Below are positions 1 through 64,000 of a DNA stretch of 64,000 nucleotides, one piece after another. The translations under genes were made by a program, and so were the position numbers. How positions within the stretch are numbered: the first letter of the stretch is position 1; the number at the start of each line of letters is the position of its first letter. The stretch comes from a bacterium. Lineage in GTDB: Bacteria; Electryoneota; Electryoneia; Electryoneales; Electryoneaceae. The stretch covers positions 64,001 through 128,000 of the forward strand of contig JAZDLX010000007.1 in assembly GCA_043801585.1 (NCBI GenBank), in the 5' to 3' direction. The notes below the pieces were generated by a model. That model had not been told where the DNA came from, made no database searches, and saw only the letters and a program-made list of their open reading frames with translations.

Positions 1-524
1 AGCGGGCCACCGCGATCGGCGCCGGAGGACTGGAACGTGCGTTGATCCGGCGATGGCTGCGCCCAATCGAACGGGACATTGCGCGAGTGTTGGGACTGGA
101 CCTCGTTCGCTTTGATCCATCCATCGCGAGCTACCTGATCCGGGACAATACCATCGGACTTGACTCCCTTGGCGTAGGTGCTACAAGCCAGATTAAATCG
201 AGCAGTGTGAAAGTTGGTAAGTACTTATTACCCAACCTCTTCCTAAGCTATACGGGACAACTCGGGAGCGATCCATTATTGCGCTACACGACGACTGGAC
301 CAACCCCCACGAGCAGAATTGCATTCCTTCAAAGTTGGGACGTGGAATATCGCGTGCGGTCGATTTCTCCGAACCTCGTATTACAGGGAGGATGGGAATA
401 TGACAACCTTGCGCCGAACGAAGCTGGCAAACGGAACAACCGGTCGATCCGACTGAAATACACCCTTGTCTATGATTTGACCAAGGTGAGCATGGCAAAA
501 GTGTGGCGGAAGCTGTGGAACTGA
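1..524 (+). CDS. C-terminal part of a TamB/DUF490-like translocation and assembly module protein (5' truncated by window edge)
   Basis: The frame continues to the window edge. The C-terminal beta-strands VKVGKYLLPNLFLSY...WDVEYR...LKY resemble TamB C-termini, and the gene lies directly upstream of bamA. Confidence 0.6.
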   Translation, partial: RATAIGAGGLERALIRRWLRPIERDIARVLGLDLVRFDPSIASYLIRDNTIGLDSLGVGATSQIKSSSVKVGKYLLPNLFLSYTGQLGSDPLLRYTTTGPTPTSRIAFLQSWDVEYRVRSISPNLVLQGGWEYDNLAPNEAGKRNNRSIRLKYTLVYDLTKVSMAKVWRKLWN

Positions 525-575
525 GGCGGGGGTGCGCACGTACACCCCTCGTGGGGCTTGTGCTCAAGGGATTGC

Positions 576-604
576 TTGTCTGTGGGCGGGCGACTCCGTA
601 CCTT
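576..604 (+). promoter_or_regulatory. Possible sigma70 promoter for the bamA-lpx operon
   Basis: TTGTCT-17 nt-TACCTT, about 30 nt upstream of the ATG at 637. Confidence 0.35.
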
Positions 605-636
605 TCAACCTTCGTTCAAACGAAACGACTCAAACG

Positions 637-2961
637 ATGCGAAACGGGATTCTGAAGACACTTATTTTCACCGGGTTGGCGCTATTCTATTTGGGTTTAT
701 CGCAGGCCTCTGCACAGCCCAGCCGCCCGCAGGGAGTCAAGGTACTCGGCGTCCGTGTCGAAGGCGCCAAGACCGCGGATGAAGGTCTCATCATCGCCAA
801 CAGCGGACTTGTCGTTGGCAAGGAAGTGGTCGGCGACGATATCCAGACCGCGATCAAACGGATCTGGTCGTTGAAACTCTTCCGAAACGTTGACATTGTC
901 ATCGAAAAAGATCTGCCGGAGGGCAGCTATTTCGTCATTAACGTGGAAGAGTATCCTCGCATCGCCAGCCTTGAGATTACTGGAAACCGCAAACTCAACG
1001 ACGACGACATCAACGAACAAATCACTCTGTACCGGGGGCAGGTGCTTCGTCCGGCGCGTCTGCAAAAAGCGCGGAGAGACCTGCTCAGAAAATACCATGA
1101 GAAAGGTTATCTGCTCGCTGAAGTAACCACCGAAGTGCAGGACACGGACGACCCGATGCAGAAGAATGTTCGGGTTGTGATCGAGGAGGGCAAAAAGGTA
1201 CGGATCAGGGATATCTACTTCGCCGGGAATCAGGCATTTAAAAACAGGATCCTGCGTAAGCAGATGAAGGATACCCATCAGCGCGGGTTCCTGCGAAGTG
1301 GATCCTTCGACCGTACAAAGTTCGACGAAGACTTGAAGTTGGTTGTGCAATTCTATAAAAATCGTGGTTATCGAGATGCTCAAATCGTTGGCGATTCGCT
1401 TTCCTATACGGACGATCTGAAAAGGATGATCATCACGATCCAGATGTATGAAGGATCACAATACGTGTTCGGTTCGATCGATTTCGAAGGGAACACGCTG
1501 TTCAGCAAGAACGAACTGCTTGCCCAACTTTCCTTCAAGCCCGGCGACGTTTATAACGAAGAAGAGCTGATGGTAAACACTGCGGAACGTCTCGGTAACC
1601 TTTACTACGAGAAAGGCTACATTTATTCTCGAGTCGAACCGCAAATGATTCCGACTGTCGGCGATACCTTGAATATTCTTTACCAGGTGAACGAAGGAAA
1701 TCAGTTTAATGTCCGGAAAATCAATATATTGGGTAATACAAAAACGAAAGAAAAAGTAATCCGTCGCGAGTTCGTTCTGTTCCCGGGAGAAACCTTCGAC
1801 GTGCTGAAACTGCGGCGGTCCATCCGTGAACTGACCATTCTCAATTATTTCTCGAACATTACGCCTGACGTTCAGCCTGTGAGTGATAACGAAGTCGATC
1901 TTTTCGTGGATGTCGAGGAGAAACCGACCGACAACGCCAGCGTTTCAATCGGTGGCAGCCAGCTCGATGGTGTCATTGGTGCAATCGGATTTGCCATGCC
2001 GAATTTCTTTGGAAATGGGCAGCGCTTTTCACTCAACTGGAACTTCGGACAAATCTATCGCAGTTTCTCGGTGAGTTTCACCGAACCATGGATGTTTAAT
2101 ACTCCAACCCTCGGCGGCATAAGCTTTTATAATTTGCGTCGTGGTGGGTCCTATTACGGCTTCGATGAAAACGTGACTGGCGGATCCCTGCGGATCAGCC
2201 GCCGTTTCAAGTGGCCGGATGACTACACCCGTGGCGACTGGATCTACAAGCTGGAACGCGCCCAGTACAGCAATTTTAGTTCAGGATACAGCAACGTTTA
2301 CGGGTACAAAGAGGATGTGCCGAGGATCGGCAGTTCTATCACGCAGATCTTCAGCCGTGACAGCCGCGACAACCCTGAATTCCCAACTCGGGGAAGTGTC
2401 GTCAGTTATTCGATTCAGTTGGCGGGTTCCATTTTCGGCGGAGATGACCAGTTCAACAAGCATTTCCTGAGTGCTGAGTGGTATTTTCCGTTGACGAGTA
2501 AACTCGTTCTCTATAACCAGACCAAAACGGGTCTGATTTTCAACCTTAGCGATAACCGCAGCGACGTGCCTTACATTGACTATTTCTTCATGGGCGGAAG
2601 CGGCATCAGCTTTGGCGAATCGCTGCGCGGATACGAAGACGGCAGGGTTGGGCCGCAGACCGGGGGATACCCGATGGGCGGCAACAGCCTGTTCAAGGAG
2701 AGTCTCGAGCTTCGCTTCCCGTTGATCCCGAATCCCACGGTGTTCATTCTGGGATTCATGGAAGCGGGCAATACGTGGGCGACGCGCGGCGAAATGGATC
2801 TGAACGATCTGCGCCACAGTGCGGGACTGGGAGTCCGGCTCTACATGCCGCTTGTCGGATTGATTGGGCTCGATTATGGATATGGTTTTGATTATTACTC
2901 GAGCAATGGCACCCGTTCCGGGAGATGGGTGCCGCATTTCCAGTTTGGTCGAACATTCTAA
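637..2961 (+). CDS. bamA: Outer membrane protein assembly factor BamA
   Basis: Signal peptide, five POTRA-like repeats (GN..., Y...GY), LRGY motif and C-terminal Phe. Start placed at MRNGILK (637). Confidence 0.97.
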   Translation: MRNGILKTLIFTGLALFYLGLSQASAQPSRPQGVKVLGVRVEGAKTADEGLIIANSGLVVGKEVVGDDIQTAIKRIWSLKLFRNVDIVIEKDLPEGSYFVINVEEYPRIASLEITGNRKLNDDDINEQITLYRGQVLRPARLQKARRDLLRKYHEKGYLLAEVTTEVQDTDDPMQKNVRVVIEEGKKVRIRDIYFAGNQAFKNRILRKQMKDTHQRGFLRSGSFDRTKFDEDLKLVVQFYKNRGYRDAQIVGDSLSYTDDLKRMIITIQMYEGSQYVFGSIDFEGNTLFSKNELLAQLSFKPGDVYNEEELMVNTAERLGNLYYEKGYIYSRVEPQMIPTVGDTLNILYQVNEGNQFNVRKINILGNTKTKEKVIRREFVLFPGETFDVLKLRRSIRELTILNYFSNITPDVQPVSDNEVDLFVDVEEKPTDNASVSIGGSQLDGVIGAIGFAMPNFFGNGQRFSLNWNFGQIYRSFSVSFTEPWMFNTPTLGGISFYNLRRGGSYYGFDENVTGGSLRISRRFKWPDDYTRGDWIYKLERAQYSNFSSGYSNVYGYKEDVPRIGSSITQIFSRDSRDNPEFPTRGSVVSYSIQLAGSIFGGDDQFNKHFLSAEWYFPLTSKLVLYNQTKTGLIFNLSDNRSDVPYIDYFFMGGSGISFGESLRGYEDGRVGPQTGGYPMGGNSLFKESLELRFPLIPNPTVFILGFMEAGNTWATRGEMDLNDLRHSAGLGVRLYMPLVGLIGLDYGYGFDYYSSNGTRSGRWVPHFQFGRTF

Positions 2962-2986
2962 ACGATACCATAAGGGAGTAAGAGGG

Positions 2987-3511
2987 ATGAAACGCATCAC
3001 CACCCTGGCGATGGCGGCCCTAATGTTGACGGCTGTCTTTGCGCCTCCGGTCCTGGCGAAAGATTTCAAGGTGGGTATCATCATTTCCGAGCGGCTGCTC
3101 AACGAGTACCCCGAAGCGCAGGACGCTCAGAAAACACTCAATGAAGAGATCAACGAGTGGCAGCGTCAGGCTCAATCCATGCAGGACGAATTGCAGTCCT
3201 TGCAGAAGGAATTGAGCGAAGAGGCGATGATGTTCTACACCGCGGAGAAGAAAGCTCAGAAGCAGGCGGAGTTTCAGCGGAAACTTGGAGCATTCCGCGA
3301 TTTCCAGCAGAGCATCGAGCAAAAAGCGATGCAGCGGAATCAGGAGCTTTTCGCCCCGATCAACGAGAAGATTCAGAAGGTGCTGGACAGCATTGCCGAG
3401 AAGGATGGGTATGACATCATCCTCGATGCAGTCGGTGCGTCCATCGCCTATGCGAATCCGGAACTGGACATTACCGATCGTGTCCTTGAGGAACTGAAGA
3501 ACCAGAAGTAA
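2987..3511 (+). CDS. skp: OmpH/Skp periplasmic chaperone
   Basis: Signal peptide, KVGII start, coiled coil, GYDIILD...YANPELDITDRVL tail. Lies between bamA and lpxD. Confidence 0.93.
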   Translation: MKRITTLAMAALMLTAVFAPPVLAKDFKVGIIISERLLNEYPEAQDAQKTLNEEINEWQRQAQSMQDELQSLQKELSEEAMMFYTAEKKAQKQAEFQRKLGAFRDFQQSIEQKAMQRNQELFAPINEKIQKVLDSIAEKDGYDIILDAVGASIAYANPELDITDRVLEELKNQK

Positions 3512-3516
3512 AGCCC

Positions 3517-4539
3517 ATGACCTTGACCGCTCGTGAGCTCGCCGATCAAATCGGCGCCGAGGTTGTGGGTGATCCCAATGTCATTATCGAAGGGGTCGCG
3601 AAGATTGAGGAGGCTTCTCCTCAAGAGGTCACCTTCATCTCGAACCCAGCCTACCGGAGATACCTGCAAACCACCAGGGCTTCTGCGATTATTATCGACA
3701 GCGTCCCGGAGGGAGGGGCAGCTACCTACCTGGTAACCCCTCAACCTTACTTGGCGTTTCTAAAGGTTCTGCGCCTGTTTCACCCTGAATCACCACCTCC
3801 AGCCGCAGGGGTGCATCCTTCCGCGGTGATCGGCGAGAACGTCACCATCGGGTCTGGCGCCTCCATCGGCCCGCTCTGTGTGCTCGAGGATGGGGTGACC
3901 GTTGGCAAGAACAGTATTCTCCGGGGACTTGTGTTCATTGGCAGGAATGTCGAGATCGGCGATAACTGCCTTTTCCACAGCCGTGTCAGTATCCGTGAGG
4001 GGTGCCGAATCGGAAACCGTGTGATCCTGCAGGACGGATGTGTGATCGGATCGGACGGATTCGGCTTTGCCCAGGCGGAAGGTGGGTATGAGAAGATTCC
4101 TCAGGTGGGCATTGTCATCCTCGAAGATGATGTCGAAATCGGGGCCAATACCACAATTGACCGCGCCACCCTCGGCCATACGATTCTCCGCCGTGGGGTC
4201 AAGCTGGATAATCTCGTTCAGATCGCCCACAACGTTGAGGTTGGTCAGAGCACGGTCATGGCGGCGCAGACAGGTATTGCAGGCAGTACGACCATCGGAG
4301 CGAAATCGGTGATCGGGGGACAGGTGGGCGTTGCGGGTCATCTGCACCTTTCGGACGGAATCATGGTTGCGGCCCAATCCGGGATTACGAAAAATCCGGG
4401 AGCTGGGAAGATTGTCGCCGGGTCTCCTGCACGGGACATCCAGGTGTGGCGGCGCATTGAAGCGTCCCTGTCGAGGCTTCCGGAGTTGATCAAGCGAATC
4501 CGTAATCTGGAAGAGGGGGGAGCGGAGGACAGGGAATAG
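3517..4539 (+). CDS. lpxD: UDP-3-O-acylglucosamine N-acyltransferase
   Basis: Hexapeptide repeats, GSDGFGF, TTIDRA, KLDNLVQIAHNV. Confidence 0.98.
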   Translation: MTLTARELADQIGAEVVGDPNVIIEGVAKIEEASPQEVTFISNPAYRRYLQTTRASAIIIDSVPEGGAATYLVTPQPYLAFLKVLRLFHPESPPPAAGVHPSAVIGENVTIGSGASIGPLCVLEDGVTVGKNSILRGLVFIGRNVEIGDNCLFHSRVSIREGCRIGNRVILQDGCVIGSDGFGFAQAEGGYEKIPQVGIVILEDDVEIGANTTIDRATLGHTILRRGVKLDNLVQIAHNVEVGQSTVMAAQTGIAGSTTIGAKSVIGGQVGVAGHLHLSDGIMVAAQSGITKNPGAGKIVAGSPARDIQVWRRIEASLSRLPELIKRIRNLEEGGAEDRE

Positions 4540-4560
4540 GACGGAAGAGGGAGATGTGCT

Positions 4561-5955
4561 GTGCTGAAAAACCAGAGAACAATCGCCAGGGAAGTAAGCC
4601 TGGATGGTATCGGGCTGCATACGGGTGTCAAAACCAGGATGACCTTCAAACCCGCCCCACCGGGTACGGGTTACTATTTCGAACGCGTTGACCTCGAGGG
4701 AAATCCGAGGATCAAGGCGGACATCGATCATGTCATCGACATCTCACGTGGCACCACGATTGCCCAGGGCGAGGTGAAAGTTCACACCGTCGAGCATGTG
4801 CTTTCCGCGCTCTCCGGACTGTCTATCGATAACTGCATCGTTACCCTCGACAATATCGAACCACCCGTCATCGACGGGAGTGCAAAGCCGTTCGTCGATG
4901 CGCTTCTTTCGGCAGGACTCGCGGAACAGGAAGCGCCCAAGGAGTACCTGGAGATCAGCAAGACGTTGATTTACCACAACGAGGAAAAGGGCATCGACCT
5001 CGTCATCGTCCCCTCCGACGAATTCCGCATCACCTACATGACCGACTACCGCAACCCGGCACTGGGGACGCAATACACCTCGATGTACAGCCTTGAAGAG
5101 GAGTATGTCACCGAGTTCGCATCCGCGCGAACCTTCGCCTTTCTCTCAGAAGTCGAAGCGTTGAAATCACAAGGGTTGATCAAGGGCGCCAGCCTTGATA
5201 CAGGTCTGCTGATTGTGGACAAGGAAATCAACAAAGATGAACTCGAAGATCTCAAGAAACTCTTTGGAGTCGACGTTGATATCAAGGTAGGAACCACAGG
5301 CATCTTCAACGATCACCCGCTTCGTTTTTACAACGAGCCGGTTCGGCATAAGGTGCTCGACTTGATCGGTGATTTCGCCCTGCTTGGCATTCCGATCAAG
5401 GGCCATGTGATGGTCGCCCGCGCCGGGCACGCCGCGCACGTCGAGATGGTGCGCAAGATGCGCAAGATCTATCTTGAACGGCAGCTCAAGAAGAAATACC
5501 AGCGGACCACGACAGATAGCTACGTCTTCGACATCAACGCCATCCAACAGCTGCTACCGCACCGGTATCCCTTCCTTCTCGTTGACCGAATTCTCGAACT
5601 GGAACCGGGGGTACGGGTCACCGGGATCAAGAACGTGACCGCCAATGAGCCTTTTTTCCAGGGACATTTTCCCGGCCATCCGATCATGCCCGGTGTGCTG
5701 GTGATCGAGGCGATGGGGCAGGTTGGGGGTGTTTTGCTCCTGAATGAATCCTCGGAACCCGAGAAAAACGTCGTTTACTTCACCGGTCTCGACAATGTCA
5801 AATTCCGCCGTCCCGTGATACCTGGCGACACACTCTATTTTCGCGTTGAGATGATCTACAACCGCCGCGGGATTTGCAAAATGAAGGGCGAGGCTTTCGT
5901 CGGTGATGAACTTGCGGCACAGGCGGAGATGCAGGCGATCGTGAGGGGAAAGTAG
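4561..5955 (+). CDS. lpxC-fabZ: Bifunctional LpxC deacetylase / FabZ 3-hydroxyacyl-ACP dehydratase
   Basis: LpxC motifs GIGLHTG, TVEHVLSA, DGSA, RHKVLDLIGD, followed by FabZ motifs LPHRYPFLLVDR and FFQGHFPGHPIMPGVL. Confidence 0.98.
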   Translation: MLKNQRTIAREVSLDGIGLHTGVKTRMTFKPAPPGTGYYFERVDLEGNPRIKADIDHVIDISRGTTIAQGEVKVHTVEHVLSALSGLSIDNCIVTLDNIEPPVIDGSAKPFVDALLSAGLAEQEAPKEYLEISKTLIYHNEEKGIDLVIVPSDEFRITYMTDYRNPALGTQYTSMYSLEEEYVTEFASARTFAFLSEVEALKSQGLIKGASLDTGLLIVDKEINKDELEDLKKLFGVDVDIKVGTTGIFNDHPLRFYNEPVRHKVLDLIGDFALLGIPIKGHVMVARAGHAAHVEMVRKMRKIYLERQLKKKYQRTTTDSYVFDINAIQQLLPHRYPFLLVDRILELEPGVRVTGIKNVTANEPFFQGHFPGHPIMPGVLVIEAMGQVGGVLLLNESSEPEKNVVYFTGLDNVKFRRPVIPGDTLYFRVEMIYNRRGICKMKGEAFVGDELAAQAEMQAIVRGK

Positions 5956-5956
5956 C

Positions 5957-6775
5957 ATGTCGCACTTTGATCCTCTTGCTTCGGTGCACGCAGGCGCGAA
6001 ACTGGGCAAGGATGTGACCGTCGGACCCTTCGCCGTCATCGAAGAGGGCGCCGAAATTGGTGACGGCTGCGTGATCGGGCCGCACGTCTTGGTTACGAGA
6101 TGGGCGAGATTGGGGAAGGAAGTGAAGCTCGCGAAAGGTGTCGTTGTCGGCACCGATCCCCAGGACCTGAAATTCGCCGGTGAGGAGACGACGGCTCATG
6201 TAGGAGACAGAACGGTCATCCGTGAATTCGTCACTGTCAACCGTGGAACCACGTACCATATGAAAACGGTTGTCGGCGCCGACTGCCTGTTGCTGGCGTA
6301 CAGCCATATCGCGCATGACTGTATCATCGGCGACCATGTCATCCTCGATAACGCTGTACAGCTTGCCGGACATGTTGAGATCGGCGATTGGGTGATTATT
6401 GGTGGTCTCAGCGGTGTGCAGCAGTTCGTCCACATCGGCGCTCACGCCTTTATCGGCGGGAAATGTGGTGTCAGAAAGGATGTTCCGCCCTTCATCAAAG
6501 CGGCGGGTGAACCATTGGTTTTCGCCGGGACAAACAACATCGGCCTGGCGCGGCGGGGATTTGACAAGGAGCGGATTACCGCCATCCAGCAGGCGTACAG
6601 AACTCTCTACCGCAGTGGTCTGCTGTTCAAGGATGCCGTCGAGAAGTTGAAGAGTGATGCCTCCACTCCCGATGTGGAGGAGATCATCCGGTTCATCGAA
6701 AATCGAAGCAAACATGGTGTGATTGGCGGTCAGAGAAACCGCAGGAGTTTTGAGCAGAATCCTGACGAGGAGTAG
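5957..6775 (+). CDS. lpxA: Acyl-ACP:UDP-N-acetylglucosamine O-acyltransferase
   Basis: PQDLKF, IREFVTVNRGT, HIAHDC, LAGHV, KDVPPF. Confidence 0.98.
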   Translation: MSHFDPLASVHAGAKLGKDVTVGPFAVIEEGAEIGDGCVIGPHVLVTRWARLGKEVKLAKGVVVGTDPQDLKFAGEETTAHVGDRTVIREFVTVNRGTTYHMKTVVGADCLLLAYSHIAHDCIIGDHVILDNAVQLAGHVEIGDWVIIGGLSGVQQFVHIGAHAFIGGKCGVRKDVPPFIKAAGEPLVFAGTNNIGLARRGFDKERITAIQQAYRTLYRSGLLFKDAVEKLKSDASTPDVEEIIRFIENRSKHGVIGGQRNRRSFEQNPDEE

Positions 6776-6869
6776 GGAATGAAGGGATCACAGCACTTCA
6801 TTCCGATTGTTCAGAAAAGGAAACAAGACCGCGCAGGTCGGAATGGAGCACATTTTCCCCTTCATTCCG
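6776..6869. repeat. Pair of related inverted-repeat hairpins (REP/terminator-like) after lpxA
   Basis: GGAATGAAG-N11-CTTCATTCC (6776-6804) and CGGAATGGAG-N11-CTTCATTCCG (6839-6869). Confidence 0.6.
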
Positions 6870-6979
6870 GCAATTGATCAAGATCACAGATTTTGGTGTT
6901 TCGATCTTTGATATTGAAGAAAAAGGGGCTGTAGCCAGGCCGTTCCTTTCACCTGTAGCAAGATGCCATGGAGGCGAAC

Positions 6980-7690
6980 ATGAGAGTTGGCAAACTCTTT
7001 TTTGCCGTTGTTGCATTTCTCCTCATCGCACCGACAGCATGGGCACTACCCGGAATTCAACTCGGAGTGCATGGAAACTACCAGAACACGGTGATCTCGG
7101 AGCAGGTCCAGGAATTCAGTTTCCCGAATGATCCGGGCACATGGTCCAAGACAACTTTGACCCGGACGGAAATCGGCAATCCAATCGGCGCCGGTGTGGA
7201 TCTTACCTTCACCTTCATTCCGGTCATCGATCTGCAGATCGCTGCGGACATGATGATCCAGACCTATGATTTCGTTTATACGCCCCCGCCTCCGGAGATC
7301 TCAGGCCAGTCCCCAATCAGCCAGTCGAGCATCCCCTACGGCCGTCTTGGGGTGGATGTTTCTATCATCAAGAATCTTGTCAGTTTGCCTCCGGCGGTCC
7401 ATGTGCTCAATCTGTACGTGGGCATCGGTCCGAGCGTCGCTTTTATCGCGCCAATCGCCAGCCAGCAACTGATCCTCGACAACATCGCCACTGCCAGCGA
7501 AGAGCCGGATATCGAAGGCTATGCGAAAGAGCAGGGGATGAAGATCGGTTTCCACGCTGTTGTTGGTATGACGCTGAAAGTGCCGATCATCCCCGGCATT
7601 CGAGTCCAGGCGAAATACATGAGTTTCGGAGATGTCACCGAACCGGATAAGAGCAGTTTCATCGTCCTCCAGGCTGGACTGTTCATCTGA
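6980..7690 (+). CDS. Hypothetical outer-membrane beta-barrel protein (OmpW/OmpA-like 8-strand type)
   Basis: GGAGG RBS before MRVGKLFF, a signal peptide, amphipathic strands (LYVGIGPS, GFHAVVG, IRVQAKY) and the C-terminus LQAGLFI. Confidence 0.65.
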   Translation: MRVGKLFFAVVAFLLIAPTAWALPGIQLGVHGNYQNTVISEQVQEFSFPNDPGTWSKTTLTRTEIGNPIGAGVDLTFTFIPVIDLQIAADMMIQTYDFVYTPPPPEISGQSPISQSSIPYGRLGVDVSIIKNLVSLPPAVHVLNLYVGIGPSVAFIAPIASQQLILDNIATASEEPDIEGYAKEQGMKIGFHAVVGMTLKVPIIPGIRVQAKYMSFGDVTEPDKSSFIVLQAGLFI

Positions 7691-8018
7691 TTGTAAAGAG
7701 TTGATATTCAAATCAATACGGTTGGATCTTAATACCAGTTTATTGATTTGGAGCGAAATCGGGTCGTTTGGCGGTCGTTGAGATCTGCCTTGCCTGGTTC
7801 TTCTCCTGAATACGATTTCTGGTTCGGAACTTCTTGGATTCAAAAGGAGTACATAGTCTGTCGGCATTCGATCGGAGCCGGCCTGTAGGTTTCAGGTCGG
7901 CTCGTTATCTCCTGTGCGGGGAGAAAACAGATTCCCGGGTCGTCATCGATTGATGTAGATTGACGATAGGGCTGTTTATTCAATCATTTGAGCCGAAAAA
8001 CAACTGCTACGGGTCGTT

Positions 8019-9089
8019 ATGCTACTGACCGGTTTATCCTTTATCGTCGTCCTTGGTGTCGTGGTCTTCGTCCATGAATTCGGGCATTTTATCGCGGCTC
8101 GCCTGATGGGTGCGCGTGTTGAAGCGTTTTCCATCGGATTTGGCAAACTGTTTGGCGTGCGCCGGGGCGAAACGGAATACCGGATCGGGTACATCCCTCT
8201 CGGCGGGTATGTCAAGATCTCGGGGATGGTGGATGAATTCATGGAGGGGGATGCCGGTGTGAAAGGCGAACCCTGGGAATTCCAATCCAAAAGCACACTG
8301 GCGAAGGTGTTCATGATTACGGCCGGGGTGCTGATGAATTTCATCGCCGGTTTTCTGCTTTACAGTCTTGTCATCTTCTCGGAGGGTGAACCGCGGATTC
8401 TGCCGACTCCCACGGTGGGTAACGTCGCCAAGGGGTATCCCGCCGAAGAGATTGGCCTGCAACCCGGTGACCGGATCCTCAGTGTGGACGGCATCGCAAC
8501 CGGGGAATGGGAGCCCTTTCGCGACTACGTACAGGCACGTCCGGAGCAGACGATCCAGTTGGTCTGGCTTCACGGTGGAGACACCCTTTCCACTGCCGTT
8601 GTGCCGAAAGGTGTCGAGGTCGACCGTGACGGTGAGAAAACCACCATCGGCCTGATCGGAATCGATCAGGCGTACGAGCACGTGCCGGTTGGGATTGGCC
8701 GGTCACTGGTCGTTGGCGGCGAAACCACCTGGGATATCATCTCGCTCAGCCTGAAATCCGTGGGCATGCTGATCACTGGAAAGGCATCCGTAAAGGATCT
8801 GACCGGGCCGGCGGGGATTATCTACCTCTCGGGTGAGACCGTTCGTGCGGGATGGGTCACCTTTATCGCTTTCATCGCGCTGATCAACATCAGCATCGGA
8901 CTGCTGAACATCCTTCCGTTTCCCGTTCTCGACGGTGGACATCTGGTCTACATCCTGATTGAGGCGATCATCCGCCGTCCGATTTCGACAAAAGTCAAAC
9001 TGGCTTTGCAGCAGGTGGGTCTCGCGTTGCTGCTGGTCCTTGTGGTGGTCGTTACCTATCATGACATACTTCGCTTCTTTGTCTCGTAA
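8019..9089 (+). CDS. rseP: RIP metalloprotease RseP
   Basis: HEFGH, PLGGYVK, a PDZ domain, NILPFPVLDGGH. Confidence 0.97.
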   Translation: MLLTGLSFIVVLGVVVFVHEFGHFIAARLMGARVEAFSIGFGKLFGVRRGETEYRIGYIPLGGYVKISGMVDEFMEGDAGVKGEPWEFQSKSTLAKVFMITAGVLMNFIAGFLLYSLVIFSEGEPRILPTPTVGNVAKGYPAEEIGLQPGDRILSVDGIATGEWEPFRDYVQARPEQTIQLVWLHGGDTLSTAVVPKGVEVDRDGEKTTIGLIGIDQAYEHVPVGIGRSLVVGGETTWDIISLSLKSVGMLITGKASVKDLTGPAGIIYLSGETVRAGWVTFIAFIALINISIGLLNILPFPVLDGGHLVYILIEAIIRRPISTKVKLALQQVGLALLLVLVVVVTYHDILRFFVS

Positions 9090-10467
9090 GGCGGTTGTTC
9101 CGGCGCTTTGCCTCGCGTTGCTTGTTGCGGGATGCGCCGGGACGAAAGATGTCCGGAAATCCGCCGCTGGAAAAACGTCCCGCGAATTCGCAGATCTGCC
9201 CCCGCGCGTGCTCGACAGGGTCATTTCAGGCTCTCTCTTCGAGAGCCAGGGCGACTACCTGCGCGCCTTGCACGAGTATTCGAACGCCCTCGCCTACGAC
9301 AGCAGCCAGGTCGAACTCTACGTCGCGATTGCGGAAATGCACCGGCAGTTGGGCGAGATGGACCTTGCCGAGAAAGTCCTCGATTCCGGTGTCAGTCGAT
9401 TGGGACCCCGCCCCGAACTGCTGCTGCCTCTGGGCCACATCCAGTACCAGAACTACGAGTTCGACCCGGCGCTGAAAACCTTCGAGCAGTACCTCTCCTT
9501 CGATTCCACGAACACCGAGGTCTGGGCGGTGCTCGCCGCGATTTACGAGCATGCGAAGCGTTATGAAGACGCTATCGCTGTTTATGAACGTCTCGAGACT
9601 CTGGAACCGGAGAGCCAGGAACTTCTGTTGAGCAGGGAAGGTTCGCTGTACACACGGATGGAACGGTATGACGACGCTCTCACGGTGTACAGGAAGCTTG
9701 AAGCGATTCGACCGGAAGCGCATCTCGTTCCGTTCATGATCGGCGGTCTGTACCTTGACAAGGGCGATACGGTCAAAGCCTACGATGCGTTCATGAACGC
9801 CACCCGTCTTGCTCCTGACGAACCGAGATACTGGGATCTGAGGATTCGGATCGCCGTCATTCTCGGAGACAGCAGCGCAGCTCTTACGGCTACGGATTCG
9901 GCGCTGGTTTTCAACCCGGACGAATTGCCTCTGCTGTCGCTGGCTTCCAATATCTACCTTCGGTACAGTCAAAACGACCGGGCAATCAGCGTTCTTGTAC
10001 ACGCTATTGAACTCGATTCCACGAACATCACCAACCTGGTCAACCTCGGTTATATCCTGCATGAGAACCAGGATTGGGACAAGGCGGAATCGGTGTACGG
10101 CCGGGCTCTTGCACTGGCGCCGGAAGACCCGCAAGTGCTTAACAACTTTGCCTACATGCTCGCCGTATCTGAACGCCATCTGCCGGATGCCCTGACCTAC
10201 ATTCAGCGTGCGCTCGAACTGCAACCCGAGAACGCATCGTACATCGACACCAAGGGGTGGATCCTGTTCAAGATGGGGAAGGCCCAGGAGGCTCTCGAGG
10301 TGCTGCAGAAAGCGGTGGACCTCGACGACAGCAATCCTGAAATCCTCGATCATCTCGGTGATGTGCACGCTGCCCTGGGTGACCGTGAGGCGGCGAAAAG
10401 GCTCTGGTCCGCTGCGCTCGAAAAAGGGGGCGATGCGGAACAGCTGCGGGAGAAACTGAATCCGTGA
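9061..10467 (+). CDS. Tetratricopeptide-repeat lipoprotein
   Basis: Lipobox LVAGC, many TPRs, LNNFAY...YIDTKGWILFK...DHLGDV. Confidence 0.88.
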   Translation: MTYFASLSRKAVVPALCLALLVAGCAGTKDVRKSAAGKTSREFADLPPRVLDRVISGSLFESQGDYLRALHEYSNALAYDSSQVELYVAIAEMHRQLGEMDLAEKVLDSGVSRLGPRPELLLPLGHIQYQNYEFDPALKTFEQYLSFDSTNTEVWAVLAAIYEHAKRYEDAIAVYERLETLEPESQELLLSREGSLYTRMERYDDALTVYRKLEAIRPEAHLVPFMIGGLYLDKGDTVKAYDAFMNATRLAPDEPRYWDLRIRIAVILGDSSAALTATDSALVFNPDELPLLSLASNIYLRYSQNDRAISVLVHAIELDSTNITNLVNLGYILHENQDWDKAESVYGRALALAPEDPQVLNNFAYMLAVSERHLPDALTYIQRALELQPENASYIDTKGWILFKMGKAQEALEVLQKAVDLDDSNPEILDHLGDVHAALGDREAAKRLWSAALEKGGDAEQLREKLNP

Positions 10468-11246
10468 CACCCACCGCGCTCCCCTCACGATTGCACCTGG
10501 CCGCCGTTTTTGGTCTTACACTCCTGCTCGCGGGGTGCGGTGTCATCCGAAAGGGGGAGGCGCCTCCCCCGTCCCCGCATGCTGCCCGGGCGATGCTCGA
10601 GGAACATTTCAAGAACATTCACAGGTTTGAGGGGGTGTTCTTCCTTAACGTTGAATCGCCTCAGTACAACCTGGCGTTAAAAGGGACCTGCCGTCTCGAA
10701 CATCCTGATCGTCTCCAGGGCCGTCTGCTGGGGCCTTTCGGGATCCGGCTCGGTGAATTCGTGTTTAACGGCGGCGCTTTCCAGGTTCGCATGGCGAACG
10801 GGCGGGTGATGGACGGTGATGTCGGCGATCTTGACGTACCCGGGCTGACAGGCCTGGAACTGCCCACGGATGATGTGCTGAGTCTCTTCGATCCGACCGC
10901 AAAACCTCCCCGAACAGGGGCTCGGACTCTTGCGTTCAAGGTTGAAAAGGAAACCGGATTCTGGCTCTGGAGGGTTGACGATGGCACGCTTGTTCGAGAA
11001 ATTCAGCTTGATCCGGTGAAACGGGTTGTACGATTCGAACGGTGGATGACGAAGGACGATACCGTACTCCTTAACAAGGAGTATGATCAGTTTGAACAAA
11101 CCTCCGGAATGCTGGTTGCCCACCGCCTGGTTCTCGAGTCGCGGACTGTGCAACCAGTGAAAGCGGAGTTGGTGTATGAATCATTGCGTCTCGATCCTGA
11201 TTGGAAAGATGATCCATTCAGCCTGATGGAGCCCGTATCGCGATGA
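10464..11246 (+). CDS. DUF4292 / LolB-like lipoprotein
   Basis: Lipobox LLAGC, GPFGIRLG motif, beta-rich sequence. Follows the TPR lipoprotein. Confidence 0.6.
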   Translation: MTPTALPSRLHLAAVFGLTLLLAGCGVIRKGEAPPPSPHAARAMLEEHFKNIHRFEGVFFLNVESPQYNLALKGTCRLEHPDRLQGRLLGPFGIRLGEFVFNGGAFQVRMANGRVMDGDVGDLDVPGLTGLELPTDDVLSLFDPTAKPPRTGARTLAFKVEKETGFWLWRVDDGTLVREIQLDPVKRVVRFERWMTKDDTVLLNKEYDQFEQTSGMLVAHRLVLESRTVQPVKAELVYESLRLDPDWKDDPFSLMEPVSR

Positions 11247-12193
11247 AGAACAGACCCCGCATTACCGTGCTGATTCCGCTTTTCAATGAAGAGGAATCGC
11301 TGCCCCATCTGAAAACAGCGATTGACGAAGTTCTGGACCGCGAAAAGATCAAGGCGGAACTTCTCTTCGTCGACGATGGCAGCACGGACAGATCCGCGGA
11401 AATCCTCGCAGGATTCGCTCAGGCCGACAAACGGGTTAACGTGATCCATTTCCGCAGAAACCGGGGAAAATCCGCCGCCCTGGAATCCGGTTTCCGCATA
11501 GCCCGCGGGGACTATGTCATCACCATGGACGCGGACTTGCAGGACGATCCGAAGGAAATTCCAAACCTGATCGGTGAGTTGGAAGAAGGTTTCGACATGG
11601 TCAGCGGTTGGAAACGGAAACGTCACGACCCGATCACGAAAACCCTGCCGAGCAAATTTTTCAACCTCGTTGCCCGGTTGACAAGCGGCATTCGCCTGCA
11701 TGACTTCAATTGCGGGCTGAAAATCTACCGGCGGGAAGTGCTCGATTCGATCGAGCTTTACGGCGAACTGCACCGATTCATTCCCATTCTCGTGGGGAGC
11801 CAGGGGTGGCGGATCGGAGAGTTGGCGGTTCAGCACCATGTGCGGAGATGGGGACGGACCAAGTTCGGTATCTCACGGTTTCTCTATGGTTTTCTCGACC
11901 TGCTGACGGTTCTCTTCATCACCCGGTTCGCGATCCGGCCGATGCATCTCTTCGGGGGGATCGGGGTGTTGACAAGCCTGGTTGGTTTCGCGATCCTCCT
12001 CTATCTGAGTATCATGTGGTTCATGGGACAGGGGATCGGCAACCGTCCGCTGTTCTTCCTCGGAATCCTGCTGATGATCGTCGGCATGCAGTCGTTCTCC
12101 ATCGGGTTGATTGGCGAGATGATCACCCACCATTACGCGTCCCTGCGCCAATTCCGGAAGGGGAGCGGCGACGAGACCAAGGAAAAGTCATGA
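11243..12193 (+). CDS. GT2 polyprenol-phosphate glycosyltransferase (DPM1/ArnC-like)
   Basis: PLFNEEE, VDDGSTD, RNRGKSAAL, MDADLQDDP, two C-terminal TM helices. Confidence 0.93.
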   Translation: MKNRPRITVLIPLFNEEESLPHLKTAIDEVLDREKIKAELLFVDDGSTDRSAEILAGFAQADKRVNVIHFRRNRGKSAALESGFRIARGDYVITMDADLQDDPKEIPNLIGELEEGFDMVSGWKRKRHDPITKTLPSKFFNLVARLTSGIRLHDFNCGLKIYRREVLDSIELYGELHRFIPILVGSQGWRIGELAVQHHVRRWGRTKFGISRFLYGFLDLLTVLFITRFAIRPMHLFGGIGVLTSLVGFAILLYLSIMWFMGQGIGNRPLFFLGILLMIVGMQSFSIGLIGEMITHHYASLRQFRKGSGDETKEKS

Positions 12194-13329
12194 TCGTTGG
12201 GTTGGTCGCTCCTCTGCCACCGTTGCGCGGCGGGATAACCCATTTCGATGTGCTGCTGCTCGAAGGTCTTCGCAACTCAGGCCATACCGTCGTGCCCATC
12301 AGTTATCGAAAGCTCTACCCCTCGTTTCTTTTTCCCGGCTCCTCACAGTACGACGAGGGCCAACCCCTGGCTCCGGATACTCTGCCGATTCTCGTGGCAT
12401 GGAATCCCATCACCTGGATGCGTGCACTGCGGGCGTTGAAGCGGGCGGGTGTGGAATCTCTGGTGTTGATTCACTGGCATCCATTCTTTGCGCTTTGCCT
12501 GAGGTTTCTTGCGACTCTCCGTCCCCGGAATGGAGTCGCCCTTTACGTCCACAACGCCATGCCCCACGAGAGTGCATGGATGGGGAGGCTGTTTAATCCT
12601 GTCCTGTACAGGGCGGTCGACAGGCTGTTTACGGGATCGGACACCGAAGCGGATGTGTTGCGAAGGATTGCGCCCTCCGTGCCGGTGCAGACGCTGCTCC
12701 ATCCGGTGCACGACCGCTTCCGCAACATCTTTTCTGAGATGTCACAGGATGAAGCGCGGTTGAAGTTGGGGATCACCGGAGACCGGCCCTGCCTGATGCA
12801 TCTCGGTCTCGTGCGCCGTTACAAAGGCGTCGATATTCTGCTCGAAGCGATTGGACGGCTGCCCCGGGGAAGGGTACGTTTGAGAATCGCCGGCGAGTTC
12901 TACGACGATAAAGCGGACTATGAACAATTGATTGACGGATTGGGCCTTCGGGACGAAGTGACGCTGATCGATCGGTATCTCAGTGATGAAGAGATGGCGC
13001 TTCACCTGATTGCGGCGGATGCCATAGTCCTCCCGTACCGAAACGCTACCCAGAGTGGCGTGGCGATGATCGCGCTTTCCATGGGGACGCCGGTGATCGC
13101 ATCGCGGGTCGGTCAACTCGCCCAGGTGATCGTCCGGCCGGAGTATGGCGAACTGGTCGAGCCTGAGAACGCACAGGCTCTCGCCGAAGCTGTCGAACGG
13201 TTTCTCCAACGTAAGAAACGGGGTGATCCGAAACTGCGTCAACGGATCCGTGACCTTGTCGAGGAGCAGTTCGGACACTGGGAACGCTTCGCGAACCGGA
13301 TGCTTACACCCCAGGGGGAAGAGGGATGA
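12190..13329 (+). CDS. GT4 family glycosyltransferase
   Basis: PLRGGI, GLVRRYKGVD, LPYRNATQSGV, PVIASRVG. ATG overlaps the upstream stop. Confidence 0.92.
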   Translation: MIVGLVAPLPPLRGGITHFDVLLLEGLRNSGHTVVPISYRKLYPSFLFPGSSQYDEGQPLAPDTLPILVAWNPITWMRALRALKRAGVESLVLIHWHPFFALCLRFLATLRPRNGVALYVHNAMPHESAWMGRLFNPVLYRAVDRLFTGSDTEADVLRRIAPSVPVQTLLHPVHDRFRNIFSEMSQDEARLKLGITGDRPCLMHLGLVRRYKGVDILLEAIGRLPRGRVRLRIAGEFYDDKADYEQLIDGLGLRDEVTLIDRYLSDEEMALHLIAADAIVLPYRNATQSGVAMIALSMGTPVIASRVGQLAQVIVRPEYGELVEPENAQALAEAVERFLQRKKRGDPKLRQRIRDLVEEQFGHWERFANRMLTPQGEEG

Positions 13330-14387
13330 ACCTTCATCGGGATTGCCGCCATTTCCAGGGGGATCGACCTTGCAAACCCCACAAGGAATTCGGGGTTCAT
13401 TGTGACGGATGCGATCATTACGACAAGGTGAAGGAGCGGATACTCATCGTCAAACTCGGCGCTGCCGGTGATGTTATTCGCACCACACCCCTGTTGCGAC
13501 GGTTGCGTCAGGAATACCCCTCCGCGCACATCACATGGCTCAGCGATTTTCCCGAACTGCTTCCCTCGGCGGTGGATCGCCCTGTCAAGCTGAACGAGCG
13601 AACGCTGACCTGGCTGCGCACCCTCGAATTCGACCTTGCCTGCGTTCTCGACAAGGATCCCGAGGCGATTGCCCTGGCGGAACGTGTGAAAGCCGTACGG
13701 AAGGTCGGCTTCGGCATGGACGAATGGGGACATGCCCGGGCGTTGAATCCGGAGGCGGAGGACAAGATCGTCACCGGCATCTTCGATGATGTCAGCCGTG
13801 CGAACACGAAGAGCTACCCGCAGGAAATCCTGGAGCTCTGCGGTTTTGACTACCGTGGCGAACGATACATGCTGGAACGGAAAGTGCAGCGCGACTGGAA
13901 ACTCCCGAACAGGCATCCGCTCATCGGATTGAACACGGGGAGCGGAGGCCGCTGGATTTCTCGGATGTGGCCGGAAGAGCACTGGGCGCAGCTTGGAATT
14001 CGGCTTCAGAAGGCCGGCTGCGAGATCCTCTGGCTGGGAGGACTCCAGGAGGATGAGCGAAACCTCCGTCTCCTGAAACAGGCCGGCGGAACCTACGCTG
14101 GACATTTCAGCCTGGAGGAATTCGTGGACCTGATGGCTCATACCGACGTTGTGGTCACCCAGGTGACCATGGCGTTCCACATTGCCATCGGACTTGAGCG
14201 CAGAGTGGTGTTGATGAACAACATTTTCAACCCGAATGAATTTGAACTGTACGGACTCGGCCGGATTGTCGAACCGGACCCGCCCTGCGACTGCTATTAC
14301 ACCCCGGTGTGCCCGCACGACTCGATGAAAAACATCACACCGGCGATGGTCTTCGAAGCCGTCCAGGCGGAGTGCAAATCGCTTTGA
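13326..14387 (+). CDS. GT9 family (heptosyltransferase-like) glycosyltransferase with Cys-rich termini
   Basis: KLGAAGDVIRTTP, RMWPEEHW, FHIAIGL. N-terminal C-x8-C-x9-C-x2-C and C-terminal CxC-x5-C. Confidence 0.88.
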   Translation: MNLHRDCRHFQGDRPCKPHKEFGVHCDGCDHYDKVKERILIVKLGAAGDVIRTTPLLRRLRQEYPSAHITWLSDFPELLPSAVDRPVKLNERTLTWLRTLEFDLACVLDKDPEAIALAERVKAVRKVGFGMDEWGHARALNPEAEDKIVTGIFDDVSRANTKSYPQEILELCGFDYRGERYMLERKVQRDWKLPNRHPLIGLNTGSGGRWISRMWPEEHWAQLGIRLQKAGCEILWLGGLQEDERNLRLLKQAGGTYAGHFSLEEFVDLMAHTDVVVTQVTMAFHIAIGLERRVVLMNNIFNPNEFELYGLGRIVEPDPPCDCYYTPVCPHDSMKNITPAMVFEAVQAECKSL

Positions 14388-14520
14388 TGGCCCGGGCTCA
14401 TGGGATCGTTGTCAAACGGCCCGAGGACAGTTTCTGAAAGCCTGATGAGTGACTCCTTGTCCAGGAGGGCTGCCCTGATTTAACCCGGTTTTTTCGCAAC
14501 GACACTGGAGCAGGCGCCTG

Positions 14521-15447
14521 ATGAAACGTGCCGCGTGGATTATGGTGAATCACAACGGGGGGGAGGAACTGCTCTCAACCATTGACTCGCTCTCCAGGGA
14601 TTTGTCCAGCGGCGACACCATCATCCTGGTCGACAATGGGAGCGAGGACGGTTCAGCCGTCAATGCGAAATCCCGGTATCAAAAAGTTCAGCTTCTCAAG
14701 AACGACAATAACCTGCCTTTTTCGGCGGCGACCAACCGTGGACTGGCCGCAGCCCTTGAACAGGGCTATTCCTGGATTGGAATCATCAACCCGGATGTGA
14801 GAATCTCGCCAGGGATGACGGAGGAGCTGATCCGCACCCTGGAGGCGGGGAAGGCGGAGCGGATCGGCGCTGTCAGTCCTGTGATGACGTTCAGAGGGAC
14901 GGAACGCATTTGGTTCGCCGGAGGAATGATTCTCTGGCCGCTGGAGTGGACTCAGCACCGTGGAATGGGAAAACACTTCGGGAATGCCTACCGTTATCGG
15001 GGAACGACGAGCTATCTTACCGGTTGTTGTTGGCTGTCCCCCGCGCAGGTCTGGCGCGATGTTGGACTGTTGGACGAAGACTACGTTTTTTATGCGGAAG
15101 ACGCGGATTGGTCCATCCGGGCACGCAAAGCCGAATGGCGACTTTATGTTCAATCGAACACGCTGCTTGAGCATAACGTCTCCTCGTCCACAGGGGGGAA
15201 ATATTCGCCGGTCAAGATGTTCTACCGTACAGTCATGGGACGCAGGTTTTTCTCTCGCCATACGCCTCCATCTGTTCGGCCGCTGCAATGGATCGGCGCA
15301 CCGTTGATGCATTTTGTTTATTCAGCGTACCTGATCTTGACTGGAAACACGCGTGCGCTGAAAATCTATCATCAGGCGTTGAAGATAAAACCCACGGAGC
15401 TTGTGAAGTGGCCACCTTCCCGGGAACAGATCATCAGCTCGTCCTGA
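14521..15447 (+). CDS. GT2 family glycosyltransferase (rhamnosyltransferase-like)
   Basis: VDNGSEDG, NRG, INPD, TGCC, FYAEDADWSIR. Confidence 0.9.
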   Translation: MKRAAWIMVNHNGGEELLSTIDSLSRDLSSGDTIILVDNGSEDGSAVNAKSRYQKVQLLKNDNNLPFSAATNRGLAAALEQGYSWIGIINPDVRISPGMTEELIRTLEAGKAERIGAVSPVMTFRGTERIWFAGGMILWPLEWTQHRGMGKHFGNAYRYRGTTSYLTGCCWLSPAQVWRDVGLLDEDYVFYAEDADWSIRARKAEWRLYVQSNTLLEHNVSSSTGGKYSPVKMFYRTVMGRRFFSRHTPPSVRPLQWIGAPLMHFVYSAYLILTGNTRALKIYHQALKIKPTELVKWPPSREQIISSS

Positions 15448-15470
15448 ACGCCCGTCGCTGGTCAGGAGGG

Positions 15471-16319
15471 ATGGCGAAAGGGTGGTTGCTGCCCTGGCTG
15501 TTGCTGCTGATGGTCGTTCTCAGCGCGGTCTTCGAGTGGTATGAATCGCCGGTGGAGAGAGCCTTCGGCGATTTCATGGTGTGGTCACGGCCCGTTCGCC
15601 CGGAAGCAGGCCGCGCATGGGAATTGAACCAGCAGGGCGCGGATGCCATGAAGACTCTGGGCGCATTGTCCCAGACATCCCGGCTCAGGCAGGCTGCGGG
15701 TGGCTCCCTGACACGCTGGAGCATGGTCCCGGCGATGATGGACTCCTTCGATGTCTTCTCGATATCACCCCAACGGTTTATCGATCTCTACGACCAGCTT
15801 CCGCCCGCTCTTCAATCCATGGTGATCAAACCGATCGAATTGGTGCGGGTGCGCACGGCTGGCACCTGGCAACGGGTTTTCTTCGTCCGTGAAGGGGATC
15901 GGCGGATGCTGTACTTCGTCGATCCGTACAACGTCGTTCTCTACCAGGTGAAACTCCTGGACTCCTTTTTCGAACGGTATAACCGTTTCTCCCGCCCCGT
16001 GGAGGGGTATCTCGACCAGATCGGCCAGTATTCGATCATCGCCCCCTCGGAATCCTTTTTCCAGGTTCTCGCACCTGCGGGCAAGGTGGAGCTGAGTCCC
16101 AATGAACTTCGATGGATTGCCTCCCTCGAAGGCCGTCTCGCAAGTGTCGGACTCGTTGCCACTGCCACGGACCACCTCTGGGAAATCGGTTTCGAGGTAG
16201 AGCGTGAGGGGCGTGTACTCGTTTACCGATACTGGATCAGCAAGGCTGAGGGGGAAGCCCTGACCTCCGGTCTCGCGGGCTTCAAGCGTTCTCCACAATC
16301 CGGGAGGACGCCACAATGA
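15471..16319 (+). CDS. Hypothetical membrane-anchored exported protein
   Basis: AGGAGG RBS before MAKGWLLPWLL, one N-terminal TM helix, stop overlapping the PBP start. Confidence 0.7.
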   Translation: MAKGWLLPWLLLLMVVLSAVFEWYESPVERAFGDFMVWSRPVRPEAGRAWELNQQGADAMKTLGALSQTSRLRQAAGGSLTRWSMVPAMMDSFDVFSISPQRFIDLYDQLPPALQSMVIKPIELVRVRTAGTWQRVFFVREGDRRMLYFVDPYNVVLYQVKLLDSFFERYNRFSRPVEGYLDQIGQYSIIAPSESFFQVLAPAGKVELSPNELRWIASLEGRLASVGLVATATDHLWEIGFEVEREGRVLVYRYWISKAEGEALTSGLAGFKRSPQSGRTPQ

Positions 16320-18403
16320 GCCGTCTTGCCGATTTCATCTCCCGGCTTGGCTACCTGATCCTCGGTCTGGTCGCACTCGGCGTCGTGGGATTCATCCTGC
16401 TGGTGGCGATCAATGTGAACGGCATCCCGCGAGTGCCCGATGAACTGAACCGGCTGATTGCGGTCTCCCCGACGGAGGTGTATGCCGCGGATGGATCGCT
16501 GCTGACGCGGGTTGGAGGCAGGCGTGCGGTTCCCATCGACCGCATTGCGAACAGCTACCGCCTTTCGGTGCTCGCAGCGGAGGATGATGATTTTTATCAC
16601 CATCACGGCATCGACAAACCCGCTCTGGTCAAGGCGACCTGGAACGCCCTGCACGGAAGCAAAAGCCGCGGCGGGAGCACAATCACCCAACAACTGGCGC
16701 GTAATCTCTTCTTCAGCTTCGAAAAGACATACGCACGAAAATTCCGTGAGATCCTGGCGACGCTTGAGATCGAACGGCGATTCAGCAAAGGCGAAATCCT
16801 CGCCGCGTACTGCAACGGAATCTATTTCGGCAATTATGCCTACGGCATCGAAGAGGCGGCGACCTCGTATTTTGGCATCCACGCCGCCAACCTCGACCTC
16901 GCGCAAGCATCGCTACTCGCCGGACTTCCCCAGTCTCCGAGCCGCTTCAACCCCTATCGGTACCCGGAGAGAGCTGCGGTTCGCCAGAAATGGATTCTGA
17001 ATCGTCTCAAGAATCTTGACTGGGTGAACCTCGAAGAATTCCGGACCGCCGCTGCAGAGCCGCTGGACTTTCGCCCGCTTTACGAAGCCGCCGACGAGGG
17101 GAGTTATTTCCTCGATGCCGTGTTCGATCAGTTGGAGGAAAAATACGGCCGCACGGTACTCTATCACGGCGGTTTGAAGATCTACACGACGCTTGACCCG
17201 ACTCTCCAGACCTGGGCGGTGGAGGGGGTGCAAGAGGGACTCGCCGATCTCGACACTCACCTTGGATTGCCGAGATTCGATCCCTCTCGCGAGGAGGAGC
17301 GGCAGAATTACCCGCAGGCCGCACTGGTCGCCGTGGAGGCTGCAACGGGCGCCGTACAGGCGCTGGTCGGCGGGCGCGACTGGCAGGCGAGCCAGTTCAA
17401 CCGTGCGATTCAGGCGCAACGTAATATGGGGTCGGTGTTGAAACCTGTCCTCTACCTGGCGGCGATGGAAACGCTCGGTGTCCAACCGGCATCGCTGATC
17501 AATGACGACAGCATCACTGTCGTGATCCCGGGGACCAATCCCTGGTCACCAACGAATTTCGAACCCGGCTTCCGCGGCACGACGATCCTGAAAATCGCGC
17601 TCGAAAAATCGTTGAACACTCCAGCGGTCCGGCTGATCCTCTCTGTGGGACCCGAAAGCGTCGTGAAGACTCTGCAAAAGATGCAGGTACAATCTCCTCT
17701 GGTTCCACATTACAGCATCGCTCTCGGCGGAACGTCCGTCTCCGCCGTCGAACTGGCGGCGATCGGCGGATCCATCGCCAACCTCGGCGAGGTCGTTCAA
17801 CCCTTTTTCGTGCGGCGGATCGAGGACGATCGCGGCCAGATTCTGGAAGAGCACATCGCATCACGGCAAGCTGAGTTCGACCCCGAAGTCAGCTATATGC
17901 TTGTGGACATGATGAAGGGTGTGATCAGCGAGGGCACCGCCGCGGGTGTCAAGGATTACGGATTCACCCTTCCGGCGATTGGAAAAACCGGGACGACGGA
18001 TGACCATCGCGACTCCTGGTTCCTCGGAGCGACAACACAACTGTCGGTATCCACGTGGGTCGGCTTTGATGATTACCGGGCGATGATCGACGTCAAGGAA
18101 GAGGGAATTACCGGAGCAACCGGTGCGATGCCCATCTGGGTCCATTTCATGCAGAAAGCGACCGAGGGCGAACCTCCCCGTGATTTTCCCATGCCCGCTG
18201 GAATCGAACTCGTGCCTGTCAACCCGAAAACGGGAAAGAGGGTGTCCGAACGAACGCGCGGTGCGATTTTCGCCGCGCTCCCCACGGGAGTGGAACTTCC
18301 CGATTCCACTCTCCTGCGCATCGAGGCAAGCTGGGGCGACACCGTCCGAGTGGATTCCCTCGGACAGGTGACCATGAACTTCAGCGATGAGGTGTTGCCA
18401 TGA
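16316..18403 (+). CDS. Class A penicillin-binding protein (PBP1A family)
   Basis: Transglycosylase motifs EDDDFYHHHGID and GGSTITQQL. Transpeptidase motifs SVLK, SLN, KTGT. Confidence 0.95.
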   Translation: MSRLADFISRLGYLILGLVALGVVGFILLVAINVNGIPRVPDELNRLIAVSPTEVYAADGSLLTRVGGRRAVPIDRIANSYRLSVLAAEDDDFYHHHGIDKPALVKATWNALHGSKSRGGSTITQQLARNLFFSFEKTYARKFREILATLEIERRFSKGEILAAYCNGIYFGNYAYGIEEAATSYFGIHAANLDLAQASLLAGLPQSPSRFNPYRYPERAAVRQKWILNRLKNLDWVNLEEFRTAAAEPLDFRPLYEAADEGSYFLDAVFDQLEEKYGRTVLYHGGLKIYTTLDPTLQTWAVEGVQEGLADLDTHLGLPRFDPSREEERQNYPQAALVAVEAATGAVQALVGGRDWQASQFNRAIQAQRNMGSVLKPVLYLAAMETLGVQPASLINDDSITVVIPGTNPWSPTNFEPGFRGTTILKIALEKSLNTPAVRLILSVGPESVVKTLQKMQVQSPLVPHYSIALGGTSVSAVELAAIGGSIANLGEVVQPFFVRRIEDDRGQILEEHIASRQAEFDPEVSYMLVDMMKGVISEGTAAGVKDYGFTLPAIGKTGTTDDHRDSWFLGATTQLSVSTWVGFDDYRAMIDVKEEGITGATGAMPIWVHFMQKATEGEPPRDFPMPAGIELVPVNPKTGKRVSERTRGAIFAALPTGVELPDSTLLRIEASWGDTVRVDSLGQVTMNFSDEVLP

Positions 18404-19977
18404 GCTGGTTCACCTCATTGTCCCTGCGGCTGTTCCTCGGTGCGGCCGGTGGGCTCGGATTCAGCCTGTTCCTCAGCCGCTATCTCCTCTCGAAGGTAAG
18501 CGGAGCGGGGTATCCGGTTCTTCCGATTCTTGTGATGATCCTGCCGCTGCTTCTGGCGCTGACGATCTTCATCATCATCCCTGAGTGGATCATCCGCCAT
18601 CGCTGGGAGAGGAAATGGCTTCCGGGCGCCAACGGAGTGCGAGAGATCCTCCCGGAAAAGAGACTGGCGTTCATTCAGGCGGGACTTCGCGAACTGACCG
18701 GACCCTGGACATTTCCCCAGATGGCGCGAAACCACACACGCCTGTTCACGACTGGATGGGCAAAAACACTCCTGCGCCTTCGTGCCCGAGACGTATGGAC
18801 GTGGGAACTTTACGCGCTCTCCTGGTATGCGCTGAAAGATGACGAAGACGCTGTCGATGAATTGCGCGGGCTGCTGATGGAGAGCCGGACGCTGGAAGAT
18901 GCAGCGTTTGACGTCGGTCTCTCCGTGCTCGACGTTCGCCAGGCGGATGTCGATCTGGCCATTCTGCTCTCGCATGAAGGTCTCGTGCGCGAATTCTCAC
19001 GTCTTAATCCAGAACGGCGTGTGCTTCTTGAAAATGTCTGGCTCGCGGCCTATGCGCGTGACGAAGCCTCACGCGGGGAACTGTTGCCTCATCTGACAAA
19101 ACTCTTTCTCCAGCAGCAGCGGCGCGATGAAGTATCGGGGCGAATTTACCTCGATGCTTTCATCGCGGGAATCCGCTCGCCTGATCTGAGGATGGAGATG
19201 CGGAGGGTGGCGGCGGTGCTTGCCCGAACCGGCCGGAGCCCTGAGATGACCGCAAATCTGCGAGCGCTGGCGGGCAGCGGAAATGGCCATGAACCGCCTC
19301 AGGAGGCGGGTGTCGAGGTCGACACTGGCACGATCCTCCGGGCGCCTACCGCGTGGAGCGAGTTCAAATCCGCCTTTCCAAAGGATGCGGATCTGACGCA
19401 GGAGGTTCCAGATTCCAAAACCGCAGGTAAAGGACGCATACGGATTTCGAAAAGTGTAGCGAAAGAGACAGAAGCGGTGGTTGGTCTCAGGGAACAGGCA
19501 GGCAAACGGAAATCCTGGAAACGTGAAAGGACGAAGGCTCTCGGCGTTGGTTCTTCCATAAGGGTCTGGGTTGCGATCGTTCTGGTGGTGGTTCTGACTG
19601 CGACAGGAGCCGCTGTTGCGTGGTATTTTGCGACGACCCGTGAAAAGCCGCCCCAGTTGGAACCCGCAACGGTCTCGAAACCCGTTTCGACCAGGGGCGT
19701 GGAGTCCGAGCTGCCTTTCACGATTCAGGTTGCGGCGCTTCCCCAGCGTGGAGCGGCGTTCGACCGTGTGCGCACGCTCCGTTTGCAGGGATTGGATGCC
19801 TATTACGTGATCACCCAGCGAGGTGATGCCAGTTGGTACAGGGTTCGATTCGGCCATTTTGAGACCACACGGGCCGCACAAGCTGTGGCGGACTCCCTGA
19901 GGGAACTCGGTATCATCAATGAATATTTTGTAGCAACCTTCGAGCAGGGTGTTGTCCCGCCGGATCGATCTCGCTAA
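18400..19977 (+). CDS. Membrane protein with C-terminal SPOR domain
   Basis: Two N-terminal TMs, a helical middle region, a third TM, then a SPOR domain (FTIQVAA...WYRVRFGHFET...A). Confidence 0.82.
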   Translation: MSWFTSLSLRLFLGAAGGLGFSLFLSRYLLSKVSGAGYPVLPILVMILPLLLALTIFIIIPEWIIRHRWERKWLPGANGVREILPEKRLAFIQAGLRELTGPWTFPQMARNHTRLFTTGWAKTLLRLRARDVWTWELYALSWYALKDDEDAVDELRGLLMESRTLEDAAFDVGLSVLDVRQADVDLAILLSHEGLVREFSRLNPERRVLLENVWLAAYARDEASRGELLPHLTKLFLQQQRRDEVSGRIYLDAFIAGIRSPDLRMEMRRVAAVLARTGRSPEMTANLRALAGSGNGHEPPQEAGVEVDTGTILRAPTAWSEFKSAFPKDADLTQEVPDSKTAGKGRIRISKSVAKETEAVVGLREQAGKRKSWKRERTKALGVGSSIRVWVAIVLVVVLTATGAAVAWYFATTREKPPQLEPATVSKPVSTRGVESELPFTIQVAALPQRGAAFDRVRTLRLQGLDAYYVITQRGDASWYRVRFGHFETTRAAQAVADSLRELGIINEYFVATFEQGVVPPDRSR

Positions 19978-20016
19978 CCTTCCCTCATCACCTATCGGAA
20001 ACGTACGGAACCGCTG

Positions 20017-20955
20017 ATGAACTCTCTTGATGTCATGGGTGTCGGCCGCGCCGTGATCGATTACGCCGTGCTCGTACCAAAGTACCCTGTGGCTGACCAG
20101 AAGACGGAGGCGTTGGACCGTTATTACGGCAGTGGCAGTCCGGTGCCGAACGCGCTCTGCCAATTGTCACGTTGGGGGTGGAAAACGGCACTCACAGCGG
20201 TGATTGGGGATGATCGAGAGGGGGATGATTTCATCCGGGATCTGACTTCTTGTTCGGTTGATACGGCTTTCGTAACAAGAAGAACCGGGCAATCGACACC
20301 GCGCGCTTTTATCTGGGTGGAAGCCGGCAGTGGAAAGCGTACAATCGTTTTGGACAGGGCACTTGCGCCACTCTCAGTGGGAGACCTACCTTTCGGCAGT
20401 CTACATCCATCGCGTTTCTTGTTGGTCGATGGTTACGAAGCCAGTGCGAACCTCGCCGCGATGAAAGCAGTGCGCGAGGGGGGCGGAGAGGTGATGCTCG
20501 ACGTGGGCGCTGTTCGGGAGCAGATGGACGAACAGCTCGCGCTCTGTGACTGGATCATTACATCTCTTGCCTTCGCCAAAGAGCGGTATGGCAACCTCGA
20601 TCTGTTCCAGGTTGTTCGTGAGTTGCTCGGTTTCGGCGCCAAAGGCGCGGTGGTGACCAACGGCGCGGGTGGATGTGTTGTCGCCTGGGAACAGCAGGTG
20701 GAATGGTTTCGCAGCTATCGCGTCGAGACGGTGGACACGACTGGTGCGGGCGATGTTTTTCATGCGGGGTTTCTGCACGGACTGTTGAAAGGGTGGTCGG
20801 TGCCGTCATCGGTTCGTTGGTCGTCGGCAGCGGCGGCTCTCTCGGTTACAGCTCTCGGAGGACGTGGAAAACTGCCGGATGAAGTGGAAGTGCGGGATTT
20901 ACTGGTGAGGGAAGGGGAACCGTGGGACGGAAAGCCGGAAAACGAGTGGAGGTGA
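20017..20955 (+). CDS. PfkB family carbohydrate kinase
   Basis: VVTNGAGG and VDTTGAGDVFHAG. Confidence 0.93.
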   Translation: MNSLDVMGVGRAVIDYAVLVPKYPVADQKTEALDRYYGSGSPVPNALCQLSRWGWKTALTAVIGDDREGDDFIRDLTSCSVDTAFVTRRTGQSTPRAFIWVEAGSGKRTIVLDRALAPLSVGDLPFGSLHPSRFLLVDGYEASANLAAMKAVREGGGEVMLDVGAVREQMDEQLALCDWIITSLAFAKERYGNLDLFQVVRELLGFGAKGAVVTNGAGGCVVAWEQQVEWFRSYRVETVDTTGAGDVFHAGFLHGLLKGWSVPSSVRWSSAAAALSVTALGGRGKLPDEVEVRDLLVREGEPWDGKPENEWR

Positions 20956-21842
20956 ACCCGGATCAAGAGGATCAGCTTGCTCTGCCGGGTTTTGAATCCA
21001 CTGCCGGAATCGAAGGCAACGGGAACGGATCGAAGAACGGGAAGTCCGAGGATGTCTCCGCCGAAATGGAGGTCCCGGAGGAACTGGCGATCGAGCTCCA
21101 CACCCGCACCTTTTACAAAGGCAAGCAGCACAAAGGCCGCTGGCACGATACAGTGTTCGCCGGTGACAACATGCACGTGTTGGAGAGCATGCCCGACGAG
21201 ACTGTGGATCTGATCCTGACCGATCCACCCTACAATATCAATTACCGTTCCAACCGGCGTGTTAAAAAGGCGAAGTTCAAACATATCGAAAACGACAATC
21301 ACGGCGATTGGATCCCCGAATTCGCCCGTGAGGCCTATCGGGTACTCAAGGACAACCGGCACCTCTATTGTTTCTGCCGTCACGACACCTACCCGGAGTT
21401 CATCAAGGCGCTGCAGGATACCGGTTTCAAGATCAAGCGAACCCTGATCTGGGTCAAGAACAACCACGGAAGTGGCGATCTGAAAGGAGATTACGCCCCC
21501 CAGGACGAGTGGATCATCTATTGCCACAAGGGACGACGTGAACTTTTCGGGAAACGCCATTCGAACGTTCTCGTCTTTTCCCGTCTGAACAGCGACAAGC
21601 TGTTGCATTCAACGGAGAAACCGGTTGAGTTGCTGAAATTCCTCATCGAAAAATCGACGAAGAAGGGTGAACTTGTCCTCGATCCATTTGCGGGCTCGGG
21701 ATCGACAATGCACGCCGCGAAGGAGTTGGAACGGTTCTACTGCATCGTGGAGCTTTCGGACGCCTATTACCTGACGAGTGAGATGCGACGAGGGGAACTT
21801 GATCAGATAACGCTTGAGGATCAACTGTACAAGGATCTCTGA
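20952..21842 (+). CDS. Orphan N6-adenine/N4-cytosine DNA methyltransferase (beta class)
   Basis: Catalytic DPPY precedes HSTEKP and the SAM-binding LDPFAGSGST. The GTG start overlaps the pfkB stop. Confidence 0.9.
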   Translation: MNPDQEDQLALPGFESTAGIEGNGNGSKNGKSEDVSAEMEVPEELAIELHTRTFYKGKQHKGRWHDTVFAGDNMHVLESMPDETVDLILTDPPYNINYRSNRRVKKAKFKHIENDNHGDWIPEFAREAYRVLKDNRHLYCFCRHDTYPEFIKALQDTGFKIKRTLIWVKNNHGSGDLKGDYAPQDEWIIYCHKGRRELFGKRHSNVLVFSRLNSDKLLHSTEKPVELLKFLIEKSTKKGELVLDPFAGSGSTMHAAKELERFYCIVELSDAYYLTSEMRRGELDQITLEDQLYKDL

Positions 21843-24800
21843 TGAACAGTGAAGGTGAACTGGTCGTAACAGGAAGCTGGGTAAAATCCCAGCCTTTCTC
21901 GTTATGGCTGTTATGGATTGCACTGTTCCTCCCCGGTGTTGTCCGCGCGGCGTCCCTCTGGGAGCAACGGGTTGATTATCGGATGGATGTTTATCTGAAC
22001 GACGAATCACGATCGCTCGACGCAACGGTCACAATTACCTACATGAACAATTCTCCTGATACTCTGGATGCGATCTGGTTCCGTCTTCCTCCCGCGGCGC
22101 TTCGCGATGACTCTCCTGAGGAGAATACCCTTTATCGTGGAGCTGCACATCGGTTAAGGATCGTACCGAAGGAAGAGTGGGGGAACCTGGTCGTTCATGG
22201 TGCAACCTGTCAGACACGCCAGGTGCGGTTCGAACAGGACGGAAGCATCGGCAGGTTGATTGTATCGCCGGCCATCCAACCGGGCGATTCCCTCGAATTT
22301 CAGCTCGACTTCACGACTCTGTTTCCCACCGGAGAAGCTCAATCCAGGATCGGGTACAGCCGTGGACAGTACAAGGGCGCCTACTGGTATCCGATGATCT
22401 GTCCCTACACCTCGCTGTATGGCTGGACGGTGAACCGATACTTCGGGACAGCGGAGGCCTACGGAGAATTCGGCGATTACACCATCCGTTATCATGTCCC
22501 CAACCGCTTTATCGTTGCCTCTACCGGTGAGCTGGTCAACGAGTCGGATGTCCTGCCTCCAGAGCGATTGGCGGGACTGGCATTCGACAATCCCACTCCG
22601 ATCCCGATTCCCGGAGGCGAGGAAGGCGAAAAAGAGGCCGTCTGGGAGTACCATGCGCACCTGGTGACCGAGGTCGCCTTCGCGATGACCCCGGATTTTC
22701 TCATTGATCGCAAGGATTTTGGCCATTTCGAGGCGTGGGCCTTCGTGCGCCGAGGGCGTCAACAAAAATGGCCAGATGCCACCAGCATCCTGGGGTGGAC
22801 GATCCTCCAGTTGGAACAGATCTATGGACCTTACCCGTGGCCGAGGGTGATGATGACCGACTCCTGGTCCGGCATGGAATACCCCATGCTGACCATGATG
22901 AGCAGTGAATCACCCCGTTACCATTATTTCCTGATGCATGAGGTCATCCACAATTATACCCCGATGATCATCCACTCCAACCCCGTCGACGCGCAGGTGC
23001 TGGATGAGGGATTCACGACTTTCGTTGAGCACAGTCTCGCGGTTCGCTACTCCGGGACTGCATGGAACAAGCTGACCGATGTGAGACGGGGACCGTTTCA
23101 ACAGGAAATCACCCTGCGTGATGATTGGGAGCGAGGGTTAAGACCTTATTTCGAAGCAGTCCTCGCCGGAGAGGACCTGCCGATGGTACGCGGGGCGGAT
23201 GTGGCGGAGGATTACCCTCTGTTGCGTGCCTCGACGTATTACAAGACTCCCGTGATGCTGAACGCGCTCCGGTATGTCATCGGTGAGCAGGATTTCTGGG
23301 CGGGGATGAAGGAATATTACCGCAGGGGAGCCTTTCATCATATAGACGAAACGGATGTCGTCGAAGCGTTCAGCACCGCCGCGGGCCGGCCGCTCGGGTG
23401 GTTTTTCAAACCGTTCCTGTATGGAACGGGTGATATCGATTATCGAGTCGGGGGATTCTACAAGCATCGCAGTGGTTCCGAGTGGCAGATAGAGTTCAGC
23501 GTGAAGCGTCCGGGTGACATTCGGCTTCCCGTAAGGTTGGGTGTGGTGACCTCCCTGGGGGACACCCTGCGCGGCGAAATCGCGTTTCTCGATACGGATC
23601 CTGAGTTGCCGGGGTACGAGCGGTGGGGTACTTGGGATCAGCTTCACGAACCGGATGATTCCAGGATATTCCACATTACGCTGTCCACGGAGGCCACGCC
23701 AGTTGAACTGATGCTCGATCCTGATCACCTTCTGGCGGACCGCAACCCTCTGAACAATTCCACCCGTTCTCACTTCTCCGACCGATTTGACGTCGGGATT
23801 CTCCCTGTCGCCCCGGACGTGCTCGATCGATCCACCATTCGGTTTCGACCGGCCATCGGTTATGCGGAAGAGACGGGAGCTCTGGTAGGTGTCAACGCCA
23901 GTCATGGTTGGATGAACACGGTCTCACGGTTTCAGATGCAGGCGTTCTGGAGAACATATCCGCCGGGAGACGGTAATCAGGTGCGACTCGGTTTTTCCAA
24001 CCCGATTCCACCGGGAAATGGTCCCATCCGGGGATCGGTCTATGCGGGCAACGTATTCGACGAAACCTGGTACGAAGGCGGTGTCGAGGCAAAATGGCGG
24101 TTGTGGCGGCCGGAACGGACCAGTTTCCGTGCCCAGCTTCGGATGGGGTATTGGGAAGGTGATGTCTGGATGAGATCCCGTCCCAGTGCATCCTACCTGA
24201 CGATGATGCTGGAGAAGAAGTGGGAGGAGATACAGGGTCACAGCGGCTCCACCAACGTCTGGATGGCCACAGGACTGCAAACGGAGGGATGGTTCTCCCT
24301 CGATGCATCGCACCAGACGAACTACGATCTCTCCGCCTGCGCCTATCTGCCCGTTCTCCGCTGGTTCAGGCATTTTCACCTTGAGGTGTCGGAGAGGTAT
24401 GTAGGGCAAACAGGGGGAGTCCCCTCGCTGTTTCTTGCGACACCAACGTTTGGAATGCGCTACCAGGTGCTCGGTTCGCCGATCGCAGGCGCTCCCTGGT
24501 CGGCGCTTGCAGGTCCTTACGTGGATCGCCCTGCACTCATCCCAGGCATGGACTTTGTCCCGTTGCGGGATTTCGTTTCGCTGGGTACGCGGTTGGATTG
24601 GACACCTTATTCCCTTTTTGGTCCCCAAACGGACACGTTTATCAGCCGTTTTTGCGAGCATCTCCATTTCGGGGCGAGGGGCAGCGGGTTGACCCGCAGT
24701 CTTAAATTCACCTCGCAGGAGATCGCGTATAGCGCGGGGATCGATGCACAGCTTGTTGACCTGTATGGTGTTACGTTAACAGCGGCGTTGCCATTTGTCG

Positions 24801-24910
24801 TAAAGAATCCAGGCGAAGTTCATGCAGACTATGATGGGTTGCGGTCCTTGACCTGGAGACGTGATGTCAAATTCATGATTTCCCTGGATCCTGATCTTTT
24901 CGTTCGTTGA
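21842..24910 (+). CDS. Exported M1 family zinc aminopeptidase with long C-terminal beta-rich region
   Basis: Signal peptide, WEQRVDYRM, GMEYP, HEVIH-x18-E, YYK. Confidence 0.88.
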   Translation: MNSEGELVVTGSWVKSQPFSLWLLWIALFLPGVVRAASLWEQRVDYRMDVYLNDESRSLDATVTITYMNNSPDTLDAIWFRLPPAALRDDSPEENTLYRGAAHRLRIVPKEEWGNLVVHGATCQTRQVRFEQDGSIGRLIVSPAIQPGDSLEFQLDFTTLFPTGEAQSRIGYSRGQYKGAYWYPMICPYTSLYGWTVNRYFGTAEAYGEFGDYTIRYHVPNRFIVASTGELVNESDVLPPERLAGLAFDNPTPIPIPGGEEGEKEAVWEYHAHLVTEVAFAMTPDFLIDRKDFGHFEAWAFVRRGRQQKWPDATSILGWTILQLEQIYGPYPWPRVMMTDSWSGMEYPMLTMMSSESPRYHYFLMHEVIHNYTPMIIHSNPVDAQVLDEGFTTFVEHSLAVRYSGTAWNKLTDVRRGPFQQEITLRDDWERGLRPYFEAVLAGEDLPMVRGADVAEDYPLLRASTYYKTPVMLNALRYVIGEQDFWAGMKEYYRRGAFHHIDETDVVEAFSTAAGRPLGWFFKPFLYGTGDIDYRVGGFYKHRSGSEWQIEFSVKRPGDIRLPVRLGVVTSLGDTLRGEIAFLDTDPELPGYERWGTWDQLHEPDDSRIFHITLSTEATPVELMLDPDHLLADRNPLNNSTRSHFSDRFDVGILPVAPDVLDRSTIRFRPAIGYAEETGALVGVNASHGWMNTVSRFQMQAFWRTYPPGDGNQVRLGFSNPIPPGNGPIRGSVYAGNVFDETWYEGGVEAKWRLWRPERTSFRAQLRMGYWEGDVWMRSRPSASYLTMMLEKKWEEIQGHSGSTNVWMATGLQTEGWFSLDASHQTNYDLSACAYLPVLRWFRHFHLEVSERYVGQTGGVPSLFLATPTFGMRYQVLGSPIAGAPWSALAGPYVDRPALIPGMDFVPLRDFVSLGTRLDWTPYSLFGPQTDTFISRFCEHLHFGARGSGLTRSLKFTSQEIAYSAGIDAQLVDLYGVTLTAALPFVVKNPGEVHADYDGLRSLTWRRDVKFMISLDPDLFVR

Positions 24911-24915
24911 AGGAA

Positions 24916-26346
24916 ATGATGCTTTCAGCAAAAACATTGCACAATCCACCTCGTCTCCATTTCAGCGGCATCGGGGGCACCGCGATGGTCGCCGGTGCGC
25001 GCCTTGCACTCGAAGTGGGATGGGAGGTTCGCGGCAGCGACAATCCACTCTATCCACCGACTTCGGAGATGGTGCGGGAACTGGGTGTCCAGGTTTATGA
25101 AGGCTACGCGGCTGAAAATCTTGCCTGGCAACCCGATCTTGTCCTCGTCGGAAACGCCCTGAGCAGAGGGAATCCGGAAGTTGAGGAGATGCTGCGTCAA
25201 CGGATTCCCTACGCCAGCCTTCCGGAATGGTTGAAGAGCGAAGTGCTGCAAACGAGACGGCCGGTGGTAATCGCCGGGACGCACGGGAAGACCACGACCA
25301 CCGCTCTGACAGCTTTCCTGCTCGATCGTTGCGGATTGAACCCCGGATTTCTCATCGGTGGCCAACCTCTTGACTTTCCGTATTCGAGCAGATTGGGGCA
25401 GGAAGGAGGACCGTTTGTCATTGAGGGAGACGAATACGATACCGCCTTTTTTGACAAGCGAGCGAAATTCTTTCATTACATCCCCGAAATCGCGGTTGTC
25501 ACCTCCATCGAGTACGACCATGGCGACATCTACCGGGACGTCGAGGAGATCGAGCGTGCCTTTTGCCTGATGCTCCGTCAGGTTCCACCGGGAGGTTGGT
25601 TGATCGCCTGTGCGGACGATCTCCGCTCCCTATCGCTGACCAAGGACGCCCCGTGCAGGGTGGTGACCTATGGTTTTTCCGAGAATGCCCATTGGCGCGG
25701 TGAAGAGATGGGGATCTCGTCGGGATTCAGCGGGCTCGCCGTATATCGTGGGGAGAAACGATTCGCGGAACTCGCCGTTCCGCTCTTTGGCCACCATAAC
25801 CTTCGAAACACTCTTGCGGCGGTGGCCGTCGCCGCGACTCTTGGGGCGACGAGCAGTGAAATCCAGACAGCGTTAATGGAATTTCGGGGGGTGCGAAGGA
25901 GGATGGAAGTCTTCCTGAATGCGGGGCAGAGGGTGTTTGTGGACGATTTTGCCCATCATCCGACCGCAATCCGTGAAACGATCGCAGCGGCACGGTTGCG
26001 CTGGCCTGATCACAAACTTCGAGTTCTGGTTGAACCTCGATCCAACACGATGGTCCGGAAGATCCATGAGAAGGACCTGGCTGAGGCGCTCGGGGGTGCG
26101 GATGAGGTTGTTTTCGGGCCGATTTATCGTGCTGAACGGATTCCCGGACCGGAACGGCTGGACCGCGAAAAAATACTGTCAGAATTGAAGAAACATGGCA
26201 TTTCAGGTTTTTTCACGGATTCCGTGCCTCAGATCACGAAATACCTTATCGATGTTGATGAAACGCGGACAATTGATCTGATACTGTCGAACGGATCGTT
26301 CGGCGGGTTGTACGAAGCCCTTCGAGACGCGTTTGGATCGGGGTAA
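24916..26346 (+). CDS. mpl: Murein peptide ligase Mpl
   Basis: GIGGTAM, YPP, GNALSRGNPE, GTHGKTTT, EGDEYDTAFFDKRAKF, DDFAHHPTAI, EPRSNTM, SNGSFGG. Confidence 0.95.
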   Translation: MMLSAKTLHNPPRLHFSGIGGTAMVAGARLALEVGWEVRGSDNPLYPPTSEMVRELGVQVYEGYAAENLAWQPDLVLVGNALSRGNPEVEEMLRQRIPYASLPEWLKSEVLQTRRPVVIAGTHGKTTTTALTAFLLDRCGLNPGFLIGGQPLDFPYSSRLGQEGGPFVIEGDEYDTAFFDKRAKFFHYIPEIAVVTSIEYDHGDIYRDVEEIERAFCLMLRQVPPGGWLIACADDLRSLSLTKDAPCRVVTYGFSENAHWRGEEMGISSGFSGLAVYRGEKRFAELAVPLFGHHNLRNTLAAVAVAATLGATSSEIQTALMEFRGVRRRMEVFLNAGQRVFVDDFAHHPTAIRETIAAARLRWPDHKLRVLVEPRSNTMVRKIHEKDLAEALGGADEVVFGPIYRAERIPGPERLDREKILSELKKHGISGFFTDSVPQITKYLIDVDETRTIDLILSNGSFGGLYEALRDAFGSG

Positions 26347-26414
26347 CAGGGAGAATCGATCTGGACTATATTGACTTTCAGTTGAAGGTTTTTAAGAGTC
26401 AGACTTGAAATTCC

Positions 26415-26506
26415 GGGAGCGGATGTGATCCTGGTGGACGCCGCGGCCTTCAAAGCCGTTGTGGGACCTGACCGTCCCGGCTCGGTTCGATTCCGAGACG
26501 TTCCCG
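26415..26506 (+). tRNA. selC: tRNA-Sec, anticodon UCA
   Basis: Acceptor GGGAGCG/CGTTCCC with discriminator G. Long D-stem with TGGT loop. Anticodon arm GCGGC-CTTCAAA-GCCGT (TCA at 26450-26452). Long variable arm GGGAC/GTCCC. T-arm CTCGG-TTCGATT-CCGAG. CCA is not encoded. Confidence 0.92.
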
Positions 26507-26563
26507 CTACCCGAGCAGCGCTGAACGGGATGGGCTGCGACAGGGATGACCGGAGACAGGTGG

Positions 26564-27337
26564 ATGGGGCTTCGCAACGCATGCAGGGTCACCTTCCGGA
26601 ATGCGGAAGGCAGCGAGCTGTGCGGCCACATCGAACGCCCGCAGGACCGTGAACCGTATGCATGGGCGATTTTCGCACACTGTTTCACCTGCAACAAAAA
26701 CTACAAAGCACCCGTCTTCATCAGCAGGTATCTGGCGGATGCGGGAATCGCAACCCTTCGCTTCGATTTTCCGGGGTTGGGCGGGTCGTCCGGAGATTTT
26801 GCGGACACGACTCTTTCCGGATACGTTCGGGATGTTGTCTCTGCAGCATCTTTTCTGACGCAGCATTTTCGCTCTCCCCGCGTCCTCATCGGTCATTCCA
26901 TGGGAGGCGCGTCGGTGTTGCTCGCTGGATCGCAGATCAGCGGCGTCGAATTGATCGCAACCGTTGGCGCTCCCTCGAAACCCGGGCAACTTGGAAAAAA
27001 CCTGCAGGTCGCCAGGGAACAGGCCGTGGAAAGAGGCATCGGTGAATTGCTTGTGAACGGCCGGACGTATCGGCTTCGCAGGGATTTTTTCGATGACCTG
27101 GAGCGGCACGACCTGCATAAGGGACTTGACGCTCTGCGCTCGAAATTGCTGATTGTGCATAGTCCCAGCGACGACATCGTACCCTATGAAAATGCGAAGC
27201 GTTTGATGGAGTGGGCGCACGCGCCGAAATATCTGCTCACACTCGATTCGGAAGCAGACCATTTGTTGAGTCGGGAGCAGGACGCCTATCAGGTGGCTCA
27301 CGCTATCGTGATCCGTGTCCGGAAGGGTGTTCACTAG
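26564..27337 (+). CDS. Alpha/beta hydrolase (family usually fused to OsmC; standalone here)
   Basis: AIFAHCFTC, LRFDFPGLG, GHSMGG nucleophile, HSPSDDIV, ADHLL. Alternative start at 26546. Confidence 0.88.
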   Translation: MGLRNACRVTFRNAEGSELCGHIERPQDREPYAWAIFAHCFTCNKNYKAPVFISRYLADAGIATLRFDFPGLGGSSGDFADTTLSGYVRDVVSAASFLTQHFRSPRVLIGHSMGGASVLLAGSQISGVELIATVGAPSKPGQLGKNLQVAREQAVERGIGELLVNGRTYRLRRDFFDDLERHDLHKGLDALRSKLLIVHSPSDDIVPYENAKRLMEWAHAPKYLLTLDSEADHLLSREQDAYQVAHAIVIRVRKGVH

Positions 27338-27411
27338 GAGAAACCGAGATTAAATCATATATAACAATTACATAACAATGCGTGAAGCCCAACGGGTAGT
27401 GTCGTCGATTG

Positions 27412-27440
27412 TTGCCTTTCAAAGGCACCCCAGCTATATT
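27412..27440 (+). promoter_or_regulatory. sigma70-type promoter for yggS-divIVA
   Basis: TTGCCT-17 nt-TATATT. The same pattern recurs in the window. Confidence 0.65.
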
Positions 27441-27466
27441 GCAACCTGCCTGAAACGGGCAATGCC

Positions 27467-28189
27467 ATGATAAAGAACGCACTATCGCAACGGTTAGCTG
27501 AAGTTCAACGCCAGATTGCGGAAGCCGCCCGAATCGCAAACCGCGATCCAGCGGGCGTTACGATCATCGGCGTGACGAAGACTCTACCAGCGGAGCTGGT
27601 TGCGGAGGGTGTTGCAGCGGGTTTGACAAACCTTGGCGAAAACCGTCTTCAGGGAGTTCCTGAAAAAGTGGAGATGGTGAAGCGGCTCGCAGGGGCTGGT
27701 CTGGCCGAGCGGTTGACCTGGCATTTCATCGGCCACCTGCAAACCAACAAGGTTCGTTCTGTACTCGAGACGTTTACGCTGATACACAGTCTGGACCGCG
27801 AGAACCTTGTGGACCGTGTGGACCGAACCGCGGGTGAGTTGGGGATCGTCGCTCACGGTCTGATCCAGGTAAATGTCAGCGGCGCGGAAAGCCAGGGGGG
27901 AGTCGAGCCGGAAGCGTTGATGAAGTTGGCGGAGATTGCCTCGAATCGTGAATTTCTTCGAGTGCACGGTTTGATGGCGATCGGTCCGAATACGGACAAT
28001 GCGGATGACATTCGGAGGGCATTCCGCAGTGTTCGCGGACTTGCAGCGGAGGTTGGCGCAACCAACCTTCCCGGTGTGACAATGGAAATGCTCTCAATGG
28101 GAATGAGCAATGATTATCAAATCGCTGTTGAAGAGGGTGCGACCCATGTACGGATTGGAACGGCCATCTTTGGCCCCCGCTGGACTTGA
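27467..28189 (+). CDS. yggS: PLP homeostasis protein YggS/PLPBP
   Basis: GVTKT, GENRLQ, WHFIGHLQTNK, LSMGMSND, VRIGTAIFG. Confidence 0.97.
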   Translation: MIKNALSQRLAEVQRQIAEAARIANRDPAGVTIIGVTKTLPAELVAEGVAAGLTNLGENRLQGVPEKVEMVKRLAGAGLAERLTWHFIGHLQTNKVRSVLETFTLIHSLDRENLVDRVDRTAGELGIVAHGLIQVNVSGAESQGGVEPEALMKLAEIASNREFLRVHGLMAIGPNTDNADDIRRAFRSVRGLAAEVGATNLPGVTMEMLSMGMSNDYQIAVEEGATHVRIGTAIFGPRWT

Positions 28190-28198
28190 GAGGAAACC

Positions 28199-28714
28199 AT
28201 GAACCTCACGCCGTTGGACATTAGAAAACAGGATTTCAGCCGGCAGATGCGCGGCTACGATGTGGATGAGGTGCGCAGTTTCCTCGATTTGATCGCTGAG
28301 CAATTTGAAGCGTTGCGCAGCGAGCGGGACGAACTGATCAAGCATGCCGAGTTCCACGAGTCGAAACTCAAAGAGTATCAGCAGATGGAGGGCAATCTTC
28401 AAGACGCGATGATGAACGCCCAGAAGGCCGGACGCAGCGCGGAAGAGGAGTCCTCGAAAAAAAGTGAACTACTGGTGCAGAATGCCCGGCTTGAGGCGGA
28501 CAGGATCATTTATGAAGCCCGCCGCAAACATCAGCAACTTCTTGACGACGTGCATCGCCTGGAGGGGCAGCGCCGTTCGTTCATTTTGAAGATGAAGCAG
28601 ATCCTGCGTGGGCAGGTGGAATTGCTGGATATTCTTGAACAGGAAGCTCTCGAAGACAGTGAGATGTTGAAAAAAAGCCTGTCGGGTGGAAAACCACCAG
28701 TTGGAAATGTCTGA
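28199..28714 (+). CDS. divIVA: DivIVA domain protein
   Basis: LTPLDIRKQDF...RGYDVDEVRSFL followed by a coiled coil. Confidence 0.92.
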   Translation: MNLTPLDIRKQDFSRQMRGYDVDEVRSFLDLIAEQFEALRSERDELIKHAEFHESKLKEYQQMEGNLQDAMMNAQKAGRSAEEESSKKSELLVQNARLEADRIIYEARRKHQQLLDDVHRLEGQRRSFILKMKQILRGQVELLDILEQEALEDSEMLKKSLSGGKPPVGNV

Positions 28715-28717
28715 ACT

Positions 28718-28746
28718 TTGCTCCATTAAATGCCATATTATACAAT
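28718..28746 (+). promoter_or_regulatory. sigma70-type promoter ahead of the dksA leader
   Basis: TTGCTC-17 nt-TACAAT, followed by an AT-rich discriminator. Confidence 0.6.
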
Positions 28747-28765
28747 TAAATAGGAATAATTATAA

Positions 28766-28936
28766 GACGAAGAGGAGTGACTCGGCGAGTACTCTTGTAG
28801 AGTCCCGGACAGGGAGCGAAAGCTGGGTGAAGATCGTACCTTTGACCGCTCTCGTCAGATCGATTTGACGGGCGGACGGGACACAAAACAGAATCTGCAG
28901 GGCCGACCAGGCTAACATTGATGCATAAGGTGTACC
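28766..28936 (+). ncRNA. Candidate structured 5' leader RNA with T-box-like features
   Basis: Several complementary segments with GU pairs on the + strand, AGTA/GAA loop-E-like elements, an AGGGAG...GGTGAAGA motif and GAA-G-ATC-G. No antiterminator was found. Confidence 0.4.
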
Positions 28937-29338
28937 ATGGCCAAGAAAGACGGAATGCGCCGTTATTCGACAAAGGATCTGCCGCATTTCCGGAAGATCA
29001 TCGAACAGAAGCGTGAAGCGGTTCAACGGGAGCTCGGATACCTCGAGGAGAATTCGTTGAAAACTCTCGAGGAATACTCCGGTGATTCCTCGACCTATTC
29101 GCTGCACATGGCGGATCAGGGCACGGATGCGCAGGAGCGGGAGAAGGCATTCCTCTTTGCTTCGCGCGAGAACAAGTTCCTCGGTCATTTGAATCGAGCG
29201 CTGGAACGCATGGAAAGCGGCGTTTACGGAATGTGTGCAGAATGCGGTCAGCCGATTCATTACAAGCGGCTCGAGGCCGTGCCACACGCCACACTCTGCA
29301 TCGATTGCAAGAAGAAGCAGGAAGAGGAACGGCGTTGA
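28937..29338 (+). CDS. dksA: TraR/DksA C4 zinc-finger protein
   Basis: HMADQGTD coiled-coil tip and YGMCAECGQPI...RLEAVPHATLCIDC. Confidence 0.93.
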   Translation: MAKKDGMRRYSTKDLPHFRKIIEQKREAVQRELGYLEENSLKTLEEYSGDSSTYSLHMADQGTDAQEREKAFLFASRENKFLGHLNRALERMESGVYGMCAECGQPIHYKRLEAVPHATLCIDCKKKQEEERR

Positions 29339-29500
29339 ATCCCGGCCGACGGAAGAGGTCGGATGGGAGAGAGCCTGACATCGTCTGAACCAATTGATTT
29401 AAACCCTCTCCTGTATTCTGCCTCTCCGCCGATGTTGTTCAAGCGGTACCGTCCCTTGAAAAGTCCTTCACCCGCCCAATCCATCATCCGGAGACCGGCC

Positions 29501-30127
29501 GTGACCCGAACCGTTCGACACTACCTGCCACTGACACTCACGCTGCTGGTCATCTTTCTGGATCGGCTGACGAAAGTGATCGTGTCGCACTCGATGAAAC
29601 TGCGTGAGTCGATCCCTTTTCTTGGGGATACGGTTCGATGGACGTACATCCACAACGATGGAATGGCGCTGGGGATCAACCTGATCAATACGCGCACTCT
29701 GGGCATCCTTTCGCTGCTTGCCGTCATTATCGTGACGTGGGTGTTCATCCGTGTCAGTGACGATCCGAAGGGAATTCGTTGGATTCTGGCTGCGATTCTC
29801 GGTGGCGCGGTGGGCAATACCTATGACAGGTTGGTGCATGGATACGTCATCGACTTCGTCGATGTAGACCTGCCGAATTTTCTCATGGAACGTTTTGCGG
29901 TTTTCAACGTTGCGGATTCTGCGGTATCCGTAGGAGTAACGGTGCTGATCCTGATGCTGTTCCTTCAGAAACAGCATGAAAAGCCGTTACAAATACCCGA
30001 GCTGGATACTCCATCGATGAACGCTCCCTCCACGAAAGAAACTCCCATACCTTCCAATGAATCCATATCCGGCGGGACTGAAACGCCGGGCGGATCCGAT
30101 GCAGCGAAGGAAACGGAGGAGGCATGA
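29501..30127 (+). CDS. lspA: Lipoprotein signal peptidase II
   Basis: DRLTK, NDGMALG, GAVGNTYDRL, VIDF, FNVADS. GTG start after GGAG. Confidence 0.95.
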   Translation: MTRTVRHYLPLTLTLLVIFLDRLTKVIVSHSMKLRESIPFLGDTVRWTYIHNDGMALGINLINTRTLGILSLLAVIIVTWVFIRVSDDPKGIRWILAAILGGAVGNTYDRLVHGYVIDFVDVDLPNFLMERFAVFNVADSAVSVGVTVLILMLFLQKQHEKPLQIPELDTPSMNAPSTKETPIPSNESISGGTETPGGSDAAKETEEA

Positions 30128-30894
30128 AACGTCTGACGCTCGCATGCGTGCTCCTTTTCACCCTTGTCGCAGGATCATCTGCGCAGACCTTCCCGAAGCC
30201 CCAGGGTTTTGTCAACGATTATGCCGGTGTGATGTCCTCAGGCGACCGCCAGCGACTCGAGTCGTTGGGACGGGAAATCCAGCAGAAAGCTGACATTGAA
30301 TTTGCTTTCGTGACCATCGATACCATCCCCGAGGGCGAGGACATTTCTCTTTATACCGTTGAGTTGGGGCATGCCTGGGGGGTTGGGAAGAAGGGGGCTG
30401 ACCGCGGCGCAGTACTCCTGTACAAAACGGGACGGAGCGATGGGAGCGGCCGTCAGGTGTACCTGGCGACGGGGTACGGACTTGAGGGTCAGGTTCCCGA
30501 CGGCGTTGCGGGACGAATTCTGGACCAGGTGACGATTCCCTATCTGAGTCAAGAGAAAATCCTCGAGGGATTTGCCGCTACTGCTGTCGCAGTCGTGCAA
30601 CGTGTGGAGCCCAAAGTCCGGCTGACAGGCGAGATGTCACGCCAGGTGCAGTGGGATAATAAGGGTCGGGAGATGAGCCCCATCGGCATCATCTTCATGA
30701 TCATCCTGTTCATCGTCCTGATGTCTTCCCGCACCGGCCGTGCAATTCTTTTCGGTATGTTGCTCAGCTCGATGTTCGGTCGCCGCGGTGGGGGTTGGGG
30801 TGGCGGCGGATTTGGCGGCGGTGGATTTGGCGGAGGATTCGGTGGTTTCGGTGGTGGCGGTTTCGGTGGTGGCGGCGCCGGCCGTTCCTTCTAA
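30124..30894 (+). CDS. TPM domain protein (YgcG-like) with Gly-rich tail
   Basis: VNDYAGV, WGVG, TGYGLEG, one TM helix, GGGFGGGGAGRSF tail. Confidence 0.92.
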   Translation: MKRLTLACVLLFTLVAGSSAQTFPKPQGFVNDYAGVMSSGDRQRLESLGREIQQKADIEFAFVTIDTIPEGEDISLYTVELGHAWGVGKKGADRGAVLLYKTGRSDGSGRQVYLATGYGLEGQVPDGVAGRILDQVTIPYLSQEKILEGFAATAVAVVQRVEPKVRLTGEMSRQVQWDNKGREMSPIGIIFMIILFIVLMSSRTGRAILFGMLLSSMFGRRGGGWGGGGFGGGGFGGGFGGFGGGGFGGGGAGRSF

Positions 30895-30907
30895 TACGGA
30901 GTCAGAG

Positions 30908-31624
30908 ATGGACCAGAGAATCAAGGGCGCAGTCGAATCGAGCGTCGAGCTTTGGAAGCGTGTGTGGGGTGACTCTTTGCAGTCAATCCATCTTTACGGT
31001 TCTGCTGCTAGGGGCGATTGGTCTGCGAAGACAAGCGACGTCAACCTCCTGCTCCTTGTCGAGAGCGGTGACTACAGCCAGTGGCCGAATGCGGCAGATG
31101 TGGTCAAGAGGAAAACGAAAAAGGGATTCGCGGTTCCGCTGATTCTTTCGGAGAATTACGTGCGCTCGTCGCTTGACGTCTATCCCATGGAATTTCTGGA
31201 CATCAAGCTGTTTCATGAAACGCTCCATGGGAGCGACTTCTTTGACGAGGTGACGATTCGTCCCGAGCATCTGCGGTTGCAGGCGGAGCGGGAGGTCAAG
31301 GGCAAGTGGGTTCAACTGCGCCAGGCAGCCCTCGAACGTGGAAGCAGCACAACGGCGATTCGCGAACTGCTGGCGATGAGCTCGGCGACGTGGAGCGCTG
31401 TTTTCCAGGCGCTCCTGGTGATCGAAGGGAAGGACGTTCCGCCCGACCGCAAGGAAGTCATCCGGCAGGGGGCGGCCTTGGCGAACGTGGATCCGGACGT
31501 TTTTCTGAGAGTGCACGCAGTTCGTCATGAACGCAGAGCGATGAACCGGCTTGGCGCCTGGGATTTGCTCATGAAGACGTTGAAACAACTTGATCATCTG
31601 GCTCGGTTCGTCGATGCGTGGTAG
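30908..31624 (+). CDS. Nucleotidyltransferase-fold (Pol beta superfamily) protein of unknown function
   Basis: LYGSAARGD...SDVN, then SLDVYPMEFLDIK and LRLQAERE. Confidence 0.75.
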   Translation: MDQRIKGAVESSVELWKRVWGDSLQSIHLYGSAARGDWSAKTSDVNLLLLVESGDYSQWPNAADVVKRKTKKGFAVPLILSENYVRSSLDVYPMEFLDIKLFHETLHGSDFFDEVTIRPEHLRLQAEREVKGKWVQLRQAALERGSSTTAIRELLAMSSATWSAVFQALLVIEGKDVPPDRKEVIRQGAALANVDPDVFLRVHAVRHERRAMNRLGAWDLLMKTLKQLDHLARFVDAW

Positions 31625-31705
31625 TCCTGAGCAGGGGCGGACAGAGTTACATTTGAATCATCCTATGTCCGCGCAGGGCGGACACTTTTGTGCAAGGAGG
31701 TATCC

Positions 31706-32281
31706 GTGAAACGTGGAACGGTCACGATCCTGATCGTCGTCGGAGTACTGGTTGTCGTTGGATTTTCCATTTTCTCGTTTGTCCGGGGTACATACAACTC
31801 GCTCGTCAACATGGAAGAAACGGTCAATGGCTCATGGGCGGAGGTTGAAAACAACCTTCAGCGGAGATATGACCTGATTCCGAATCTCGTGAACACGGTC
31901 AAAGGGTACGCCAAGCAGGAACAGCAGGTGCTGCTGGGAGTCACCGAAGCGCGTGCAAAGGTCGGCGGCGCCACAAACCAGGGGCAGCGGATGGAGGCGG
32001 AGAACGAACTTTCCGGCGCTCTTTCCAGGATGCTGCTGGTCGTAGAGAATTACCCGCAACTGAAATCCGATGCCAATTTCCGCCAGCTTCAGGACGAGCT
32101 CGCGGGAACGGAAAATCGCCTGGCTGTTGCCCGGAAACGGTACAACGATTCGGTGAAGAACTATAACGTGATGCTGCGGAGTTTCCCGCAGAATATCATC
32201 GCGGGCATGTTCGGCTTCGTGAAAAAGGAATTCTTCCAGGCACCTGCAGCATCGCAGGGAACGCCAGAGGTGCAGTTCTGA
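31706..32281 (+). CDS. lemA: LemA family protein
   Basis: [50 protein letters not shown] before the GTG. Confidence 0.96.
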
Positions 32282-33069
32282 TGATTCCACCCCCCGGACA
32301 AACCGGGGTTGTTGCGTTGGTAACGGATTTCGGCATGCAGGACGACTACGTTGGTCAGATGCATGCCGCAATTCTGTCAGTGAACCCGGAACTGCGGATT
32401 ATCGATCTTTGTCATTTTGTTCCGGCTGGGAACGTCCGGCCCGGAGCGTTCCTTCTCTATCACGATCTCGGGATCCTGCCAGAAGGATCGGCTGTCGGGG
32501 CTGTTGTCGATCCCGGGGTCGGGAGCAGGCGGGCTCTTCTGGCTGCGGAGATCGAGAACCGGTATCTCGTGGCTCCGGATAACGGATTGATCGCACCGCT
32601 GCTGGACCGCGATCATCACGCCCGTGTGTATCGCCTGGAAAATCGTGAGTGGGTGCGATCGCAACCGTCCTCGACGTTTCACGGCCGTGACATCATCGGA
32701 CCCGCTGCGGCGATGCTCGCCTCGGGACACAACGTCGAGGATGCGGGACCTCCGGTGCAGCATTGGGCGTCAATAGCGATTCATCCTGTGGAACAGGAGG
32801 ATGGTTTCGCGGGTGAAGTGATGTGGGTTGACAGATTTGGAAATCTGATCACCAATCTGACGGCGGATCAGGCCGAGGGTCTGACGTTGTGGATTGATGG
32901 ACGGCCAATCAGGCGGGTTTCCACCTTTGTCGACGCTGATTCTGAAGAAATTGTCTACCTGATTGGCAGCAGAAACACTGTCGAAATCGTCCGCAACGGC
33001 GATTCGGCTGCTGAGGCTCTTGGTCTTGGACTGGGGGCGGTTGTTCGGCTCGTCAGGGAACCCGTATGA
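32281..33069 (+). CDS. SAM hydroxide adenosyltransferase (DUF62; chlorinase/fluorinase superfamily)
   Basis: TDFG, VVDPGVGS, PDNG, STFHGRD, DRFGNLITN. Confidence 0.93.
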   Translation: MIPPPGQTGVVALVTDFGMQDDYVGQMHAAILSVNPELRIIDLCHFVPAGNVRPGAFLLYHDLGILPEGSAVGAVVDPGVGSRRALLAAEIENRYLVAPDNGLIAPLLDRDHHARVYRLENREWVRSQPSSTFHGRDIIGPAAAMLASGHNVEDAGPPVQHWASIAIHPVEQEDGFAGEVMWVDRFGNLITNLTADQAEGLTLWIDGRPIRRVSTFVDADSEEIVYLIGSRNTVEIVRNGDSAAEALGLGLGAVVRLVREPV

Positions 33070-33131
33070 ACAAGCGTTCCCGGCCGGACAACGTGACCAC
33101 CTCGAGAAATCCATCGAGGAAGGGAGACTTC

Positions 33132-34535
33132 ATGAGTGATCGGATACGTCTGGATGTCACCCGGATGTTTGATGATGCAGTAGGTGAAGAATTTGGTGTC
33201 AGTGCGGAAGACCTTGACAAGCATTGGGCGAAGGTCGAAGCCGCACTTCAGGGGCTCGAGGCTCGCCGTAAGGCGGGTGAATTGCCCTTCTATGATCTGC
33301 CGCAGGAAAAGGACACAGTCAAGCGCATCCAGGAATACGCAGATAAGAACAGAAGCAAGTTCCGCAATGTCGTCGTGCTGGGAATCGGCGGAAGTGCGCT
33401 GGGGTCGATCGCCCTCCAGGAAGCGCTCAAACCAACGCTCTGGAACGAACGTTCCGATATGGATCGTGACGCTCCCCGTCTATTCGTCCCGGACAATCCG
33501 GATCCCGAGTATCTGGGTGCGGTCATGGACATTTGCGATCCGGCGGAAACGCTCTACAACGTGATCACAAAATCCGGGAGCACTGCTGAGACGATAGCCG
33601 CCTTCGGAGCGCTTCTTGGACCCCTGAAAGAGGCAGTGGGCAACGATTTCCGTGACCACATTGTCTTTACGACCGATCCGGCCAAGGGAGCACTTCGCCA
33701 GACAGCCCGGGAGGAGGGCATCACGACCTTCTCGATTCCATCGGGAGTCGGAGGAAGGTTCAGTGTACTGACTCCTGTCGGACTACTCCCCGCGGCGCTC
33801 ATCGGAATCGATCTGGATGAGCTGCTTGGTGGAGCTGCGGAGCAGCGTGAGAAAGTATTCAACAGGGAGTTCGACAGGAATCCCAGTGCCGCGTTTGCGC
33901 TTTTGCAGTTTCTTGCGCACACGCAGCGCGGTCAGAAGATCCATGTGATGATGCCCTATTCGAACGCCCTTTATCGGACAGCCGACTGGTTCCGGCAACT
34001 TTGGGCGGAATCCCTCGGCAAAAAGAACAACCTGAAGGGCGAAACGGTCAACCAGGGACCGACACCGGTGGCGGCGCTTGGTGCGACGGATCAGCACAGC
34101 CAGGCCCAGCTTTACGTCGAAGGACCGAACGACAAAACCTTCACTTTCATCTTCCCGCAGAGCTACCGCCGGAAAGTGACAGTTGGGAAACATTTTCCCG
34201 ACATCGAGACGATCGATTATCTGTCCGGGGAGGATATTGGCGATCTGCTGAGGGCGGAGGGAGAAGCCACGCAACGGGCATTGACCGCCGCTCACCGTCC
34301 CAACATGGCGTTTCTGCTTGAGGAAATTGCTCCGGATACCGTTGGCGGCCTGATGTACCTTCTTGAGGCGGCCACATTGGTGGCTGGAGCGCTCTATGAG
34401 GTGAATCCTCTTGATCAGCCTGGGGTCGAGGCAGGCAAGGAAGCGACCTATGCACTGATGGGCCGTGCGGGTTACGAAGACATCGCGGCGGATATTGAAC
34501 GTGAACGAAAGCGATCGTCTCGTATCGTTTCGTGA
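33132..34535 (+). CDS. pgi: Glucose-6-phosphate isomerase
   Basis: GIGGSALG, TKSGSTAET, VGGRFS, QLWAESLGK, DQHS, DQPGVEAGK. Confidence 0.97.
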   Translation: MSDRIRLDVTRMFDDAVGEEFGVSAEDLDKHWAKVEAALQGLEARRKAGELPFYDLPQEKDTVKRIQEYADKNRSKFRNVVVLGIGGSALGSIALQEALKPTLWNERSDMDRDAPRLFVPDNPDPEYLGAVMDICDPAETLYNVITKSGSTAETIAAFGALLGPLKEAVGNDFRDHIVFTTDPAKGALRQTAREEGITTFSIPSGVGGRFSVLTPVGLLPAALIGIDLDELLGGAAEQREKVFNREFDRNPSAAFALLQFLAHTQRGQKIHVMMPYSNALYRTADWFRQLWAESLGKKNNLKGETVNQGPTPVAALGATDQHSQAQLYVEGPNDKTFTFIFPQSYRRKVTVGKHFPDIETIDYLSGEDIGDLLRAEGEATQRALTAAHRPNMAFLLEEIAPDTVGGLMYLLEAATLVAGALYEVNPLDQPGVEAGKEATYALMGRAGYEDIAADIERERKRSSRIVS

Positions 34536-34550
34536 AATTGGAAGGTCATT

Positions 34551-35591
34551 ATGAGCCGGCAAGAGACATGGCCAGCCGGAATGGAGATCACACACCAGGG
34601 AGAAACCTGCAACCATGCGCTGGTGATTCAATCGGGAACCGTGCGCCTGTCCCGCCAGGTGGGTGCCAATAAAGTTCCGATCGCTTTGCTGGGTCCAGGT
34701 GACATTCTCTCCGCGGAGTGCCTTTTCAATGACCCTCCGCTGAATTACAATGCGGTCGCAGTCGATGATACAGAGGGAGTTTCGGTAACTCTCGATGACT
34801 ATCGGGACGCTGTCGAGCAGAATTCCGAATGGTTGCAGCGAATCATCCGCAACGGAATGGAACGCGAACGTGTCGCTGAACGGCCTGTCCGTTCGAGCCT
34901 GTCGACTCTCTATGGAATCGGCATTCTCCTCTACACCTTCCTCAGGTTGAAAACGGAAGAAGAGGACTTGATACCACGGATGTCGCTCGCGTCGCTGCTC
35001 GATGAACTGATCAACACCCTGCCGCTTTCCCGAGGATTTATCCATCCGGTGCTGAATGGCCTTTCGCACGTGGGACTTGTGGATCTGAAACTCTCTGACC
35101 CTTATTCGCAGTCCATCGAGCTGCCTAACGAATCCCTGCTGCTGGGATTTCTCAATTTCATTCAGCGTGCTTCGGACATGCACAGCGGATTGTTGACTGG
35201 ATCGGGGATGCCGATGCCTGCGGAACTGTCCGGTCCTACTTCCGATCTGCTTGACCATTTCCTGACGATGCCAGAGTACTCCGAACGCCTGTTCAATCCC
35301 AGTCGCGCACTGGTTCATCTTCAAATGGATAAGATTCTCGAAAACATTCGTGAAACCCGGGGTGATCAATTTGATCTGGAAAAAGCGTTTTCCGGACTCG
35401 AAAAGTGGAGCGTTGTCAAACGGATGAAGGATGGAGGCCAGACGTCGGTTTTCCTTGATCTTCGGGCAATGCTTCGGTTGAACATTCTGCGGGATCCTGA
35501 GGCCAACTACATCGACATCATCGAATTCCTGCTCGGACTTATGTACGAATCCCGTTTTCCCCAACCCCGGTCGGTTCCGAATCAGGTGTAA
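34551..35591 (+). CDS. Divergent cNMP-binding domain (Crp/Fnr-like) protein with extended C-terminus
   Basis: ITHQGE, IQSGTVRL, LGPGDI, and a wHTH-like SRGFIHPVLNGLSHVGLV. Confidence 0.7.
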   Translation: MSRQETWPAGMEITHQGETCNHALVIQSGTVRLSRQVGANKVPIALLGPGDILSAECLFNDPPLNYNAVAVDDTEGVSVTLDDYRDAVEQNSEWLQRIIRNGMERERVAERPVRSSLSTLYGIGILLYTFLRLKTEEEDLIPRMSLASLLDELINTLPLSRGFIHPVLNGLSHVGLVDLKLSDPYSQSIELPNESLLLGFLNFIQRASDMHSGLLTGSGMPMPAELSGPTSDLLDHFLTMPEYSERLFNPSRALVHLQMDKILENIRETRGDQFDLEKAFSGLEKWSVVKRMKDGGQTSVFLDLRAMLRLNILRDPEANYIDIIEFLLGLMYESRFPQPRSVPNQV

Positions 35592-35625
35592 TTTCCTTTC
35601 CTACTTGCGTGGTGATGAAGATTCA

Positions 35626-35654
35626 TTGCAGGGTTTGAAACAGGGACGTATATT
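35626..35654 (+). promoter_or_regulatory. sigma70-type promoter for purF
   Basis: TTGCAG-17 nt-TATATT. Confidence 0.65.
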
Positions 35655-35706
35655 CCGCTTCCCAAAAGGGAACTCGCGACGGCTGATACGCACGGGAGTC
35701 TGCCGG

Positions 35707-37113
35707 ATGGCCCTTGAGACGTTGAAAGAGTACTGCGGTGTGATGGCGGTCTGGAACGCAGAAAATGCGGCAGAACTGGCCTACCACGGCCTGTACTCCC
35801 TGCAACACCGCGGTCAGGAATCCGCGGGCATTGTCAGTACCGACGGTGACCATTTCTACCGGCGTCTCGGAATGGGAACACTCACCCAGGTCTTCGATTC
35901 CCCGGAACTGCTCCATGAACTCCACGGCAACACCGCCATCGGGCACAATCGCTACTCTACAACAGGTTCCAACTCCCAGTTGAACATCCAGCCGCTTTCC
36001 GCGGTGCTCCGTGACGGCCCAGTGGCAATTGGTCACAACGGGAATCTGGTCAACACGCGAAAACTGCGAAAAGCCCTGCAGGAAGATGGCGCAATCTTCC
36101 AGAGCACCACCGACAGCGAGATCCTGATTCATTTGATGGCCCGGTCCCGTAAGGAAAAACTCCTTGACCGATTCCTTGAGGCGCTGGGGAAGGTCGAAGG
36201 TGCGTACTCGCTGGTGATGATGTCCCGTGACGCCATCTACGCCGTGCGTGACCCTCATGGCTGGCGTCCGCTGGTCATCGGCAAGAAGGGAGATTCCTAT
36301 GTCGTCGCCTCCGAATCCTGCGCGTTGGATCTGCTTGGCTATGAACTGATGCGGGACATCAAGCCGGGGGAACTTGTTGTTCTGGACCAGGAGGGGATGC
36401 ACTCCATTCAGTACGCGAAAGCCGACCGGACTCATTTCTGCATTTTCGAACTGATCTACTTTTCCCGTCCCGACAGCCGGACGCTCGGCGACAGTGTTGA
36501 CAAATTCCGCCGCAAGATGGGCAAGAACCTTGCGGTGGAGCACCCTGCGGATGTGGACATCGTCATCAGCGTTCCGGACAGTTCAAACACCGCGGCGTTG
36601 GGGTTCAGCCAACGAAGCGACGCAAAATTCGAGATGGGACTGATCCGAAACCACTACATCGGCCGCACCTTCATCCAGCCGACGAATGCCATGCGTGAGA
36701 TGGGTGTCAAGCTGAAATTCAACCCGGTCGCTGGTGTACTGAAAGACCGCAGAGTTGTTGTCGTCGAGGACAGCATCGTTCGCGGGACAACCCTCCGGAA
36801 GCTCACCGAGCTGATCCGCGGAGCGGGGGCGAAGGAGGTTCACGTTCGCGTCTCGTGCCCGCCCATCCGGTTTCCCTGCTATTACGGGATGGATTTCCCT
36901 TCGCGGGAGGAGCTGATTGCGAACAATCACACCATCGAGGAGATTCGCGAGATCATCGATGTCGACTCTCTCGGGTACCTTTCTGTGGAAAAGTTGCTTG
37001 AAAGTGTACCGAATGAAAGTGGCCAGGGATACTGTACCGCATGTTTCACTGGTCACTATCCCATTCCTCCGGACGGGGACGAGGAGACGGGAACGAAGGA
37101 GCGTTATTCTTGA
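35707..37113 (+). CDS. purF: Amidophosphoribosyltransferase
   Basis: Propeptide then catalytic CG, LQHRGQES, GHNRYST, VEDSIVRGTT, and Fe-S Cys residues (YCTACF). Confidence 0.98.
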   Translation: MALETLKEYCGVMAVWNAENAAELAYHGLYSLQHRGQESAGIVSTDGDHFYRRLGMGTLTQVFDSPELLHELHGNTAIGHNRYSTTGSNSQLNIQPLSAVLRDGPVAIGHNGNLVNTRKLRKALQEDGAIFQSTTDSEILIHLMARSRKEKLLDRFLEALGKVEGAYSLVMMSRDAIYAVRDPHGWRPLVIGKKGDSYVVASESCALDLLGYELMRDIKPGELVVLDQEGMHSIQYAKADRTHFCIFELIYFSRPDSRTLGDSVDKFRRKMGKNLAVEHPADVDIVISVPDSSNTAALGFSQRSDAKFEMGLIRNHYIGRTFIQPTNAMREMGVKLKFNPVAGVLKDRRVVVVEDSIVRGTTLRKLTELIRGAGAKEVHVRVSCPPIRFPCYYGMDFPSREELIANNHTIEEIREIIDVDSLGYLSVEKLLESVPNESGQGYCTACFTGHYPIPPDGDEETGTKERYS

Positions 37114-37139
37114 TTATATTTAAAGATCACTGGTGGAAC

Positions 37140-37172
37140 AACGCCCCGGAACCTCGCAGGACCGGGCGTTTT
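37140..37172 (+). terminator. Hairpin with short U-tract after purF
   Basis: AACGCCCCGG...CCGGGCGTTTT. Confidence 0.45.
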
Positions 37173-37189
37173 CGTATGAAGGAGTCGTG

Positions 37190-37861
37190 ATGGTAATACG
37201 TTTCCGTGATCCGGAAAGACGCAAAATCAGCCAGGAACAGAAACGGCGCCATGTCCACCATCCAGGGGTGCGGCTGTCCGACCTTCGTCTGTTGCCGAAC
37301 ATCCTGACGCTGTCCCGTCTTCTGTTCATCCTTCCGGCAGTGCTGATCATCAGCCGCTCGGAGGGGAGCAATCAGGACATTGTGGCGGGGATTCTGCTCA
37401 TGTGCGGTTTCATCACCGACATGTTCGACGGGATCATCGCCCGCACCTTCAAAATGACCAGCGACCTGGGAAAAATCCTCGATCCGCTGGTTGACAAGGT
37501 TGTTGTTATTTCGACAGCCGCCGCGCTAACCTTCTCCTCGCACGAACCGCAGTTCCCGATTTGGTTGTTCGGCGCCATCCTTGTGCGGGACGGCATGATT
37601 TTTGTCCTCGCAACGCGTGCACTGCGTGAGGATCATCATCTCTTTGTCAGTTCATGGACGGGGAAAGCCACCACCTTTGCCACGGCCATGACGCTGATGA
37701 TTTTCCTGTTGGATCAGTACCTGATCCCGGAAATCATGATCGTGGCTCCCTGGGTCGTCCTCGGTCTGCTGACGCTTTCGAGCGTTGATTACCTTGAAAG
37801 GTACTGGTCAGTGCGCCATAAACGGTTTCTTTCAGACGATCAAGGTCAGGAAGCGCAATGA
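37190..37861 (+). CDS. CDP-alcohol phosphatidyltransferase (PgsA-like)
   Basis: PNILTLSR and TDMFDGIIAR...LGKILDPLVDK. Confidence 0.93.
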   Translation: MVIRFRDPERRKISQEQKRRHVHHPGVRLSDLRLLPNILTLSRLLFILPAVLIISRSEGSNQDIVAGILLMCGFITDMFDGIIARTFKMTSDLGKILDPLVDKVVVISTAAALTFSSHEPQFPIWLFGAILVRDGMIFVLATRALREDHHLFVSSWTGKATTFATAMTLMIFLLDQYLIPEIMIVAPWVVLGLLTLSSVDYLERYWSVRHKRFLSDDQGQEAQ

Positions 37862-39264
37862 GTTTTACGATCTACGACACCTTTCAGCGGCGGCAGATAC
37901 CGTTTGAACCGATGACACCCGGTGTCGTCAAGATGTACAATTGCGGCCCTACCGTCTACAACCTCGCCCACATCGGAAACTACCGTGCTTTCCTCTTTGC
38001 CGATCTGTTGCGCCGGTGGCTCGAGGTCAGCGGGTATGCGGTGGAACAGGTGATGAACATTACCGATGTGGACGATAAAACGATTCAAAAAAGCCGTGAG
38101 GAAGGGCTCACGCTGAAACAAGTCACGGATCGCTACATCAAGGTTTTCTTCGACGAACTCAAACAGCTGAATATTCTTCCGGCGAAAGTGTATCCCCGCG
38201 CCACCGATCATATCGCCGAGATGGTCGACCTGATCCGGTCTCTCCTTGAAAAAGGGCATGCTTATAAGGGGCCGGACGGTTCCATCTATTTCCGCGTTGA
38301 AAGTTATCCAGAGTACGGAAGCCTGTCGGGAAAACGGCTTGAAGACCTTCGTATCGGCGACCGTGTATCCAGCGACGAATACGAATCCAAGGAAGATGTA
38401 CGGGATTTTGCGCTCTGGAAAGCCTGGGACAGGGAAGACGGGGAAGTTGTCTGGGATACTGAAGTCGGCAAAGGGAGACCGGGATGGCATATCGAGTGCT
38501 CCGCCATGTCCCGCAAGCATCTCGGCGAAGAATTCGACATCCACACCGGCGGAGTCGACAACATCTTTCCGCATCATGAGAACGAGATCGCCCAGAGCCG
38601 CTGCGCCACCGGCTCGCGGTTTGCCCATCACTGGATGCATTGCAACTACCTGATCATCGAAGGAAAGAAGATGTCGAAGTCGCTCGGCAACTACTACACC
38701 TTCCGGGATCTGATCGATCAGGAGTGGCGGGCACGGGAAATTCGCTACGTCCTCGTTGCCACTCATTACCGGGCACAGTTGAACTTCACCCTCGAAGGGC
38801 TTGGTGCTGCTAGAGCGGCGCTCGCACGGCTGGATGAGTTCAGGGATTCGTGGAGACCGGCGCGTGAAGATGACGTTTCGGCTGAGATCCGGGAAATCCA
38901 TGAGCAGGCCAATCGTGGCTTTGATGCGGCGATGGACGATGATTTAAACGTCTCCGCCGCCCTCGCGTCGGTGTTTCAACTGGTACGTGAAGTAAACGCT
39001 CAAAATACTCTCAATGGACTGACTTCCGGTGATGTGAAACTCCTTGAAAAAACGTGGGATCGGTGGGACCATGCTCTGGGTGTATTCAAACCGGAGGTGG
39101 ATAAGGATGAAGATTCCGAGTGGATTGAACGGAAGATAGAGGAGAGGCGAATAGCGCGTGAAAGGAAGGATTGGGGTGCCGCCGACCGGATTCGAGATGA
39201 ACTGCTCTCTCAAGGAATTCAATTGAAAGATGGAGCTGATGGAACGACCTGGAGACGCACCTGA
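37858..39264 (+). CDS. cysS: Cysteine--tRNA ligase
   Basis: CGPTVY, HIGN, GRPGWHIECS, FPHHENE, KMSKS. Confidence 0.98.
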   Translation: MSFTIYDTFQRRQIPFEPMTPGVVKMYNCGPTVYNLAHIGNYRAFLFADLLRRWLEVSGYAVEQVMNITDVDDKTIQKSREEGLTLKQVTDRYIKVFFDELKQLNILPAKVYPRATDHIAEMVDLIRSLLEKGHAYKGPDGSIYFRVESYPEYGSLSGKRLEDLRIGDRVSSDEYESKEDVRDFALWKAWDREDGEVVWDTEVGKGRPGWHIECSAMSRKHLGEEFDIHTGGVDNIFPHHENEIAQSRCATGSRFAHHWMHCNYLIIEGKKMSKSLGNYYTFRDLIDQEWRAREIRYVLVATHYRAQLNFTLEGLGAARAALARLDEFRDSWRPAREDDVSAEIREIHEQANRGFDAAMDDDLNVSAALASVFQLVREVNAQNTLNGLTSGDVKLLEKTWDRWDHALGVFKPEVDKDEDSEWIERKIEERRIARERKDWGAADRIRDELLSQGIQLKDGADGTTWRRT

Positions 39265-40247
39265 TGTCCCGCAACGTGTGGTCATCGGGGAGAAAGTCTT
39301 TAGCGTTGGCGGCAGGGATCCTGCTGATGGCAGGGACAAATTCCTTCGCGTTGCAGCCTGCGGTGGGCGACAGCCTGTCCCGCATTCCCGCTGGCGACCT
39401 CGACTCCCGGCTGCGAGTTTCCACCCCTGATACGGAGATTGCACTTCAGTCGAATGTGATATCCACCGGACCAAAATCTCCCGCCGTTCCGGATTACACC
39501 ACTCAAACCTTCCGACATCTGCCTTTTGGAGTCGGGGAACGACTGCGCTATCATCTTAATTTTTCTTTTGTTCAGGCTGGAAGCAGCGAGATGGCGATCG
39601 TCTCGATTGACACCTCCACCAGCCAGCCATCCTTTCACTTTCGCAGCCGGGCGCACAGCACATCGACCATTGACCTTGTTTTCAAAGTCCGCGATCAGGT
39701 GGACTCCTGGTTCGATATCAACAGCCTCTACTCACACCGGTACGAGCGGCGAATCCGGGAGGGTGGTTATAAATCATTGAAATTCTACGATTACGATCAT
39801 AAAACGGGGTGGGTATCGATCTCAAATGAGAATGGACCCAAAGGTGCGACCCCCTTCGAACCATTCAGCCACAACATCATCTCCGCCCTGTACTGGGTCC
39901 GCACGCAGCCGTTGCAGGCCGGTGTCGATCTCCATCTGCCCCTGCACGATTTGAACCTGCAATACCCGTTGACCGTCAAGGTGTACGGAAAGGAAAAAGT
40001 GAAAGTTCCGGCGGGCGAGTGGACCTGCTGGAAAGTTGAACCAGTCATTGAATCCGAGGGATTGTTCGAAATGACCGGGAGGCTGATTGTCTGGCTGACA
40101 GATGATGAACTGCGTCTTCCCGTCAAGATGAGCAGCATGATTTCCGTTGGTTCCATCGAAGGAGTTCTTGTGAACTATCGCCTTGGAAAGGAATACACAC
40201 CCGAAAACGCCCCAGATTACAACAAAGAGTTGGATTGGGATTGGTAA
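39264..40247 (+). CDS. DUF3108 domain exported protein
   Basis: Signal peptide, FGVGERLRY, FKVRD, VKVPAGEW, VWLTDDELRLPVK. Confidence 0.85.
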   Translation: MSRNVWSSGRKSLALAAGILLMAGTNSFALQPAVGDSLSRIPAGDLDSRLRVSTPDTEIALQSNVISTGPKSPAVPDYTTQTFRHLPFGVGERLRYHLNFSFVQAGSSEMAIVSIDTSTSQPSFHFRSRAHSTSTIDLVFKVRDQVDSWFDINSLYSHRYERRIREGGYKSLKFYDYDHKTGWVSISNENGPKGATPFEPFSHNIISALYWVRTQPLQAGVDLHLPLHDLNLQYPLTVKVYGKEKVKVPAGEWTCWKVEPVIESEGLFEMTGRLIVWLTDDELRLPVKMSSMISVGSIEGVLVNYRLGKEYTPENAPDYNKELDWDW

Positions 40248-40340
40248 AACAAAGAGTTAGCTTTGAGCCCTCGAACTCCGGTGGTACGAGAATCTACCCG
40301 TGAACAATCTGTGTACGGTACCTTGTGGAGCTTATGCGAC

Positions 40341-40366
40341 GTAACCTTTTTCCAACTCCTGCCGTC
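40341..40366 (+). promoter_or_regulatory. ECF sigma-factor promoter
   Basis: GTAACC-16 nt-CGTC, with a T-tract after the -35 element, about 37 nt upstream of the DUF4097 start. Confidence 0.65.
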
Positions 40367-40402
40367 CCAAGGACGAAGCCAGAAAGGCTTTGGAGGAAGC
40401 GC

Positions 40403-41662
40403 ATGATACGGCCAATTGTCACATCCCTGATGGTGTTGCTGGCGCTGGAAGCTTCCGCCCTGGCGGGATCCCCTGAAGTGAAGTGGGAAAAGAGGGGAAG
40501 CCGATGGGAGGCTGAAGTGACCCACAGCCTGCAAGGCGCTTCATTCAAGAAATTGAATGTCAGCGGGTTTACGGGAAATGTCACGGTCACAGGCAACACC
40601 AAGGATGCGGAATTGGTCATACGCTGTGTGATGGAGCGTGGTCTTTCCCGCGAAGAAGCTGAAGAAGTACTTAAGAAAATCCTTCCCCAGGTCAAGATCA
40701 GCAGCCGTGAGGTAGAGGTTCAAAGCTCCCGACGGTATGTGTGGGGCACTCCGGATGCAAACCTGTCACTGAATGCGAGGATTCCGATTGCTACGGACCT
40801 GTACCTGAAAGTTTCCGCGGGGGACGCGGACGTCAGCAACCTGAAGGGGACGATCAATTGTGTTCTTTCCGGCGGATCGGTCGATCTGTCGAATGTGGAG
40901 GGCAATTTGTCCACCGCTGTTTCCGGTGGCGATCTGACATTCAATGACGTGCGTGGTGAGCTTTCAGCGGCTACGTCCGGTGGGGATATCAAGTTGGAGA
41001 AGTATTCCGGCACGGCGGATGTTACAACGTCCGGTGGCAATATCTCGATTCGGCGTGTCAAGGGTACGCTGACAGCAACAACTTCAGGCGGCGACATTCA
41101 AGCCATCGGCATCAGTGGTGATAAAGTGATCTTGACGAGTTCGGGCGGTGATCTGGATCTCGAGGACATCGCAGTGACCAGGCATGCGGAACTCGAAACC
41201 TCCGGCGGTAGCATTGGCCTCAGGAATTCTTCCGGCACGATGAGAGTGTCGTCGTCGGGTGGAGATGTTGATCTTCAAAAGCACGAGGGTGAAATCGAGA
41301 TCAACGCCAACTCCGGGGATGTTGTGCTGAAGGAAGTACGGGGAAGTGTGACGGCGAATGTGGGAAGCGGAGATATTCAGGTATGGCTGGTTGAAGGGTT
41401 GGGATCTTCCGATCGGGTTGAACTTTGGACCAATGATGGATCTCTGGAATTGCACATTCCGTCCACAATGGGTGCCTACATCGAAGCCTCTGTGGAGATC
41501 TACAGCGACAGCGACAAAAGGGACCGAATCGAATCCGATTTTCCGTTGAAATACAAGCATGCCAAACGGGGTGAACTGCGTGCATCGGGTGAGATCAACG
41601 GCGGTGGTATTCCGATTCTGCTGACCGTCGGCAACGGATACATCCGTATCCGATCACAATGA
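40403..41662 (+). CDS. DUF4097 family beta-strand repeat protein
   Basis: Signal peptide, many TSGGDI-type repeats, INGGG tail. Confidence 0.9.
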   Translation: MIRPIVTSLMVLLALEASALAGSPEVKWEKRGSRWEAEVTHSLQGASFKKLNVSGFTGNVTVTGNTKDAELVIRCVMERGLSREEAEEVLKKILPQVKISSREVEVQSSRRYVWGTPDANLSLNARIPIATDLYLKVSAGDADVSNLKGTINCVLSGGSVDLSNVEGNLSTAVSGGDLTFNDVRGELSAATSGGDIKLEKYSGTADVTTSGGNISIRRVKGTLTATTSGGDIQAIGISGDKVILTSSGGDLDLEDIAVTRHAELETSGGSIGLRNSSGTMRVSSSGGDVDLQKHEGEIEINANSGDVVLKEVRGSVTANVGSGDIQVWLVEGLGSSDRVELWTNDGSLELHIPSTMGAYIEASVEIYSDSDKRDRIESDFPLKYKHAKRGELRASGEINGGGIPILLTVGNGYIRIRSQ

Positions 41663-41685
41663 TTGAGGGCCGAAGGAGGACGAAG

Positions 41686-42552
41686 ATGAAGAGGTTTCGT
41701 GCCGGTGTTCTGCTTGCCGGGATTCTGTTCACGGGTGCTGTGCTGGCCGCAGGGCCTCTTGAATCCTACGAGAAGAGTGCACCTCTCGAAGACACGAAAG
41801 AGTCCGACGTACGGATCAACCTCGGCCTTGCTCGGATCGATCTACTCGCCGGCGACAAAGATGAGTTGATCAGTATTTCCGGAGAGTACAACCCAGTGGA
41901 TTCGGATCCCAGACTCCAGGTTGACAGGAGAGGGGATCGAACCGTGGTGACGTTCAAGAACCAGAATGATCGGAGATCGTACAGACACGGAAACCGTAAT
42001 CGCGATTTCAAAAACGAGGATCGTTATCGGATCAGGCTTAGCACGATTCCACTGACAGATCTTTCGGTTGACGTCGGATTTGGCGAATACGAGTTGAATC
42101 TCGATCGGCTTCGACTGGATAACATTGAGTTGAACTCGGGATTTTCCGAAATGCGTGTAAGCCTGGATTCACCGAACAAGGAGCGCGCCTCCCGAGTGAG
42201 CATCAAGAGCGGCCTCGGCGAGTTGAAAACCGACCATTTTGGATTTCTTTACTTCGACAGGCTGAAAGTTGAAGGAGGTTTGGGAGACCTGAAGCTTGAT
42301 CTTCGAGGCTTTGAAGGGGATGGAGTCGTGGACCTGAACATTGGGCTCGGAAGCTGCCATATCACTGTCCCCGAGGATGTTGATGTCCGAATTTATTATA
42401 GTGGTAATTTTTTATCATCCATTGATTTAAATGGATTTAACAAGGTCTCACGGACGGAATATGAAAGCAAGGGTTTTGGGAATTCGAAGTCGACGCTTGA
42501 AATCGACGCATCCGTGGGTATGGGAAACCTGACGGTTGAGCGCAGGCGATAG
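41686..42552 (+). CDS. Toast-rack / LiaF-DUF2154-like beta-repeat exported protein
   Basis: Signal peptide, repeated GxGxL-x-LDL strands, ITVPEDV. AAGGAGG RBS. Confidence 0.75.
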   Translation: MKRFRAGVLLAGILFTGAVLAAGPLESYEKSAPLEDTKESDVRINLGLARIDLLAGDKDELISISGEYNPVDSDPRLQVDRRGDRTVVTFKNQNDRRSYRHGNRNRDFKNEDRYRIRLSTIPLTDLSVDVGFGEYELNLDRLRLDNIELNSGFSEMRVSLDSPNKERASRVSIKSGLGELKTDHFGFLYFDRLKVEGGLGDLKLDLRGFEGDGVVDLNIGLGSCHITVPEDVDVRIYYSGNFLSSIDLNGFNKVSRTEYESKGFGNSKSTLEIDASVGMGNLTVERRR

Positions 42553-42591
42553 AGCTGGAGTCCCGGAAGAGTTCGATTCGCTTAACAATTC

Positions 42592-42620
42592 TTGCGCAGG
42601 GTGAAGACCCGGGCTATATT
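42592..42620 (+). promoter_or_regulatory. sigma70-type promoter with no downstream protein gene
   Basis: TTGCGC-17 nt-TATATT, same pattern as at 27412 and 35626. Confidence 0.6.
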
Positions 42621-42624
42621 TCCC

Positions 42625-42742
42625 TGTGCCATCAGGTTGTGATGCCCGGGTAATCGGCCCCCCACGGTTGCACGCAGGTATTGCACGCTATGATGGCACA
42701 TCGGACCGCCTGGGGAGCGTTCTTCCTCGGGCGGTTTGGTGT
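42625..42742 (+). ncRNA. Candidate small RNA: long irregular hairpin with C6 loop plus terminator-like hairpin
   Basis: Helices TGTGCCATCA/TGATGGCACA, TGTGATGCC/GGTATTGCA and GTAATCG/CGGTTGC, with loop GCCCCCCA. Second hairpin at 42701-42740. The GU pairs favour the + strand. Confidence 0.6.
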
Positions 42743-42835
42743 CAAGCCTTTTCATCCCCGATGAACCGACCATTCCAGATTCATTCCACTCGCACCGATG
42801 ACGGCTGCTGACAAGTCGGTTCGCTGTCCCGTCAT

Positions 42836-45800
42836 CTACGCTTTCATTTCTTTCTTTCCCGCTATCCTTGTGAAGAAGGCATCGAACAGGGTATAGATCG
42901 CGGGAACGACCAGCAGTGTAAGCAGGGTCGAGGAGGCTAATCCGCCGATGACTACAGCGGAGAGCGGCACCAGTGTTTCGCCACCTGTTCCGAGGCCGAG
43001 AGCGATAAACATCATTCCCGCCATCGTCGTCAGGGTCGTCATCAGAATGGGGCGCAGTCGGCGCTGACCGGCCTGTATGATCGCTTCGAGTCGCGGCATG
43101 TTATCTTCCCGTCGTCCGCGATTGATGAAATCGATCAGGAGGATGCCGTTGTTGACGACGATACCGGAGAGCATGATGATCCCCAGGAAGCTGTTGACAT
43201 TCAATGCACCTTTGAACAGAATCAGGCCGAGGACGGCGCCGATCAACGCGAGCGGGATGGCGGTGCTGATGACAATGGGTTGCCAGAAACTGTTGAACTG
43301 GCTTGCCATCACCACGTAGACGAGAAAGATCGCCAGCACCAGCGCGATCGCGAGAGACTGGAACGATTCGACGATCGATCGCGACGCACCAGCCTGCTTC
43401 CAGCGGTAATCCGCTGGCAACGTGATGTGCTGCTGGACGCGAGCCGCAATCGCCCGCACATCCCGCTGACGGTATCCGGGCGCGGCATCACCGGTGACGG
43501 CAAGGAACCGTTCCTGGTCGCTTCGGCGAATTTCCGATGGACCTGGTTTCATCCTGAAATCCGCAACTGCTCGCAACGGGATGACCGTACCCAACGGCGT
43601 CTGCAGCGAAAGCTCCCGCAGATCGGGGAGACTTCGCACCGCTGAGCGGTCCAGCGAAACCTCGACGTCGTACTGGTTTCCGTCAGCGGTGCTGAATTTC
43701 GTCACGGCAACGCCGTCCACCGCAGTGCGCACCAGCGATGCAACTCTGGCGGTCGAAAATCCCCAGTGCGCCGCTTTCTGCCTGTCAACGACAACCTGCA
43801 CTTCCGGTTTTCCGGCGTCCAGATTGCTTGTCAGGTTGATGATGCTCGGATAAGCCCGAAGGCTGTCCTGAATCTCCTCGCTGATCGTGGCCAGGGTGTC
43901 CAGGTTTGGCCCGACAACGCGGACGTCGATGCCGGAGGATCCCATGCCCGCACCGATGTTCTGCACCTTCACGTCGATCTTCGCATCCGGATAACCCGTC
44001 AGGGCCTGGCGCATCTTTGCCATCACTGCGTCCAGATCACCTTTTGAGGGAGGAACGCGGCAATCAAACCAGGCAATGTTTGAAATCGGCTGGTTGTAGA
44101 ACGCGGACAATCCGACGACGCTGTAGACCTGGTAGATTTCCGGGATCTGCATCAGTTTCTCTTCCATGTCCGAGGCAATGCCCGAGGTCGCATCGAGGGA
44201 GGTGCCGATCGGGAGTTTCAGGTTCACCCGTATTTGCCCCTCGTCGATACGTGGCAGCTCCTCGATGTCAAGCAGGCGAATTCCGGCGATGGGGATGACC
44301 AACAGCGAAAAGGCGGCGATCATCGTCAGCAACGCACGCTTCCAGTTGCTGCTCAGGGCGGTGATTACGGGGCGGTAGATTTTCGCAATCCAGTCGATCA
44401 TTTTCTGCCACTGACGCGGGAGCAGGTGGCTGCCGCCATCCACCTTGAGCACTCTCAGGCTAAGTGTGGGAATCACGGTGAATGAAACGATCAGGCTGAA
44501 GATCAGCGCTGCGACCACAGTCAACGACAGTTCGCCGAGCAGGAAGTAGCTGAGGCCCTTGGTAAATGCCAACGGAAGGAAGACCACCACGCTCGTTGCT
44601 ATGGAAGCGGTGATCGGAAGGGCGACCTCGCTGACGGCGTTGTCGAAAAGATCGGTTTTCGCTTCCAGTGTCATCGAGGAGACGCCGTTCAACCTGCGTT
44701 GTCGGTAGAACAGGTTCTCCAGCACAACAATGCTCGAATCCACGATCATTCCGACACCGAGCGCCAGCCCACCGAGCGAGATGGTGTTCAAACTGATTCC
44801 GAGGGCACCCATGACGAGGAACGTCGCCAGGATGGACACGGGAATCGAGATCACAATGATGAACGTGTTGCGGATACTGCCCAGGAAGAGGTAGATGAAC
44901 AGGGATGCAACGAGTGCTCCGAAGAGAACGTTGGTCGACACGGAACGGATGGTCGAGCGGATGAACGCACTGTCATCCTTGATGACGCGGAACTCGAGAT
45001 CAGGCCAACTCCGCCGGATACCCTCCATCTCCGAATTCACTTCGTCAACCATGGCTACCGTGTTGCCATCGGTCGTCTGACGCACGGACAGGGCGAGTGA
45101 TTCCTGACCGTCGATGTAGGCAATCCCCACCCTGTCATCGTCCGTGAACCGCACTGTGGCGATATCCCCGAGCAGAATCGGGGTCTGCCCACGCAGGTTG
45201 ATGACAACGCTCCGAATATCGTCAAGAGACTGGAATTTGTTGAAGCTTCGGACAATGAACTGCCGACTGCCCTGTGTCAGCTCTCCCGCGGGAATATTGA
45301 GGTTTTCCGACCCAAGCACCTGGGTGAGCTGGTCCAGAGTGATCCCCAGGTTCAGCATTTTCTCGGGATTCGCTTCGACACGGACAACCTTGTCCCCGCC
45401 GCCACGGATATCGATAGCGGCAACGTTCGGGAGGCGCAGCAGCCGGTTGACAATGCGATCCTCCAGGATGCGGCGCAGCTCACCCTCGTCGTACCGTTTG
45501 GAGGTGACTGCGAGTTCCAACGGTGCTGGAATCAGCGCATCCAGTGCAAGGACGGAGGTCGGTTGGATGTCACGGGGCAACTCACCGCGAGCACCGTCCA
45601 GTTTTTCCCGCAGGTCAATCTTGGCGCGGTTGACATCGGTTCCCCAGTCGAAACGGACCGTAAGCTGGCTCATCCCCTCGATGGAGAGTGATTCGACCTC
45701 GTAGATGTTGCTGACCGTCGAGACAACCCGTTCGAGAGGTTTGGTCACCTCTTCCTCGATGTCTTCCGGAGAAACGCCGGGGTAGGGGGTCTGGACGATG

Positions 45801-45934
45801 AGGAATGGAGGAGTGATGTTCGGCCAGTAGGCGATCGGCAGGCCGCGCACCGTGATGATCCCGAGCACCGCCAATGCGGTCGCGAACAGCGCGGTGCCAA
45901 CCGGGTTCTTCATGGACAACCTGGTGATCTTCAT
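42836..45934 (-). CDS. RND efflux permease (AcrB/MdtC/SwrC family)
   Basis: GMIVDSSIVVLEN, GIVVNNGILLID, RLRPILMTTLTT, 12-TM layout. Confidence 0.96.
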   Translation of the reverse strand: MKITRLSMKNPVGTALFATALAVLGIITVRGLPIAYWPNITPPFLIVQTPYPGVSPEDIEEEVTKPLERVVSTVSNIYEVESLSIEGMSQLTVRFDWGTDVNRAKIDLREKLDGARGELPRDIQPTSVLALDALIPAPLELAVTSKRYDEGELRRILEDRIVNRLLRLPNVAAIDIRGGGDKVVRVEANPEKMLNLGITLDQLTQVLGSENLNIPAGELTQGSRQFIVRSFNKFQSLDDIRSVVINLRGQTPILLGDIATVRFTDDDRVGIAYIDGQESLALSVRQTTDGNTVAMVDEVNSEMEGIRRSWPDLEFRVIKDDSAFIRSTIRSVSTNVLFGALVASLFIYLFLGSIRNTFIIVISIPVSILATFLVMGALGISLNTISLGGLALGVGMIVDSSIVVLENLFYRQRRLNGVSSMTLEAKTDLFDNAVSEVALPITASIATSVVVFLPLAFTKGLSYFLLGELSLTVVAALIFSLIVSFTVIPTLSLRVLKVDGGSHLLPRQWQKMIDWIAKIYRPVITALSSNWKRALLTMIAAFSLLVIPIAGIRLLDIEELPRIDEGQIRVNLKLPIGTSLDATSGIASDMEEKLMQIPEIYQVYSVVGLSAFYNQPISNIAWFDCRVPPSKGDLDAVMAKMRQALTGYPDAKIDVKVQNIGAGMGSSGIDVRVVGPNLDTLATISEEIQDSLRAYPSIINLTSNLDAGKPEVQVVVDRQKAAHWGFSTARVASLVRTAVDGVAVTKFSTADGNQYDVEVSLDRSAVRSLPDLRELSLQTPLGTVIPLRAVADFRMKPGPSEIRRSDQERFLAVTGDAAPGYRQRDVRAIAARVQQHITLPADYRWKQAGASRSIVESFQSLAIALVLAIFLVYVVMASQFNSFWQPIVISTAIPLALIGAVLGLILFKGALNVNSFLGIIMLSGIVVNNGILLIDFINRGRREDNMPRLEAIIQAGQRRLRPILMTTLTTMAGMMFIALGLGTGGETLVPLSAVVIGGLASSTLLTLLVVPAIYTLFDAFFTRIAGKKEMKA

Positions 45935-46800
45935 CGACGCAGATCCTCTCGAATGATCACCATCGCCCCATCCTCGAGTGAATTCTGACCGAAGGTGACG
46001 ACCGCGTCTCCACCCTGAAGGTTTGCACCGCGTATCTCAAGACGGTCGCCGAGATCGGCGATTATCGTGACGGGCATCCAGCTGGCCTTTCCGGTCCGAA
46101 CGACAAACAGCCCTTTGATCCGTTTGCGTTCCACCACGGCATCACGGGGGACGGTCATCCCCTGATGCTGGTCGAGCAGCAGCTCCAGTTCACCCACACT
46201 GTTCGGAAGCAGCCTGTGGTCCGGATTGGGCAGTACCACCTCGCCGGGAACAACCTGTCTCTGTTCGTCGACGTAGGGAAGGATTTTTCGCAACCGAACG
46301 TTGTCGAAAAACTGGCCGTTCGTCAGCCTCAGAGTGCCGGTCAATCCGACGCGCAGACTGGGAAGGTCCACTTCGAGGATGTCCGCCCGAAAGACCATCG
46401 AATCGTCATGGACGATTTCGAACAGCTTGGTTTGGGGTGTCACACGTGCGCCCGGCGAGATGTAGCGGTGGGTAATCGTGCCGGAAAGTGGCGAGTCAAC
46501 TCGCTCCGGCTCATAATGGACTCCGGGATCGATACGTTTGACATGAATAAGGATTTGACCGCGACGGACGCGGTCTCCCTCGTCCACGGTGAGGTCAACG
46601 ACATCCCCGCCGAAGGTGCTGAATACGTCAACATGTTCGGGTGCGACAATCCGTCCACGCACCGGGAGTGTCTGGCGCACTGTTTCCAGTTTCACCCTGT
46701 CGATATAAACCGGAATGGCGTCCCTTGGCGCGTCCTTTGCATAAACCATCGGCCAGAGGATGAACGAAACCACAACGGTCAGGAGCATACGTTTATTCAT
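45931..46800 (-). CDS. RND periplasmic adaptor (MFP) apparently lacking the alpha-helical hairpin
   Basis: Lipoyl half-motifs VDEGDRVRRGQIL and SPLSGTI lie only about 17 aa apart. Also NPDHRLLP, VPRDAV, GDAVVTFG. Confidence 0.9.
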   Translation of the reverse strand: MNKRMLLTVVVSFILWPMVYAKDAPRDAIPVYIDRVKLETVRQTLPVRGRIVAPEHVDVFSTFGGDVVDLTVDEGDRVRRGQILIHVKRIDPGVHYEPERVDSPLSGTITHRYISPGARVTPQTKLFEIVHDDSMVFRADILEVDLPSLRVGLTGTLRLTNGQFFDNVRLRKILPYVDEQRQVVPGEVVLPNPDHRLLPNSVGELELLLDQHQGMTVPRDAVVERKRIKGLFVVRTGKASWMPVTIIADLGDRLEIRGANLQGGDAVVTFGQNSLEDGAMVIIREDLRR

Positions 46801-48112
46801 CGAATGCCTCGATGTATGGGAGATATTCCGCGTCGCGCATGGAGCACCATTTAACGACGGCGTCGAACCGGTAGCCCATCAGAGTCAGGCGGGTGCGGCG
46901 CAGTGTCCGTTGCGCCTCGATCAGATCCAAGCTCCCGATGCCACCGTTCTTGTAACGGTTCAGGGCGATCGTGTAGCTTGCGTTCGCCTGTTCAAACGAC
47001 TTCCGGCCGATCTCGATCTGTTGCAGGGCTTCTGCGAGATCGAGCCGGGAATCGAGGATGGATTGTTCGATTTCCGCGTTTTTATCCTGCTCTTTGGCTT
47101 GCAGGGACCTGCGGGAAATCGTGATCTCCTCCAGCTTCCGTTTTGTCAGCCATCCGTCGAAAAGAGGAATCGAGAGGGAGACGCCCAGTGACCAGGAATC
47201 CTGAAACGCCTCGACATCCGGAAACTGTCCGTTACGAATCACCCAGGAAAAAAACGCGGAGGGCATCGGACGGAGCCAACCCGTTTTCGTGATCTTCTCC
47301 TGTTCGGTGTAAAGGTCAAAGGAACGGCGGAGCATCTTCAGCTCGAGATGCTGAAGAACCGCCGTGGACACTTCCGTTGTGTCCAAATCGCCTGGAGGAG
47401 ATTCCGGAAGCGAGATGTCTGAATCGACGGGTGCGGTGAGCGGACGCCCAAGCAAACGGTTCAAAGCGACTTCCAGACGGTTCACCTGCTTGCGGCGGTT
47501 CACGATCTCGCTTTGAGCACCAGACAACTCGACTTCCATCCGCAGCACGTCGAAGTCGCTCGCGAAACCGCCTTTGTACTGGGCCTTGACCAAAGCGACC
47601 TGGTTATCGAGCAGGGATGCATTCTCTTCGGCCCAGCGAAGCGCTTCTTTGGCGAGGGAGATGCCGAAATAGGATCTCGCAACCGCAAGAGTGACCGCTC
47701 GGCGAGCCTGCTCTTCCGCGTCCCGCGCGGTTTGGGCGTTCAACTCCGCGATGTGGACGGACGCTTGAGTGCGGCCCCAGGTGAAAAAGGGGTAATTGGC
47801 GCTGAGCTGGGTGTTGATCTGGTTATCGGTGCCGAATTTCAGCATTCTGCCGGATCCCAGATTCGCTTCCGGGATGTAGGAGGGTCTTGTGTACGATGCC
47901 GAAAGAGCGGCAGTCGGCAACAACCCTGAACGCGCCTGCTCAATCTGGATCTCGGCTTGGGAAACCGACTCTCGTGCAGCAAGAAGCGAAGGATTGGAGG
48001 ACAACGCCTCCTCGACGAGCGAGGAAAGCGGTTCTCCCGCCCGGGCCATTATCGGGAGGACGATGGCGACCAGGAGAATAGCGGCCGTTCGCCATCGGAA
48101 TGTCTGTTTCAT
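46793..48112 (-). CDS. TolC family outer membrane efflux protein
   Basis: ALSSNPSL, LLPT, LSIPLFDG, RYKNG..SLDLIEAQ. Confidence 0.94.
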   Translation of the reverse strand: MKQTFRWRTAAILLVAIVLPIMARAGEPLSSLVEEALSSNPSLLAARESVSQAEIQIEQARSGLLPTAALSASYTRPSYIPEANLGSGRMLKFGTDNQINTQLSANYPFFTWGRTQASVHIAELNAQTARDAEEQARRAVTLAVARSYFGISLAKEALRWAEENASLLDNQVALVKAQYKGGFASDFDVLRMEVELSGAQSEIVNRRKQVNRLEVALNRLLGRPLTAPVDSDISLPESPPGDLDTTEVSTAVLQHLELKMLRRSFDLYTEQEKITKTGWLRPMPSAFFSWVIRNGQFPDVEAFQDSWSLGVSLSIPLFDGWLTKRKLEEITISRRSLQAKEQDKNAEIEQSILDSRLDLAEALQQIEIGRKSFEQANASYTIALNRYKNGGIGSLDLIEAQRTLRRTRLTLMGYRFDAVVKWCSMRDAEYLPYIEAFDE

Positions 48113-48624
48113 GACGCTTCTCCCTGTCCGAGATCCTGGATCAATTGACCCATCATGAAGAGTGCACGGAGGAGAAGATCCCGCTGCTTTTGCGAAAGGT
48201 TCCTGAGAAGCCCCTGCATCGTTTCCCGAACGATCTCACGCCGTTGGGTCTGGTAGCTTCGACCGCGAGTTCCAAAGTCGAGCAACACCTCGCGGCGGTT
48301 CTTCGGATTCTCTATACGGGTCAGGTAGCCCTCGCGCACCATTCGATCCACAAGCACAGATGTGGTGGATCGGGCGAGACCATGTTTATCCGCAAGCGCA
48401 CGGAGGGTGATCTGGGGTGTTGACGAAAGTGTGTCGAGCACCTCGAGTTGCCGCAACGTGAGGTTGCCCAGTTCCGAACGGGCAGGAGCTAAATCGTGAA
48501 AAAACTTCCCAATAGCGAGAATTGCATCAGCGAGATGTTCGGAACTGAATTCGCCCTCGTGAAAGGACATCCCCTCTGCGGGAATTGACATCGGCTGTGG
48601 ATGAAGAGGATCTGTTGTGTCCAT
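48109..48624 (-). CDS. MarR family transcriptional regulator
   Basis: LTLRQLEVL, STTSVLVDRMVREGYL.R...NRR...TRG. Confidence 0.92.
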   Translation of the reverse strand: MDTTDPLHPQPMSIPAEGMSFHEGEFSSEHLADAILAIGKFFHDLAPARSELGNLTLRQLEVLDTLSSTPQITLRALADKHGLARSTTSVLVDRMVREGYLTRIENPKNRREVLLDFGTRGRSYQTQRREIVRETMQGLLRNLSQKQRDLLLRALFMMGQLIQDLGQGEAS

Positions 48625-48646
48625 CGCATCTCCAAACTGTTTCAAA

Positions 48647-48698
48647 ATACGAATAGTTCGTATAAACGAATATAGCATTCAGGGTGAAGGAGATGCAA
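48647..48698 (-). promoter_or_regulatory. marR promoter with overlapping palindromic operator(s)
   Basis: Minus-strand TTGCAT-18 nt-TATATT (48698-48669). Palindromes ATACGAA-TAG-TTCGTAT (48647-48663) and TTCG-N6-CGAA (48657-48670). Confidence 0.7.
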
Positions 48699-48877
48699 GA
48701 AGCTGTGAACAGGCTGGAGAACGTCAAAGATGCCGGGCATTTCACGGGTTCATGCCCTGTGGCCTCGTCGGTCCGAGTTTTCCATGACCCCGTCCCATCT
48801 GCCGGTTGACCGTGCCGCGTTGGAGCCTTGAAAGATGACACCTATCTTACGGACAAACAGAAACAACCCTTCCGGAG

Positions 48878-49399
48878 GTGGACGTGCGGCGGATCGCGGT
48901 GTTCGGTGGCGGAGACTGGGTGCGCGGAGGGGATGATTGGGCGCTCGGTTACGAGGTGGGCCGCCGGATTGCGTTCGCCGATGCGGAGTTGGTCACCGGA
49001 GGGTACGGTGGAGCAATGGAAGCTGCCAGCGAAGGGGCAGCGCAGGCGGACGGAAAGGTGCGTGGGATCGTTCACCTTCCACTCGGGCAAAAGCCACCGA
49101 ATTCATTTGTCACAACGGTTGAACAGGCAGAAGATTATGCGGACCGCCTCGCCAGGTTGCTTCGAGTGCCGGAAGCAGTGGCGCTTCCGGGCCTGAGTGG
49201 AACGTTTGCGGAAATCGCCGCTTCATTTGCTCTGATGCAGAGAATTGAAGGACGCCGGCTTGCTCTTTGGGCGCCATGGTGGCGTTCGTTGCTTGGCGAT
49301 GTGTTGACGAGGATGTCCAGCGGGCATATGCCGGGTGTCGCCTGGCTGGATGATCTTGCAGGTGTGGAACGCTGGCTTTCCCGTTATCCTGTGGAATAA
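48878..49399 (+). CDS. LOG-family / TIGR00725-like nucleotide-binding protein
   Basis: IAVFGG, TGGYGGAMEAA, PGLSGTFAE. Confidence 0.85.
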   Translation: MDVRRIAVFGGGDWVRGGDDWALGYEVGRRIAFADAELVTGGYGGAMEAASEGAAQADGKVRGIVHLPLGQKPPNSFVTTVEQAEDYADRLARLLRVPEAVALPGLSGTFAEIAASFALMQRIEGRRLALWAPWWRSLLGDVLTRMSSGHMPGVAWLDDLAGVERWLSRYPVE

Positions 49400-49442
49400 C
49401 CGGTCGGATGGGATGATCTCAGGCGCTAAAGAACGGAAATCG

Positions 49443-50507
49443 ATGGCCGTGGAAAAGGCCGCACCGCGCTTTCGGCGGGTACGCTACGCGATCTACGCAG
49501 TAGCCTATGCCTGCGCGCTCGCGGCTTTCATTTTTTGGTTGTACGTAAAGGGTGCACCTGCGCACCCGGACCGTAGCGGGACCGCGCGGATTGTCGTGTC
49601 GCAGGGGGCTTCCGCGTGGCGTGTGGGTTTTCTGCTCAGGGATGCGGGGTTGATCCGAAGCCCGCGGCGTTTCGCCTGGCATCTCAAGGTTCGAGGTGAA
49701 TCCGAGAAGTTGAAGGCGGGTGTCTATGACATTCCGCGATCCGCTTCAATGAAGGAGATGGGGAGGAAGATTCTCAATGGCGAAGAAGTCATCGTCGAAA
49801 TCACCTTCCCGGAAGGGTGGACCGCCGCCCAAATGGCCGGATTGCTGCAGAAAGAGGGAGTCGTCGATTCCACCTCCTTCATCCGGGCGATTCGTGACGA
49901 AAAACTGATTCACAACCTGAGTCTTGACCTCACCACGCTGGAAGGATTCCTCTATCCTGAAACCTACATTTTTCGCCTTCGTCGTACGCCCCTGGACGTC
50001 ATTAGTTCGATGGTGACGGTGTTCCGGGAGAGGGTTGGAGACGACTGGATGCGACGTGCCCAGCAGGATCCATTGGGATTGCAGGGCATCGTCACGTTGG
50101 CGAGCATCGTCCAGGGGGAGTACCAAGTTGCTGGTGAAACCCCTGATATAGCCGCGCTTTACAGGAACCGTTTGAAGCAGGGGATGCTGCTGCAGGCGGA
50201 CCCCACGGTCCAGTACATACTGCCCGAGGGACCGAGACGGTTGACCCTCAGGGATTTGAAAATCAAGAATCCCTACAACACTTATGTCTATTCGGGTTTG
50301 CCGCCGGGGCCGATCGACAATCCGGGGATCGATGCGTTGCGCGCGGCGCTCGAACCACCCGACCGTCCCTGGCTCTACATGGTGGCTCGCGGGGATGGCC
50401 GACACACATTCACGACCACATTCGAAGACCACCTCCGGGCGAAAAAACGGCTTGACGCCATTCGCCGCCAGGAGGCTCGACGCAAACTTCAGGGAAGTAA
50501 CTCCTAA
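49443..50507 (+). CDS. mltG: Endolytic transglycosylase MltG
   Basis: One TM helix, TFPEG, LEGFLYPETY, LASIVQGE, LQADPT, PYNTY...GLPPGPI. Confidence 0.95.
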   Translation: MAVEKAAPRFRRVRYAIYAVAYACALAAFIFWLYVKGAPAHPDRSGTARIVVSQGASAWRVGFLLRDAGLIRSPRRFAWHLKVRGESEKLKAGVYDIPRSASMKEMGRKILNGEEVIVEITFPEGWTAAQMAGLLQKEGVVDSTSFIRAIRDEKLIHNLSLDLTTLEGFLYPETYIFRLRRTPLDVISSMVTVFRERVGDDWMRRAQQDPLGLQGIVTLASIVQGEYQVAGETPDIAALYRNRLKQGMLLQADPTVQYILPEGPRRLTLRDLKIKNPYNTYVYSGLPPGPIDNPGIDALRAALEPPDRPWLYMVARGDGRHTFTTTFEDHLRAKKRLDAIRRQEARRKLQGSNS

Positions 50508-52816
50508 TGCAGATGCACGGCACCGATCCTCTGAAGGGTCTCAACGAGGCACAGCGACAGGCAGTGGAAGCAACCGAGGGGCCGGTACTCGTCCTCGCCG
50601 GAGCGGGGAGCGGTAAAACCCGTGTCCTCGCGCATCGCATTGCACATATCGTTCAGCAGGGCAAAGCGAAACCGTGGCAGGTACTCGCTGTCACCTTTAC
50701 CAACAAAGCTGCCCAGGAATTAAGGGAACGGGTCGCACGGATCACACCGGGTGGTGATGAGGTCGCGGCGGGGACGTTCCACGCGACGATGCTCAGGGTG
50801 CTTCGCCGGGAGGCGGACGCCATCGGTTTTCCCAAGGATTTCACCATCTTCGACACGGACGACAGCCGCAGGTTGATCAAGATCATCCTCAACGAATATG
50901 GGGAAGATCGGTTCCGCTCGCGCACGATCCACACGATCATCAGCCGGGCAAAGAACGACCTGATCGACCCGGATGCCTACGAGTCCACCGCCACGATGCC
51001 AATCGAAAAACTGGCGGCGAAGGTCTATCACGAATACCAGCGCCGGATCAAACTTCACGCGGCGATGGATTTTGACGACTTGCTGATCCGTCCGCTTGAG
51101 CTTTTCCGCAGCAACCCCACAGTCCTGCTGAAATGGTCGCAACGCTGGCGTTACCTGCATGTGGATGAATACCAGGACACGAATCTCGCACAATTTGAGC
51201 TGCTGAGAGTTCTCGCAGGACCGAAGCCCAACCTGTTCGCCGTGGGTGATGACGACCAGTCGATCTACGGGTGGCGCGGCGCCCGTGTCGAGAACATTTT
51301 CCGTTTTCGTGATGCTTTCCCCGGCTCACAGGTTTTCCGCCTGGAACAGAACTACCGCAGCACCCAGAAAATCCTTGACCTCGCTCACGCTGTCGTCTCA
51401 AGGAGCGTTCGCCGCGAGGAGAAAAAACTGTGGACGGAGAAACAGGGTGGATCGACCCCGAAAATCGTCGGAGTGCCCTCGGATCAGGACGAAGCCCGCG
51501 AAATCGCCGACCTGATTGGAAGGGAGGTCCTCGCCGGTAGTCGGGCGTTCAAGGATTTCGCCGTGCTCTACCGGACAAATGCTCAATCCCGCCTGTTGGA
51601 AGACGTTTTCCGGGGTCGGCGATACCCATTTCAGGTCGTCGGAGCGGTCAGTTTCTACGAGCGGAAAGAAGTTCGCGATGCGCTCGCCTATTTCAAGCTG
51701 TGCCTGAATGAACGTGATGACCTGTCGTTACGAAGGATCATCTCGGAGCCGCCACGCGGCATCGGGGCGAACACTCTCGAGAAGTTGATCCATTGGGCAA
51801 AGGAGCATGACGCACCTTTGATGAGAGCGCTGGCGGACGTCGGAAAGATCGACGGTGTTGCGAAACGTTCGGCTGCTGCGTGTGTGAAATTCTCGAAGCA
51901 GCTCGTGCAATGGAAGAGCGAGCTGGAAAATCTTCCGCTCGAACAGTGGGCTTCGCACGTGCTGGAGGAATCGGGATACCTGCCACGGCTGCGTGAGGAG
52001 AAGAGTTTTGAATCGCAGGGACGGATCGACAACCTCGAAGCATTCGTCGATTCATTGGCTGAGTTCGCATCGGATGGTGGATCTCTCGGCGAATACATCG
52101 AGCAGGCGGCATTGGCAACCGACCAGGACAAGTACGATCCGGGGTCGGACACGATCCGCCTGATGACGGTACACGCGGCAAAGGGGTTGGAATTTCCGGT
52201 TGTCATCGTCTCCGGGCTTGAGAGCACTCTGTTCCCGTTGGCGGGCGAAGACCGTGAGACCGACACGGACGAGGAGCGCAGGCTTTTTTATGTCGCCGTG
52301 ACACGGGCGCGCGAAGACCTGGTTCTCACCTACGCGAATCTGCGACGGGTGTGGGGACAGATGGACACCCGTGAACCGAGTATCTTTCTTCGTGAGATTC
52401 CCGAAGAGGCAGTCAACTGGAAAACCCGTGGCGTAGCGATGCTTGATACATCGGTGGCGGGTTCACGCAGACGTTCCGGACGCAGTTCCGATGATCCGTC
52501 TTCCCGTTCGATTCACGGTGAAAGAAGTGGTGAGTACGATCCGTGGGCGGCTCGGCGAAAGAACCGTTCAGCGGTGGATGCGGAGGATGAGTCCGGATCG
52601 TCAACGACCCGCTCGCCGGCTCCCATGCAGGATGAGGATGTTCCTGCCGTGCGCGTCGGAGACCTTGTAGAACATCCTACCTTTGGGCAGGGAATCGTTC
52701 TGGCAACATCGAAGTGGCGAAACGATATCAAAGTCCAAGTGGAATTCGAAGGGCGCGGTGTGATGTCGCTGATGCAGCGCATCGCCCGGCTCCACCCGGT
52801 GAGGGATTTTCGATGA
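50507..52816 (+). CDS. uvrD: UvrD/PcrA ATP-dependent DNA helicase
   Basis: AGAGSGKT, VDEYQD, VGDDDQSIY, LEQNYRS, TVHAAKGLEF, EERRLFYVA, and a C-terminal Tudor-like HPTFGQG. Confidence 0.96.
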   Translation: MQMHGTDPLKGLNEAQRQAVEATEGPVLVLAGAGSGKTRVLAHRIAHIVQQGKAKPWQVLAVTFTNKAAQELRERVARITPGGDEVAAGTFHATMLRVLRREADAIGFPKDFTIFDTDDSRRLIKIILNEYGEDRFRSRTIHTIISRAKNDLIDPDAYESTATMPIEKLAAKVYHEYQRRIKLHAAMDFDDLLIRPLELFRSNPTVLLKWSQRWRYLHVDEYQDTNLAQFELLRVLAGPKPNLFAVGDDDQSIYGWRGARVENIFRFRDAFPGSQVFRLEQNYRSTQKILDLAHAVVSRSVRREEKKLWTEKQGGSTPKIVGVPSDQDEAREIADLIGREVLAGSRAFKDFAVLYRTNAQSRLLEDVFRGRRYPFQVVGAVSFYERKEVRDALAYFKLCLNERDDLSLRRIISEPPRGIGANTLEKLIHWAKEHDAPLMRALADVGKIDGVAKRSAAACVKFSKQLVQWKSELENLPLEQWASHVLEESGYLPRLREEKSFESQGRIDNLEAFVDSLAEFASDGGSLGEYIEQAALATDQDKYDPGSDTIRLMTVHAAKGLEFPVVIVSGLESTLFPLAGEDRETDTDEERRLFYVAVTRAREDLVLTYANLRRVWGQMDTREPSIFLREIPEEAVNWKTRGVAMLDTSVAGSRRRSGRSSDDPSSRSIHGERSGEYDPWAARRKNRSAVDAEDESGSSTTRSPAPMQDEDVPAVRVGDLVEHPTFGQGIVLATSKWRNDIKVQVEFEGRGVMSLMQRIARLHPVRDFR

Positions 52817-55800
52817 GATGGATCGTGCGGCTAATGGGAGTTGTGTCGTTTCTTCTCCTCGCTGAACTTCTGTTTCCCGTCGGGGTATTTGCCCAGACTG
52901 GACGGGAATCGGATTTCCTTTACGCCCGCCGTCTCTACGAGGATGGACTGTACGATCTCGCCGTGGAAGCCCTCGAACGCTACCTTGCGGCCGATCCGGA
53001 GAACCCCCACCAGGTTGAAGCAAACCTGATCATCGGCGACGCCCTCTGGAAGGAGAAGAAACTCGATCTCGCACGGCAGGCGTATCAGCGTGCGGCCATG
53101 GCGGACCCCGATGATCCGCGAGGCGTTGAGGCGTTGACCAAGGTCGCGGACAGCTATCTGGCGGAGAACGACTGGCTGAAAGCCGCGCGAGCCGAGGAGA
53201 GGATCGCCGTTTTCTATCCGAATTCCCCGGCCGCTCCCGCCGCACTGACTCGCACTGCGCGAATCCTGATCGAGCACAACCAGTTCAACCAGGCGGAAGC
53301 GCCCATACAGCAGGTACTCCGCCAATATCCGGGGTCGTCCCAGCAGCGCGAGGCCCGGCTCCTCTGGGCACGGGTTCTGGCAGACAGGGGGGAGTTGGAA
53401 CAAGCCGCCGACGAGGCCGGAGCTGTGGCACGGGCGACGCGTGACGCCGACCTCGCGGTGGAGGCGTTGAGTTTTCAAGGCGAATGGTACTGGCGGCTTG
53501 GACGAGATCCTGACGCGGAAGCGGCGTGGCGAAGCATTCTCGAGGGGTATCCGCGTGCCGCAAAAAGGGCGGAAGCACTCACCCGGATGGGGCAGCAGCG
53601 ATTGCGGATTGGCGATGCGAAACAGGCGGAACCGCTTCTCCGGGACGCCCTCGGCGGCATCCAGAAAGATTCATTGCTGGAACACGAGGCGCGGCTGACG
53701 CTCGCCGACGCCCTGTTGCTTGAGGGGAAACCGGTCGAAGCGCTGCTGCATCTGAACCGCCTCGAAGGAACGGTCACGCCGTCAATCTCCTTTCGGAAAG
53801 CGCTCGTCCTCGAGGATGCCGGACGTAATGCGGAAGCCATCAGCCTCTATCGGAACCTGGGACAGGGAACCGATTCACTTGCTGCCGGGGCGCGCTGGAG
53901 AGTCGCGGCGATGCTGGAGAAATCGGGACGTCCCCGCGAAGCGGCGGAAGCATGGCGCTGGGCCGAGCAGGCGCTTCCTTCCGACCTGCAAAAATCGGAG
54001 GCGAGGTACCGCGCTCTCGCTTTGACGGTGGCTATCGAACCGCTCCGGGCGTTGGAGGTAGCGTCCGTGTTCGCGGATGATTATCCCCGCTCGGCACGTG
54101 TCGATGATGCTGAATTCATCCGGGCGAAGGCATTGCTTGCCCTTGGGCGGCGCAAGGAGGCGGTGGAGGCGTTTCGCGGGCTTGGAGAAATCTGGCCGGT
54201 GAGTCCCTACCACTACGACGCAACTTCACGGGCGGATTACATCGAGACGATGGTGCTCCCCAAGGGCGATCCATCCTCGAAACTCGCGGGTTTGCTGGCG
54301 GAGTTTGCCGGGGGACGAGATCGCCGGGATCTCTCCCTGAGACTTGCGGAAGTCTACCTCTTTGAGCTGAAGGATTACTCGGCTGCAAAAAAGCAACTGC
54401 AAGAGTTGCTGGCGGATTCGAGTGTGGATCAGGCTCGGCGATTGCAGGCTCGTGAACTGCTCGCCGAATCCCTGTGGCGCAATTTCCAACGGGAAACGCG
54501 AGGGGAGGATGGCACCCTTCTTCCAGATGTCGCCGCCCGTCGTGCCGCGGCGAATCGGACGATAACCGACCTGCAGCAATTGCTCCCGAATCTGAGAAAC
54601 GAGAATCTTCGGGCGGAAACATCCTGGCGGTTGATGAATCTCGAAGCGGATTCACGCAGCGGCCTTGACAGCCTCCTCTACGTGCGCAAGATGCTCCAGA
54701 ACCATCTTGCAGATTATCCGAATTCTTCCCATGCTGGCGATGCCTATCTCGATCTCGGAAAGGCGTTTTCAAGGGTGGCTAAAGGAATCGACAACCCTGA
54801 CAAAGGCGATCCATCCATCTGGTACCTTGAAGCCTTCCGGGACAACTACAGTTCACATCCCCGCTTTGCGGAGGGACTGCTTCTGCTTGCGGACCGGTAT
54901 GCGAAAGCAAAACGGTTTGCGCCGGCCGAGCAGACGTATCGAAGCATTCTTCGCCTCGCTCCATCACCGGAACGGGTCGAGGCGGTTCTCGCACTGCTCA
55001 ATCCGGAAAAGAGCAAATCGTCCATGGGAATGGGGGAGGAGCTGGAGTGGGTGCGGACTCACGCCTGGTATCACCCCGATGTTCAGTTGGGCCGCCGTCT
55101 GCTGGTTCAGCGTTTGATGGACGATGGCCACTATCACGAAGCTTCCGATGAGCTGGTGGCCTTGGGCGAGTTGAACATGGATTGGGGAGCGGGTCTGGTG
55201 ATCGAGGGGGCTCGCAATCAGCAGTTGGCGTGGTACTGGGGTCAGGTGTACGAAGGATTGCATCAACCGGAAAAGGCTCGCGACGAGTATCGCCGCTACC
55301 TTTCACGGAATCCCAGCGGACCGGACGCCGATCAGATACGTCTGAAACTGGCGGAACTGAGGAAGCGTCAGGGCTATCCCGACGCGGCGCTTCGGCTCTA
55401 CCGCCGTCTGCTTGCCGATGCGTCCGATTACCGGATGCGGGAGGCGGGGCTTCGTGGGGTGGCAAACATTCTGTTCGACCAGGGGCAGTACGAAGCCGCA
55501 ATGAGAAACGCCGAGGAGATCGTCCAGACAAAAGGTACAGCGAGAGATACCGCCTTCGTTTACGACGAGATGGCTGTCATTTGCCGTTATCGCCAGGGAC
55601 ACCTGGATGAAGCGCGCAAGCAGGCCAACGCCTTCCGCAAGAAGTGGTCACGGATGGATGGACTTTACGACGTCTCCGCACGGTTCGAGCTGGAACGCGG
55701 AAAGTGGCTCTCCAAGGACAAGAACTATCCGGAAGCCGAGCGGAACTACAACCGGATCTTGAAGAATTACAACAACAGCAAATGGGTGCCCTACGCGAAG

Positions 55801-56508
55801 TACGAGCTGGGCCGTGATCTCCTTGAACAGAACCGGACCGATGATGGAATGAAACTGCTTGCAGAACTTCCGCCTCGTTATCCCAGGCATCCGATTCTTG
55901 GGAGGGTGTGGTGGATCCTGGGAAATCAATACGCTCAATCCGGAGACATCATGCACGCGGTTCAGACGTACGACAAGGTGCTGACGGATAGTGCCTATGT
56001 GGACGTCTGGCCTTACGTCCTGGTCAATCAGATCCAGGCCTATCAGAACGCCGGATTCTACGCCGGAGCGTTGCAGGCGGCACAACGGTACCTCGAACTG
56101 TATCCCGAGGCTCCCGACGCGTTCGATCGCCAGATGGATGTCGGTGTGATGTATCTGCAGATGGGGCAGTATGACCTGGCGATATCGCAATTCAGGAAAA
56201 TCCAACCGCTGGCGGATGTGGAGGATGAAGCCGCCATCCAGTTCTACGTCGGTGAGTCGCTGGAAAAATCCGGACGACTTGCCGAGTCCGTGATTGAATA
56301 CAAGAAGGTCGATTACCTCGGAAAACGGACGAAAATGGAGTGGGCGATCACGGCGCTGTACAACGCCGGACGAGTGCTCGAACGGTTGGGTCAGACCGAT
56401 CAGGCATTGAACATGTACCAGGAAATTGTCCGTCGGGAGGGACTGGCAAGCCCCTTTGGACGGAAAGCCCAGGAACAGGTGGATCGTTTGCGTGCGAGCA
56501 AAAGGTAA
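52813..56508 (+). CDS. Large exported tetratricopeptide-repeat protein (about 1230 aa)
   Basis: Signal peptide and many TPR units ending in YPxS-type turns. Confidence 0.88.
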   Translation: MRWIVRLMGVVSFLLLAELLFPVGVFAQTGRESDFLYARRLYEDGLYDLAVEALERYLAADPENPHQVEANLIIGDALWKEKKLDLARQAYQRAAMADPDDPRGVEALTKVADSYLAENDWLKAARAEERIAVFYPNSPAAPAALTRTARILIEHNQFNQAEAPIQQVLRQYPGSSQQREARLLWARVLADRGELEQAADEAGAVARATRDADLAVEALSFQGEWYWRLGRDPDAEAAWRSILEGYPRAAKRAEALTRMGQQRLRIGDAKQAEPLLRDALGGIQKDSLLEHEARLTLADALLLEGKPVEALLHLNRLEGTVTPSISFRKALVLEDAGRNAEAISLYRNLGQGTDSLAAGARWRVAAMLEKSGRPREAAEAWRWAEQALPSDLQKSEARYRALALTVAIEPLRALEVASVFADDYPRSARVDDAEFIRAKALLALGRRKEAVEAFRGLGEIWPVSPYHYDATSRADYIETMVLPKGDPSSKLAGLLAEFAGGRDRRDLSLRLAEVYLFELKDYSAAKKQLQELLADSSVDQARRLQARELLAESLWRNFQRETRGEDGTLLPDVAARRAAANRTITDLQQLLPNLRNENLRAETSWRLMNLEADSRSGLDSLLYVRKMLQNHLADYPNSSHAGDAYLDLGKAFSRVAKGIDNPDKGDPSIWYLEAFRDNYSSHPRFAEGLLLLADRYAKAKRFAPAEQTYRSILRLAPSPERVEAVLALLNPEKSKSSMGMGEELEWVRTHAWYHPDVQLGRRLLVQRLMDDGHYHEASDELVALGELNMDWGAGLVIEGARNQQLAWYWGQVYEGLHQPEKARDEYRRYLSRNPSGPDADQIRLKLAELRKRQGYPDAALRLYRRLLADASDYRMREAGLRGVANILFDQGQYEAAMRNAEEIVQTKGTARDTAFVYDEMAVICRYRQGHLDEARKQANAFRKKWSRMDGLYDVSARFELERGKWLSKDKNYPEAERNYNRILKNYNNSKWVPYAKYELGRDLLEQNRTDDGMKLLAELPPRYPRHPILGRVWWILGNQYAQSGDIMHAVQTYDKVLTDSAYVDVWPYVLVNQIQAYQNAGFYAGALQAAQRYLELYPEAPDAFDRQMDVGVMYLQMGQYDLAISQFRKIQPLADVEDEAAIQFYVGESLEKSGRLAESVIEYKKVDYLGKRTKMEWAITALYNAGRVLERLGQTDQALNMYQEIVRREGLASPFGRKAQEQVDRLRASKR

Positions 56509-56625
56509 TCACCCCGGAAGAATGAAAAACATCATAGCTGACCTGAAAAATCAGAACTCTTTCGTTTTTCGCGATCATTTTTGATAAGAATGGAAGAACA
56601 TGAATCGCCACAGGGAAAACCGCGC

Positions 56626-57534
56626 ATGAGTGAAAAACGCCTGATATCTGTTGTCGGGAAAGCCTGGCTTGAAGCTCAGGTGGACGCAGCTCTGCACGAA
56701 GATCTCGCAAAAGCGGGGGATATCACCAGCGCGGCGACCGTTCCGGAAACGCTTCAGGGTTTCGCCGAGCTGGTTGCGAAGGGCGATGGGATCCTCTGTG
56801 GGCTGGATTGGGCGATCACCTGTGGTGACCGGACTGACCCGCCTGTCACTTGGGAATTCCTTGTCAGCGATGGAGAATCCGTACATCCGGGTCAGGTACT
56901 GGCACGGATTTACGGTCCGATGCGCGGGGTCCTGATATCGGAACGCACAGCACTGAACGGTCTTGGCCATTTGTCGGGCATCGCCACGGCTGCGGCAAAG
57001 ACCATGGAGCTTGTAAAAGGGACCGACGCACAGGTGATCGACACCCGGAAAACCTTTCCTGGATGGAGGTTGGCGGAAAAATATGCGGTCCGATGCGGAG
57101 GTGCGGGGAACCACAGAATGGGGCTTTATGACGAAATCCTGATCAAGGAAAACCACATCGAGGCTGCGGGTGGGGTGAAAAACGCCGTGCTCGCTGCAAA
57201 AACGTGGCGTGAACAAGATGCGTCACGTTCCAACATCCCCATCGAGGTGGAGGTGCGCGATCTCGATGAATTTCGCGCAGCAGTGGAGACGGAGCCGGAT
57301 CGTATTCTTTTGGACAATTTCGCTCTCGATGTCATGCGTGAAGCGGTAAACTTGGCAAAAGGACACGTTACGCTGGAAGCGTCAGGTGGGATTACCATGC
57401 GGACGCTCGCCGAGGTGGCGGCGACTGGAGTAAACCGAATCTCGCTCGGTGCACTGACCCATTCGGTGGTGCCGCTGGATATTTCCCTGCTGGTACGCAA
57501 CACGACAAAGGACAAACCCTCAACCGGGACTTAA
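56626..57534 (+). CDS. nadC: Quinolinate phosphoribosyltransferase
   Basis: ERTALN, DTRKT, NHRMGL, IKENH, IEVEV, ILLDN, EASGG. Confidence 0.97.
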   Translation: MSEKRLISVVGKAWLEAQVDAALHEDLAKAGDITSAATVPETLQGFAELVAKGDGILCGLDWAITCGDRTDPPVTWEFLVSDGESVHPGQVLARIYGPMRGVLISERTALNGLGHLSGIATAAAKTMELVKGTDAQVIDTRKTFPGWRLAEKYAVRCGGAGNHRMGLYDEILIKENHIEAAGGVKNAVLAAKTWREQDASRSNIPIEVEVRDLDEFRAAVETEPDRILLDNFALDVMREAVNLAKGHVTLEASGGITMRTLAEVAATGVNRISLGALTHSVVPLDISLLVRNTTKDKPSTGT

Positions 57535-57536
57535 TT

Positions 57537-59255
57537 ATGAGTGACTCGAAATCCATCGGTCGATTTACCTTCGTTCTGCATTCCCATTTACCCTACGTCC
57601 TCAGCCACGGAAACTGGCCCCACGGCATGATCTGGTTGTCGGAGGCGGCGGCGGAGACCTACATCCCATTGTGGCGAGTGTTTAGAAAGCTGCACAAGGA
57701 GGGACGCAAGGTTGCAGTGACGATCGGATTCAGTCCGGTGCTGACGGAGCAGCTTTCTGACCCGGTGTTCGTTGAAGAATTCAAGAGATACCTGAAGCAG
57801 AAAAAAGACGCAGCATGGAAGGACAAGGAGCAGTTTGCCAGGGAGAAAAAGAAACACCTGGCTAAGCTGGCTGACTTCTGGCACGGTTGGTATGACAAGG
57901 TGGAGAAGGATTTCAACGGTCCCATCTCCCAGAACATCGTCGCGGCCTTCCGCAAACTTCAGGATGACGGCGCCATCGAAATCATCACCTGTGGGGCAAC
58001 CCATGGCTACCTCCCGTTGCTTGGAACGGACGAAGCGGTGAACGCTCAAGTCGCCCTCGCCGTTTCCAGCTACGAAAAGCATTTTGGACGCAAGCCGCGA
58101 GGTATCTGGCTCCCCGAATGCGCCTACAGGCCCGGCTATCATTGGGTAAATCCGACTCAGCCGAAGGACAAGGGCTTCGACCGGAGGGGCGTGGAGCAGT
58201 TCCTTCAGAAATACGGATTGCGTTATTTCATTGTCGACAGCCACCTGCTCGAGGGTGGAAAGGCGATGGGCACTTATCTGGCCCGGTTCGAGGGGTTGAA
58301 ACTACTCTGGGAGCGTTCCCAAATGTCCATCCGGGAGCACGAAACCGAGGTGGATGAAACGAAGGAGCCCTATCGCATTTACTGGGTCGATGGCACTGTC
58401 GGGAAGGATGAGCCGGTGGCTGTTCTGACCCGTGATCCGAAAACCAGCCTCCAGGTCTGGTCGGGCGAATGGGGATACCCAGGGGACGGCAGCTATCTGG
58501 ATTTTCACAAGAAGCATTTTCCCGGAGGGCACCGTTACTGGCGTGTGACACAGGCGAAGGCGGATCTCGGCGATAAGGAGGAATACTACGTCGAGAACGT
58601 AAGCGACCGCCAGGAAGAGAACGCAAACCATTTTGTCCATTTGCTTCATGACGTCCTCAAAAAGGCGAGTGCGGAACCTGCGGATCGCCTCGTGGTGAGT
58701 CCATTCGATACGGAACTGTTCGGTCACTGGTGGTTTGAAGGCCCCGGCTGGATGGAGCGGGTGCTGCGTCAGGTCGACAGTTCAGAGTACATCGAAGCGG
58801 CTCATGGCGGCGATCTGGTCACAGCAACGGACGAGGCGCCGGTGGTGGCGTTGCCGGAAGGGTCGTGGGGCGAGGGCGGGTTCCATTACGTCTGGTTGAA
58901 CGAAAAGACGGAGTGGTCGTGGCTGTTGATCTACGAATGCGAACGGCAAATGAGCGAACTGGCGCGCAAGTACAAGGGTGCGTCCGGAGAAATCCGTGAA
59001 ATTCTTCAGCAGCTTGGACGTGAATTGCTGCTGCTCGAATCGTCCGACTGGCAATTCCTGATCAGCACCATCGCCGCGGCGGATTACGCGGAACTTCGCA
59101 TTCGAGTTCACTACAACGATTTTCAGTTTATCCGTTCATATTTGGAGATTGTCGCATCCGGGGAGGAACCCATGTATGAGGACCGTGAACGGTTTGCGGC
59201 GATCTGCCAGCGTGATTCCCTGTTCATGGATCTTGATCCTTCTCTCTGGGCGTAG
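57537..59255 (+). CDS. GH57 1,4-alpha-glucan branching enzyme (DUF1957)
   Basis: LHSHLPYV, ETYIPL, WLPECAY, FDTELFGHWWFEG, ESSDWQF. Confidence 0.95.
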   Translation: MSDSKSIGRFTFVLHSHLPYVLSHGNWPHGMIWLSEAAAETYIPLWRVFRKLHKEGRKVAVTIGFSPVLTEQLSDPVFVEEFKRYLKQKKDAAWKDKEQFAREKKKHLAKLADFWHGWYDKVEKDFNGPISQNIVAAFRKLQDDGAIEIITCGATHGYLPLLGTDEAVNAQVALAVSSYEKHFGRKPRGIWLPECAYRPGYHWVNPTQPKDKGFDRRGVEQFLQKYGLRYFIVDSHLLEGGKAMGTYLARFEGLKLLWERSQMSIREHETEVDETKEPYRIYWVDGTVGKDEPVAVLTRDPKTSLQVWSGEWGYPGDGSYLDFHKKHFPGGHRYWRVTQAKADLGDKEEYYVENVSDRQEENANHFVHLLHDVLKKASAEPADRLVVSPFDTELFGHWWFEGPGWMERVLRQVDSSEYIEAAHGGDLVTATDEAPVVALPEGSWGEGGFHYVWLNEKTEWSWLLIYECERQMSELARKYKGASGEIREILQQLGRELLLLESSDWQFLISTIAAADYAELRIRVHYNDFQFIRSYLEIVASGEEPMYEDRERFAAICQRDSLFMDLDPSLWA

Positions 59256-59266
59256 GAGGTGCGTCG

Positions 59267-60292
59267 ATGGCGGAAATGAGGCATGATCCTCTGCACCGGC
59301 GTTGGGTTGTCATTGCGCCGGAACGGGCGCAACGGCCCACGGATTTCAAACCCCACGGCGAGGAGGCGAAGGGGGACGATCCATTTGCCGAGGGCAACGA
59401 GGATCTGACTCCTCCGGAAATCTTTGCGATCCGTAAACCGGGTTCAAAGAAAAATGGACCCGGCTGGACTGTTCGTGTCGTTCCCAACAAATACCCCGGT
59501 TTTCGTGTGGAGGGCGAGCTTGAGCGGTCAGGCGACGGACTCTACGACCGCATGAACGCCCTGGGAGCTCACGAGGTGATCATCGAGGGACCCCGCCGCG
59601 ACGAGGATATGACCCAGTTTACACCGGAACATCTCTTCGACCTCGGGTTGGTGTGGCGTGAACGGATGACCGACCTGATGCGGGACATCCGGCTTCGCTA
59701 TGTCCTGTTGTTCAAAAACCACGGACGCATCGCCGGGACGAGCCTCACGCATCCGCATTCCCAGGTGATTGCTACGACGATCACACCGAGGATGATTTCG
59801 CACAAACTCGAGGCGGCACGGGATCATTACAACACCCGCGAACGGTGTCTGATCTGCGACATGATTCAGCAGGAGCTGCGCGAGCGCAGCCGGATCGTGA
59901 CGGTCAACGACCGTTTCATCGCGTTCACTCCCTACGCCAGCCGTTTCGATTTTGAGGTCTGGGTGATGCCCCGATACCATCAGCACGATTTCCGGCAGAT
60001 TGGCGACGAGGATCTGAAAATCTTCATGATCACTCTGCAAGAGGTTTTGTTGCGGCTGCGAACGGCGCTGAACGACCCCCCGTGGAATTTCGTGTTGCAA
60101 AGCGCGCCGAACAGCGAGAGCGATATTCCCCGACCGACGCATTGGACCACCCTGAAATATGATTGGCACTGGCACGTTGAGATTACCCCGAGGCTGTCCG
60201 TCAGCCAGGGATTTGAATGGGTGACCGGTTTTTTTATCAACACCACGACACCGGAACAGGCAGCGGAAGTCCTGCGAGCCATCCGGTTGTAA
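59267..60292 (+). CDS. galT: GalT-family hexose-1-phosphate nucleotidyltransferase / ADP-glucose phosphorylase-like protein
   Basis: RAQRP, VVPNKYP, FKNHG..AG.SL.HPHSQ, HWHVEI.PR, GFE. Confidence 0.85.
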   Translation: MAEMRHDPLHRRWVVIAPERAQRPTDFKPHGEEAKGDDPFAEGNEDLTPPEIFAIRKPGSKKNGPGWTVRVVPNKYPGFRVEGELERSGDGLYDRMNALGAHEVIIEGPRRDEDMTQFTPEHLFDLGLVWRERMTDLMRDIRLRYVLLFKNHGRIAGTSLTHPHSQVIATTITPRMISHKLEAARDHYNTRERCLICDMIQQELRERSRIVTVNDRFIAFTPYASRFDFEVWVMPRYHQHDFRQIGDEDLKIFMITLQEVLLRLRTALNDPPWNFVLQSAPNSESDIPRPTHWTTLKYDWHWHVEITPRLSVSQGFEWVTGFFINTTTPEQAAEVLRAIRL

Positions 60293-60310
60293 AACCCTCA
60301 GGAGGCGCTC

Positions 60311-61267
60311 ATGGGAACGTCCCGCCCCGAGGCAAGCATTATTACGACTCACAAGGGTCCGCCAGGGATTATCGATGTCCTGCGGCTTTCACTCGAGGAA
60401 CAGTCCTTTCCATTCAAGCACTTCGAATGGGTTGTCGTCGATGACGGGAGCGAGGAGGGAGTGCCGGAGTGGTTTCAAACGTACGAGGGGCCGCTGACGA
60501 TTGTGCCGATCCAGAATATCCGGACGCTGGGTCGATCGACTTCCCGCAACCGCGCTGTTCAGGCGGCACGTGGGAAGATCCTCGTTTTCCTCGACAGTGA
60601 CATGACGGTCGTTCAGAACTGGCTCGCCTGCCTGGTGGAATCAGTGGAAAAATCGGGAGCCGTGGTCCTCGGTAAAGTGAACCCTCATTACACGCTTCCG
60701 AGGACAAAATTCGTCCAGTACATCCATTCCCGTGGCGCTCAGAAGCTGAAGGATCGGGAACGGTGTCCGGGACGCTATTTCTCGACGAACAATTCCGCGA
60801 TGCCGGCGGAGATCCTGCGGCGGTTCAGGGGCTTTGACGAAACCTTTATCGGATGGGGCGGGGAAGACCTCGAGATGGGGCTTCGGCTGGAACGCGGTGG
60901 GATCAAATTCAGCACCGATTTCCGGGCGAAAGCCTTTCACCGTCATCACCGCGAGTGGCATGTGATCGAAAAACAGTACATGGAATACGGCCGTCATGGC
61001 GTGCCGTATATCTATGATTTATATGGAGATCATGAAAATATTCTCGGTCTGGACAAATTGCAGTCGCCACTGGAGACGAGAAGTCTCGGTGGGGCGATCA
61101 GCCGTCTGATGGTCAGGATGTTCAATCATCAATGGGCGTATAAAATCGCGCGTTCCTTTGTTGTCCGGTGGCCTGAGGGTCCCTGGCCTGACCGGTTGTT
61201 TGACTTCCTGTTGTTTTATCTCTACTCTCGTGGCCTGGTGGAACGGAAAAAGGGAACGGTTCAGTGA
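60311..61267 (+). CDS. GT2 family glycosyltransferase
   Basis: VVDDGS, SRN, FLDSD, GFDETFIGWGGEDLE. Confidence 0.9.
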   Translation: MGTSRPEASIITTHKGPPGIIDVLRLSLEEQSFPFKHFEWVVVDDGSEEGVPEWFQTYEGPLTIVPIQNIRTLGRSTSRNRAVQAARGKILVFLDSDMTVVQNWLACLVESVEKSGAVVLGKVNPHYTLPRTKFVQYIHSRGAQKLKDRERCPGRYFSTNNSAMPAEILRRFRGFDETFIGWGGEDLEMGLRLERGGIKFSTDFRAKAFHRHHREWHVIEKQYMEYGRHGVPYIYDLYGDHENILGLDKLQSPLETRSLGGAISRLMVRMFNHQWAYKIARSFVVRWPEGPWPDRLFDFLLFYLYSRGLVERKKGTVQ

Positions 61268-62166
61268 GCTCTTCGGCGACGTTGATCGATGGCAAAGCAG
61301 TTTCGGACACGATCTTCAAAGAAATTCGAGAAGAAGTTGCCCGCAGGGCACAGCAGGGAAGACGGCCCGGTCTGGCGCTGATTCTCGTGGGCGATGACCC
61401 CGGCAGCCAGACCTACGTTGGAATGAAACACAGGCGGTGCGAGGAAACTGGCATCCTCTCGGTGATTGAACGGTTGCCCGCGGACACTTCGCAGAAAACC
61501 CTGCTCGCCAAGGTTCGCCAATTCAACAGTGATCCGAGATTTCACGGCCTGCTCGTCCAGTCACCCTTGCCGGAGGGATTGGATGATGATGAGGTCGTCA
61601 ATGAGATCGATCCGGAGAAAGACGTTGACGGTTTCCACCCGGTCAATGTCGGCCTGCTCGCCCTGAATCAACCCCGCTTTGTTGCCTGTACGCCTGTGGG
61701 AATCCTCGAGTTGTTGGACCGCTACGGTGTGGATCCTTCAGGCAAACATGCTGTCATCGTAGGCCGCAGTCATATCGTCGGAACGCCGATGGCTCTGCTG
61801 TTGATGCGCAAAGCCAAAGGCGGAAACTCCACAGTCACTGTCTGCCACAGCCGGACGGTGGATCTGGCAAGCTACACACGGCAGGCGGACATCCTGATCG
61901 CGGCTATCGGGAAACCGGAATTCATCAAGGGGGATATGGTAAAAGAAGGTGCGGTGGTGATCGACGTGGGGATGAACCGAGTGGAGGATGCCACGAAGAA
62001 AAAGGGGTACCGTCTCGTCGGGGATGTGGTGTTCGAAGAGGCGAAAAAACGGGCATCCCTGATCACGCCGGTGCCGGGTGGCGTCGGACCGATGACCGTT
62101 GCAATCCTGTTGCGCAATACCCTCGAAGCAGAGCAGAGGTCATATAAAGCGAACTCCTCTCGCTGA
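61264..62166 (+). CDS. folD: Methylenetetrahydrofolate dehydrogenase/cyclohydrolase
   Basis: YVGMK, KDVDGFHP, CTPVG, GRSHIVG, VIDVG, TPVPGGVGPMT. Confidence 0.98.
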   Translation: MSSSATLIDGKAVSDTIFKEIREEVARRAQQGRRPGLALILVGDDPGSQTYVGMKHRRCEETGILSVIERLPADTSQKTLLAKVRQFNSDPRFHGLLVQSPLPEGLDDDEVVNEIDPEKDVDGFHPVNVGLLALNQPRFVACTPVGILELLDRYGVDPSGKHAVIVGRSHIVGTPMALLLMRKAKGGNSTVTVCHSRTVDLASYTRQADILIAAIGKPEFIKGDMVKEGAVVIDVGMNRVEDATKKKGYRLVGDVVFEEAKKRASLITPVPGGVGPMTVAILLRNTLEAEQRSYKANSSR

Positions 62167-62178
62167 GAGGAGTTCGCT
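62148..62178. terminator. Perfect 14-bp inverted repeat spanning the folD stop, between convergent genes
   Basis: AGCGAACTCCTCTC-GCT-GAGAGGAGTTCGCT. Confidence 0.6.
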
Positions 62179-62264
62179 GTCTCACGTTCACCCTTTGCAT
62201 GAAGGGGGTCCGTCGTTCTATTGCGGCATTCGGGATGGAGCAGACGAGTGCTTCCCGTTCCGAA

Positions 62265-64000
62265 TCACCAGAGATTCATGTGGTTCGCCAGCCAATCCAC
62301 CAGTTGCTTGTCCTCAAGACCGCGTGTCTGACCCTCTGACACCCACTCGAGTGCATCCTCGTAGCTGACATCATCCGGCTGTACATGCACCCGGAAGCGG
62401 TCAAAACGGTCAACATCTTTCACCGCTTTCTTCATCTCTGACTTTTTCAGGTACAAGATGAATTTCGCTCCTGTCGAACGAATGCCATCGAGTTTCTGAT
62501 CGCTGGTCTTGTCGAACTGTTTCAAGTCGCAGATGAGGTAAAGCTGGGGTCCAACACTGGTGAGAAACGCAGGTGCTTCATCCCAGGCTTCGAGGGGGAA
62601 CTCGACCTGAACGGTTCCTGTTTTCAGCGCTTGCACCATTGTCTTCTGATCGGAGGTGATTGTATCGCCCTCGAGCCATTCCGGAGGATCCAAGATACAC
62701 ACCATGCCCAACCCTTCATCCGCCCATTCCAGCACCCTGGTGGTGTCGGACGGGGACAACTGATCGCCGTTGATACCGATGATGACCGTTCCGAGCGCTT
62801 CCCTCGCATGGCTCAAGACGTCTTTCAAATCTTTCCCCATGAGAATATCGTCTCGGTTTGAGACGGCTTTTTGTTGTTGAGCAAGTATCGTTATAAAAGC
62901 GGCATGATCGTTTGCTGAAACGGGGTAAGGGAATTCAAGCACCGTTCCCAGGAAACCTGACAGTGCACGTTTTTTTGCAGCGTCAAGATCGTTATCGATG
63001 GAAGACGATGCGTCCACCCGAACGAAAGAGGATCCCCGATGCCAGACAGTTCGCTGGGCCAGATGATGGTCCGCCAGCGGTTGTTCCACATTGGCGATTT
63101 CGTTGATCCAGGTTGATGTTGTCGTGATCGTTCCCGCAATGGCTTCGGGCTGAATGGTCTGAAAATTGTCATCCGGGCGGTGATAAAAGGGATGCTCGCC
63201 GGAGGACCAGATCGTGTAAGCGGGGATGCCGGCGTTGCGGAACGGTGCATGGTCGGAGGCTTCACCCCCCCAGGCACGTCTGGCGTTGTAGAGTTTTTTC
63301 AGGCTATCGGGCAATGTCGAGAACCAGGGCTCCCAGATTTCCCCGGTCAGGTCAAATCCGCCAAATCCAGTCAGACCATCGCCTCTCCCCACCATGTCAA
63401 GGTTCAACATGGTGACATAGGCGAAGTCCTTGGGAAGCTGCGGAACGAGTGCCCTGCTGCCGAGCAGACCCTGCTCCTCGCCGCCGAAATTGCAGAATAT
63501 GAGCGTTCGTTTCTGCGGATGAGCGGCATAAAAACGGGCCAGTTCCATCACAACCGAAGTGCCGGAGCCGTTGTCGTCCGCACCGGGATAGACCTGTCCG
63601 AGGGCGTTTTTTCCGATGTGATCGCCGTGACCTCCGACGATCACCGCTTCGTTCTTCAGTTTCGGGTCCGTTCCGGGGACGATGCCGGCAACGTCATACC
63701 CGATCGCGTTCTCGATTGGCTCGAAAAGAAAGTCAATGGACATTTCGCGGTCGAGATTGAAGGCACGCGGATGCTCCTTGATACTCTCCTGGTAGCTGTC
63801 CACGCTTTCCCCGCTGTCGAAAAGCAACAACCTCAACGTTGCATCACCGATATATCCGCTCGGGACCGTGGGGGAGTAGGCATCCGCATTGATCGCCGCG
63901 CCGTTCACAGGCCATTCCTCCTGGTGGAAGAAGACCGCCACCGCACCTCGCCGGATGGCTTCCCCGAGCAGATAGGATCGTTGGTTTTCTCCGCTCCAAT
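62265..64000 (-). CDS. M28 family peptidase with C-terminal degenerate M19-like TIM barrel (5' truncated by window edge)
   Basis: GGHGDH, GADDNGSG, GEEQGLLGS, NLDMVG, SDHAPF, YHRPDD. The frame stays open to the window end. Confidence 0.88.
   Translation of the reverse strand, partial: WSGENQRSYLLGEAIRRGAVAVFFHQEEWPVNGAAINADAYSPTVPSGYIGDATLRLLLFDSGESVDSYQESIKEHPRAFNLDREMSIDFLFEPIENAIGYDVAGIVPGTDPKLKNEAVIVGGHGDHIGKNALGQVYPGADDNGSGTSVVMELARFYAAHPQKRTLIFCNFGGEEQGLLGSRALVPQLPKDFAYVTMLNLDMVGRGDGLTGFGGFDLTGEIWEPWFSTLPDSLKKLYNARRAWGGEASDHAPFRNAGIPAYTIWSSGEHPFYHRPDDNFQTIQPEAIAGTITTTSTWINEIANVEQPLADHHLAQRTVWHRGSSFVRVDASSSIDNDLDAAKKRALSGFLGTVLEFPYPVSANDHAAFITILAQQQKAVSNRDDILMGKDLKDVLSHAREALGTVIIGINGDQLSPSDTTRVLEWADEGLGMVCILDPPEWLEGDTITSDQKTMVQALKTGTVQVEFPLEAWDEAPAFLTSVGPQLYLICDLKQFDKTSDQKLDGIRSTGAKFILYLKKSEMKKAVKDVDRFDRFRVHVQPDDVSYEDALEWVSEGQTRGLEDKQLVDWLANHMNLW

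Follow-up and report, generated by a model that had tools for sequence, protein, structure and literature searches.

What would be expressed from the promoter that points into the gap between a toast-rack/LiaF-C domain gene (41659-42552, + strand; assigned by Pfam and context) and a convergent AcrB-type RND gene (42836-45934, - strand), the last of a marR-OEP-MFP-RND cassette (42836-48678; both Pfam assignments)? All coordinates refer to the window, which is the whole stretch of 64,000 nucleotides of contig JAZDLX010000007.1 that was analysed; G000 denotes this genome, f1 its family, and other G and f labels denote relatives and families. The organism belongs to Candidatus Electryoneota, described in the cited part of PMC9324843 as facultative anaerobes of the FCB group. 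The analysis presented below indicates that the gap very likely contains a real RNA gene, and that this gene represents an uncatalogued, well-covarying RNA family, as consistent as tmRNA in several families of the uncultured phylum.

The promoter reported in an earlier note on this DNA is present on the + strand, with the -35 hexamer TTGCGC at 42592-42597 and the -10 hexamer TATATT at 42615-42620, 17 nt further on, which places the putative start site at 42626-42628. The same note saw this promoter form in front of other genes of the window, and this holds for the sites at 27412 and 35626 (purF), while the marR promoter has an 18-nt spacer. TTG-N3-N17-TATATT occurs at 39 sites in G000 versus 3-14 sites at spacers of 13-16 and 18-21, and the form is therefore the organism's own consensus; the sRNA promoter was not among the matches of a generic consensus promoter scan of the window. 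The gap was said to lack a + strand protein gene, and it does contain a 61-codon + strand ORF (42626-42811) overlapping the RNA, without a Pfam match. A small protein was rejected as the product, as both the 61- and a 63-codon ORF lack Pfam matches, the indels among homologues are not multiples of three and no start codon is common to the alignment. A repeat or mobile element was likewise rejected, the element being single-copy in the G000 genome with one strong match per genome in the relatives. An ordinary tRNA-Sec gene lies elsewhere in the window, at 26415-26507.

The predicted fold agrees with the two hairpins described before. Hairpin 1 (42625-42700) folds at -37.8 kcal/mol, with z -3.45 on the + strand and z -1.59 on the - strand; for hairpin 2 (42701-42739, + strand) the values are -27.3 kcal/mol, z -5.05 and z -2.29. 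G-U pairing, regarded earlier as a sign of a selected RNA structure, accounts for 13 of the 48 pairs of the folded RNA. The sRNA core within hairpin 1 (42626-42699, + strand), delimited by fold, covariance models and covariation, comprises an outer helix P1 (about 42626-42635 with 42690-42699), a variable middle helix between P1 and P3, and the apical helix P3 (42650-42656 with 42665-42671), the helices being defined by fold and models. P3 carries an 8-nt loop, GCCCCCCA (42657-42664), the proposed seed, which is 93-100% unpaired in the predicted fold.

The expectation that related genomes would carry homologues was borne out. The first of them were detected by searching 60 relatives at the DNA level and the phylum with a pattern, and three covariance-model rounds then raised their number, giving one full-length copy in 54 of 79 phylum genomes at E<=2e-6, with a gap between the last member (E 1.7e-6) and the next match (E 0.002). 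The RNA is present in all genomes of f1 (16/16), f8 (6/6) and f9 (1/1), in 22 of 24 genomes of f6 (plus one copy cut by a contig end), in 7/9 of f5 and 1/2 of f4, and was found rarely or not at all in f3 (1/16), f2 (0/4) and f7 (0/1). These genomes are incomplete, and the recovery baseline given by tmRNA is 13/15 for the f1 relatives and 17/24 for the f6 genomes. Weak matches without the loop were left out (a second site in G005, and G047, G048, G023, G045 and G021). G028 (L405) contains a similar C-rich loop on a P1-like stem without a U-run, below significance and not counted; the metagenome loci L211 and L224, which combine a C-rich loop with a P1-like stem and are also below significance, may be divergent members.

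Beyond the phylum genomes, an exact 21-nt pattern gave seven matches in genome contigs, all matching phylum genomes already found. A looser pattern, which recovers 25 of 52 known members, gave 39 matches in metagenome contigs that carry no taxon label; 23 of them score at least 28 bits, and all of these resemble variants of the phylum. A phage or plasmid origin was rejected, since the 3, 24, 37 and 0 pattern matches in viral contigs include none above 22 bits with model R1; blastn against phages and plasmids gave no match to the sRNA. Two viral contigs (L126:1499-1565 and L139) encode a hairpin that is shorter, contains GCCCCCCAC within a large loop and is accompanied by a U-run; this is possibly a chance similarity at 15 bits in pattern-selected sequences.

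Every member of the family is a rod in which a variable middle, about 20 nt long on either side, separates P1 from an apical helix and the loop, and all families keep the distance from P1 to the loop close to 20 nt (16-27). P1 pairs CCAYCRG with CYGRUGG. The proposed secondary structure is well supported by covariation: among 36 diverse sequences, two-sided changes are seen at 13 of 17 pairs, a result equalled in 0 of 500 shuffles, and 92% of cells pair, compared with 27-55% in slid registers. The 43 sequences aligned to the covariance model, an alignment that leans to it, show two-sided changes at 11 of 15 pairs (0/500 shuffles). In both sets 92-97% of cells pair versus 20-58% in slid controls, as many as six pair types occur at individual pairs, and the shuffle controls ignore the relatedness of the sequences. 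The loop closing pair is G-C in 36/36 sequences, and the loop follows the consensus G[NYCCCYCM]C with a length of 8 nt, or 7 or 9 nt in two cases. Over 54 genomes the loop reads GCCCCCCA in 39, UCCCCUCC in seven and AUCCCCCA in four, the remainder being four C-rich single variants. Positions 2 and 6 vary only from C to U, so pairing to G is kept, and the f5 loop, UCCCCUCC, is an anti-Shine-Dalgarno sequence. A sigma70-type promoter (TTG-N-TAnWnT match) precedes most homologues, and a U-rich tail (at least five T in the last 10 nt) follows P1 in 51/54, with G000, G001 and G008 as exceptions. This comparison shows that the outer helix P1 would double as the terminator stem.

The exceptions bear on the role assigned earlier to hairpin 2. 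The conserved unit is about 75 nt long and consists of hairpin 1 only, not of an RNA of about 115 nt, and the sequence noted earlier at the end of hairpin 2 (TTTGGTGT) offers no free U-run, its TTT being paired inside the hairpin. Hairpin 2 was found only in G000 and G001 among the 54 members, where it occupies the position of the U-run of other members; it probably represents the 3' end or a terminator substitute in this genus. An attenuator had also been suggested: by pairing with hairpin 2, the loop would control whether antisense read-through enters the RND operon. The loop is indeed complementary at 7 of 8 positions to 42711-42718 in the hairpin 2 arm and this match is kept in G001, whereas by chance a 7-of-8 complement is expected in about 1.6% of 60-nt genome windows (1703/108944); a transient pseudoknot would lie outside the scope of the folding tool. 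Nevertheless, the forced loop-arm fold is 28 kcal/mol worse for the full RNA and about 15 kcal/mol worse for the nascent RNA, and a short-lived pseudoknot cannot explain loop conservation in the 52 genomes without the partner. Moreover, G003 has a convergent RND gene with a plain U-run and no hairpin 2, and the RND cassette looks inserted, because in G009, G002 and G011 the sRNA and a SLOG gene are direct neighbours. The attenuator is thus a very improbable explanation.

The RND gene is not a conserved neighbour of the sRNA, apart from its presence in G003, and the downstream genes vary in kind (SLOG, RND, glycosyltransferase, radical SAM) as well as in orientation. The toast-rack gene lies upstream in f1 and in G062 (confirmed by Pfam in nine genomes). 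In 29 of 46 genomes checked (22 of f6, six of f8, one of f3) a tRNA-Leu(CAA) gene starts within about 20 nt of the RNA end; in G062 it is located about 195 nt from the sRNA. These linkages raise the question of a cis-acting element, a terminator or leader hairpin which sets the read-through into tRNA-Leu(CAA) or ends the toast-rack gene. The shape of P1 followed by a U-run is that of a terminator, tRNA-Leu follows the RNA in f3, f6 and f8, and the upstream gene is co-oriented in f1. We nonetheless consider this improbable, as promoter and loop are kept where no such tRNA is present (f1 0/16, f4 0/1, f5 0/5 tested), where the upstream gene is divergent and where the downstream genes differ in kind and orientation. 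Retention of the promoter and the loop while the neighbours change is best read as the mark of a trans-acting RNA.

Is this RNA already known? The Rfam scan gave no match at E<=5-10 over the RNA's stretch of the window and over 29 homologue loci, and over the whole window none at gathering score that is relevant to the sRNA. The earlier failure to recognise 6S, SRP RNA or RNase P in this sequence is in line with the finding of G000's own copies on other contigs. No tmRNA turned up in G000, which does encode smpB, and an assembly gap is the probable reason; a tmRNA or split-tmRNA piece was rejected, since 13/15 f1 relatives carrying the sRNA family encode an ordinary separate tmRNA. A Y RNA was also rejected, as Ro60 (TROVE) was found in 0/79 genomes and in 2/14 reference genomes used as a control. 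Among the literature titles listed, none names such an RNA; motif catalogues in supplements could contain one.

The RNA has the hallmarks of a trans-acting sRNA, i.e., its own promoter, its own terminator and a conserved structure. Together with the covariation and the loop changes restricted to C-to-U, they support the first of the earlier proposals, a trans-acting sRNA with an anti-Shine-Dalgarno-like C-rich seed. In the mechanism that we propose, a sigma70-type promoter would drive a stand-alone, single-copy, ancient gene for a rod-shaped hairpin of about 75 nt. The rod exposes one 8-nt C-rich loop, which most probably pairs without Hfq to G-rich ribosome-binding sites of several mRNAs and blocks their translation. 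Base pairing is on balance the likely function of the sRNA, as judged by analogy. Pairing to ribosome-binding sites is inferred from the C/U-only loop variation, the anti-Shine-Dalgarno loop in f5 and the enrichment of G5 runs at gene starts. In G000, whose 16S tail reads CACCUCCUUU, GGGGG begins at -20 to -11 in 106 called genes versus 15-20 per bin further upstream, an approximately fivefold enrichment at start regions. Hfq, on which enterobacterial FnrS depends, was not found in the 79 genomes.

No conserved mRNA target was found by the duplex search in G000, the seed search in three relatives or the enrichment tests, which used rough gene calls (2474 genes) and a strict seed and would miss looser or many-target pairing. 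The best G000 duplex, with a 459-aa gene, involves a G6 run that is lost in 9/10 orthologues, an altered one being kept in G001. The 79 spacing-filtered TGGGGGG-ATG sites of G003, G007 and G009, retained from the 146 matches listed for the three genomes (82 matches of the search as a whole were unlisted), contain no common orthologue pair among the matches listed. G5 start regions occur in 6/59 genes with Fe-S/heme motifs, against 151/2415 (p 0.27), and in 2/38 operator-bearing genes (p 1.0).

That no conserved target was found would also suit a different kind of RNA. The sRNA could be an abundant RNA of the housekeeping type, whose loop binds a protein (e.g., one with a poly-pyrimidine-binding domain of the KH, S1 or cold-shock type) or serves as a decoy, the rod being a fixed-length ruler. 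Such a role would suit a single-copy gene whose recovery in f1 and f6 matches that of tmRNA, the conservation of the P1 sequence beyond pairing needs, the P1-to-loop distance and the tRNA-Leu(CAA) linkage of 29/46 genomes, in which some RNAs have weak U-runs and may be co-transcribed with the tRNA. Yet the RNA was not found in 15/16 f3 and 4/4 f2 genomes, the family-specific transcription-factor boxes in f1 and f5 (see below) suggest conditional expression, the f5 loop is shifted towards a textbook anti-Shine-Dalgarno sequence and Ro60 was not found in the 79 genomes. Given the rod length, the P1 conservation and the tRNA-Leu link, we treat a protein-binding or decoy role as a serious rival, if a rather doubtful one, of base pairing.

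Base pairing by a C-rich loop has several precedents. In the cited part of PMC6486639, 6C of Actinobacteria exposes six C in a hairpin loop and pairs with G-rich ribosome-binding sites without chaperones. The RNA described here shares with 6C, as presented there, six C in a single-stranded loop (GCCCCCCA, 39/54) and taxon-wide conservation; however, each of two separate stems bears a C-rich loop in 6C, whereas the present RNA has one such loop, on a long rod with the terminator as its base; it also has no Rfam match and comes from a different phylum. RoxS/RsaE of Bacillota uses C-rich regions to pair with G-rich targets, and its promoter is under the control of the redox regulators Rex and ResD (PMC5419742, as far as the cited section goes). 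IsrR, FsrA and MrsI are iron-sparing sRNAs with a C-rich seed and a promoter box for a metal regulator, and for MrsI control by the DtxR-family protein IdeR is predicted (PMC9410917, cited section). Unlike RoxS/RsaE, IsrR and FsrA, the Electryoneota RNA shows no Rfam homology and has one C-rich region rather than the several described in those sections. Cuckoo/CcsR RNAs of Alphaproteobacteria consist of two to four short hairpins, often in several copies, and bind Hfq, according to the cited part of PMC4615179. The f5 loop UCCCCUCC resembles their CCUCCUCCC anti-Shine-Dalgarno loop as given there, in contrast to the overall architecture, with one long hairpin in one copy instead of two to four CCUCCUCCC hairpins, and no Hfq found. 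The sRNA thus stands outside 6C, cuckoo, RoxS, IsrR, Y RNA and the housekeeping RNAs and, by analogy, probably works like the C-rich-loop sRNAs; we judge it fairly probable that it is an Hfq-independent base-pairing sRNA acting like 6C, RoxS or IsrR. This suggests that the FCB group evolved anew the chaperone-free targeting of ribosome-binding sites by C-rich loops that is known in Actinobacteria and Bacillota.

When would such an RNA be made? Upstream of its -35 hexamer, a candidate palindromic operator occupies 42569-42588 (core GTTCG-N6-TTAAC, 42571-42586), with its centre about 48 nt before the putative start and a score of 16.3 bits with a matrix trained without G000. The palindrome GTTHG-N6-YTAAC was found in all 15 f1 promoters with upstream sequence, at 15.5-24.8 bits (13 of the 15 were training sites; G000 and G011 were not), whereas 45 other promoters reach at most 9.2 bits. 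None of the 29 tRNA-linked members has this operator, the best score there being <8 bits. It lies just upstream of the -35 hexamer in 13 promoters, overlaps the -10 hexamer in G011, and in G004 precedes a partial duplicate of the sRNA. This duplicate (L109:2950-3168) is a tandem copy of the sRNA 5' half with the loop TCCCCCCCTCC, directly upstream of the full copy. The conserved palindrome upstream of -35 is new and provides a candidate oxygen/metal regulon, together with its operator, for f1.

Genome-wide, 25 sites in G000 exceed 14 bits and 24 of them are intergenic, against a background of 21%; at the same cut-off, 30 permuted matrices gave a mean of 5.2 and a maximum of 13 sites, and a spacer of 6 performed best. 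At 12 bits, 37 intergenic sites were observed and one permuted matrix reached 38. Genes adjacent to the operators encode Fe/Mn SOD, Cu/Zn SOD, OsmC, glutathione peroxidase, a heme-degrading monooxygenase and a CADD protein, and further ones a cytochrome c/caa3 operon, multiheme cytochromes, PFOR and NrdJ; about half of the adjacent genes are not redox genes (e.g., those for an esterase, an HD-GYP protein and HU). The consensus of the matrix contains TTAGG-N4-CCTAA, proposed in the cited part of PMC8464063 as a single-dimer DtxR/IdeR site; the sRNA operator differs from it by three mismatches and the 25 top sites by 0-5 letters, mostly by two. Three proteins of the DtxR/MntR family are encoded in G000, and the two that were checked score below curated cut-offs. 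No strong operator was found at feoB or mntH (best 3.3 and 2.4 bits), unlike for a classical metal-uptake repressor. One 331-aa DtxR-family protein with a long C-terminal extension (contig C51:5137-6132) directly precedes a feoB-like gene, identified by eye from its translation. A palindrome close to GTTAG-N6-CTAAC thus marks a candidate DtxR/MntR-family regulon in G000, and the operator is probably bound by a protein of this family. The f1 sRNA promoter carries the operator common to oxidative-defence and iron/heme enzyme genes, and if a DtxR/MntR-family protein binds there, the sRNA would extend a metal or oxygen response to the post-transcriptional level.

A survey of the promoters that score above a coding-window null, with noisy promoter calls, places the operator on the promoter or the start of the caa3, monooxygenase, OsmC, esterase, HU and HD-GYP genes. 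For the multiheme cluster, PFOR and the sRNA, its position is about -40 to -57. By analogy, these positions would agree with repression at oxygen genes and with activation at anaerobic genes and at the sRNA, while the placement in G011 points to repression instead. The arrangement recalls the iron-sparing sRNAs, as outlined in the cited part of PMC9410917, in combining a C-rich seed with a conserved DtxR-like promoter box in genomes with DtxR-family genes; it differs from that outline in the operator, which is mostly upstream of -35, in the one loop and in the lack of enrichment of iron-enzyme mRNAs (p 0.27). A possible logic is that of FnrS of enterobacteria, with a regulator placed at oxygen-defence promoters and upstream of -35 at the sRNA (cited part of PMC13501541), but FnrS is described there as driven by FNR, whereas activation here would follow from operator position alone.

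In f5 the sRNA promoters carry a different box. TGTGA-N6-WCACA, which we take to match the CRP box, is present in 5/5 genomes and in 4/4 similar metagenome contigs, and beyond this first set in one more clear case, with one half-site. A CRP-family protein with an SRETISR helix was found in 5/5 f5 genomes tested, and a DtxR-family gene in one of nine, the other eight being without a match. A broader and more tentative idea, which we regard as possible rather than likely, is that of a near phylum-wide anti-Shine-Dalgarno RNA wired to different global regulators by family, i.e., to a DtxR/MntR-type metal or oxygen regulon in f1, to a CRP-type box in another family, and to the tRNA-Leu transcript in three more. 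Such an RNA would be a broad translation damper or a decoy of the 16S tail rather than an sRNA with few targets; activated by a DtxR-family protein, it could serve as an oxygen-switch sRNA.

Two loci behind operators in G000 deserve mention for their reading frames. The cytochrome c and caa3-type oxidase genes downstream of two operators (L270:12-1253, contig C36) appear broken into several frames, through an assembly error or decay. The CADD-family gene (L245:1612-2296, contig C179) is split over two frames.
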